Shown here: positions 1 to 64,000 of the stretch, in pieces | Numbering within the stretch: position 1 is the first letter of the stretch | How the letters are laid out: the number at the start of each line of letters is the position of its first letter | From: Octopus vulgaris | Taxonomy: Eukaryota | Length of the DNA stretch: 64,000 bases | NCBI GenBank assembly: GCA_951406725.2 | Contig: OX597814.1 | Coordinates: 63,922,001-63,986,000 of the forward strand | Direction of reading: 5' to 3' | Notes under the pieces: generated by a model | What the model saw: the letters and a program-made list of their open reading frames with translations, nothing else | What the model was told of the DNA's origin: nothing | The model's database searches: none | Position numbers and translations under genes: made by a program

Positions 1-960
1 GTTGTAGGGCACGTTGAAAGCCTACATCAATTAGTTCCTGGTAATGAGTTTATCCTTTAGTTCATGAAGTCGTGTGTACCTGGTGTCTGTATTAGAAACT
101 ATAGTACAAATCTTTTTGCTAGGTTGAAAGGGATATTCATTCTAGTTTGTCTGGAGTAGCATGTGCTGAACGGTAGACATTGCTTGGAGTCCGTGGGCTT
201 ATAGTATATATCACTTTCTATTTTGTTGTTGGATTTCTTCATGAGGATGTCGAGGAATGGATGTTGTTGATTGCTATATTCCATCATAAATTGAATGTTT
301 ACGTCGAGTCCATTTATAAGTGCTTGAAATTCTTTAAGTCTTTCTATACTTTCATGCCAAAGAATGAAACAGTCATCCAGGTACCTCTTCCAGTTATTTT
401 ATATGTAGAGGGAGAATGGGTTGACGTATATTTCTAGTACCTTACGATAAAGATTTCCCACGGCTAGTTTAGCAAACGAGGGGGCCATTCTCGTACCCAT
501 CGCAGTCCCCGACTTTGATCGATAGAATTTGTATTTGAAGAAAAGAAAGTAGTTATTGCTCTTCTATTACGAATTCTGTTTCCATGCGATATGGGAGTTC
601 ATTGGAGTAATTCTCTAACCAGACTGTGAGGGAATATTAAAATATAGGTTGACTATATCGAATGTTACTAGTAGGGTATATTTGTTTATTGTTTTAGGAG
701 GGTGATTGAGCATATCTAGGTCATCCCATATGTAGCTTTTGATATGCTTGAGGAATGACTTTAAGGGGGTATCTAAAAAGTTATTGAGTCTATGGGTTTC
801 GCATGTTATTATAGGTCTTAATTTGAGGTCATTTGGAGTAGGGACCTTGTTTATTATGTCTGTGGCTATCCTGCATGCGTTTCTTATTTTTTGTGTATCT
901 TAGGAAGGAATACCGCGGAATTCACTGGATTTACTTTTGAAGCTAATCATATAATCGTAT
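1..960 (-). mobile_element. Decayed Penelope-like element, reverse transcriptase fragment
   Basis: Minus-strand RT motifs in broken frames: LLVTFDIVNLYFNIP (~630-675), GTAMGTRMAPSFA (~470-510), WKRYLDDCFILW (~357-393), PFLDI..SDIYYKPTDSKQ (ORF 99..287). Confidence 0.85.
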
Positions 961-1075
961 TCCTTGTCGGTGAGCCCTTCTCTGTATAGGCTTAACAATC
1001 AAAACCAAGAACTCATACAAAATATTCTTTTAGGACTGCTACTACCTACTACCTGCTGCCAAGCCTTCACAAGAG

Positions 1076-1124
<49 letters not shown>

Positions 1125-1589
1125 GAGAGATAGAAACAGAGAGATAGAAACAGAGAGACAGAAAAAATGAAAATGTCCCTTGTTTTTGAAAACTATGGAA
1201 ATATTTTTTAAAAACATTTAATTTAATTGTCTTTCATGCTTTACTCTAAGTTGAAAAAGTCGCAAAGACTGAAACCAGTACTAAAATGTTCTTCATGATA
1301 AAATTATTGTAGCATTTTCTACCTTGTATTATTTTCGTTTTATATATATATATCAGGTTGAGTAAAACGTAAGCAACGATTTGAACTATGAAGAATTTGT
1401 ATCATATTTTTTGCAGAGTTTTGAAAATTTTTAAAACATTTTTTTGACAGTTGTTTGATAATACATACATAGACTTGCCCAAATGCATCAATAAATTAAC
1501 ATTGACATTTTCTCATAGTTGTTGCAATCATCATTTTGCTGATTGTTTGACTTTGTTATATTGTTTGCTTTTGTTGTGTTTTCTCCACC

Positions 1590-2030
1590 AGAGGTGGCGA
1601 AAATTACAGTGAGCATGGAGGAAGTGCGTGCCGGGATGTACGCTTCCGTATTATAATATTGTTACGACTGTAAAACACCTTAAAGTCAGAGAGGTGCCTG
1701 TGGACTTCTTCGAGACAGTGAAGAACAGTAGAGAATTGTTACAAAGAGAAGGGTCCAAATTAAAATTCATACCGCCAGAAGAAGCAACAAGAGACAAGAA
1801 TGAGAAAACAGTTGTCTACAGAACCCTCTCATTAGCAACCAAGAAAATTGAGATAGCGAAAGAGGAAGAGTTGGAAAAATGCTTAAAAGAAATAAGTAAT
1901 ATAGAATTTTGCTGTAGAGGAAGCAAGTTTGGCACAGTGGAGGTGCACTTCCTGACTGTGGAGGAGGCAGCAAGACACTCCACTGTAGCCTTGAAATCGG
2001 AAAAATGGGCACTACTGCCAACTTGTTCAT
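1590..2030 (+). mobile_element. Probable LINE ORF1-like (RRM-type) fragment
   Basis: Non-repetitive reading frame in ORF 1628..2116 (..TVVYRTLS..KFGTVEVHFLTVEEA..) resembling RRM-like ORF1s; no splice context seen. Confidence 0.35.
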
Positions 2031-2291
2031 TGTTTTGGTCCCATTCCTTGATAGGTTCTTACTGGTGTCCCCACAGTGGAAGCAATATTATTGCTAATGG
2101 CCGTAATTGCGTTTGACCCTCTGGCTGATATCTGATGAAGAGTTGGTGACCTTCTATGCTTTCTACGCTTGTGTATTTAGTATATGTTCGATTATTTATT
2201 TGCTACGCGTTTTTTCAGTTATACATATTAGAGAGGTATGTCGTTTGTTGTCTTTTTATTTAATTCTGAAAAACAAATATATATACATATA

Positions 2292-2438
<147 letters not shown>

Positions 2439-2548
2439 TTATAATTAAGGGTATTTAAAAGATATCATCTCAAACCACATCAAATATTCATACAGCACCG
2501 GGAGAGAAGACAAAAGAGACAAGAAAACTGGCAAAAAGTTATTGGATG

Positions 2549-2606
2549 ATTCCAAATCCAGGATTTCTGGATTTGCATAAGAAATGATTTGCCTCATCAG
2601 TGGAAT
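2549..2606 (-). ncRNA. Candidate type I hammerhead ribozyme (Penelope pLTR-associated)
   Basis: Minus strand: ATTCCA-CTGATGA-gg..cca-GAAA-TCCTGGA-TT|TGGAAT; perfect 6-bp helix I, palindromic helix III, weak helix II; lies just 3' of a same-strand Penelope RT fragment. Confidence 0.5.
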
Positions 2607-2644
2607 ATACACAAAATGGTACAAATATATATATATATATATAT

Positions 2645-3071
2645 CGACAAGTAGATCGCGTATGTTACGGGCGCGTTTGAAGGAGGGCAAGGGTGGGTTG
2701 GAGAAAATAGTGAGGGTGGTAGGATCTAGTTGAAGGTGACTGAATATCCATAGGATCTTCCGACGAGGGATAGGGTAGAGGGGTTGAAAAGAAGAGGACA
2801 GGGAATGCGGTTAGGGGTTCGATGTTGGGAAGATATTAGGGCGGTAGTGTGATCGATTTGATGAGCGCGAGTAAGGGCAATTTGGACAAGGGTTGATGGG
2901 TATCCGTGACGCATGAACAAGGGGACCTGGTGCCGGCTGCACGGGCGTCAGTGGCGGAGGAACTGGGAATAGGTAATGGTCTGTTTAGAGTGAAAAGGAT
3001 GGGAGGAGGAAAGGGAGGAGTCCGTCAGCTTGAAGAAGGCGGAGATAGTGAGAGATTAGGTAAGGGGATCA

Positions 3072-3113
<42 letters not shown>

Positions 3114-3650
3114 AGTTTACGGAAGTATCAGAGATGGCAGAGGTGAATTCGATAGAAGAGTGGAAGTTAGAAACGAAAGAGATGGAATTGGACAGCTGTC
3201 TGCGGGAAGGGAGGTGATGCCTATACAGTCGTCTATATGGCGACCGTATAACTCTGGGGTTAGTGCGGAGAACTGTGAGAAGATTTGCGCCTCAATGTAA
3301 CCAACAATTAAGTTGGCAAAACTGGGGCCCATTCTCGTTCCTATAGTGACGCTAGAAAATGCTGGTAAATCTCTCCTGCGAACGTATAGCAGTTGAGTGT
3401 GACGACGGGTTCTGTTAGGCGGAGAAGTGTGGAGGTGCTGCGTGTGGGATCGGGGCGACGGTTGGGGAAGTATTCGAGTGCTAAGAGGCCGTCGTTGTGG
3501 TGGATCACAAGGTACAAGGATTTTATGTCCAAAGTAGGATGGAGGCGCGAAAGGCTGGGAGGGAAGGAGACGGAATTGAAGAGGTGAAGGGCGTCGTTGG
3601 TGTCATGTACATGAGACGGGAGGGCAACGATTAAGGGGGAGAGGATGAAG
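2645..3650 (-). mobile_element. Decayed Penelope-like element, RT fragment (second family)
   Basis: TLDIKSLY, MGPSFANLIVGYIE, YGRHIDDCIG, FMRHGYP, FKRARNIRDLLV motifs in successive minus-strand frames. Confidence 0.85.
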
Positions 3651-3689
3651 TCAGTATATATATATATATATATAGGGAGAGAGAGAGAA

Positions 3690-3737
<48 letters not shown>

Positions 3738-3775
3738 CATGTGAGTATATATGTGTATATATATATATATATATA

Positions 3776-4004
3776 TAAAATCCGCGACCTGTTCACTGAC
3801 AAAAATCCGCACGGATTTTTGTTAGTGAACAGGTCGCGGATTTTAGCGACGAAAATATTTTGACAAATTAAACTTAAATGTTGAAGTGAATCGAACGGCT
3901 TTTGTGTGTTTCTCAAATGGCTTACAAACACCTTCCACGCTGCAATTGTTTTCGTTTCAGTACACGATCTCAGATCAAATCACTTGCTATGCGAGTACAT
4001 CCCC
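3776..4004. repeat. Unclassified ~200-bp interspersed repeat with a 34-bp terminal hairpin (copy 1)
   Basis: Near-identical to 45488-45681; arms 3776-3809 and 3812-3845 are inverted with one mismatch; (TA)n on both sides. Confidence 0.8.
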
Positions 4005-4328
4005 GTAATATATATATATATATATGTATATATATGTGTGTGTGTGTGCGCGCGCGCGCGTACGCGTCAAGCTATCTGCGTGTACGCGTTTTTACATGTG
4101 GGTCTGTCCTCGCGTGCGTGTGTTTTTCTATGTATGTACGCGCGCGTTTATGTTATACTTTGTGTTTTTTATTTATTTATTTCTTGCTTGTAAAACTAAA
4201 AATATATGTCCTTCAATATTAATTAATTAAATGCTCAACTACATGCATGCGTGCATGTATACATACATTTTACATTCATATAAACATACAAACGCACGTG
4301 TTTGAATGTGTATATATCTTATGCTCTC

Positions 4329-4378
<50 letters not shown>

Positions 4379-4382
4379 CGTG

Positions 4383-4759
4383 GCACTCCGTCGGTTATGA
4401 TGACAAGGGTTCCAGTTGATAAGATCAACGGAACAGCTAGCTCGTGAAATTAACGTGCAAGTGGCTGAGCACTCCACAGACACGTGTACCGTTAACGTAG
4501 TTCTCGGAGAGCTTCAGCGTGACACAGAGTGTGACAAGGAAAGCCCTTTGAAATACATGTACAACAGAAACAGTAAGAGAGAGTGAAAGAATATTTTAGT
4601 GAAAGAGTACAGCAGGGTTTTCCACCGCCCTCTGCCGGAGCCTCATGGAACTTTATGTGTTTTCGCTCAATAAGCACTAAGAACGCCGATATGGGAATCG
4701 AAACCACGATCCTACGACCGCGATGCCCGCTGGCCTAACCACTGGGCCATTGCGCCTCC
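4383..4759 (-). mobile_element. tRNA-derived SINE, family 1, tail type a
   Basis: Head GGAGGCGCAATGGCCCAGTGGTTAG..GGTTTCGATTCCC (A/B boxes); matches 17216-17573 over its length. Confidence 0.85.
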
Positions 4760-4793
4760 ACGTACACACGCATATATATATATATATATATAA

Positions 4794-4889
<96 letters not shown>

Positions 4890-5419
4890 ATGTATGTATG
4901 TATGTATGTATGTATGCATGTATATGTATGTGTGTGTATGCGTGCGTGCATGTGTGTATGCGCGCGTGCGTATTTCCGTAACTTGTTATTCTAAATTATT
5001 GATTTGCAGTTATTGCTCTGATTATATTAGTTATAAAATTTTTGTTCGTAATTTCAAGTGTAAATATGATTTGTTACGCGCAGAATACATTTCGTGTACT
5101 AGCATTCTCTTCTGTTTCTTTTTTCTTAGTATTCATATATTCATTTTTTTTTTTTTATTTTAGTCGTAGTTCAAGTTTGTTCGAGTAAATTATCAAAGGT
5201 GTTCCGAGCAAAAACCAATCCCTTTATAATAGTTTACAAACTTAAATGCATTTACATAAAAAAAAAATGCCGCTTTCTTTCGTATTCAAAACGAAAGCGT
5301 GGTCATTTAGAAGCATCTTCCTGCTATTTCTACCATTTCAAGATATTTTACTGTCATATTCTCAAACCATTCGATTAAGGCCTCCGCGCTGGCCCGTGGC
5401 CTTGGTACCGTTGCCTGTT

Positions 5420-5455
<36 letters not shown>

Positions 5456-5689
5456 CGTGTGCGTGTGTGCGTGCGTGTACACGCGTGTGTGCGCGCGCAT
5501 GTGTGCGTGCGTATGTGTGCGTTATGGGAGTGTCAACACATGTACATGTTGTCATGTTGTTAGTGCCGTTGTTGAGACGGTGTTATAGTGTTGGCCAGTG
5601 ATAGAAGTACCTGTTGTAGTACGCCTTCCTTTGTTGTTTGTTCTTGTAGCTGTAGCTATTGTTACTCCCGTGTTGTTGGTTGCATAGCT

Positions 5690-5690
5690 A

Positions 5691-5732
<42 letters not shown>

Positions 5733-5864
5733 GTGATGACGATGATAATTGTGGTGGTAGCGATGGTGGGGACTGTATGGATGTTATCCAACTTATAGCG
5801 ATAATTTGAAAAGATTTGATGCTTTTAGTGCAGTTTTGCGGTAGTAGTAGTAGTAGTGGTAGTG

Positions 5865-5929
<65 letters not shown>

Positions 5930-6013
5930 CGCGGTGGTGGTGGTGGTGGTGGTGGCGGCGGCGGTGGTGGTGGTGGTGGTGGTGGGTTTGGAGGAGGAGG
6001 AGGAGGAGGTTTC

Positions 6014-6044
<31 letters not shown>

Positions 6045-6431
6045 TTGGTTGTGGTTGTGGTGGTGCTGGTCTTTACGGAAATGGCAAGGGGATAGCGTGG
6101 TTGTTGTCCTATTAATAAAGGTGATGATGTTGGCGAGGTTAGTAGAGGCAGTAAGGATCGTCAGTAGTTGTAGTACTAATTCTAGTAGTAGTAGCAGCAG
6201 CAGCAGCAGCTAGTGTTAGCAACAGTTATAATGATAGGTGTAACTGAAGTGGTGTAGTGGTTGTAATTGACGAGGACGACGACGACGATGATGATGATGA
6301 TGGGAGGGTACTAAGTCCTGTCTGTAGCACTCTATAGTAATAGTTGCGGCAGTGATACGCACAGTGGTCCTGGTGGTGGTGGTGGCGATGGTGGAAGTGA
6401 TTATGGGATGTAGAAGACGACGTCGGTAGTG

Positions 6432-6494
<63 letters not shown>

Positions 6495-6530
6495 ATAATT
6501 TGTGGTAGTGGTTGTTGATGTAGGGTTACA
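5690..6530. repeat. Compound trinucleotide microsatellite block (GAT/GTA/GGT/GGA)n
   Basis: Directly visible tracts, e.g. (GAT)n 5692-5745, (GTA)n 5841-5928 and 6426-6492, (GGT)n 5933-5984. Confidence 0.95.
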
Positions 6531-6607
6531 GTGGTAGTGAGGGTGTTGATCGTATGAATGATAATGAGTGTGAGTGAGATGGCGGTGAGAGAGAGGAAAC
6601 AATAATA

Positions 6608-6656
<49 letters not shown>

Positions 6657-7730
6657 GAAGGAAGGAAGGAAGAGAGAAAGAGAGAATTAAAGGAAGAAGC
6701 AAGCGCACGTAAAAAAAAAAGAATTACAATACAATACAGGCGGAGGGAAGACGAGAGAAAAATAATACAAAAACAAAGCAAAAGACCGACAGAGAAAAAT
6801 AAAATAAAATAAAATAAGGAGAAATATATTATACGAAGAAAGAAGGAGAAAGAAGAAAGATGAAAAAAAGAAAGGAAAACTGAAAAGAAAAGAAGAAAAG
6901 GAAGCATATGTTCCGTGGTGAGAAGAAGGCTGACTTTTCATGACACTCGGAGACTCGAGCGTGTAAACTACCTTAGAATGTGCAGAGTGGGAAACCAGCA
7001 CTGCTCTGTCCGGAATAATGGGTCGACAGCAACTAAACCGGCGGTAATAATGGTCTCTCTGCTCCAACAGCAACAGCACAGGCGACGACGGAATACCCAC
7101 CCCAACTGCCGCCGATACAACAATATTCACCACCGATACCATCGACGGCGGCGGCGGCGGCGTCGACGACGACGAAGACGATGGCGACGCACACGGCGAA
7201 GACGCTATCGCCACCACCATCATCACCACAATCATTATTACCATCATCACCACCACCACTGCAACCATCGCTTTCATCGCCACTACTACAACTACCACCA
7301 AGTTCACCGCCCCCTGTGCCGCCACCGCCGCTACCATCGGCGCCAACATAAGAACGACCACCGACATCACCATAGTCATTACCGATATCAATACAATCAT
7401 CACCGCTGTCATCACCACTTCCACAGTCTCCATCACCACCACCATCACCAGCAGCAACAAGAGCAACAAAAACAACAACAACAACAAGCAAAACAATATT
7501 TTCATCGTAGCCACCACCACCACTGTCACTGCCACTACCATAAACACAGCCGAAAATACAATAACCACAACGACAACCACAAACACAATCACCATTACAA
7601 CCTCAATCACAAGCAGGAGCAAAATCAACAACAACAACAACTGCAATCAAAATATTACCGTCATCAAAGACACTACCACAAACAGTACCAGCGTCAGCAT
7701 CACCACCACCACCACCACCCTACTACAGCG

Positions 7731-10700
7731 ATGTGTTTCTTGGCAATAGTAGCTGTGGTGGCGGTGACGACGTCAGCGGCCGTCATCAGAGTACCTGTTC
7801 TACCGACGTCAACTTTACTACACTCTACTACTACTACTACTATACCAACGACAACAAAAACTGCTAGTGATACTACTGCAACCAATACTACCACTAATAA
7901 TACTAATACCTATATTTCTATTACAACTTCTTCACCTACTATCGCTACCAGTGCGACTACTACAACTATTATTACTATTGATGCTGTTGTTGTCGTTGAT
8001 GCTACAGGTGTTGAAAAGAAAACTGCTACAAAAACAACAGCTACTACTACTACTACTACTACTATCATCTCCACCACCACCACTACTGCAGCTACTACCA
8101 ATACTGAAAAAAATACTACAACTTTTACTACTGAAAAGTCTACTGTTACCCCTACAGGAACTGGTAACATTATTATTACTACTGTTACATGTAATTCTAG
8201 TGAGACAATATCGTTTGCTGGCATTAATTTACCGAAAAAAGCGGGTCTCACCTGTACTTCTACACCGTTAACTGGCGCGACATGTCCCACTACCGATCAT
8301 ATTAGCGCTACTGTTGCTGCTGTCGCTACCACCACCACCTCTACCACTACCACCACCACCACCATCACCACCACCACCACCACCGCCACTACCACAACCA
8401 CCACTACCACCACCACCACCACTACTACTACTACTGGTTCAGCCAATGGAATGAATGATGATGATGATGGGAATAAGATTACCAATTCTCATGCTAACGT
8501 TTCTAATATTACTGTTATCTTTCTCAAAGCAACTTCTATCAAATGGAATTGGAATTATATTGTTAAAAGTTCTTTCATGTATAACTACAATGTTACAAAG
8601 AGGGATACATGTTTTAAGCTGTCAACTTTCTTTAATGAATTTATTGACAGGAAAGAAATCAAAGAGAGTGGAAAGTTTGTTGAGTTCAAAATGTGTTCCG
8701 ATTACTGTCGTATGATGGAGGAAATATTGTCAAAAAATGCAGTTCGGACAAGAAATTCTTACCTGGCGTCCACAAAAATGTCGATTCGCAAGATACCAGA
8801 TTCGGTATTGATGGAAGATTGGAAAATGAAACGAGAATCACAGTCAGATGGAGATGGATTCCTTGATAACGAGAGATATACAACAAAAACCCACTGGAGG
8901 GGCATTAAGAATTTACTCGAAATATATAAGATAACTGGATTAAAAAACTCAGAATCATCTCAATCGTATAAGTGGAAAACTGTCGACTGCTGGGGGCGAA
9001 TACTTGAAACGAAACATATAGCATTAGTAGATCGCTCAGAAAGTCATCATGGAAACACAATAATCGTCAAAAAACTATTGCATGGATGGACCAATGATAT
9101 AACTTGTAACACGACACGAACATTCAATGAGTCGAAAAATATTACTTTTCCGTTATTGCAACAATGTTTAAAAAGATGGCCGACCCAAAAGCAATTAAAA
9201 AGAATGCGTGGATTACATTACATAGAATGTCAAGATGTAGTTGATGACCATGTGTTGTTTATAAAATACCACAAAGTATCCTCGAAGAAATATTTTGTTA
9301 CAAAAATTACTCCTTTAAGAAATCCTAGTTATGGACATTGGATTGATTGTAAAGACAAAGTTAAAATAATCCAATTACTTAAGATAGACCGATCCATTGT
9401 TTCTTCACATGACAATCAGAAGAAATTAAGAAATGAGGGGAAATTGGAACACGAAAGTACTTCACATACACTGTCTGCATCAAATTCTGATGATAAAAAT
9501 AATAAGCAATCACAAGCATTTAATAAAAAGTACCCTCACTGGAATAAGACAAATGCCATCAGAAAAGTGATCAATTTTGGAAATTGTCTTGTGAGAGTCA
9601 AAGATTCGAAGGACTATCTTGATGTTGAAACTAAAATCTTTAGAAATTCAAATAACAAAATTCTGAAAATCTGTTTTCAAGATAGAGGAAGTCATAAAGA
9701 AGGATTACTTGTGGAAAGTAACCAGTTTTGGACACTATCAAATGGAAATAAAAAGAATCACACTGAAAAATGGAATTATGGAAACTTGGTCCATTCTGTG
9801 GCTATTTCTTCAAAGGACGTGAAAGATGGTGGCACGCGTAATGTTATATGCAACAGCTGTGATAAGAGTAATGCCGGTGATGATGTAAAAGATGTAGAGG
9901 AGAGAAATTTTGGAAAATTTAGAGAATCAAGGGTTCCGAGAAGTGTTACTGAAAGTAAACATAGTCAAAAATATTACGGGATTTCTGAGAGAATGAAATA
10001 TTTTAGATTTAAAGATATATATTTCACTGACCAGGTAACTAAACAAAACTATGAAACTACTCACAGAAACAATGCTTTCAGAATAAACTCGAGAACAGTA
10101 TGCAGATTTAATGAAAACGCAACGTTTTACAACATCCGCTTGAATAAGAATTTTTCTTCGCGTAATGAAACTGGATTTTACCAGGGTGATGAAAATATTT
10201 TTTACAACAAATACGATCACGACATGCATAAGCATAGACATAAGGATATGAATGACACAAGTACATACTGGATTGATTATGCACAGTACAAGGAAGAAGA
10301 ACGATATAACAGACTTATGAAATCATTGCATCTGCAATACCTTCCAGATTATCATTATGAACAGGAAGAACACAAAGGTGACTTTTATAGTGAACAAGAC
10401 AGCGGGGTTCCAAAATATTTTATCGAAAGACAACGACTCCAAGATTCAGAAGGAAACTATCCGCATCATAGGACACCCAAGAAAAAGAACAAACCCTGCG
10501 GGAATCACGGCCGATATCCAAAGCACACAGGAGGATTGAAAAATCTTATTCATCATCCACAACAATATATAGAACCGATGCACACATCCAGAGGCATACG
10601 AGTTCGGTACGCACGAGATGTCAGACAATCGTCATCTACAGCTTCACTATTTCCCGGATATGGTTTCGGAAATGCAGCGTACTTTTCTGGAAACAGACAA

Positions 10701-10824
10701 CTTTTGCAACTAAAGTTAAAAAGAAAATATGGAATGTCAAAATCTATGATTCCAAGGCAACAATTTACCATTGAGTTCTGGATGAAACCCGAAGGAGGGC
10801 AACATAATCCTACCGTTATTATTG
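7731..10824 (+). CDS. PAPPA: Pappalysin (PAPP-A-like metzincin) first coding exon; alternative in-frame ATGs at 6978 and 7050
   Basis: C-terminal part AAYFSGNRQLLQL..IPRQQFTIEFWMKPEGGQHNPTVIIG matches the start of the pappalysin LamG-like domain (vertebrate ALYFSG..PRDAFTLQVWLRAEGGQRSPAVITG, from recall). It follows RVRYAR|D (10599-10619). Signal-like MCFLAIVAVVAVTTSAA starts at 7731. The frame ends at the donor G|GTGAGT. Confidence 0.88.
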
Positions 10825-10830
10825 GTGAGT
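10825..10830 (+). other. 5' splice donor (phase 1)
   Basis: ATT G|GTGAGT consensus donor; homology stops here and an in-frame TAA follows immediately. Confidence 0.9.
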
Positions 10831-11165
10831 AAAACAACATTGTATATTATTTTAGACTTGCATATGCATATTGTCTCTTAATATATTATATATATATAAA
10901 ACGTGACGGGATGCGTGTATACACCATTGAACAGGCCGAAAAGGGTTGAAATAATTAGTTAATTAGATGAAAAGTATAAAATTACACTTTTTTCCAGTTC
11001 TCAAAGCATTTCTTATATTTTTATTCACATATATAAATTTATTGTTGTGAAAACTCTTAACATTTTCGATATATAATAAGTGGTAACTCGTTAAGGGGCG
11101 AGCGGACAGCGGGAGAAATCTTCCAATGAATGATTCCCGTCAAACAGGTGCATCTGAAACTAAGG

Positions 11166-11499
11166 CAGTGGTTCTCAACCGAGGTCCTTATGGCCCTTGA
11201 GCGTCCATATAAGATTTTGGCGGGTTCACTCAACAAGATAGTAAACTGGAGATCGACAATAGTATCCCCTGGGAAAATGTTGCTTTAGATGTATGTATTG
11301 GTATATATTGTAAGAAACAGTTGTCTTTGAAATTTTTCATGACTCAACCTACAGAAGTTGATGTTTGAAAAACAAAGTAGGAATTTTGAAAAAATTTTCT
11401 GTAATACTAGTTTTCAAACACCAAATGGTAATGGGAATCCACCAGTATAAAATATGAATCAATGGGGTCAATATACAAATTAACGGTTGAGAGACCCTG
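11166..11499. mobile_element. hAT-type MITE
   Basis: TIRs CAGTGGTTCTCAACC / GGTTGAGAGACCCTG; 8-bp flanks AACTAAGG and CTCTAAGA match at 5/8 and resemble a Charlie-type target. Confidence 0.7.
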
Positions 11500-11789
11500 C
11501 TCTAAGAGAGCGGGGCCCGCCTAGGTCATGACTTCTAAATTTCCTCTTTCTGATTTCAAAAGGTAGTTTCGGTTGATCTTATTTCCCTGAGCTGTATTGT
11601 ACACCGCTCGGCTTCGAAGAGCACCGTAACACTTGCACTGCGGATCTATTTCAGTCTGGGGGGTTTTCTTATACGTACTATATAGGCACTCAAGTATGAG
11701 CCCAGAGCATGTTATAACGGAAACAACTGTAAGCTAATGAAGTTCATTAGATGATCTTTTTTTACCTTTGCTATCTCTTTTTCTAATAC

Positions 11790-11937
<148 letters not shown>

Positions 11938-12005
11938 GTACATACATACATGTATATTATAAATATATATGCATATTATATTTATATATATTCGTATATA
12001 TATAT

Positions 12006-12064
<59 letters not shown>

Positions 12065-12378
12065 TTGCGTGTATATCTATATGAGCGTATATGCATGGGT
12101 GTACGAATGCATGCATCTATGTATACATGTGTATGTTTATATACATATGTGTGTATGTATGTTGTGTGTGTGCGCGCGCGCGCGTGTGTATATATATGTT
12201 TGGGCACGCACGTGCAGAGGTTGTTGTGTAGTTGTTCATATAAGTGAGCATGATTAGGAAATGATTGTAGACACGTTGTTCCGTGTAGTTTTGTTTGTAT
12301 CGTATTTACATTGTATACAAATTTTTATATGCATAAGTTAGTTTATTGTATTTTAGTATTTACATAATTATATATGGA

Positions 12379-12423
<45 letters not shown>

Positions 12424-12424
12424 C

Positions 12425-12460
<36 letters not shown>

Positions 12461-12586
12461 ATCTATCTATCTATCTAACTATCTATCTATCTATCTATCT
12501 AACTATCTATCTATCTATATCTATCTATATATCTATCTATCTATCTATGCATACCTATATACGTAAGTATGTATACATACATATCC

Positions 12587-12635
<49 letters not shown>

Positions 12636-12912
12636 TATACATGCATATATTTATAAGACTGTATTCATGGAAATATACGTAAATATATACATCTACACAC
12701 ACGCTCACACATGCATGCATTACTTAAACATTTGTAAGATATCTCATTATGATGAGGCATCTTTAAATGCAAGAAACAGTCAACGGATCAAGCTCTTTTA
12801 TTATAAACAAATTAAAATATGATGTATAAAATGTCTCATTGTTATGAGACAACCTGTATAGCTATAAGTGTGCTTGTGTGAGTGTGTGCATTATAATATG
12901 TATATGCGTATG

Positions 12913-13020
<108 letters not shown>

Positions 13021-13029
13021 TATACATAT

Positions 13030-13372
13030 AAATCCTTAAATCCTTAAATCCTTAAAAATGTTTTAGCCCGAAGGCCGCGGCCATGCTGGGGCACCACCGC
13101 TGAATGAGCTACACTAGTTTGTGAATCCACCTCTGATACGTGGCACTTGATCAACAAGGGAGTTCGATGCTGCTGCCCGCATCCGTGTCTCCTGTCGTGA
13201 GGTAGGTTCATCTGGGACTCCCAACAAGAAGAGATCCAGTTTAGTTTTAAAGAAACCCACATCCACACCATGTAAGTCTCTCAGGCATTTAGGGAGGATG
13301 TTAAAGAGCTGTGGTCCTCTGAAACCCAAGCTGTTGCAGTATCTGGACCTGTATTTTGATGGTGATGTTGGA
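13030..13372 (-). mobile_element. 3' fragment of a CR1/L2-group LINE with an 8-mer tail
   Basis: SLGFRGPQLFNILPKCLRDL..FFKTKLDLFLLGVPDEP ORF2 C-terminus, short 3' UTR, and three copies of AAATCCTT at 13030-13053. Confidence 0.75.
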
Positions 13373-13832
13373 TATATATATATACAACCATATACACACA
13401 TATGCACATATATATATATATATATATATAAAATCCATGTATATACACACACAAACACTCACAACATATTTATAGATAAAGGTGACTGTCTGGGGATGAA
13501 TCTCGCTTCTCATCCATGTGGTCTTCCGTTCAGTCCCACTGCGCAGCAGCTTCTACTGTGGCACCCGGACCGACGTAAGACTTGTGAATGGAATTGTTTG
13601 ACGAAAGCTGAAAGAAGCCCGCCATATGTGTGTGTGTGTGTGTGTTTAAATATGTGGAAGTATCTGTCGTGTTTCTGTCTCCCGTAACTTAGTGACCCAT
13701 TGAGTAAGTACCTGACCCTAAAAAATTTACTGGGGCAAATTTGTTCCAGTAAGACTTTCAGTGCTCTGCCCCGGCGTATCAGCTGTTACACGGCTTACAT
13801 CAAAGATAAAATATGTATGTATGCATGCATGG

Positions 13833-13874
<42 letters not shown>

Positions 13875-14040
13875 TAATATATATATATATATATAATATA
13901 TACGTATGCATACATACATATATAAATATATACACACATAAATATATATATACACACACATACACACACACAGACACATATATATATACAAATACATATA
14001 TAAGTATATCTTTATTTTATGTGTGTATATACATACATGC

Positions 14041-14087
<47 letters not shown>

Positions 14088-14478
14088 TGCATATATATAT
14101 ATACATATATACGTATATATATGTGTGTATGGACTCGCCCAAACATGCACGCATGCAGTTTATATGCGCATACACACAAAAGCAGACATTCTTAAATGCG
14201 TGCACGTGTGTGTGTGCATGTATGTTTTAGAGTGGTGTGTATATGAAGAACAGTTGTTCGGCGGGTCTGTAATGCCGGGTGTAAGGGGTGAATCCTCTCA
14301 TACACAAACGAAACTGAAATAAATAGGCGTACTAATCAATAGCAGACTACAAGAAGCCTTGCATCATTTTTAAAATCGACCAACACATTCTGTCTCACCC
14401 TTCCTCCCGCTCACTTCGCTCATCTTTCTCTTTTTCCTCTTTTTTCCTGTATGCGTGTATGTGTGTGTGTTTGTGTAT

Positions 14479-14519
<41 letters not shown>

Positions 14520-15521
14520 CAAATATATACACATGCGCGCGCGTCTAGTGTTTGTGTTTGTGTTTTGTGTGTGTGTATGTGTGTATGTGCGTGTGTGTGC
14601 ATGCGTGTGTGTACAAATATATACACATGCGCGCGCGTCTAGTGTTTGTGTTTGTGTGTATGTGTCTATGTGTGTGTGTGCATGCGCAGCCATGGCTTCG
14701 CAACCACGTGTTGTGTTTTAGGTTTGTACCACCATGCATCATTTTTGGCAAATGCCCTCTACTATCTCCTAGGGCAGGAGGAGGTGATGGTGGTGGTGGT
14801 GGTGAGGTGCAATCACCGGGCCACCGACCAGTACCGGGCCGTCAATCATTTCAGTGCGGGCCGAACAGAAAGAAGAAAATTATATATTCTCTTTGCATTT
14901 TATTTGAATATCGCAGTCTGCCGGGTGGTTTATTTTGAAAAATTACCACTTCCGTGTGTGTATGTGTGTGCGTGTGTGTGTTTCTTTCCCACACTCGTCT
15001 AACTACGGTGTGTTTTTGTCTGTTTTTTTTTTTTTTGCTTTTTCACGCAACGTTAATTTAAGCCCACAAGCTAACCGTAACAATAATGAGAGCTCTCAAT
15101 TTTCCATGATGCAAAAAACGGTTCGAAGCTACTAGCCTAGAGTCATAGACTGATAAAGAAAGGTGCACCCAGTACATCGGTCCGGCGTCTGGAGAGTCAG
15201 CAATGCCCTTTCCTAAGTAAAGAAAGTCCTCAACCAGGCATTGCAGTTTGAAAAGCATTCTTCTTCGGCGTTACCAAACCCCTTATTGTTTGGGGAATTT
15301 CATAAACAGCAACGGTTCAGACGCTCGTTTTAAACACACATACAAACACGAACACACACACACACGCAGACAGGCTTCTTTTCAGTTTCCATCAACCAAA
15401 TCCACTCACAAGGCTTTGGTCGATCCGAGGCGATAGTAGAAGGCACTTGCACAAGATTCCGCACAATGGGACTGAACCCGGACCCCTTTGACTAGAAAGT
15501 AAATTCTTACGATACAATCAC

Positions 15522-15599
<78 letters not shown>

Positions 15600-16330
15600 T
15601 TGTATGTATGTGTGTGTGTGAGCATGTGTGTGTGTATGTGTGTGTGTGTGTGCGTGCGCGTATGTGTGTGTGTGTATGTATATACTTGTAGTATGCTCCT
15701 ATGTGCACGTCCGCCTGAGACCTCGTATCTGTGATATGTCTTTGTTCGTCTATGTTTACATTAATGCACACTCACAGACAGACATGTGCCTTGGCACATG
15801 GAAACACAGACTTCACGCACTTGTACCTACAAACGAATAAAGTATGTGTGTATGTCTGTGTGTGCGTTTGCGCGCGTGTGTGAGTTTGCGCGCGCGTGTG
15901 TGAGTTTGCGCGCGCGTGTGTGAGTTTGCGCGCGCGTGTGTGAGTGTTTGTGTTTGTGTATGTGTGTGCGTGTGTATGTGTGTGTGTGTGTGTGTGTCTG
16001 TGAATGCGTGTGCAAGTATGATGGTATTAAAGCTTACATAAAAGATAACAAGAAACTAAAATGATTTTCTGTTGTTTACATGCAATCACGTACGTGGTCG
16101 CGCGCTCAAACCACATTCACTCGCACACATATTCACACATATAGAGCGTGTGCTTCTCTGTGTGTGCAAAATGTTTTTCTTTCTGTTGATGCACGCGCGT
16201 TTTTAATATGCTTGTGTACGTGTAGATGCGTACATATGCGTATATGTACATGCGTGCGTGAGGTGTCTGCAAAAACAGTTACTTGTTTCTCTGATTTCCT
16301 AGGTTCATAAGTTTGATATATATGTGTGTG

Positions 16331-16413
<83 letters not shown>

Positions 16414-16854
16414 GTGTGGCGAGCATTTACTCATGCATTAGGCATTTCACGTTTAGAATATAAGGTTTCTATTGAAAGAAATCGAATTCTCTTTCTCTGT
16501 TTGTCTATGTCAGTCGTTGTCTGTCTGCCTGTCTCTCTCTGTCTATATCTTTCTTTCTCTCTCTCTATCTCATGCGTATGTACTTAGTGAGAAAAGTATA
16601 CATACATTCATACATACATACATACATACATACATTCATTCATTCATTCATAGATACATTCATTCATATATATACATACATACAGACAGTCAGACAGACA
16701 GACAGAAAGACCGACGGACATACGTACATACATTAATAGATACATTGACAGCTAACTAGATAGATATATATATATAGAAAAATAACATAAACCTGCTCCG
16801 TATACATATGCAGGTGTGTGTGAAAAATAATGTGTATACAGTATATAATATTAT

Positions 16855-17042
16855 TTTACTTGCTTCAGTCATTTGACTGCGGCCATGCTGGAGCGCCGGC
16901 CTTAGTTGAGCAAATCGACCCTAGGACTTTTTCTATTGCCGAATCACTAAGTTACGGGGACGTAAACACACTAGCATCGGTTGTTAAGAGTGATAAACAC
17001 ACATAAACATACACACACATACACTCACACACACACACACAT

Positions 17043-17081
<39 letters not shown>

Positions 17082-17213
17082 CATACACACACGACGGGCT
17101 TCTTTCAGTTTCCGTCTACCAAATCCACTCACAAACCTTTGTTCGGCCCTAGGCTGTTGTTGAAGACACTTGACCAAGGTGTCACGCAGTGGGTCTGGAT
17201 CCGGAACCATGTG
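16855..17213 (-). mobile_element. tRNA/CORE-like SINE, family 2, with internal (CA)/(TA) tract; head interrupted by a family 1 SINE
   Basis: ACCTTGG(G/T)CAAGTGTCTTC core and 3' end CCAGCATGGCCGCAGTCAAATGACTG; related pieces at ~13500-13740, 15365-15520, 17620-17930, 27280-27470, 30585-30725, 31104-31250, 56130-56445. Confidence 0.8.
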
Positions 17214-17215
17214 AT

Positions 17216-17573
17216 TGGTTAGGGCAGCGGACTCGCGGTCGTAGGATCGCGGTTTCGATTCCCAGACCGGGCGTTGTGAGTGTTTATTGAGCGAAAACAC
17301 CTAAAGCTCCATGAGGCTCCGGCAGGGATGGTGGTGATCCCTGCTGTACTCTTTCACCACAACTTTCTCTCACTCTTACTTCCTGTTTCTGTTGTACCTG
17401 TATTTCAAAGGGCCGGCCTTGTCACTCTCTGTGTCACGCTGAATATCCCCGAGAACTACGTTAAGGGTACACGTGTCTGTGGAGTGCTCAGCCACTTACA
17501 CATTAATTTCACGAGCAGGCTGTTCCGTTGATCGGATCAACCGGAACCCTCGTCGTCGTAACCGACGGTGTGC
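17216..17573 (+). mobile_element. tRNA-derived SINE, family 1, tail type a
   Basis: GGTTAGGGCAGCGGACTCGCGGTCGTAGGATCGCGGTTTCGATTCCC head; inverted match to 4383-4759. Confidence 0.85.
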
Positions 17574-17959
17574 TTCCACACTTACTACACAGCCACTCCT
17601 GCGCCTATTATGTATAGCTTTTGCCTTTTATTTGCTTCGGTCATTAGACTGCAGCCATGCTACAGTGCCCCACCTCGAGGAATTTTAATTGAACGAATAG
17701 ATGGCAGTACTTATTTCTTAAAGCCTGCCACTTATTCTAGCATTGTCTTTTGTCGAACCCCTAAGTTACAGAGTCGTAAGCACACCAACACTTGTTGCGA
17801 AGCGGGGATGGGGGATAATTATGGGCATACATATACACACACTCGTCCAAGTTGCCACGAGGTTAGAATGAACTCGAATCCATGTTAGTGGAAAGCAAAT
17901 CTCTTACGAAACAGCTGAGTTTGCGACTCCTACCACAAGGCCACAGAAGTGTGCGTGTA

Positions 17960-18010
<51 letters not shown>

Positions 18011-18097
18011 TTATCTGTCTGTCTGTCTGTCTGTCTGTTTCTCTCTCTCTCGTTATATATATATATATATACACACACACAAATAGGCAAATGTATA

Positions 18098-18300
18098 TTC
18101 TTTTCTACTCTAGGCACAAGGCCCGAAATTTTGGGGAGGGGGCCAGTCGATTAGAACGACCCAGTACGCAACTGGTACTTAATTTATCGACCCCGAAAGG
18201 ATGAAAGGCAAAGTCGACCTCGGCGGAATTTGAACTCAGAACGTAGCAGCAGACGAAATGCCGTTAAGCATTTCGCCCGGTATGCTAACGTTTCTGCCAG
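18098..18300 (-). mobile_element. tRNA-derived SINE, family 3
   Basis: Minus strand TGGCAGAAACGTTAG..GAGTTCAAATTCC..GCCTTTCATCCTTTCGGGGTCGATAAATTAAGTACC; other copies at ~22722-22915 (+), 31497-31718 (-), 53305-53425 (+). Confidence 0.8.
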
Positions 18301-19504
18301 ATATTAAAACATCAAACATGATCAGTTTCTTCGCTTGTTATTGCAGTAGTTTCAACTGAGTTACTGAGTTACTGAGTTGCTTACTGGTTAAGTTTTCCGC
18401 AAACATCGGAAACGTTCACCCATTTTTGAAGTAGAGTTAGCCCGACTCTATGCGTGAACGTAGTAACTTCACATTACGGCTATAGACTGTCAACACCCTT
18501 CGCAGCATGCATGAAAATATCTGACGCAAACGTGAAACATTTTGCCCGGAGATACTACGGAGTGAAATCGAAACCAGACGCGCATGAATGCATGAACTCA
18601 CAGTTATGAATGTATATGTATGTGCGCATGTATTGTATGCTTGTATATGTGTATTTACATCCAGCCATTTAGAGAGCAGATGTATAAACATCCAGAAATA
18701 AATACTCGGTATATATTATAGGGATATAAATAATATATACTTATATGCATGTATACATACACATATTTACATACCTACATATATATGTATATATACATGC
18801 ATATATGGGTACAGGACATCAAACAAAAAAAACAAAAAAAACATAGAAACGAACTTTTTTCGAACAACGAAAAATAACAGAGAAACGAGACATACAACAT
18901 AAAGAATATTCCCCTTCTTCAGTTGTCCCTGTTTCATCTACTCGACGTTTCGAAGGCAAGCACAAGACGCGACTTCATTGAAACAGTCCTTCCCCCAAAG
19001 CAAATTAAATAAAAACAAGAACAGGACAGTGAGAACACAACTAAAAAGAAGAGGACAGTGAGAACAAAACAGTAAAAACATACGGTGAGGGCTGTTAAGC
19101 CGAGACGATGGAAAAAAATTTTTGAACGCTAGGAAGACGAGCTTATGAAGGAGACAGTATAAGCACGTTTTTTCTTTAAAAGGTTGTGGGTAGAAAGACA
19201 GATTATCTTTTGTCACGTGGCAGCGACGAGAGAGTCGAGGAGGAGGAGTGAGAGAGAGGGAACGGTGAAGAGGTGAGGAGAAGAATAGGGAAGAGTGAGA
19301 GAGAAAACCAGAAAGGATAAAGAACAAGAGAGGGAGAGAGATAGACAGAGAAGAGATAGTAAAGGTAGAAGAGTGCGCATCGTAATTATTAAGATAAAAA
19401 CTTACTTGGAAAAACATGCGTGGCGTTCGATCATATAATAATATAAATAATATATAATTATATGCATATATACATACACATATGTACATACCTACATATA
19501 TATG

Positions 19505-19570
<66 letters not shown>

Positions 19571-22500
19571 TATGCATTTATGGGTACAGGACGTAAAAAA
19601 AAACGTTGAACACAATGAGAAACGAATATATATATATGTGCGTGTGTATGTTTGTGTGCGCGCGTGTAAGTATGTGTGTGTGTGTGTGTGACTGTGCGTG
19701 AATTTATGCTTGTCATTTTCTCTGATAAATTAAGTGGAAACATGAATATCTCTCGGTAGGCACATATATTTTCACAGTTGAAAATGAAGTAAACGCAGTG
19801 ATTACTTTCCGTTTTGATGTGCGAGACGCTATTATGAGATCGTATAACACCGACAGCCTCTGAAAAAATTGTAACAGCTTGTCTGCTAAACATAGTCATT
19901 TCAAATCTCATGAGACTTCCTACGTGAGTCACATTAAAACTTCTTGAAAATATTTCACTTGTTGGATCTTTTCAGCTTGATACAAGAGATCCGAATGTTT
20001 TCAAAAGGTTGTTACAGAAATAGACCTTAACGAGAAATAGCTCTTAATGGAAAATATAACAGCCAAAGTGGATTATTACCTCGCCCCAAAGAAACATCGA
20101 CAGACACAGAAAAATAAATCGGAAAATTAGACATTCTTAAGTTTAAGGTGAAAAATACATTTACTAACCACCAACTGCAACTCTTTTTTAGATTATCTAA
20201 TGTTTAGGGAAGTTGTAACAAGAAAGACACTAACAGGCAAGTTAATTGCGCTTAAACATAAGGTGTAAGCGGTAAGTCAAAAACTTCGTAAACGAAAAAA
20301 ACTATTAAAATGTAAGGCTCTCAATTGCAAGTTTGCACTAAATCTGAAAACGCTATATCAGAACATGATATAGTCGTAAAAGATACTCTCAGGATGGTCT
20401 TCAGTTATTTTGTTGAGGAATCGGGAATGTAATCAGACCACACAACTTTGATGCATTGTGGCTGGATGATTTACGGAGTGTGTACTGTTGAAACGTCTCT
20501 CACAAATCTAATAATATCATGAATGAAACTTTTCGACAGTTTTGTGACGGTTGAAATAAAATTCCCGAACTGGCTAAAAAAAAAACAAAAAAAAAAACAG
20601 AAAAAAAAAAACAATGAGCGCTAAGCATAATATGCTAGCTTGGCTAATAGTCGCATGTAAAAACACTTGTAGTTAAAAGCCAAGAGACGCATGTTGCTAT
20701 AGTCAATACTATAACAACATGGTCCACAGAACTAGGAACAAGAACTGAAATTAACAATATAGTTACTATAAGAATTGGGCCCTCAGTAGGAATATCGCTT
20801 CATAAAAACACATGAACCAAGACCACATTTTAAAATTAGCCCTATTTTCCCAGGTATTAACAGAATATCCTGGATTTTGTCTAATATTCTCATGCTACTA
20901 ATTCAAACCTTCCCAGGACATGTCAAAAGATCTATTGAAGACATCAACTAACTGAAAGAGCTCAAGCTTTCCAAACTTAGAAAAAATAACAACCTCCTTT
21001 AACTTGGCTTAGCTTAGATGTTGTGCTTTCGTCAAATATGTGAATGGCATCTTCATATTAACATCATCTCGCGAAGAGACAGTTAAAATATAAAATATAT
21101 TCAACAATATCGATGAATACACAAAATTTGAAGAGATACATCACAATGACCCCGCTTCCTTTGAATTCAAAATTACCGAGGACTGATTTTTCTCCACTAA
21201 TTTCTACAGAAATGTGGCATGCAGGAGTCTATGTGTACATTTTAATTCATCCCTGCCCATCAGAGTTAGGCTGTCCTGCGTTAGAAATGAGATTCATAAG
21301 ATATGCAGTAAATGTAGCGATGCAGGAAGTAAAAATACCAACACCATGCAATTAAGAAAAAGTTCTGATAGAGAATAGCTATTTACATTCTTTGACTAAA
21401 CGCTAGGACATCACAAAACCAACATAAACAAAGATAAATAATTTATGAAATATATTAACGATAAAACATCTATAATTCACTAGGAACGGAGCGTCAGTCC
21501 TCCGCACGGTTATCCAACAGAGTGGAGTGACTCAAAATGATGAGTTTTACTCAAGAAAACAAGGCACCGTCTGTCTAAGATTCGAAGCTACGGTCCTGTG
21601 ATCGGAAGTGCAACACCCTAACAACTAGGCCACGCGCCAACACACATTCGCACACACTCACATATACCTACACACACATACACAGACACTTACACTCATA
21701 AACGAACGTACATACACGCTCGCGCACAAAATCACAAAAATACACTTATTCGCATATACCTATTTAAGATTTCGCACTACGATCGTTTCGGTTTTCACTG
21801 GGTATTATGACGCCCTACTTAGGCTAAATATTCTTATATTATTGCTAGTAATATCATCTTTCAATCTTACCAAAATTATTATTACCAAACCATGAAAGTA
21901 ATCAATGTCCTCCCCCTCTGCCCCTCCTACTCCTCCCCATCGTCATCAACTAAGTAATTATTTATTAAAAGCTTTAACTTCAAAGTTTTCTAATCTTATT
22001 TTCATGTCCCCTGATATTCGAACGCTATTTTAGGGATGAAACAGGAAAGCTTTAATAAGAAAATTCAGATAATGATAAAGAAAAACAAAAGGATTGAATT
22101 TCATTGGATGCACGTGGAAATATAATGTGAAATAAAAATATTTAATGAGCATTCAGAATCTACAAATATTTTTGCAAACATATCAAAAATTTTCAGTTAA
22201 TTTTGAATAACGACTATCTGTACAAATAATATAAAGTCTAAAATCCCATTGCTGTTGTGCAAATGTTTTCCAGCCATCATTCAATTGTACCTCACCAGAG
22301 TTTACTAAAAATCTGGCATGTCAGCCTCAAAAATGTAGGTAATTAGAATAATTTAAACAATTGCAAAGCGCATTCGGTGCAATAAAAAATTTCGTTTTAG
22401 TGTTCATTTTTTGTGTTCTTTATTTTTATCTCTCTCTTTACTTTTGGCATTGCAGACTATTTTATAATCTATGGTATCTTATGTCAATAGAGAGAGTTCT

Positions 22501-23527
22501 TAACCATTCTGGAGTTAACGATATTTTTCCTACTATACATTCGAGTAGTAGCTTTCTCATTGTTTCACCTTGATACTTTCTTTTATATTGACATATTTTG
22601 TCTAATAGTTCTGCAATTAATAGGATTGAATTATATGGTTATTTATTTGATTTTTACTCATCTGTATCTTAGCTGCTTTTAATACATTTGTTTTGTACAT
22701 GCAATACATATATTACCGAATATGGCGGCAAGCTGGCAGAATCATTAACTCACCGGAGAAAACACTTCGCGACAATTCGCCCGTCTTTAAGTTCTGAGTT
22801 CAAATTCCGCCCATGTCGACTTTGCCATTCATCCTTTTAGGGTCGATAAAATAAGTACCAGTTGAGCACTGGAGTCGATGAACTTGATGGCTTTGTGCCA
22901 AGATTTGAAAGCAATGGTTGCTACTGAATAAGATTATATGTCTTTTACATCGTTTATACGGATTTCCATTTTAAGTAATTATTGACAACAACGACGAGTT
23001 CTTTATCTTTAAAAAGGCAGAGAACTCATTGTTTATTGACAATACTTTTGTAATTTTGTAGTATCTATATGAAATTTGATATTTTCTATCAGTTAAATAT
23101 ATAAGACGATTACGACGTGTGTAGTTAAGATATTTACATACAATTTAAGTGATATGAGTTCCATACAATTTAAGTGATATGAGTTCCATCAGTTTGCAAA
23201 CGATAACCCCGGATTTACTAATGCAATGTTGAGGAACTGTGGTTCATGGCAGCAAAGCAACTCTGTCGGCTCTGCACTAATGTGTGTGTGTGCATGTGTG
23301 TATTTGCGTACGTGTTAATGTATGAGTGTAAGTGTTTGCGTGCGCGTATGGGTGTGTAAGTATACATACATGGTGAAAGAATAAAATCCCAAAGAAAAAA
23401 GACGGAATAATTTCACGATTAAAATTATTAGCATGACTCATTGAAATTGAAAGAGTTAATTTCAGGCAAGGCAATGAAAACCGAAAGAAACGTTAAAACT
23501 AGCAATCACAACGAAAATAGCCTCCCC

Positions 23528-23597
<70 letters not shown>

Positions 23598-23744
23598 TTA
23601 TATATGCATACATATATGCATACGTATATACATATACGCATGTATATTTACACCTATATAAACATATGCATACTACATAAACATACATATGCACATATGT
23701 GTGTGTGTGTGTGTCCATGATTTATAGAAACATATATATTCTTC

Positions 23745-23861
23745 AGTTCTATATTTAAGAGATGAGGAATTATACATCATTTACATTATTTACATTTGTT
23801 TGTTGTTAACACAATGCGTTTGTCTAGCGGTTAAGTTTCCGAGTTCGATTCCAGGCAGTGA

Positions 23862-23947
<86 letters not shown>

Positions 23948-23994
23948 CCAACAACAACAACAACCACAACAACAACAACAACAATAACAATAAC

Positions 23995-24054
<60 letters not shown>

Positions 24055-24235
24055 TAATAAATAATAATAATAATAATAACATCGAAAAATTCCTTAGGAA
24101 TGAGAACCCAGGTTCGAAATTTCTCCAAGACACCTGATGAAGGCTGAAGGGTATATCAGCCGAAACGTTGTGTTAACAACAAAGAAGACGAGGACAAATA
24201 TCCGTCAAATGTAATTATTATAAATAATGTAGATA
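23745..24235 (+). mobile_element. Hammerhead-bearing tRNA-headed SINE-like element, copy 1
   Basis: Inverted copy of its own 3' end (23745-23820), head with B box GAGTTCGATTCC (23841-23852), (AAT/AAC)n 23866-24078, hammerhead, AT-rich tail; homologous to 55840-56062. Confidence 0.8.
24129..24174 (+). ncRNA. Minimal type I hammerhead ribozyme
   Basis: GACAC-CTGATGA-A-GGCTGA(agggtata)TCAGCC-GAAAC-GTT|GTGTT: intact core, 5-bp helix I, 6-bp helix II, palindromic AACGTT helix III; predicted cleavage after 24169. Confidence 0.85.
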
Positions 24236-24289
24236 TATTCTTATTCATATATATACATATATCTACATATTTATATCTGCATGTGCATA

Positions 24290-24320
<31 letters not shown>

Positions 24321-24393
24321 GTATACACACAAATATATGTATGTAATATACGCACGTATGCATGTATGCGTGTATCTATCTATCTATCAATCA

Positions 24394-24551
<158 letters not shown>

Positions 24552-25638
24552 AATACATACAGGTACACATGCATGCATGCACAAATATATATATCTGTGT
24601 ATAGATATATAAAATATATAATTTATATGCAAGTACGCACACATTTAATCAATGTGTATGCATACAAACAATCAGTAACTGCTGCTTCAGTTACGATAAT
24701 ATCAGTATCAACATTGGTGGTAATAGCGTCAGAAGCAGCAGCACCAGTATTAGTGGTAGCAGTAGTAGCAGCAGCAGGATAAACAAGTGGGTAACTGTCT
24801 TGAGAAGTTCAGTAGCCTTGCTGACGAACTATGTTGGAATTATGCCAGACAGCTCTTTACTAATTTCACATAGAAAAGCTGTAACAGATAAGGTTACTGG
24901 CCATTGAACAAAGTTGGTTGTTGGACCCAGATGCGTTTGTCTAGACTCGAATGATTACCACATGTACATCAATCACTCTAAGTTTTAGAAGGAGAGAAAA
25001 AAGAAACATCAGTTTTCAATCACAAGTAGATGCGAGGAGGAAATATCCGAATTTAAATTTAAATGATACTATATTAGCTTTTCTTTTATTAATGATAAGA
25101 GGCACAATAAGACAGTATGTAGTATTTATTTACAATATCTAATGCGCAGAAAATAACTCCAGTAAATCATATTTTTTGGTTCTCAAGCTTTTTTTCTAAA
25201 TACTAGCATCGCATTAACACAATCATAATTCTTCGTTCAGAGACGAACAAAAGCTCAATGTCCTTATCAAGATCAAAGTAAATGACTGATTACACAAATA
25301 ATGACAGTGTAATATACTCCTGATATACAGTAGTACATAGCTTTCTAAACAATTGGTGAAATCCAAGTGTGTGTGTGCTATAATTGAAACTAAAGTTTAG
25401 ATGTAACTTTAAAATTTAGCATTCAAACCTTATTTTGGGTATGTCTCTAGTAGTGTGTCGGGCTGCCAGGCGTGATCCGGAGTAAATACAGTTTCGTCGC
25501 TGGATCCTTAGGAATTCCTCAGTGCACGATGACTATATTTTAAATTATTGATACGGAAGACCCCAAGTGTACTGGAAACTTTATCACAACGATCGTTTTG
25601 GTATACTTCTGCACTGCTCCGTAGTGGGGGGGGGGGGG

Positions 25639-25684
<46 letters not shown>

Positions 25685-28565
25685 GCATATGAAATACATG
25701 TTTGAGTATGCGTGTGTATATATCTATACACGCACATATTTATGCACATGTGTAATATTACATATTTACAAAAATCTGACTTTTAGATTGCTCCGTGGGA
25801 AATTTTTCCAGCAAATTAGCTATGCCGCTATCGGTCACATTCAGTTAACAAATTGTGCATTTTACTTTTCGATATGTAGACACAAGAACTATCTGCAAAA
25901 AAATATATAATAAAACTAAATGTCAAATTACACCCTATGATTTCAATATGGCATTGAGAGTAAATTTGTAAGTATCTCCTTAAGGTCGTAAACCCAATCC
26001 ATTTACTGGGAGCTAATCTCCCATCTCTTGCTTGTTACAAAAGTGTGCAACCATATAAATTTGCACTGATTTTGTAGTTCCCATATACCTTTGCTGAAAC
26101 AGGATGGAAACAGTTGTGCATTATTATTTCCGTCTTAAAATGTGTTCTAACCAATGGTGGGGCATTTTTACTTGTGTACAAGCCACTAAATAGGCTTTTA
26201 GTGGCTACTGGATCTGCTAGACAGCGCAGCGAAAAAGGGTAACCAAAAAGGGCAACCAAATTTTCCTCAGATTATATACTCTTATGTTTTAAGATTGGGT
26301 ACGTTAGATAATGTTGGAGAAGCATCTTTTACCTGGGTTTTTCTCAGTCAATGCTAATCTGGGAGTAAACAAAACAGAACAAAAAAAGTTCTCTGAGTAC
26401 ATTCCTCATGCAATTAGGTTTCTAGTCTGTTGCCTGACTGCTACATAAAGTACTCAAATGTCTTTCAAATTACGTCCGGTTATTTGGAAAGAAAAGTTTC
26501 AGCAGATAATTCATTCCGTCCAATATGCTTTTAAAATATGGAAGATAGTCATGGCTGTAATGCCTCTTTCATATGTCAGCTCAATCAAGAATGACTTGGG
26601 AACAAACAATAATACCTTGTGTCTACACGAACGCTTCACCCAATAGAAACAGCTCTCAAATCTCACTCTTATCCTATCCTGCCGTTTTCAAAGAAAAAAA
26701 AAAAGAATAACGTTGATTTCAGATACACAATGTCGGAATGATTTTGGTAAAAAATCTGATTAGATTACACAGCAACAATAAATTTACTACTCTCCAGCGT
26801 CTCAAGGATTACCAGTAGAGTCTTGGTCCCCTATGTAACGAACCATTGTTGTTCCTCAGTTGAGAAATTCATGATCATAAAAGGTACATCATATAAACCC
26901 TCAAAACACGAGAGCAGCAACTCAGAGACTACGGACAGTCTAAAACCACAAAACATACACTCAGGACATAGTGAGGTTTCAACATTTTTATTCAACCCTA
27001 GCAAAAATCTCACTCCCTTTTCATGTAATCTGATGTAGCACCCAACTCCTAGCTTCATGAAAATTTAGCTACACTAACTCGCATTTCGAGATTCCCATGT
27101 TGTTTCATATTAATTGGACATGATTTACACACACACACACACACATACACATACACCAAACGCAAAACATATATATATAAATATATATACATATGCACAT
27201 GCACAAACATGTGAGTGTGTATCTGCATGTGCATGTATATCTACTATTGTGTCTATCTATCTATCTATTTGATAGACAGAAACTGAAAGAAGCCCGTCAG
27301 ATATATATATATGTGTGTGTGTGAGTGTGTGTATGTGAGTGTGTGCGCGCCCGAACGCACACGTATGTTGTGTGTGTGTGTGCGTCTTTGAGCTTGTGCT
27401 TGTTTGCCACCACCGCTTTGCAACCAGTTTTGGTTTGTTTACGTCCCCATGGTATTAGCGGTTGGGCAAATAGAGAAAAACAATAGAACGTTTGCCCGCT
27501 GGTTCTGAACCATCTTTTACCTATTGACCCCTTTGATTCCTATTTTATTCTACTTGATCTCCATAGCCATTCAATGTGTATATATATATAATAAAATATT
27601 CTACTGTATAGGCAATCAAATGCTATTAGGAATTGTGTATAATAAAAAGAATTGAATATTTTGTGTATTGTAGAAAGAAGAAGTATAAGCAATTATTGCG
27701 CCAATTTTAACACGAAAATCTCATATCGCCCCCGAAGGGCCATAGGGAGCCCCCCGCCTTTATTTGTAATATTTGTGATTGTTAATTTTTAATCCCTGTA
27801 GGTCTTTGGTTTCAGTCCTTAACCAAGAAATTAGAGAAGTTTATTTCATTTTTCTGTGATGCATGGAAAACAATTGATACCCGTAACAGACGATGATGCA
27901 ACAGATGAACCAATATAGAATAAACGCATACAAACATAAACACATAACAATAATAATAAATAATAATTGTACGCCAATCACTATATTAAAAAAAAATCAA
28001 TATTTCGCTGTTTACCAATATCATCAGTTCCTAGCCAGCCAGTCAGTCAAAGTCGCTCTCACTTTAAAAGCCAGACAGAAATTATTACATCTATTGCATA
28101 ATCATCAATTTTTGTCTCGGGTATGTCGAACTGATGCCGCTAAAGATACAAAATAAAATACCGCTCAATTTCTCTAGCTCGTTAACGCTAACTGGCTTCT
28201 TCTTACTCTATCTGATTTACTCCGCAGTATTATGAGTAGTTCTCTTTTCCTTGTCTTCTTTCTCTCATATCCTCATTTTCTTATTTGTCTGTTCTCTGTC
28301 TTTATCGGTCACCCTCTCTCTCTCTCTCTCTCTCCCTTTCTCTCTCTTTCCTTCTTTTTCTTTTTCGCTCTTTCCTTCTCTCTCACTCATTTTGATTGCT
28401 TGTGTTAACTATCGCTGTCGCTTTCATCAAGCAAATTTCTCCATCTGTTTATTTCAAGGCTGTGACGTTCTCACTCTCTATAACATAAAATTCTCACTCT
28501 CTCTCTCTTTAATATTCTTTATACGCAGCTACTCAGTTATACATGTGGGAGTGTGTATCAGCATG

Positions 28566-28653
<88 letters not shown>

Positions 28654-28724
28654 GGTGTGTGTGTGTGTGTAAGCATACTTACTACAGACATACAAACATA
28701 CATATATATGTATATATATATATA

Positions 28725-28758
<34 letters not shown>

Positions 28759-28804
28759 ATAGAAAGATAGCTAGACAGACAGACATATAGATAGATAGAC
28801 TAGC

Positions 28805-28870
<66 letters not shown>

Positions 28871-29274
28871 TGCTGTGAACCCATGTGCATAAACGTATAT
28901 ATGTGTGTATGTGTGTGTGTGTATGTATGTATGTATGTATGTATGTATGTATGTATGTTTGTATGTATGTATGTATGTATGTATGTATGTATGTTTGTAT
29001 GTATGTATGTATGTATGTATGTTTATCTTTGGGTTTAAACCTAGTAGTTTGCATTACAAAGTCTGTCCACGACTATCGGCAATCAAATACTATTATATAA
29101 CGAAAATAAATCGCTTTAATGATGACATATCAAAGAGATTGAAGTGCGCAACTCGTTTTATTAATGTTTCACCGACTCTTTATCAGAATATGATATATAT
29201 ATATATATGCGTACGTGTGTGTATGTAAATATATATACATGTATGTGTGTGTGAGTGTGTATGTATTTATGTAT

Positions 29275-29336
<62 letters not shown>

Positions 29337-29394
29337 GTGTGTGTGTGTGTGTGTGTGTGTGCGTGTGTGTGTATGTGTATGTGTGTGTGTGTGT

Positions 29395-29699
29395 GGAGGC
29401 GCAATGGCCTCAGTGGTTATGGCAGCGGACTCGCGGTAGTAGGATCGCGGTTTCGATTCCCAGACCGGGCGTTGTGAGTGTTTATTGAGCGAAAACACCT
29501 AAAAGCTCCACGAGGCTCCGGCAGAGGGCGGCGATCCCTGCTGTACTCTTTCACCACTCTTTCTCTCACTCTTTCTTCTGTTGGCCTGCTCGCTTAGCCA
29601 GCGGGGTGGCGTCATTCGAAGGCTAAAACAATGCGAGCGCATTGTGACCAGCGATGTATAGCAACATCTGATGGTCTGGTCGGTTACGTGATCACGTGA
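29395..29699 (+). mobile_element. tRNA-derived SINE, family 1, tail type b
   Basis: Same ~175-bp head and core as 17216, then an unrelated 3' part ending GTGATCACGTGA(TA)n. Confidence 0.85.
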
Positions 29700-29769
29700 T
29701 ATATATATAGAGAGAGAGAGGGAGAGAGAAAGAGAGAGAGAGAGAGATAAATATGTATATATATATATA

Positions 29770-29819
<50 letters not shown>

Positions 29820-30011
29820 TAATACTACAAAATTAGAGAATGGAGAAACATACTTAAATCAATAAAACATCAACCATCCGATGATACCCAATCAATACTT
29901 TAATACACCATTACATATGAGTAAAGGCATTATACAAAATGAGATATACAGTAATAGTAAAAAGATAAAGAGATATAAGTAAAAAATTTCAAATATAATA
30001 TGCAATTAAAT

Positions 30012-30129
30012 CAAAACTGACAGCTGTTTCGGCAGTGAGGGCAGTCATACCTCATTTAACCTATAAGCCATAAAGGCAGGTATAAATGAGGCATTAACAA
30101 GGATGCCCCACGGCCTCTTCAGAGAATTA
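30012..30129 (-). ncRNA. Hammerhead ribozyme motif with a long helix II
   Basis: Minus strand CT-CTGAAGA-GGC.GTGGGGCA..(inner hairpin GCCTCATTTA/TAAATGAGGT)..TGCCCTCAC.GCC-GAAAC-AGCT-GTC|AG; palindromic ACAGCTGT helix III; helix I partly decayed. Confidence 0.7.
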
Positions 30130-30470
30130 AATTAAATTTGTTATAATTGTGAAAAATATTATATAATCATATACATATAAATATAAAAATATAAAAATAT
30201 AAAATATAAAAACTTATACATCATAATGCTACACTTATATAATATAATACTCATTGGTACAATAAAGGAAGGTAAGCAGAACAAAATAAAACAAAATATA
30301 TATCAGTGTATATATTAATATTAATAAGTACCGATATTATACATATTTGGCTAAAAATTTTTTTTAAAAAAACTAACACATAGGGAGATGAAAAATAATA
30401 ATTAAAATTAAAACCATGGTTCAGTTCATAAAATTCTAAAGTTATAAAAGTTAATAAAATTACTATTAAT

Positions 30471-30516
<46 letters not shown>

Positions 30517-30731
30517 GATACAGTTAAGTTTGCACCAAGTCCATCCTTTCAAGATCGAAATAACTATAGTTATATATATATTGTTTTACTTGTTTCAGCC
30601 ATTTAGTTGAACAAATCGACCCAGGGCTTATTTTTGTAAGCTTAATACTTAGTCTGTCGGTTTCTTTTGCCGTACTACTAAGTTACGGAGACTAAACACA
30701 CCAATATCGGAGTGGGGACAAACATACACAT

Positions 30732-30796
<65 letters not shown>

Positions 30797-31000
30797 TATA
30801 TATATATTCCATGCTTTTGCTTTTTATGTTCTCGTTTCTCATTTTGTTCACGTTATTTTGACGTCCTATACCCATATATGCATGTATATATACATATAAA
30901 TATGTAGGCATGTACATGTATGTGTGTATTTATGCATATATATATATATATATATGTTTGTATATCATTTATATCATTATATGATCGAACGTTATCTATA

Positions 31001-31084
<84 letters not shown>

Positions 31085-32452
31085 TCTCTCTATATATATA
31101 TGTACGACGGGCTTCTTTCAGTTTCCGTCTCTCAAATCCACTCACAAGGCTTTGGTAGGCCCGAGGCTATAGCAGAAGACACTTGCCCCAGATGTCAGGC
31201 AATAGGACTGAACGCGGAACCATGTGGTTGTGATACAAGCATCTGACCACATAATGTGCGTGTGTGTAAGAGTTTTATTGCGGAACAGCGGCCACGTTAG
31301 CCAACCAAATCGACGTAAAACATGCTAAATGTATTCCTCATTTATTTCTTAATGCCTGATACGACAGGGTTAGCGACATTTTCAACAGCAACAATGTTAA
31401 TGACCAGGTGAATTTAGAAATTGCAATTTTTGGTATCAAAAATGCCGGTTTTGCTCTTTTACACGTATATATAAACAAAATAACTTGTATACCTATTTCT
31501 TTATTACCCACAAGGGGCTAAACATAGAGGGGACAAACAAGGACAGACATAGGTATTAAGTCGATTACATCGACCCCAGTGCGTAACTGGTGCTTAATTT
31601 ATCGACCCCGAAAGGATGAAAGGCAAAGTCGACCTCGGCGGAACTCACAACGTAACGGCAGACGAAATACGACTACGCATTTCGCCCGACGTGCTAACAT
31701 TTCTGCCAGCTCGCCGCCTTATCACTTGTATACCAACTACACTCGAGGAGTGCAACTGTAATCTAAAGAAGGAAGGTTTGACCTAAAATACAGACTTGAA
31801 AGGAAAATGTCTGAATATTGTGAGTAGAAAAGAAATACAAATTTATAGACTTAGTAAAACATCAAGAGAAATTGTTAAAATTGGAAATTGGAAATTTGTA
31901 ACGATTGCCCTGGTTACAATACTATCCGACAGGAAGATGAAATAGCTTACGTCATGACGAAAAATCAGATTTTGTTAAGCCGTGTTTTAGTGGTGAATGG
32001 CAGTGAGAGAGAAACAGAAGTTTAGAGTGGGTGCCAGGGGAAGGCAAGCTGCAAGAAATGTGACACTTGTTTGTGTCTGTGTTTTGGTGTCAGCCCGCCA
32101 AAAGAGTGAGTAGCTACCAAGCAGAAGTGACATGTGAAAGTGGGAGAAAGAAATTAATGGTTTCCAGGTATTCAACCCAAACAAAGTGCTCCAAGTTTAA
32201 TTGAATGCATATGTGAATGTGTTGGCGAGAGTGCTCGTTTGCGAACGTGTGCGCGTGTTTTTATATGTGTGTGTGCGTGATTGTGTGCAAATATGCCAGT
32301 TCACGGGTAATACACGCACGCGCACACACCTGCACACGCATAGATGTACGAGCTTCGATTTTGAACATAAGCAAGACTCTACACTTTATACATGCTAACA
32401 ACAGAGAATACAGTCACGCAGGAAGCTGGAGATTTGAGATATCTCTACCTTA

Positions 32453-33718
32453 TGCGAGGGATGTTCATTAAAGATTTCTTCTGTCCCACTTTCCAAGGAC
32501 TGAGATTAACGAAACTTTACATAATTATTAGCCCTTCTCTGCATAGCCACCACCAATGGTGACACACTTCTCACATCGCTTTATGCAGCTGTGAAGGCCT
32601 CGTCTGTAGAAGTTGGTAGGTTGCGTCTGGAGCCCAGACTTTACCTCGGTAATAAGCTCGTCACCATCCGAAAAGTGTTTCCTCTGCAAAAAAGACTTCA
32701 TGTTTGGCAAGATGTGGAAGTCAGATGTGCGAGGTCGGGAGAGAAAGTGGGATGAGGAAGGATTTCATAGACGCAGGAGTGTGCTTCCATCTAGGTAACA
32801 TGCGCATTGTGAACTGGGGCGTTGCCTTGGAGGAGGCGGACTCTTTTGGTCAGCATGCCACGCCTCTCTGCTTTGCTGGCATTCCGCAATTTCTGTAGCA
32901 GAGAAGCAATGCCCCATTAATTTTGTTGCCCGTCTGCCAGAAAATCCATTATCACTAATCCGCGTTGGTCCAAAAATACTGTATCATCTTACATGATGAG
33001 GGTTGGCCACGAGCCTCCTTTGGAAGTGGTGAGTTATCATGCTTCCATTGCTTCGACTGGACTTTACTCTCAGCATCATAGTGATGGACCCATGTTTCAA
33101 CCTGTCTGATAAGTCTGCCAAAAAAGCCCTCCTTGATTTCTTGGCACATTGCCAAAAGAGACTGGGAGCAATTGATTCTGAAAAGGTGTGAGCATTTAGG
33201 GAATACATCGGGCAGACAATTTCCGCACGTGCAAATAATCGTGAATTACTTTTTCCACGGACCCTACACTTACCTTCACTTCTTGGGCTAGTTGTTGAAT
33301 AGTTATGCGGCGATCTTCCAAAACGGCAGATTCCAGTTTATGTATGGTGTCGTCATCAATGACGGAATGTGGTCGTTCAGGAATAGGAGCAATTTCCACC
33401 GGTGTCCGACCACATTTGAACTATTGATGCCAGTGCTTGACGACGACGTATAATGGTGCATCATTGCCATAAACTTGTTTCATCTCATCGAAAGTCTCTT
33501 TTGGTGTACGACGTTTCAAGTATAACAACATGATCACTGATCTGCATTCAACTGCCTCCATTATATCTTAGTCCACTTGAGGAACCGAAAAGACGAAGGA
33601 ATACAAATGGAAAGCTACAATTTACAATGTGACTTGTAGAGACAGGTATAATTATACCTGTACAAGTTCCATGTCCTGCAGTAGTGTGTCAGCGGAAATT
33701 TTTAATGAACACCCCTCA
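32453..33718 (-). mobile_element. Full-length decayed mariner (DD34D-type) transposon
   Basis: TIRs GAGGG(A/G)TGTTCATTAAA(G/A)ATTT at both ends with TA flanks; broken transposase with LEDRRIT, LSARCIP, ETWVHHYD motifs; ~1.27 kb. Confidence 0.9.
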
Positions 33719-34181
33719 TAAACGTTCCTTGCGATGACGGTACGGAAGTGGCGGTAATCTATTGCCTCTTTATGTTTCTTTTTTCATCACAAAATTTAGC
33801 TAAATATCCCCTTCCCACCCACCATGGTTAGCATGGATGTGGTTTTTGCCTCCATAATGCAACTATGCAGCAATCTTAACTGTGCTATATCTTACCACAT
33901 GCGCTCACCAGCGACACGGCATTAATATAAGATGAGCGACTGGCTGCTTCGTTTGCTAAAGCGTTGGGCTATATATGTGACATCACTGGTTCCGGCTGTG
34001 TTCTGCGTTGTTAGAATCGTTTAAGAATATACCAATTAAGTGTGATTCAGCTTTCATTCCCCTTAGCACTCATACATTCAATGAATCGCCGATTAAAGGT
34101 ATGAGAGGCAAAAGTGAACCTCTGTATTTTTGTGACTACGCAGGAACCTAAAGCCTAAGCATGGTACAAATGACGAGTTTA

Positions 34182-34256
<75 letters not shown>

Positions 34257-34934
34257 TACCTACACATATGCATACAGATATAGATACATACATATATGCG
34301 AGTGTCTGTGATTGTATGTTTGCATGGGTGAATATATAAATGTGAATTAGTAATGTATGTGGGTATCTAAAGTTTCCCTCATATATGCATATGTGTGTGT
34401 GTGTATGCGTGTGTGTGCTTATATGTGCGTGTGCGTCTATATATATGTATATATGTACATATGTGTGCGTGTGTGTTTATGAGAGCATAAAAAATAGATG
34501 TCCTTATAACTTCTTTGATACTGTATTGAATTCATGAACTCTTCTTTATCTCAACCAGTCAATCAGTATATTATCGACGTATTGTGATTTTCAGACATAC
34601 ACGCAATTCTAAATTGTTCCCTGTGAACATCGATGTCATCTGAGAATGTTACGTGCCGTAAAGTAGCGTCTCATCCAGAGAGGAAATTTATCTCTTAGCT
34701 GGGTGCCTACATACTCTAGATAACGTAATGTACTTAAAAGAATTATGTGCTATACGCGCATATGTATAAAAAGTGTTATTAAAAGAGTTATGTGCTATAC
34801 GCGCATGTGTATAAAGGTAAAAGTGACAAAAAGAGTAAGAAAATAGAGAAATCACGAGAAAAAGTAAAGTTTGTAATATACACAGACACACACACGCATA
34901 TACTTACATATTTACATATATATGAACCTCGCAA

Positions 34935-34973
<39 letters not shown>

Positions 34974-37631
34974 TTACATACATATGCTACAAATCACATA
35001 CATAAACCTATACACACATGTATGCATACACATATTCCTTATATCCCCATGCAGATTGCGCCGAGAAAGAATACAAGAGAGAAGAAGGAGGGGAGGAGGG
35101 ATAGAGAGAATGGTAGGAAGGAAGAAAGGAAACCAAAGAAAGAAGGGAAGAAAATAAGAAGGCGAGAGGAGAAAGAGAAGAGTAAATGAAATGTGAATAA
35201 GATTTGGGCTGGTGTATTTAAGGCATAATGGAATAAAATATATAAAAAATACAAATATGCAAGAATAATCGAAAAAATATAAACAATAATTTAAAAAATT
35301 ACAAATGAAGCGTTTAAACCCAACAAATCGATGTCATTACTTATTTTTTTTGTTTTTCAATTTAACTCTGATACTTAATATCCCTCTCTCTTGCCGAACC
35401 GCTATATCGCGTGGACATATACAAACTTCTCTCAAGACTAATAACGCAGTATTTTGCGTTCTAAAAAGACATTCATGTTAAGTTGGATATAAGTATTGAT
35501 TTTTGATACTAATATTAAATCTGTCATCAATAATTAATTTTTAGTAAGCCTGCGGGTTATTTGAGACATGAGTGCCTGAAAAATGCTGATATTCTATGTA
35601 TCATAGTTGTCAAATTTGTTTGGTTTGCGGGTACCGAACGCCTCATACTAATAAGGTTCTGACGCCCATGACGGACGATTTTCTCCTGCTACGATTCATG
35701 TGTGCTTTTATGCACCATGCGCCTAATAACGCAGTATTCGGTGTTCTAACAAGACATCCTGTTTCTTTATTATCTACAAATATAGAAGGGGACAATACAG
35801 CCTGATTGGGGTCAGACACAAAATGATTATATGACTTTTAAAAGGTTACAAAATATAATGAAATCGAATGCGATACAACAAAAACAAAATACAAACATGA
35901 AATGAAGCAGAGAGATAGGTTACGCTCCGACCCCACGAACCCCATTCTCCTACTGGAACCTTTGTATACAGACTTATGACATGTCCACGAGGAATCTTTC
36001 ATTCCCCGCACCCTTGCAACATGCAACCATCTTTCTTTGAACATTTTCTTTGACAGGCATCTTCTTTCCAGCCTCACCTTCCTTTGCTTTTTGATACTAA
36101 TAATGCTTCCGTCTTCCGTCGATAATAATTAATATATATATATATGCGTTATGCGTATGTGTATGTCTGTGTGTGTGTATACGTAAACTATCAATTTTAA
36201 TCTCGTTTCTGCATATATCCTAAATATAATTATGACGTCACAGAAAGGTAGATGTCAGCTGGTTGTTTATGAACACATAGCTTCTTGTCATTAATACGTA
36301 AATAAAAAGAAACAGGGAGAAACAGGGCTAGGAATTGAAGGATAAAACACTGAAAGAAATAAAAAAGGATTTAATTCTTTCTTTATAAGGCTAACGGAAA
36401 CCATGGAAAATACCGTGAGGGCGTTCTATATTATTTTAATATAGTGGACTGCGACGTCAACAGAATTCTATATTTAAGATTCTGAAGTTTGTTTTCTAGA
36501 ACATTTTATTGCTATTTCTAGCAGAGTTATAGACTTCTGAGACATTTCCTATTTTAGCTCCTTTCTGCCTGAGTGTAGGGACGCGTGCTCAATGGATGAC
36601 TTTTTTTCATAGCGGTTCGTTATTCTATGATCTTAACATTGAAAATAGCCTGTTTTGTTACTCTTCTGTCTGCTCATCAGTCTTTCTATTTTTTCTTTGT
36701 TTCTGTCTTTCTAACCACTGTCTCTCATCTATTTATTTTCCATTTCTGTCATTCATTCTTTTACCATGATATGTAAGGCGATTTCTTTCATCGTATTTCT
36801 TATTTTTATCTTCTCTTGCCTGGCTCACCCATTTATATTTTATGTGGCTGAGCATTCTACTAACACGCACACTCTTAATGTAATCCATAGAAAGAAATCA
36901 TTGTGATGCAATGAAACAAGGGTACACATTTGAATTACAGATAGAATTCATCTGACAGGCTTTCAACCAATTTCCATCTACCTAAATGATGAAAGTAACT
37001 AACCAGAAACTTGTCGGATGGATTTTACGTGTGGTTCAAAGGTATGGCTTTATCATACATACTGTATGCCGCTGACTTGGCAGTATATGGTTCTGTATTC
37101 TCGTGTAAGACCTGCATCCCTTTACGGTTAACAAATGATGGCCGTTTTTTCTGTACAACTTTGTGCAAAGCTTCCATTTGACGACAATACTTCTCGCACT
37201 GTTTCGTTTTGATTTAACACTTCATGATACGCCATTCTTCATATCTCAACAAGCGCCGAGCATAACTTTTTTCCGGTTTAATTATGAAATCAACTGATCT
37301 GATCTGGAGTTGCTTTTTTAAGGAGGATGGGTCGATTTTAGAAGCCACATTGGGAAATACTGTCTGTTTATTTCTTGGATAAGCTCCGAAGATAGATTTT
37401 TTTCTCAATGTATTACATGTGTGAGATACTACCATATTCGTATTTAGTCTGCACACCCCTCTTCTGGACTATTTCCTCACTTATACATATTGCTGATATT
37501 TCTATTTTTACTTCAATTTCGCATGCTATCGCTATTAGTTACAATCATACACTCAGTTACCTGTATAAAACTACGTTACAGATTTAATGATATAGTTACA
37601 CATTGGTACACAAACATACATATTCCCTCAA

Positions 37632-37677
<46 letters not shown>

Positions 37678-38346
37678 ACATACAAACACACACACAGTAG
37701 ACTAGACTACAAGTTTATCAGCAGGATGAAATTTAAAGAGCAGAGATAAACAACAGACAAAGGACGTAAACAAATCGTTATTTTGTTCATCTGTTACGTG
37801 TTTGAATAGTATACCGCTGGTGTAGTTTCATGTCATCTATGCATGCATTAAATGAATTCAAGAAAAATATTGGGATAGAAAAAATAAAATAGTCTAGGGG
37901 TGTATAATATCACATCTGTTGAGGGTGTATGGCCGAGTGGGTAGTATGTGGTACTCACGATTGTGAGATCGCTGTTTCAATTCCTTGACCGCAGGGTTCG
38001 TTGTGTTCTTAAGCAAAATACTTCCCATTGCATTGTTCTGCGATCACTTCGACACTTGACGTGTGGGGAACCTGTGCAACTATTCAGACAATATCGATTT
38101 GATGGAGTGAGTGTGTACAGCACAAACATTCGACCACCATAAACAAATCATTTGTGCAGGTTTCTCAGTAAGAAATCGCAGAAAGAGAATCGTCTTTCTC
38201 GGGCTATGATAGACTATCCCCCTCCTCCTCCTCCTCCTCCCCTCCTCCTCCTCCTCCACCTCCTCCACCTCCTCCTCCTTCTCCTCATCATCATAACACC
38301 TTTATGCCTGCGTAGTGAATATGAGCTTCTGTACGTGTGTGAGTGA

Positions 38347-38648
38347 GAGGCGCAATGGCCCAGTGGTTAGGGCAGCGGACTCGCGGTTGGAGGATCACAG
38401 TTTCGATTCCCGGACCGGCTTTGTTTTGTGTGTGTTTATTAAGCGAAAACACCTAAAAGCTCCACGAGGTTCCGGCAGGGGTGGTGGTGACCCTGTTGTA
38501 CTCTTTCGCCACAACTTTCTCTCACTCTGTCTTCTTGTTTCGTGAGTAACGCTGCGATGGACTGGCGTCCCGTCCAGCTGAGGGAACACATCCGCCACAG
38601 AAACCGGGAAACCGGGCCTATGAGCCTGGCTAGGCTTGAAAGAGGTGA
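38347..38648 (+). mobile_element. tRNA-derived SINE, family 1, tail type c
   Basis: Same head and core as the other family 1 copies; distinct tail GTAACGCTGCGATGGACTGGCGTCCCGTCCAG..ACAGAAACCGGG. Confidence 0.85.
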
Positions 38649-39089
38649 AAAGAAAGAAGATATGTGTGAGTGTAAGTGTGTGAGTGAACGTATGTTTGTG
38701 AGTATGTGTTTACCGAGTACCGAGACAGTCATTTTGCTTCACGGCTGTTATATTCTGGATATTTCGTGGGTCTAGAGGTGAAAGAAACGAAAAGTTACCG
38801 AAATATCCTGGTGGTCGCGTAGGTATATAGAAAAATATTACCAAACAATAAATCCAAGTGCCGGCTATGAAAGGTGTATAGACGCAGAAATTTGGAATTA
38901 ACAATTCTATAGCCTGGACACTTTTTGTCAGCTATTGAAACATTTCTAGGCCTTTTAGCAGTATATGTCTACACGAGATTCTGTCTCAAAATGAATATTG
39001 CTGTGTTGCGGTTTTTTACAATATATCCACATTAAGTGTGATAAACAGAATGTTATTCTGAACTAATTTTTCTTCCATCGCTAATAACG

Positions 39090-39460
39090 AAAAGCTGATG
39101 ACGACCGCAGAAATACGGGCTATTAACAGTTGCACAAGTAGCAAATCAACCGGTTTGGATGGTTCACCTTATGAATTCTACAAGTTCATGCCAATTTGTT
39201 AGCCAGCGTCTTGACAAACGTCCGCCGCAACTGGTAGCAGGAAGGGAGAATTCCTAATGTTGTCAGCCAAGATGTGGTAATGCTGCTGAAGAACGCCGAA
39301 AAAGGGACGTGCTGGTAAATTTTAAGCCCATAGTTCAAGATTTTGGTGAAAAAGCTGGCGCTTGTCTTCAGTAGTTTGGTGGGGTAAGCGCGAACGTGTG
39401 TGATCCTGAACAAGTGTATTCGTGACAATCTTCCCCTTGTGCAATATATCGCAAAGAGGG
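39090..39460 (+). mobile_element. Decayed L1/Tx1-type LINE RT fragment
   Basis: AAATCAACCGGTTTGGATGGTTCACCTTATGAATTCTAC reads KSTGLDGSPYEFY, the K(S/A)PGxDG..EFY motif preceding RT. Confidence 0.6.
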
Positions 39461-42400
39461 CTTGGATCGTTTCAGTTTGATGGCCAGATGTTTTAATTAG
39501 CTTTTTTTTAACTAAGCACTTTGAAACTTCGGATACTGGTAGAATGTGTCACATAGAACAGGGTTTACTCGTAATGTTTTTGACAAAATTTTGTATTTTA
39601 GAAGTTATTTCGTGTTAAAATTGTCGTATTTGGTTAATTTTAACCAATCAATGACGTGTATTCAACCGAAGAAAATTATTGCTGCTTTGCGAGCAACAAC
39701 TTCCGGGTCCATTCCCCTAACAAAACCCTTCTTTGATAACCAGACATGTTTTTATAGCTACATAGGTTTGCTGTATCAGGGTTGATTTGATGCAAAATAA
39801 CAACAAAACTTTTACTAAGACAGACCCACGACGGAGCCTGTATGTGGTTGCGTGACTTGCTAGAAAAAGTAGCCAAACTTTTTATGTACAGAATAGAAAA
39901 ACCTCTATACTGTGAAATACACGTAGAGTCCTTTACGTCTGGGAAGAAAGACCGAATGGTCGCAGCTGGGACATCTTTGATCATATCTGTTCAATCAGAT
40001 TCAACTCGGGACTAAACAACAAGTGACGAATGGAACGAGACAAGGCAACGAGAAAGCCTTTACCTGGTCGCTCGAGTTGCTAGAAAGAGCAACCAAATCT
40101 TCCTGACAGAAAGAAAAATGAAATTTCCGTTTTCAAGATAACAAAATAATGCAAGTTTATATTATTTTATAATGTTCGCTTAGGAATTCATTACTTCTAG
40201 AAAAGAATAAGATAAAATGGTCATGGCTGGAACGCCTTTTCTCACAGATCCATTACAATCAGAGCTATGCTGTAGTTAAAACGACATTCTTCATTGTATG
40301 ATGAAGCAGCTAAGTTACAGAAAAGTTGAAAGAATAAAAGATACCAAATATCCATATTTCAAATATTGGGATTCTCCTAACTAGCGTAATTTATTAAGAT
40401 TTTCGTATGAAATAAATAGAAAATGTTATGGGAACTCGGTCTTGTCCTCCAGCTTCACAAGAACTGAGACGAAGTGTTGAAGACTGTAGCCAGTCTTATT
40501 CAGAAATGGGTAGAGACAAAGCTGTCCCTGAAAGGTTGGGCAGTAATGTCGAATGCCTACCATCGCCTCCGTTAACATTTATCGCTTGACCGTCGTGCTT
40601 TGACTTGGCTACTGCTTGATCAGGTTGCAAAGTCTGTTAATTACTTTCTTGTGGAAAGGACGCATTGCCATCATCAGGCAATCGGTGAGCTACTAGTAAC
40701 CTCTGCGTGACGGCTTAGGCATGCCTTGGCTTCTAATGCGCTAACACGCATTGATGTTGCCTCACCTGCAACGATTCCTAGATGGTGAACGTGCGAGGGC
40801 TCCGTTCATGAGACACGCCATTCAGCAGTTCGTCTCGTTGACGGAGCTGCAATCCTGGGTGAAACAAAAGACCGAGACAGAGCACTCACAACTCTCTCCA
40901 AATTGGAAAATGGGATCAGTGAATATTTCACTCTAGCAAATAAAGAAGATTAGTGGCTGGAAAGTGTCACGACGGTCTTGGGGGTAGTCTGGGTGTTGAA
41001 CTGCTCTGTTCCGGAGGACTTTGCGTTTGGGCACTATCCTGGATAAGTTCCAAAAGTTCTTGGCACGGCAGTGCTACCGAGGGGCACCACATACTGGAGG
41101 CAAACTCTGCAGGCACAAATGTGCTGTCAGACGGGCTTGTTCGAGATGCGCGCAGAGAGACGAAACTGATCTGTATGCCCATGTTCAATGTCCGAGCATT
41201 GTTGAATTCTAGCTCTATCGCGTGCGGGATGGATCCGTCTATTGGCCGAATCCATAGTGATGACTGCCCTACTACATTTTTAATCGTGCAGGTAAGACAG
41301 TTTTCTTTTATTTGGTGGTGATTGCAAAAAGTTTGTCGAATGGACGATGCTGTAAGGCATGAGGACAGATGTTTTCCTCTTTGGTTGATCCCTCATCGAC
41401 ATTTTCAATTTTTACTTGAAAAGGAGAGTAATGATAGAGAGAGGGAGGTGTTGTCCTCGAATTAAGTTATTGTAAGGTAAGTGAAAGTTGCAAAAATAGC
41501 AGAAGTAGATGTCACCGCTTTAAATGCGGACCTGTGAGATGGAGAACTGGAATTGGGGAGGGTACTTGACTTTGGGGTACAGGGAAATCTTGGATACTGA
41601 GGTTCCTCCATTGTCACTAGAAGTTCTTCTGTATCAGGAGGGTGATATCACTTCCAACTTTTTATTTTACCATCTCATTCTTATATCTGTCTTTGTACTG
41701 TCCCCACTCACCTAAGAGCCGGAGTCGATATAATCGACTGCACCCTCTATGCAAATACCTAGCTTTCTCCTTATATAAGAACACCATGTCAGTAGTTTTA
41801 TATTTAGAGTTCGATATGATTAGTGTATGTATGTTCCTATCTTTTATGTCAACTACCAGTGTCACTAAAAATATTCATAAAATTCTTCCATTTTGTTTCA
41901 GGGTTGTAATATATTTTTTCGGTATATCAGAACAGAAATTAAATTTTTTTTTTTGTTTATTTATCTATTTCGTCTTAAATTTTACTATTTACTTGAAATC
42001 TTCCTACCTTCCAGCTTTATACTGATGTTTGATGTATTTAGAGGAAGTCGTGCGGACTGCCTAAAATTCACTGTATAGTGAATAGTAAAATAGTGAAGAA
42101 ATCTGGTCGTGTGATTTAGAAATTTACTTTGCAAGCAAGGAAGTAACATGTTCAGTCATAATGCGAGGTATTTCGGCTGCCAAAGTCTTGTCTTATCCCC
42201 AAGCATTTTCAGCAAAATTATGCAAATGTAAACTGTGTAGAGGACCTTTGCATGAGCTCTGCTTGTGATCCAAAATGTCAGACTTAACGGCCAGAGTTTA
42301 CATTATGATTAAAGTGTCCATGTCTACAACCTAATGTAAATGGTGTTGTTGATCCATCAATTGAAATGTTAGTCGTCAAATCCGACTGAGGATCTACGCA

Positions 42401-43152
42401 CTGCAAAACCCCGCAATGACAGGGAATGATTTAATTTATCCCCCCAAAAGAAATTTACTGCGAGTACAGAAGACACTCAGTCCTGTTCAGCAATTATGAA
42501 TACCCTTGAAAGATATACTTTTGTCATAAGACAAATTGCTTTATAACATTTACAAGAAAGGTGAAGGTGTTACGACGTTAGTTGGTTTTAGCAGAAGTAG
42601 AAAAGAAAGTATAAAAGGGTGGAAAGAAGCAAGAGGAAGACAAGTCAGCGAGATCAAAAAAAGCAAACAGTAAGACCTACCACAAGCCTGTGTACCTGTA
42701 TGCGGATGTATGTATCTTTATGTGAATCAATGTGTAATAAGATGATATTGGATAGTAGATTTTACCTTTTAATTTTTTTTCTTTTTTGTTTATTTTTCGC
42801 TTTTTCTTTTGGTTTCACATTTGTAAAGACCAAATTACACAAACGGTCATTGAGTGAGATAGACAAGAAAAGTTAGTGCTGGTGGTAGTGGTGGTTTTGA
42901 GCTCTGTTGAAATGTATACGTATGGAAATGAAATGAAATGACCCATCAATTATCGTTTGTCCTGCAGTGTGTCACATGGGCGATAACTGAGAAAATGTTG
43001 AATTAGGAGAAAGGTATACATACATACATACATACGTACATACATACATACATATATGCAAGCGTATGTATATGACAGTCTATACATGTATCTATACATG
43101 ACTGTGTGTGCGTGTTGGCGGGTGAGTATGTGTGTTTCCCTGTGCGTGCATA

Positions 43153-43199
<47 letters not shown>

Positions 43200-43310
43200 A
43201 TATATGTATATATATATATATATATATATGTATATGTATGTATATAATATATATATATATATATATATGTATATGTATGTATATAATATATATATATGTG
43301 TGTGTGTGTA

Positions 43311-43372
<62 letters not shown>

Positions 43373-44121
43373 GACTACAGTCAAACGACTGAAACAAGTG
43401 AAAGAAAGTAAAAGAATATATACATACACACATACACAAAGATAGGGAGAGTGAGAGAGAGAGACAAAGGGAGAGAGAAAGGAGATAGGGAGTCAGACAG
43501 ACAGACGGACCCCGCTAATATCAGTTTCTTTCTGACGAACTATTATATTACGGGGGAGTAAATAATCTAACAACCATTGTCAAGCGGTGACAAGCAGAAC
43601 TAAACATACACATACGCATTTCTTTCTCTCTCTACCACTCCCCCCACACAGGCAGACACTCACACACACACTGATAAACTGCATATCTATCCACCTACCT
43701 ACCTACCTACCTACCTACATATATACATACATATATTGTGCGTGTGTCTGTGTGATGAGTGTATATGTATATATATATATATGCATGCATCTATATATAT
43801 ATACATATATGTATATAATTATAATTAGGGCTCAGCTAATTGCTTATATATATATATGTATATATATGTATATATATGAATATATACGTATATATATATG
43901 TGTATATATGTATATATATGTATATATAAGTAAATATATATATATATGCATACGCACGCGCATACATACACACCTATGATATTTATTTATAAATAGATAT
44001 ATCTATATATACATATAGGTAAGTATCTGTGTATGTATCTATATATGTATATGTGTGTGTGTGTGTTTATATATATATGTATGAATATATAGATTTATAT
44101 ATGTATATATATGTATATATA

Positions 44122-45389
44122 CGAGGGAGGGTCAAAAATTATACGCACACTTGTTTTTTTAATGTATTTACGCAAAAGCAGGGGATAAACAAATACGTCA
44201 TTTTTCTATATAGTCTCCTTCCTTTTCGAGGCACTTGGTCCGGCGGTCCACAAGCTTGCGTATTTCCTCTAAGAAGGCTTTTCGGTTGATAGTGCAACCA
44301 TTTATGCACCACTTCCTTCACATCTTAATCCGTAAGAAATCGACGAACTCGTAAACCATGTTTGAGCGGTCCAAAGATTTGATAGGGGCGAGATCTGGGA
44401 TGTAGGTAGAGTGTTCCAGCACCACAAAACCCAATTGGTTAATGGTTTCAACGGTCTGGGCGGCCGTGAGTAAGGGTGCATTGTCTCGCAACAACAAAAC
44501 TGTCTTCGACAATTAGGCTTCGGTGTTTGGTGCGACTTGCTGGCTTCAGTTTGTTGACCAGCAAAGTACTGTATGTTGCACTGTTGATTGTACACCCCTT
44601 TTTCCAGCTGGTTTTCCAGTATAGTCACTTTTGATTCCCCAAAAAGGGTTAGCATCACCTTTCCCGCGGAAAACTGAGCCTTGAATTTCTTCATCATTGG
44701 CGAGCCAGGCTGTCTGCACTCTACACTCCGTCTTTTGGTTTCTGCCTCACAATGATGGACCCACGTTTTATCTCCTGTGACTATTCTGTTCAAAATTCCT
44801 CACCCTCATTGTTGTAGCGATCGAGTAAACTTTAGCAGATCTCAAGACGTTTGCGTATGTGCTCTACAGTAAGCTCTCTTGGTGTCCATCTTACACAGGC
44901 TTTGTGGAACCATGACTAATCTGCAGAGAACGAGTCACCTCATCGATGATAACTCGCCGGCTCACCATTATCATCTCACGAGTTTGCTGAATTTTCTCAT
45001 CAGTGGTGGAGGTTCACGGGTGTTCTGCGCCCGCTTCGTGCGCCACGCTTGTTCGGCCACTTTTAAACTTCTCGATCCACTCATGCACACTTCTACGCTG
45101 TAGTGTACTGTCCCCGTATTGCGTTAAAAGCCTCCGATGAATTTCAGTACCTGACACACTTTCCGACCAGAGAAATCGGATCACTACTCTTTCGTCTTCT
45201 TTGGTGCATATTGCTAGTGGAGCGACCATGCTTACACTGTCAAGCCAAAAAGGAAAATGGTGCGATCAGGCTCAAACTTGGATCATGTAACCACAATAGT
45301 GCCACCTATAAACACGCATGCGTAGAAGGCAGTGTGACAATGATAAAGATATATTATGACGGAAGTGTGGATAATTTTTGACTTGCCTC

Positions 45390-45390
<1 letters not shown>
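44122..45390 (-). mobile_element. Full-length decayed mariner transposon (second family)
   Basis: TA-flanked TIRs CGAGG..GTCAAAAATTAT.C.CAC; transposase pieces KEDERVVIRFLW, RIVTGDKTWVHH, LLRDNAP, YIPDLAP. Confidence 0.9.
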
Positions 45391-45459
<69 letters not shown>

Positions 45460-45460
<1 letters not shown>

Positions 45461-45679
45461 AACAATTGCAGCGTGGAAGGTGTTTGCTGCACGGATTTTG
45501 TCAGTGAACAGGTTGCGGATTTTAGCGACGAAAATATTTTGACAAATTAAACTTAAATGTTGAAGTGAATCGAACGGCTTTTGTGTGTTTCTTAAATGGT
45601 TACAAACACCTTCCACGCTGCAATTGTTTTCGTTCCAGCACACGATCTCAGATCAAATCACTTGCTATGCAGTACATCT

Positions 45680-45681
<2 letters not shown>
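45460..45681. repeat. Unclassified repeat copy 2 (cf. 3776-4004) with a different inverted left end
   Basis: Core matches 3809-4003; 45460-45486 is a perfect inverted copy of 45603-45629. Confidence 0.8.
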
Positions 45682-45766
<85 letters not shown>

Positions 45767-46405
45767 ATACGGACACAGATCATGAACCAGATGCTAAAAA
45801 GTAGTAACATCGTTCGAATTAGGACTGCTACCTCGCGTTGGTTAATGGGCTTAAACGGTACAGTACTGCTACTTCATAGTTCTCGCTCAGCGATTTAAAG
45901 CTAGTTGTTTTCTCTTTGCGAGATCAGCGATTGTGTGTCACTTTAAAAGTCTATACTGTGAGCAATAGCGAGTGGCTGCTATCCTGAGCCAGTGGTTGTC
46001 CTCTATTGTCCTCTGTAGACTCAGAAACCATTGGTCTACCGATATCGCAACGGCTAGAAAGGGAGCGGTAGGCTCCCCAGCTCACAGTATACGGACTCAA
46101 AGCATGTGTCGGTAGCCAGCTGAAAAGTTGTTTTACTGAGGATAAAAAAAAAATAGTAACTTCGTCCTACGCAGGACTGCCATCTTACGTTGCCAAATTG
46201 ACTTTAAACATATATATATATAAATATACACACAACAATAATAAATCGCTGAGCGAGATTTTAACAGTAACAGCACGATATCGTGTGGGATATTTGCCAC
46301 CTAAATGTGGCTGACCATAAAGGGACAATGCTACTGTAGTTTATAGCCCCAGGAAGATATTTCTTCCAGCTGGCTATTGACACATTGTCTGTGCCCGGTC
46401 AGTAT

Positions 46406-46472
<67 letters not shown>

Positions 46473-47059
46473 TAGCTGGTCATATATTTCCGTGCTTTTG
46501 ATCATTATACGTCTATAAGAGGTGCTTTCTCGAGACAAATACCGCAGTTTAGTAGGTTTTCAAAAGGCTATCTTCTTTAGGCAGTGCTGCTTTGAACAAT
46601 TACTGCTTCCGTCGCTTATAACGAATAAAACACAGTCTTTTGCTTTAGTTACCTATTTATGTTGTTCATATATTTATTTATATGGAGAGGGAAAGAGGCG
46701 GAAACAGAGAATGAAAAATAATTCAGTGTGTAAATGAGAGACTGAACAAAGATCTGTGCGAAGTATCTATCATGCTCTTATCAGTGTATCTTCGTGGTTG
46801 TGTACATCAACACAGTTCTCATGTATCTTCCATGTCGTCATCATGTTTCTTCTCTACATATTGTTTTATTTTTGTTTGCATGATGGTTTCGGTTATGAAT
46901 GTTAATGTTATGCTTGATGATATGTTGTTTTTTTTCTTTGTAGTGTAGTTTATCGTCCATCATCAGGCTTGTTTTATTTTCCTTCTTAATCCTGTTTCGA
47001 TTATAGTTAATTGTAGTTATCACTAAAGCAGGAGCACCAGCAGCGAAAGTAGCAGCAAC

Positions 47060-47111
<52 letters not shown>

Positions 47112-48271
47112 AGAGTAAGAGTAGTAATAACAATAGTGGTGGTGTTGTGTTAGTAGTGTCCGCGTTGGTCATCAGTTTTGCTGTTCTTGTAAAGAGCTCG
47201 GTCGCAAATTCATTTTGCTGTTAAATTTACATCGTAATTTTTTTCTTTATATATTTCAGTGTTTTGTAAATTTCGTTTCGTCTTAATGCTTTTTGATAGC
47301 TACATGTTTCCTGTTGTAATATTCTAGTCTCAGACTCCAGAAACCTATCTTTAAAGGCGTTCCGCCATTTTAAAGACAATGTATCCATATGATTTCCTCG
47401 TATGTAGTTAATTTTATCAGACGCGCACTTTAACATCCCCATATATATGTGTGTGTTTACGAAGTGGTGTCAAAGAGTTCCCGGACTAGTTCTGTAGCGC
47501 ACCAACAGATGGCAGCACATTTCTAGCAGTTCAGTTGCCCAGATAGAAGCTCTCACATTTGTTCGTTGTTTTTGTTTAACCCTAGGTCAAATTTAATCCA
47601 GTAGCCACGCAATGAAAGTATTCCAGTTCTTTCTCGTCTTTCGTTTCAGGATCACAGGGCCACGTTATCCAGAGTGTCCTTTCTTAAACGGTAAGGTATG
47701 ATTTGAGTGAAACCTAGCAGTTAATTCTGGAATAGTTAGCGATCACGTAGATGTTCCTAGATTGGCTCGTTGTTGAGTTTGTTGACTGTGACAGCGATGA
47801 CCCAAATGATGACGTTGATGATAATGGCTTAAGGAAGACCTTGTAAACCTCTTTTCGCCATTTGACTTCATTCACAATCCTAATAGATATACATAATACA
47901 TAAACGCCTCATGCTTCTATTTCTCATTCCCTATAAACACCTGTGGTCTTGTATATTTATTGGGTTTTGCTGTAGTGTATGTTGGGCTGACATCTGGAAT
48001 CCGAGGAATGTGGTGAAAATCTAGTATCACCAAAAATTAATTGAAAAAAAAAAGACATTCATTTGCTTCATACAAATGAATTTATTAAACTTATCTACTA
48101 CCTAGTATATTGGCTTTAAGGTTCTTTTCATTTTCTTCAGGTTTACACACCTACAATTTAGTCCATGTTTGAAATATACAGTAAACAAAACTTTTCTCTA
48201 TTTTGGTTTCCTATATTTTTTGTTTAGATTTTACTATCTCTCTCTCTTTCTCTCTCTCTCTCTCTCACATA

Positions 48272-48310
<39 letters not shown>

Positions 48311-50174
48311 TGATTGCAGTCACTTGTCTCACAAATAATGTTTTATTTTCTTCTATTCGTTACATTGTTTGGATCTTTCACAATAAAATGTTGTAAGGTA
48401 CAGTTGAATTTAATATATGGATCATTGTTTTTATGTCTGAGATGATTTTCTTTCGGAATCTATTTGTGTATGGTTTAAATGTAACCATACTTGAAACACC
48501 TAACGGTTGAGTTCTGAAATACTCAAATTAAGTAAGGTTTCTGTAGAGTTGTTTCTTTGAAGTTTATTGTAGACGTCGTTATTTATTTATTACATATCGG
48601 CAAATATGTATCAATACCCTGTTGAATTTTCTTAGTGTCTTTATATCAAAGTTGAACTTCAGTTGGAAGTTATACCTGTGTTTCTTAAACTTTATTTTAT
48701 TAGATCATAGACAATAGCTCAGTCTCAAAACTTCTAAGATCTCTAACATATAGTGGGCAATTTCATATTCAAAATATGTTATGTATTTGTGCCCATTGAG
48801 TTCCAATTGTTCAACCATATTTGGTCTTTCTTGCGCTTACAGTTCAATATTCACAAAATGTTAAAGATATAACAGTTCACATCTTAATGCTTTGGTTAGT
48901 GTCGCACAGTTCAGGAGCTGTTATCTTTTAACTGTCGGATTTAGTTCATATACTCAAAGGTGTCTAATTTTAAAAACTACAAAACGCTCTACACACTATG
49001 AAAATACAATCTTTAATTTTTCTCTTCGAAATCTTTTGCCTTATGAGTCAATCACGCACTGAAATTTTAACAAGTAGCTACGTAGTACATGTATCTGATC
49101 GATATATCAACTTTACTTTCCTGCCTTACACCACACTTTCTATCTTTAACTGGAGTGACGCAAAGAGCGGAGAAGTGTTCTGAAATCATCTAATCTTGCA
49201 GTACACACACACACTTAGTTTTGTGAACTTTTGTTTTTTAATGCATTCTTTTATTTTTGCCCGCTTATGCCATTACTACTTGCCTCGGACTGCTTGCTCC
49301 TTTTCTATATATGATATATATACTTACATATAAACCCACCTACTTAACTAAGTATCAAACTACTTGCCTACCTTTTCCTACATACCTGTAAGTCCATCTA
49401 TCCGACCGTCCCCCAATTTATCACATTCATATATAGTGTGTGTAAGAGACAACTACAAGGAAAGAAAATTGTACATAAGAAAATGACAACAAACACTTAA
49501 AATAAGAGAGCCAGAACAAAAATCATGAACAAATAACACAGCAAAACGAGCTACGATAAAGAACCGATGGGACGATCCTGTGGCTACGTGTGAGAGAGTA
49601 AAAGAGAAAACATGTCTGAATGGATTATATTGTTTTACATGTCATATCCACCAGGGGGTAACAAACAGCGGTAGGGGTCGATGCGATGGGTTAAAAGAGA
49701 GTGAGGCTAGGTGGAGGTGTTGGGGCCTGCAAGGTGACGTGGTGCTGTGAAAGTTTAGTTTGTTGGTTACAACAAGCAAACAGTATTTATTATTATTATT
49801 GTTATTATTATTGCTATTATTAATTGAACCGTCGAACCTTTCCTTATTCTATTCCTTTCCCTCATTCCTTTCTTATCTGTTTATATGACAGTCTTTCACA
49901 AAAAAACACGAGACATGGGATTACTGTCGAAGTTAGCATACCGTGAGGAGGTGGTCGAAGATAGATGAGGATGAGATTGATGGCTTTTGTTCATGGAAGT
50001 GTATGAATGAAATCGTTTAGGATGTGGCAATTGGTTTTACTTTCCAAACATTTCGTTGGCATTTCACGAGGAGAGGATATATGTACTGTATAACATCCAT
50101 AATGACATATGCAAAGAAGTAGTTTGGGATCGTTTAGTAAAAGTTTTTGATATATGTATACATGTATGTATGTG

Positions 50175-50279
<105 letters not shown>

Positions 50280-50280
50280 A

Positions 50281-50316
<36 letters not shown>

Positions 50317-50900
50317 TGTATGTATGTATGTATAAAGATATAAAAAGGAATACAAAAAATGGGATAAGAATGCAAAACATCCAGAGAGTTAGATGATACA
50401 AAAAAGGGACAAGAAAAAATAAGGATGAGTCATTCGGAGTTTCCTTTCCTCAGTCGAGTTCCAGATTATCTTTGCAATTTCGGCAGCTTATACTCGAGAT
50501 TGCTCCAGTCTGGCCAGCCCCAAGAAAAAAAACTAAACTAAGAGCACTAGATTCCTTGGAAGAATGCAGCAAATGTATACGAAAACAGGGACAGAAAAAA
50601 AACGGAGAAATGGTACACAAATACAAATGCAAATAACAGGACATTAATAATAGGTGTAATTCGATCAAGTACGAGTTGGTTGGTTGGTTGGTTGGTTGAT
50701 ATTCTTTTATTCTTTTACTTGCTTCAGTCATTTGACTGCGGAGCAATTCATTTGTGTATACGCTCGCATGCATAGGACTGTTTCACGTACACATTTACAC
50801 ATTTATTCACACAAATTTCTCAAACTTTTGCATACATATTCACGGTTTCACTTATATATACGCACAGCCAAACAGATAAATATACACACACACACATTAC

Positions 50901-50986
<86 letters not shown>

Positions 50987-52720
50987 GCCTGTCTGTCTGT
51001 CTGTCTCTCTATCTGCCTGTCTCTCTGTCGCTCTCTCTCTTTCTCTCCCTGTCTCTGTCTCTCTTTCTCTCTATATATATATAGTTACACACACTCATTG
51101 TGTGATTTAATATATTTTAACAAATATTTTTATTTGTAGTGACAAATGGACATTAGCATTACACTGAGTTTAAGATGAACTTTGTATTTAAGAGTTCTAT
51201 TGGCATTTGCTATTTATACGGCTTTATAGAGCAACTGAATGTAAATTCTATGACCAATTTCGCAATATACTTGATTCTTTTGGAAGTGTCTGATTAATAA
51301 TCAGAAAATATATCTAGTGATGAATTAGCTTACATTCAGAAAGAATAGGGCATGGAACTAAAACTTTGTACAGTTTTTATCTGAGAAGGAATAGTAAATA
51401 ACGTATCTATCTTTAAACCTACCTCTTTTCAAAACCTCTTTATAATAAACTATTTTGTTGAAGGACAATATAACGGATGAAATACAAAATGTATTATACT
51501 ATTATTTCTTTGTTAAATTATTGAAAATGGCAGGTGAGTTCCCTGAAGCAGTTTCTATATAGTGAAAGTTTTTCTTTCTTGATGGGTAAATAATTGTTTG
51601 GGTTTAGAACAAGGTCATGTCTAAACAGTTACTGTACGTAATTTTACGTCAACTATAATTTTAAGGTTAAAGTCTTAAGATAAGTGACAGTAATATTTTC
51701 GGAATCTGTTTAACATTTGCACTTTCGTTGAGTAATTAGTTATTAATCCATCGTCTTAAAATTAGACATTTTATATTTTTAATCATGTCTTTTAATACAT
51801 GTAAGGTATAAAGGCCAATTGCTCAATACTTTCTGCCTAGTATATGCTATGTTCACTCCTACCATGTCTTCAAAAATAATTCCCTTTGCTTATAAAACTT
51901 TAGCTGATCGTTTCGTACGTTTTTATATCTAAACCTTTTGTTGATATTTAATGCTCTATGGAGCAAAGACTTTGGTACTGATGGAATACATTCATTGATG
52001 TTAGATTGGGTAAGATTACGCAATTGTTGCCGTTAATATTATTTCCCATAAATATTTCATCTACAATGAAACAAATGCTATTAAGACTGTTTCTATAGTA
52101 TATATTCCATTAAGAATTCGATAGTCCTATACAAATGAATTTGAATGTTGCATATTTACATAATGATTCACTTATGACTATTTCGGCAAGAAGAATGAAT
52201 GCTGTTTAATTGATGAAATCAGAATAATGCAGAAATATGTTCTGAGTTCTCATTCACATGTGCCGTGCCATAAAAATAACCATTGATTAATAGTAAATTT
52301 CCTCACAATATATTTAATACATGCATAATATCCAGATTGTGCGCTAATTATTACATAGGACTTAAAAGTCTGATAATTAAATTTTTTATGTTTATTGCTT
52401 TAATTACGAGAATACAGGTGTCACGATTTTACTATTATAAAATTTTCGATTCGATGTATGAACCGTGATTAAAAATTAAGGGTGTGAAAACTTTAAAAAT
52501 TGAGGGTTAAAATGTTTTTAGTAAATCATATTCGGACTTATAAGAACTAATTTCAGATTTGAACTGTGCGTACATACACGTACATATACACATACATGTT
52601 CATGCGTACTTATATGTGTATATTTACAGATATTTGCATACACACGTGTACACATGCCTACGCACGCACGCTCACGCACACACACACGCATACACACACG
52701 AACACACATATACACAAACA

Positions 52721-52762
<42 letters not shown>

Positions 52763-53917
52763 ACACGTGTGTAAGTATAAAAAAATAGGAGAGTTTATTC
52801 ATGAAATATTAAATTTTGGCACTTTACATGAATGTTATTAAAAATTATGTCTATTATGTGAGGAAAAGCCTTAGAAGCAGATTGTAATATCACATATTCG
52901 GAGATTACGTAATCCGCGTAAATATAATGTGAAACATAATGGGCCTCGACAAGAGTTATCGTATCATTTAGAAATACTAAGGTGGATGTAATCAACTTAG
53001 CCTCCACACCTTCAAGTTGTTCCTATGGCAGAAAGAATTATTATTGCGAAATTTGTTAGCAGGTATTTTATCTTGAAGTTTGGCGACAAGTTTTCTCAAA
53101 TCTCGAGCCATTTCTAGGATTCTTGTAGAATATAGGTTTTTTGCAGGTAAAAAAGTTTCAATTTTTAATTTCTCTCGGTCGTTTAGGGTGTTCTGCCAAG
53201 TGCACCAATTACTGCAGAAATAATTATTTTCTTGATTTTCCACTTTCTCTTCAACTCTCTTGCCAGATCCTGATGTTTCTCACTTCTTTCAATTTCTTTC
53301 ATTTCGATGCTTTCATCCTTTCGGGGTCGATATATTAAGTACCAGTTGAGTCCTGGGGTCGATGTAATCGACTATCCCCTCCCCCAAATTATTTCAGACT
53401 TTGTGCCTATGGCAAAAAGGATTATTAAAAAACCGAGCTGGCACAACTTTTAGAGTGTCGTAAAAATGCTTTGCAGTATTTTTCTCAATCTATTACGTTG
53501 ATTTCTGGATAGTTGGATCGATGTAAACGATTTACAGCTTCTTTCAAAATTGGTGGCCTTCTAACAAACTTAGAAAGAATTATGGTTGGTATTGTTACAT
53601 TCGACGGACTTACATAGAACTTTCATTTGCCGTATTTCACCTACAAGATAGAAATGGCCGTTGAGTTACGATAAAACACAAATGCCACGCACTGGTATCA
53701 ACGCAGTAAACTAAATTTGTGATGAAAACTCACTGTTCCAGATTCAGTCACATTGCGTAGCGTTTTGGGCAAGTGTCTTCTATTATACATACATATGTAT
53801 GTATGTATGTACGTATGTATGTATTTATGTATGTATGTATGTATGTATGTATGTATGTATGTATGTATGTATGTATGTATGTATGTACGTATGTATTTAT
53901 GTATGTATGTATGTGTG

Positions 53918-53954
<37 letters not shown>

Positions 53955-53956
<2 letters not shown>

Positions 53957-55249
53957 TAGCAGAGATACCCGGCATTGCTCGAGATTAAAATGGTTTAGCT
54001 TGTATATATATTACAGTTATGTTGAAACGTATGGTTGACAGTCGAATGAATGTAGGTGTAATGGAGATATCGTACTTAAATGGTTACATTCCGGAAAAGG
54101 ACTGCAATGTGAGATGACAACAGGCTGCAATGTGAGATAGCAACTGTTGAAATGTTGCAGAAGTCGAAGGGTTGTAGAATAAGAAGCATAAACTGAACCT
54201 ATGCAGTCACATGAGAAAATATTTTAATGAATTACTTGTAAAAGTAAAATGTAAAGGCTTACCGCGTGGTTGGTGAGAGTAATTGGAGAATATGCTTTGA
54301 TACTGAAGTCCATGCAGGAAACTGCTTTGTTAATGCAGTCTTCGGGTTTATTGTTATATCGAAATGGTATTTATCTTCACCATTCACAAAGAGCACTGGA
54401 TACTGGAGCACATGCTAGGGTGTAGTAATTCCTACAAGACCTCTTGGTAAACAATATTCTTTGTTTTTGCTTGTGGAAAAAATGCAAATAGATTTTTTTG
54501 CTTTCCTCTCTAGAGCAGCCAACATTTAATTGCTTGTATGAGAAGAATGACTCTTCCAAGAGAAGTTCTATGACAGACAGTTTTTAACCCGTGATCTATT
54601 GATAGACATTGCGAAGTTGATACAAATAGGAAATTGCACTCTTCTGAATTTCTGCTCCCAGTGGAACGAGAGGAATACTGGATATGAAAGCATCTTCTTT
54701 TCCATATCCAGAGGGAATGGTGGCATCATCTGCTTTACCACTAGGCATGTCCCATTGCAGAGTGTTTGGTGGATCCAAATCCCTCAATAACATTACTGGA
54801 GCTCCCACTTTAAGTTCCAGTCTATGGGGAGGTAGTCCTGAGGATCCAATGAATTGAGAAATTCTGGGACTGTATGGAGTGACTCATAGATGTGAGGACT
54901 TCCAGGAAGGTAGTGCAGCAGCTGCTCGTTAATTTTTCTTACAGAGGTATTTTCCATTTTTTTTTCTTGAGCCAGTTTTGCTCTTTCACACAGCCAATTC
55001 AGATTGTAATAATTTTTTGACCAATGGATGCAAGGGACACAATTAATTTTTGAAAGTCACTTCACAAAGAGTTACCTACCTTCTCAACATAACACAGGAA
55101 AATGTGTTTTCTGCTCCCAGGGAGCCCGTTACTCATGTGAAAAACTTCTCTTGAACACAAGTAAATGTATGTTTCGAGTCTGGACAAAATCAGTTGTTAA
55201 CTTTAGAAGTTATGCGGTTTTACACGCACACAAACTCACCTATATATGC

Positions 55250-55260
<11 letters not shown>
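53955..55260 (-). mobile_element. Internally deleted Helitron with a Pif1-like helicase fragment
   Basis: Minus-strand EFLNSLDP..PHRLELKVGAPVMLLRDLDP and FAMSINRS motifs (~54590-54870); 3' end CTCGAGCAATGCCGGG..CTGCTAAG resembles the hairpin plus CTRR terminus. Confidence 0.8.
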
Positions 55261-55294
<34 letters not shown>

Positions 55295-55839
55295 TACATA
55301 CATATACATATTTTTGTGTGTGTATATATGTGTGTGTGTGAATGTGTGTGTATGTGTACGTGTCTTTGCGTTTGTGTGTGCCCACCCTAAGTGCTTTACA
55401 GCCGGTTTTAGAGTGTTAATATCCTCGTAACTTAGCATTGCTGCAGTCTAGTGGCTGAAACTAGCAAACGTTAAGAGATAAAAATTATCTATAATGCCAA
55501 TAATTTGGAGAAGGTAAACTTAATGATACTAACTGCAATGCTTGCTGTTGTTAATTCTTTTTCAAGGAATAAGAGCAAATGTTAGCCATGACGTATTTGT
55601 AAATTAGAACGCAAAAAAAATCTAATTTCTTTAAAACGGTTTGTTTAATTTATCGGGCTGATATCAGTTTTAATAATGGTAGAATGTTTTTGCAATGCCC
55701 AAACTCACTCCTGAATGAACAAATTTATGATTGTAAACATAATTTATCACTTTCATGCTTTTATTCGCTTTTTTATTCAGACTAGATGTATTGTATATAG
55801 AAAATTATCCTTCCATTTTTAATACAATAGCTTTTATAT

Positions 55840-56062
55840 TATTTACATTATTTATATTTGACGGATATTTGCCCTCATCTTGTTTGTTGTTAACACAACG
55901 TTTCGGCTGATGTACCCTCCAGCCTTCATCAGGTGTCCTGGGGAAATTCTAAGGTAATTTTCGATGTTATTAATTATTATTATTATTCAGGGCACTGCCT
56001 GGAATCGAACTCGGAATCTTGGGGTTAGTAGCCCGCGCTCTTAACCACTACGCCATATACCC
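55840..56062 (-). mobile_element. Hammerhead-bearing tRNA-headed SINE-like element, copy 2
   Basis: Complete tRNA-like head GGGTATATGGCGTAGTGGTTAAG..GGGCTACTAACCC..GAGTTCGATTCC (56062-55990), short (AAT)n, hammerhead, same tail as copy 1. Confidence 0.85.
55892..55937 (-). ncRNA. Minimal type I hammerhead ribozyme
   Basis: GACAC-CTGATGA-A-GGCTGG(agggtaca)TCAGCC-GAAAC-GTT|GTGTT; differs from 24129-24174 only by an A-U to G-U pair and one loop base. Confidence 0.85.
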
Positions 56063-57536
56063 CTGGGCACTTATGGGAGTGAAAATATAGAAGTGTTATA
56101 TCTTTTATCTTTTGCTTTTCTTTTTTCTTACTTTACTCATCGGATTGCAGTCATGATGGGGCACCTTCTTTCAGGTTTTAGTCGAACAAATGGGCCCCAG
56201 TACTTTTAAGCCTACTACTGATTTGATTGAACTGCTAGGTTGAACCGTTCTGTTTACGGGGACGTAAACAAAACACCATCGGTTTCAAGCGGTGGTGGGG
56301 ACAAACACTAACAAAAAGATATACACAAATATTCTTTCGGTTTCCCTCAACCAAATCCGTTCAGAAGTTGTTGTTGGTAGGAGACACCATGCAGTGTACT
56401 GAACCTGTGTTGTTGGGAAGGAAGCTTCTTACCACTCAGCCATACTGGGTTTTTAAGGGGATTTGGTTGATATTTGTAGCATTTTGATATTTCTGGATGA
56501 CGGCTATGAGATTCCCTTGTTGGATCAAGTGCTCTTTTAATCACTGATATAAAGAATTCATTAAGACTTGTAGCCTATGTTTCATAACAAATTTTTCTCT
56601 TTTTCTCTTTTTTTGTCGTCCACCGAAACTAACTTCAGCTCGGAAACCAAAAGAACGATAAAGTACGGAGATGTATTCTACGTTGATCAAGTGAGACTAT
56701 CACTCAGTTATATAAATTACATGTGCTTTGTTTCTTTAAAATAATGGCATTTTTAGTTGAGTTAACATGTTAAGTTATGTAAGATCTTAAAAAGACGAAT
56801 TCACAAAATTCGCAATGAGAGCTGTTTCACACCATTTGCCGTTAAAATAACTTCGTGAAAGGTATTCTTTATAATTAATTTCCTTAAAACAAAAGCGCTC
56901 TTACTTAAAACATTGCTGAAATAAAAGCAGTTAATTTTTTGCTGTTTCTTCATTAAAATATCCATAAACTTATGATTATTACTATGGTAAGAATGATAGA
57001 TATTTTCAATTCGTGCCGTGGGATAGATCTTGGTACGAATTCTACTTCGTAATCACTGATCACGAAATATTACGACGTTTACTTCGTAACTTTTCCTCTA
57101 TACCTGCGCCCTTCAAAACAACAAATATTCATGTAAGACGTACGAGAACACACATCGTCAATGAGAATCGGTGTCTAGACGTTGCTGATATTAAAACCGA
57201 CATCTGTAAAGCACTTGAGCGATAAATTCATAAAAAGACAAATAACAAAATAGCAAAGCAAAAGTGCAATAGAATAGTTAGACAAGCAGACATAGGAAAA
57301 GAAAACTATGAACATCAAACAATTACATAAAAATATTTAAAAATAAACATCATCATCATGATCACCACAGTTACTATAGTTTCCATAGGCATCATCATCA
57401 TCATCATCATCATTACCGTGTAAAACAAAAAAACACGATTATCACTTAAATTACACATGCGCACACTAAGACATACACACATGTATGTGTAAGTACATCT
57501 ATATGTATGTTTGTATGCATATATACATACAAATAA

Positions 57537-57573
<37 letters not shown>

Positions 57574-57617
57574 AATGTACACATGCACATGTATACTTAT
57601 ATGCATATGTATACACG

Positions 57618-57666
<49 letters not shown>

Positions 57667-57840
57667 CATGTATAGATACATGCATGCATACATACATGCA
57701 TACATATATACGTACTTATATGTACACACACGTATACGTTTTGTTATTGAGGATTTTGTTTATTGATGTAGATTAATATTATTATTCTTTTTATCATCAT
57801 CATTATCAGTAGTAGTAGTAGTAGCAGCAGCAGCAGCATA

Positions 57841-57880
<40 letters not shown>

Positions 57881-58175
57881 ATCTTCTCATATCTGTTATT
57901 TATTTATTTATTTACATTTTACTCTTGTCTGTTACTACAAGGGATGGCGCGGTTCCAAAATGTTTTGTTAGAAGGGAATTATTGCGATAGCGGATGACTT
58001 AAAATTTGTTGGTGGGCTTAGGAGTGGAAGTGAAGATTGGTAAAGGTGATATGTTTGACATAGTAGCACAAGTTGCATCCGTTAACTTTGGATGAATTGG
58101 AAATTGGAACGGACAACATGGGCGTTGGGGATATCATTAATCGGGAAACAGATGTTTAGGCTTCACAATTATATA

Positions 58176-59445
58176 CAGGGGTTGGACAAAATAATGGAAA
58201 CACCTTAAAATTTCTAACAAATTTACTTTAATATGGGGTGGGACTGCCTTTGGCAGTAATCACAGCTTCAATTCTACGAGGTATGGACTCATACACAGTT
58301 TGAATTGTTTCCAAAGGTATTTTTGTCCATTCTTCAGCTAAAACAGTCTCCAGTTCTTGTTGGAGGATATCGACTCCTTACTTGTTTTTCTAAAATACAC
58401 CATAAATGTTAAATAATAATGAGATCAGGGGACTGTGGTAGCCAGATAAGATGTTCAACTTCACTATAATGTTCCTCGTGCCATTCAGTAACAACTTTTG
58501 CTGTGTGAATTGGTGCATTATCACCCTGAAAGATTGCGTTTCCCTCCGGAAACAGTTCCGCAACCATAGGATGAGTTTGATCAGATAAAATGCTTAAATC
58601 GACTTGACTATTAATTTTGCCATGCAGAGAAACTATTGGGCCGGCGGATTTCTAAGATATAGCCCCCCCCCCCCTCACCGATCATCACAGATCCTCCTCC
58701 ATATTTAACAGTTGGAAGAATGCAGTCTTGGTCAAATGCTTCTTTTGGCTGTCTCCACGCGTATACTCGGCCAGTAGTCAGAAATAAGGTAAAGGATGAC
58801 TCTTCAGATAAAATAACATTCTTCCACTGCTCTAGGGACCAATTCTGTAGGTTTTTACTCCACTCTAAACGCTTTGCAGCGTTTGTTTTTGAAAGTAGTG
58901 GTTTTCTGATTGCAGCCCTCTCGTGAAATCCGGCTTTGTGCAGCTCCCGGCGAACTGTTTTTGTGGAAACTGGTTTCTCGAGGTGATCATTAAGCTCTGC
59001 AGTAATTTTGGGAGCTATACTTTTGTGATACTTTCTAAACTTCGCGTATGAATCCGACGGTCCCTATCTGAAAGTTCTTGTTTTCTTCCAGAGTTTTGCT
59101 TCCACGAGGAGGTTTTTCCTCTTCCTCAAAGGCTGTTGTTACTTTCGAAACAGTACTTCTCGATACACCAAACATTTCGGCTGTTTTCGTTATGCTAATG
59201 CCTGCCATACGAGCACCAGCAATTTGACCTCTTTGAATGTCCGATAGATTTGTCATTTTAATGAATTTTAATGACCTTTTTCTGATGATATCTGAAAAGA
59301 AGCAGCAATTTTAGCAAAACATATTAAGCAACACTAATAATAAATTTTTAAAAAAACATAAAAATAAACAAGTTTTTGACGGATTTATAGATATTTCAAA
59401 ATTATGATGCTATGCTAGGCGTTTCTATTATTTTGTCCAACCCTG
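58176..59445 (-). mobile_element. Full-length decayed Tc1-like transposon
   Basis: TA-flanked TIRs CAGGG(G)TTGGACAAAATAAT.GAAAC.CCT; transposase MTNLSDIQRGQI..FGVSRSTVSKV, ILSEES, FQGDNAP, PQSPDL motifs. Confidence 0.92.
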
Positions 59446-59856
59446 TATAAATACCGCCTCAAATAAACTTACATATAATTTGACTGCATCGGTTAGTAAC
59501 CGTTGCAATTGTAACTTTACTATAATACCGGTGCAATTTCCTCAGGGTTTTCACTGTAATGTTCTTCAAGATTTAACTGTTTAAAGTTTTATGTTGATTT
59601 TAGTTGCGGTCAATGAAATGGAGTTGTACATTAATTCAGACTCGAATTATTTTCAATTCCAAGTGTTTATTCCTTATAGTTAATTATAGTTAGTTATTTC
59701 AAACAAATTCGTTGTTCAAACATTTGTAACTCATTTATATTGAGCAAAGGTGAATTTCTTTTATATGCAAGCATCTTAAAACTTGTTCTTGTCTAAACTT
59801 TATTATATTGTCAAAAATTGGTAAAATATTTCAATATATAGATCATATATATCAGT

Positions 59857-60190
59857 AAACCTCTTCGTCGAAACAAAACTCCGGAAGAAAACCAAAACTT
59901 TCAGATAGGGACCGTCGGACTGTTACGGGAAGTGTTAGATAAGATTACATAGTACAGCTCTCATTATTACTGCAGAGCTTAATGACCACCTCGAGAAACC
60001 AGTTTCCACAAAAGCAGTTCGCCGGGAGCTGCACAAAGCCTGATTTCACGAGAGGGCTGCAATCAGAGAACCACTACTTTCAAAAACAAACGCTGCAAAG
60101 CGTTTAGAGTGGAGTAAAAACCTACAGAATTGGTCCCTAGAGCAGTGGAAGAATGTTATTTTATCGGAAGAGTCATCCTTTACCTTATTT
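59857..60190 (+). mobile_element. Inverted internal fragment of the adjacent Tc1 family
   Basis: Close reverse-complement match to ~58783-59115. Confidence 0.85.
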
Positions 60191-60194
60191 AGTA

Positions 60195-60615
60195 GTGTAA
60201 AATTTTTGCAGTGCTAATTAATTCCCAGTTGATAGTAAATAATAAATGTAAAACTAAATATGTAATATATGGATGCAAAGATACAAGTGAGACAAATGAA
60301 TACATTTATATCGGTGCGGCTTTACTGGCTAATCACTTAAATTCCTTTAAAGATAAGGATAAAAAATTCCAAACAAGTCTAAGTAGGTTAATCTGGTCTG
60401 TCAAAGACAAGCAAAAGCTATACTATCAACTGGGAATTAATTAGTACTGCAAAACCTTACAGACCAGGAAATGATATCAACATAAAACTTAAACCATTTA
60501 AATCTTAAAAGATATTACAGTGAAGAGCCTGAAGTAACTACATCGGTATTATTGTAAAGTTGCAGTTGGAACGATTTCTAACCAATTGAGTGGAAGTATA
60601 TAGGTCTATTTAAGT
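60195..60615 (+). mobile_element. Penelope-like GIY-YIG endonuclease fragment and pLTR remnant
   Basis: CKTKYVIY..YIG..NHLNSF..TSLSRLIW in ORF 60211..60444; the downstream ~140 bp has a diverged inverted copy at 59460-59600. Confidence 0.7.
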
Positions 60616-60674
60616 CTACATTTATATATAAATGTGAATTAAGGGTAATGCTAACGCTACTTCGTTACAATCCA

Positions 60675-60717
<43 letters not shown>

Positions 60718-60728
60718 GTTATCATCAT

Positions 60729-63467
<2,739 letters not shown>

Positions 63468-63479
63468 CACCATTTACTT

Positions 63480-64000
63480 TTAAACTGTATGTTTCTTACA
63501 ATTACTTGCCGAGACACACCTAGCGTCCTAGGGTGAGAGAAGGATAAGAGATGTCATAGTATGACTGAAAGCTTGGGGAAGGGAAGTGGCAGGGACTGTA
63601 GCAAAATATCTTCATGCAATGCAACACAGACATTTAAATTGATAGGGTTTTTCTAAGGATGTGGGCAGTACTTGTCAGCACAATCTTTTGGATTTCTCTG
63701 AGACATGGTCCTCTTGGGATATTATCTAGATTTTTCTGATATACCTTTCTTATCATACCTAGGATGCCCATAAAAACAGGAATAGTTCTTGCTTTAAGAT
63801 GCCGCATCTTTTGTATTTCAATTTGCAGAACCTTATATTTACTTAATTTGTCAAATTCTTTTACAGATATATCTTTATCAGTGGGAACACCTACATCTAT
63901 TAGTCTACAAGTATTTTCTCCCATGTCTTTAATGACAATATCTGGTCAATTAGACTGTATCGTTCTGTCGGTGTTGACTGGAAAATCCCAAAATTACCTT
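63480..64000 (-). mobile_element. 3' end of a second, diverged R4/Dong-type element
   Basis: LIDVGVP..KLSKYKVL..IQKIVLTSTAHILRKTL parallels ORF 60827..61066 but with a different 3' UTR. Confidence 0.85.

What the first reader, a model, noticed from the sequence alone, without database searches (positions are those of the whole stretch)
7731..10616. Pappalysin with a ~960-aa prepro region encoded in one exon
Seen: 962 codons lie between the signal-peptide ATG (7731) and the RYAR|D site before the LamG-like domain, with a Thr-rich tract and then a K/N-rich, Cys-containing region without stops. Established (recall): human PAPP-A and PAPP-A2 prepro parts are about 80 and 230 aa. Inference: a lineage-specific expansion that may regulate this IGFBP-type protease or act as a separate secreted product. 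About 700 codons of AT-rich, non-repetitive open frame argue for selection.
Basis: partly seen in the sequence, partly recalled or inferred. Interest (0 to 1): 0.75.

Follow-up and report, generated by a model that had tools for sequence, protein, structure and literature searches.

The report
Octopus protease with giant propeptide
In a genome that is likely an octopus's, the gene for the zinc protease pappalysin has about 960 codons in front of the enzyme (human versions: about 80 and 230), and RNA covers most of them; this fast-changing front part is likely a floppy, sugar-coated piece cut off by furin, ending in a short conserved cysteine motif that may keep the enzyme inactive.

Summary
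Confirmed. Exon 1 of a single-copy, catalytically intact invertebrate pappalysin has 962 stop-free codons between ATG 7731 and RYAR|D. One contig of a probable RNA run covers 8444-10717 without gaps, and another joins the exon end to exon 2, 82 kb away; two large runs that look like DNA read on into the intron. Two unnamed relatives, probably other cephalopods, have 1,119 and 1,134 residues before the same site; 15 other hits and 36 published rows are far shorter. The long part changes fast: no match between octopus and relatives beyond the last ~100 residues, 45% identity between the two relatives, and 9 missense to 2 silent variants. Its open frame needs no function of its own, because it links the signal peptide to an intact enzyme. 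Best reading: a loosely constrained, glycosylated spacer in front of the ancestral propeptide core, whose Lys-Pro-Cys-Gly motif resembles the cysteine switch of microbial pappalysins. 'IGFBP protease' is not supported for invertebrates. The start codon is unproven. The scan has no earlier pappalysin-propeptide note.

The parts
6845..7730 (+). Long 5' leader (most likely UTR) of triplet repeats with four out-of-frame uORFs (ATG 6908, 6940, 7018, 7181; 11, 8, 9 and 56 codons) and two in-frame ATGs (6978, 7050). Use of ATG 7050 would add a 227-aa His/Arg/Gln-rich N-terminus. The left end is where a contig reaches, not a mapped start.
   Evidence: Contigs of probable RNA runs cover 6900-6996 (X2, with 55 more letters before it), 6923-7421 in pieces (X12) and 7268-7842 (X19, kind not on record). 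Two of three + frames are open in 7050-7730, so openness here is weak evidence.
7731..7787 (+). Likely signal peptide (about 18-19 aa)
   Evidence: The only strongly hydrophobic stretch of the ORF (best 10-aa mean 3.33). No SignalP available.
7785..8438 (+). Thr-rich, mucin-like tract (aa 19-236), built largely of ACT/ACC triplet repeats
   Evidence: 47% Thr; ACT 50, ACC 35, ACA 15 codons. P0003 and P0004 also begin Thr/Ser-rich (33-35% of the first 240 aa). RNA cover is patchy because repeats are skipped.
8439..10490 (+). Single-copy, non-repetitive, Lys/Asn-rich pro-region expansion (aa 237-920) with 12 N-glycosylation sequons and R-x-x-R sites at aa 734, 737 and 861
   Evidence: One gap-free contig 8444-10717 in run X1. 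No Pfam match.
10491..10514 (+). Conserved propeptide core motif KPCGNHGR (Cys923, codon 10497); candidate cysteine switch
   Evidence: 8 of 8 residues identical in P0003 and P0004. Aligns with a propeptide Cys in 9 of 15 short relatives and in most published rows.
10599..10616 (+). Predicted furin-type site R-V-R-Y-A-R|D
   Evidence: R-x-x-R|DVR stands at the same place in P0003 and P0004. Cleavage not tested.
10617..10824 (+). Start of the mature protein (laminin-G-like domain) and the GT splice donor of intron 1 (82,462 nt; exon 2 lies outside the window at G000:C1:64015287)

Best explanation
The 962 codons are the open 5' part of exon 1 of an intact, single-copy pappalysin gene, covered by RNA contigs over 8444-10717; they likely encode a signal peptide, a predicted O-glycosylated Thr tract and a fast-changing, probably mostly unfolded spacer, all likely cut off by furin at RYAR|D. 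The expansion was likely inserted in a cephalopod ancestor between the signal peptide and the ancestral short propeptide core. That core (Lys-Pro-Cys-Gly, a His-rich stretch, the furin site) is the part that likely matters: its Cys would bind the catalytic zinc, or shield a free Cys, while the enzyme passes through the secretory pathway. The long part is tolerated because it is removed, and it stays in frame because any stop would kill the only copy of the gene. Shown: frame, transcription, splicing, intact catalytic motifs, shared architecture, fast change. Inferred: start codon, glycosylation, cleavage, disorder, role of the Cys, the taxon of the relatives.
For: Gap-free contig over 8444-10717 (X1) and a contig joining 10322-10826 to exon 2 (X4), with no cover of unique intron at 10982-11138 in 4 of 4 runs. 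Large runs X17 and X18 read on into the intron. The exon 2 motif occurs once, 82 kb away, behind an AG. HExxHxxGxxH and Met-turn exon: E 5e-28 to PAPP-A2. Exon 3: E 1e-57; an SCR exon: E 1e-13; an LNR3-type exon seen by motif. Single copy. P0003/P0004 share the layout but align to the window protein only over aa 862-1031; a profile of their pro regions scored no better on aa 237-915 than shuffles (140 of 488 scored shuffles reached its best-domain score; 12 of 500 shuffles were not scored). P0003 against P0004: 45% identity in the pro region (472 of 1049) and 86% (60 of 70) in the mature piece, with 29 gaps. Variants: 9 missense, 2 silent, 0 stops, 0 indels in 8439-10616. FoldIndex-type score negative in 81%, 93% and 95% of windows. 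Mirolysin latency uses Arg21-x-Cys23-Gly, and S1' takes Lys or Arg (PMC6949598); the window has Lys921-x-Cys923-Gly.
Against: No single contig links ATG 7731 through the Thr repeats to 8444. The runs' RNA status is a guess by the tool; only X4's splice is shown outright. P0003 and P0004 have no signal peptide in their called ORFs (best 10-aa hydropathy 1.4-1.5), so their true starts are unknown. A length near 1,000 aa in two lineages with no sequence match left, a 19-aa identical block and 5 aligned basic sites in P0003/P0004 are more than a neutral spacer predicts. Eleven variants give little power. The octopus region has 14 Cys and 11% aromatic residues, which could mean folded parts; both AlphaFold models were uninformative (pLDDT 29.7 and 25.2, low even on the known domain). 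In animals the LG domain lies between the Cys and the catalytic domain, unlike mirolysin, and 6 of 15 short relatives lack the Cys.
Confidence: 0.55

Rival explanations
1. The expansion is a functional secreted product. After furin cuts, the mucin-like and basic fragments act on their own or stay bound, and store or tether the protease in matrix or mucus, as TGF-beta prodomains do (recalled).
For: Length and the Thr-rich-then-basic layout are kept in three sequences. P0003 and P0004 share 5 aligned basic sites in the pro region and a 19-residue identical block ending in basic residues. Net basic charge (K+R 125, D+E 87) and 12 sequons.
Against: None of those blocks is detectable in the window protein. 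The variant ratio is neutral-like. No Pfam or PDB match to the region.
Confidence: 0.22
2. Translation starts at ATG 7050 or 6978. The 227-aa His/Arg-rich N-terminus stays in the cytosol, the hydrophobic stretch acts as a type II anchor, the Thr tract is a stalk, and furin sheds the protease from the cell surface.
For: Both ATGs are in frame, and 7050 has A at -3 and G at +4. The leader is covered by contigs, one spanning 7268-7842. Indels seen downstream of 7050 are 3 nt. 0 of 2000 base shuffles left the frame open.
Against: The leader is made of triplet repeats: two of three + frames are open, and triplet shuffles left a second frame open in 894 of 2000. Three-base indels are expected in such repeats. 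Human PAPP-A also has a long 5' UTR (PMC10885503). Thirteen of the 15 short relatives have a hydrophobic stretch within their first 45 residues.
Confidence: 0.13
3. The long frame is translated rarely or not at all; the main product starts at a later ATG or uses an unseen upstream exon spliced in near the furin site.
For: Contigs cannot show starts or minor forms. No contig spans the whole exon.
Against: 726 open codons against at most 195 in shuffles. No joint into 8440-10620 is listed in either call apart from one 21-letter repeat match in X18. No other hydrophobic signal lies near the furin site. Two relatives keep frames of about 1,190 codons at 42% identity.
Confidence: 0.07

Closest known systems
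Invertebrate pappalysin (invPAPP-A; MEROPS M43 label recalled; Kjeldsen & Oxvig 2025, PMC11925022; read parts 1-5 of 9 of the text, term searches, supplement parts 1, 28, 33-35)
   Same: LG domain, catalytic domain with HExxHxxGxxH and Met-turn, LNR modules, SCRs, LNR3; one gene copy. The paper's table lists three Octopus pappalysin accessions.
   Different: In its 36-row alignment every row has at most 420 columns before the LG domain; here there are about 980 residues. The main text has no occurrence of propeptide, pro-peptide, signal peptide, octopus or cephalopod. The Octopus sequences were not seen in its pappalysin alignments, so their annotated lengths are unknown to me.
Human PAPP-A and PAPP-A2 (PDB 8a7d, 7y5n, 8hgg, 8sl1; PMC10613257, passages read)
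   Same: Domain order; a propeptide that is removed; a propeptide Cys next to basic sites. PAPP-A2 also has a lengthened pro region (234 aa with signal).
   Different: The pro region here is 4 to 12 times longer and starts with a mucin-like tract. In PAPP-A2 the conserved Cys lies near the N-terminus with extra sequence after it; here the extra sequence lies before it. IGFBP substrates are shown only for the vertebrate enzymes.
Unicellular pappalysins mirolysin and ulilysin (Guevara et al. 2020, PMC6949598, abstract and passages read)
   Same: A basic-x-Cys-Gly motif in the pro segment (Arg21-x-Cys23-Gly; here Lys921-x-Cys923-Gly).
   Different: Their 34-residue pro segment abuts the catalytic domain and is removed by autolysis. 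Here an LG domain intervenes and removal is predicted to be by furin. The paper claims the switch only for unicellular members.

Membership tests
Animal pappalysin (invPAPP-A) | N-terminal laminin-G-like domain | tested here: met
   PDB hit E 4.4e-6; exon 2 passes the Pfam Laminin_G_3 cut-off, 28.3 against 27.6
Animal pappalysin (invPAPP-A) | HExxHxxGxxH zinc motif and Met-turn | tested here: met
   L005:762-1097; E 5e-28 to PAPP-A2; Pfam M43 22.3 bits, just under the cut-off of 23 for this single exon
Animal pappalysin (invPAPP-A) | LNR1-2 inside the catalytic domain | tested here: met
   Exon 3: Pfam Notch 23.7 bits, over the cut-off; E 1e-57 to PAPP-A
Animal pappalysin (invPAPP-A) | M region and five SCR modules | tested here: inconclusive
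   One SCR exon confirmed (E 1.4e-13). Other M and SCR exons were recognised by eye; 5 of 7 such candidates had no Pfam match and 2 had only weak ones below cut-off. Not all exons were traced.
Animal pappalysin (invPAPP-A) | C domain with LNR3 | tested here: met
   L013:4605-4850 has the LNR3 Cys pattern, compared by eye with published rows; no score computed
Animal pappalysin (invPAPP-A) | Signal peptide and propeptide removed at a basic site | tested here: inconclusive
   Hydrophobic N-terminus and R-x-x-R site present; start codon and cleavage not shown
Vertebrate PAPP-A/PAPP-A2 | Cleaves IGFBPs | not testable with these tools
   PMC11925022 argues invertebrate members lie outside the IGFBP system
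Cysteine-switch zymogens (mirolysin type) | Basic-x-Cys-Gly motif in the pro segment | tested here: met
   Lys921-Pro-Cys923-Gly, identical in P0003 and P0004
Cysteine-switch zymogens (mirolysin type) | Short pro segment directly before the catalytic domain | tested here: not met
   The Cys lies 39 aa before the furin site and the LG domain follows
Cysteine-switch zymogens (mirolysin type) | Cys binds the catalytic zinc and blocks activity | not testable with these tools
   No full-length catalytic domain sequence was on hand; no complex was predicted

The most novel reading that the evidence does not exclude
Cephalopods have turned the pappalysin propeptide into a ~1,000-residue mucin-like, multiply cleaved carrier (possibly membrane-anchored) that holds the protease latent until furin releases it. 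The Cys that does the holding is a switch kept from Trichoplax to human PAPP-A, so animal pappalysins, including a human drug target, would have an unrecognised latency peptide.
Probability: 0.2. Interest if true: 0.75.

Novelty: new variant of a known kind. Interest (0 to 1): 0.5.

Why it matters
The domain layout of animal pappalysins is described as fully conserved, yet here the precursor has gained about 900 residues in one exon, apparently across cephalopods. It is a clean case of exon growth inside a removable propeptide. Because nearly everything else in the region has drifted, it points to the few residues that persist: a Cys motif and the furin site. That Cys also stands in the propeptides of 10 of 10 jawed-vertebrate PAPP-A rows and 12 of 14 invertebrate rows of a published alignment. 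This makes a testable question for human PAPP-A: does its propeptide keep the enzyme latent? If the long part proves inert, the finding is a curiosity and a gene-annotation fix.

Tried and rejected
Three word-index protein searches found nothing: pro region against longer proteins and near lengths, exon 2 against longer proteins; these are weak negatives. Exact look-ups of four versions of the window ORF were not in the collection. A genome search with Pfam M43 missed the catalytic exon; a genome walk found it. Both AlphaFold models were too poor for a fold search, so none was run. No RNA holder is on record as RNA. Four same-label runs held next to none of the words; not used as evidence. Origin of aa 250-956 from a repeat or duplicate: the DNA has one match in the genome, itself, though that search skips common words. 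A tree of the ~50-aa LG piece grouped P0003 with P0004 (0.97) but gave no support for joining them to the window protein; only identity (65-67% against 42-56%) supports closeness. No complex prediction was sent. Literature: 'pappalysin'+'octopus' 0 papers; 'PAPP-A'+'octopus' 3 unrelated; at least two of pappalysin/cephalopod/squid/mollusc/cuttlefish: none of the 20 listed held 'pappalysin'; propeptide searches listed no paper whose title or abstract start concerns latency of animal PAPP-A (listings only, except the papers named); a search for a long-prodomain analogue gave 0. PMC9579167 has none of six propeptide terms. Subscription papers were not searched, so older work on the human propeptide may exist.

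Full report
1. The observation. The + strand holds one frame without stops from 6864 to 10832. From ATG 7731 it reads a hydrophobic N-terminus, a Thr tract (aa 19-236, 47% Thr), 726 Lys/Asn-rich residues with 14 Cys, then RYAR|D at 962/963, nt 10617. The 726 codons are far beyond chance: 1000 base shuffles gave at most 195 codons in any of six frames, and the other five real frames have 31-84 stops. The region is not repetitive and has one match in the 2.8-Gb genome, itself. The organism is inferred to be an octopus from genome size, repeat style and earlier scan notes; I did not test this further.

2. The gene. The 69 residues after the site match PAPP-A2 and PAPP-A. Exon 1 ends at 10824. Exon 2 lies outside the window at G000:C1:64015287, behind an AG, after an intron of 82,462 nt. 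A walk of 200 kb found exon 3 (E 1e-57), the catalytic exon with HExxHxxGxxH and Met-turn (E 5e-28), an SCR exon (E 1e-13) and an LNR3-type exon at about C1:64120600 (by motif). I did not trace every exon. Exon 1's LG piece and the catalytic exon each match once in the genome. The precursor would be about 2,500 aa (inferred from the human mature length).

3. Transcription. Of 24 runs listed, 20 hold part of the stretch and none is on record as RNA; I laid 8 of them. In X1 one contig of 2,312 nt covers 8444-10717 with 2 differences and no gaps. In X4 a contig covers 10322-10826 and goes on into exon 2. In X2 a contig covers 9885-10826 and has 272 further letters that are not shown. All four runs have no cover at 10982-11138 in the intron. 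The large runs X17 and X18 read through the donor into the intron, as DNA should. Limits: contigs show no starts, and none links 7731 to 8444 across the triplet repeats; pieces cover 7268-7842 (X19) and 8101-8314 (X1, X18).

4. Relatives. A search of 1.84 billion representatives gave 17 hits, all ending near the same intron. P0003 and P0004 have 1,119 and 1,134 residues before the mature start, begin Thr/Ser-rich and share KPCGNHGR and R-x-x-R|DVR. In the other 15 the last basic site before the domain falls at residue 65-111 in 14 and at 200 in one. In the 36-row alignment of PMC11925022 at most 420 columns precede the LG domain. No other octopod exon 1 was found.

5. Constraint. P0003 and P0004 are 45% identical in the pro region and 86% in the mature piece. 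The window protein aligns to P0003 only over aa 862-1031, and a profile of the two pro regions did not beat shuffles on aa 237-915. Eleven variants in 8439-10616 from the eight runs are 9 missense and 2 silent; a twelfth, at 7351, lies outside and was left out; neutral sites predict 3.9:1. Some rest on single shallow contigs. No stop or indel was listed, but under one stop is expected in 11 variants. The frame is therefore under selection over long times, while the residues look nearly free. The simplest cause is that a stop anywhere between signal peptide and enzyme would destroy a single-copy gene. Against pure neutrality: length and layout persist, and P0003/P0004 share a 19-aa identical block and 5 aligned basic sites. 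No fold could be assigned.

6. The conserved core. Cys923 lies 39 residues before the furin site (36 and 34 in the relatives). A Cys 18-26 residues before the last basic site occurs in 9 of 15 short hits. In the published alignment, read by eye, it occurs in 10 of 10 jawed-vertebrate PAPP-A rows, 1 of 2 lamprey rows and 12 of 14 invertebrate rows (missing in Lingula and in a Bugula row that starts later); 8 of 10 PAPP-A2 rows have a Cys near the N-terminus instead. Mirolysin is kept latent by Arg21 in S1' and Cys23 of a Cys-Gly motif on the zinc (PMC6949598). The window's Lys-Pro-Cys-Gly fits that pattern; many other animals have the Cys without the basic residue or the Gly. This is resemblance, not a test: the LG domain lies between.

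7. The start. Two in-frame ATGs lie upstream, and 7050 has the best context. The leader is triplet-repeat sequence in which two frames are open, with four short uORFs, and human PAPP-A has a long 5' UTR too (PMC10885503, passages). I take 7731 as the start and give the membrane-anchored reading 0.13.

8. Comparison and novelty. This is a member of invertebrate PAPP-A by the features tested. PMC11925022 lists Octopus pappalysins but analyses mature domains only and places the group outside the IGFBP system. My ten searches of the held library found no description of the long pro region; subscription papers and the annotated Octopus protein records were out of reach. An unchecked scan note reports a ~1,200-residue single-exon insert in a peroxidase of this genome, so such growth may be a wider habit of cephalopod secreted enzymes; this is a lead only.

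9. Verdict. Real, transcribed, probably shared across cephalopods: a new variant of a known protease. Interest 0.5.

Noticed in passing
window 10491-10514 and PMC11925022 supplement, parts 33-35: A propeptide Cys is kept from Trichoplax to human PAPP-A; PAPP-A2 rows keep a Cys near the N-terminus. The paper's main text does not mention propeptides.
   Followed up: partly
window 6845-7730: Long triplet-repeat leader with four uORFs and two in-frame ATGs; the second + frame reads as a 232-aa Thr-rich stretch much like the coding Thr tract, hinting that the tract arose from the same repeats.
   Followed up: partly
P0003 aa 980-998 and the matching part of P0004: A 19-residue identical block ending in basic residues inside the fast-changing pro region; a candidate processed peptide, not detectable in the window protein.
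   Followed up: no
window 61096-63072 (-) and 63634-63945 (-): 658-aa ORF that looks like a non-LTR retrotransposon reverse transcriptase with a poly-Glu repeat inside, in intron 1 (label from recall, not tested).
   Followed up: no
window 13114-13687, 44302-44799 (-), 58611-59063 (-): Fragments that look like a retroelement and mariner/Tc1 transposases in intron 1 (labels from recall, not tested).
   Followed up: no
window 11139-11452: A repeat in intron 1 draws many contigs at high depth in 4 of 4 runs; probably a common transcribed element.
   Followed up: no
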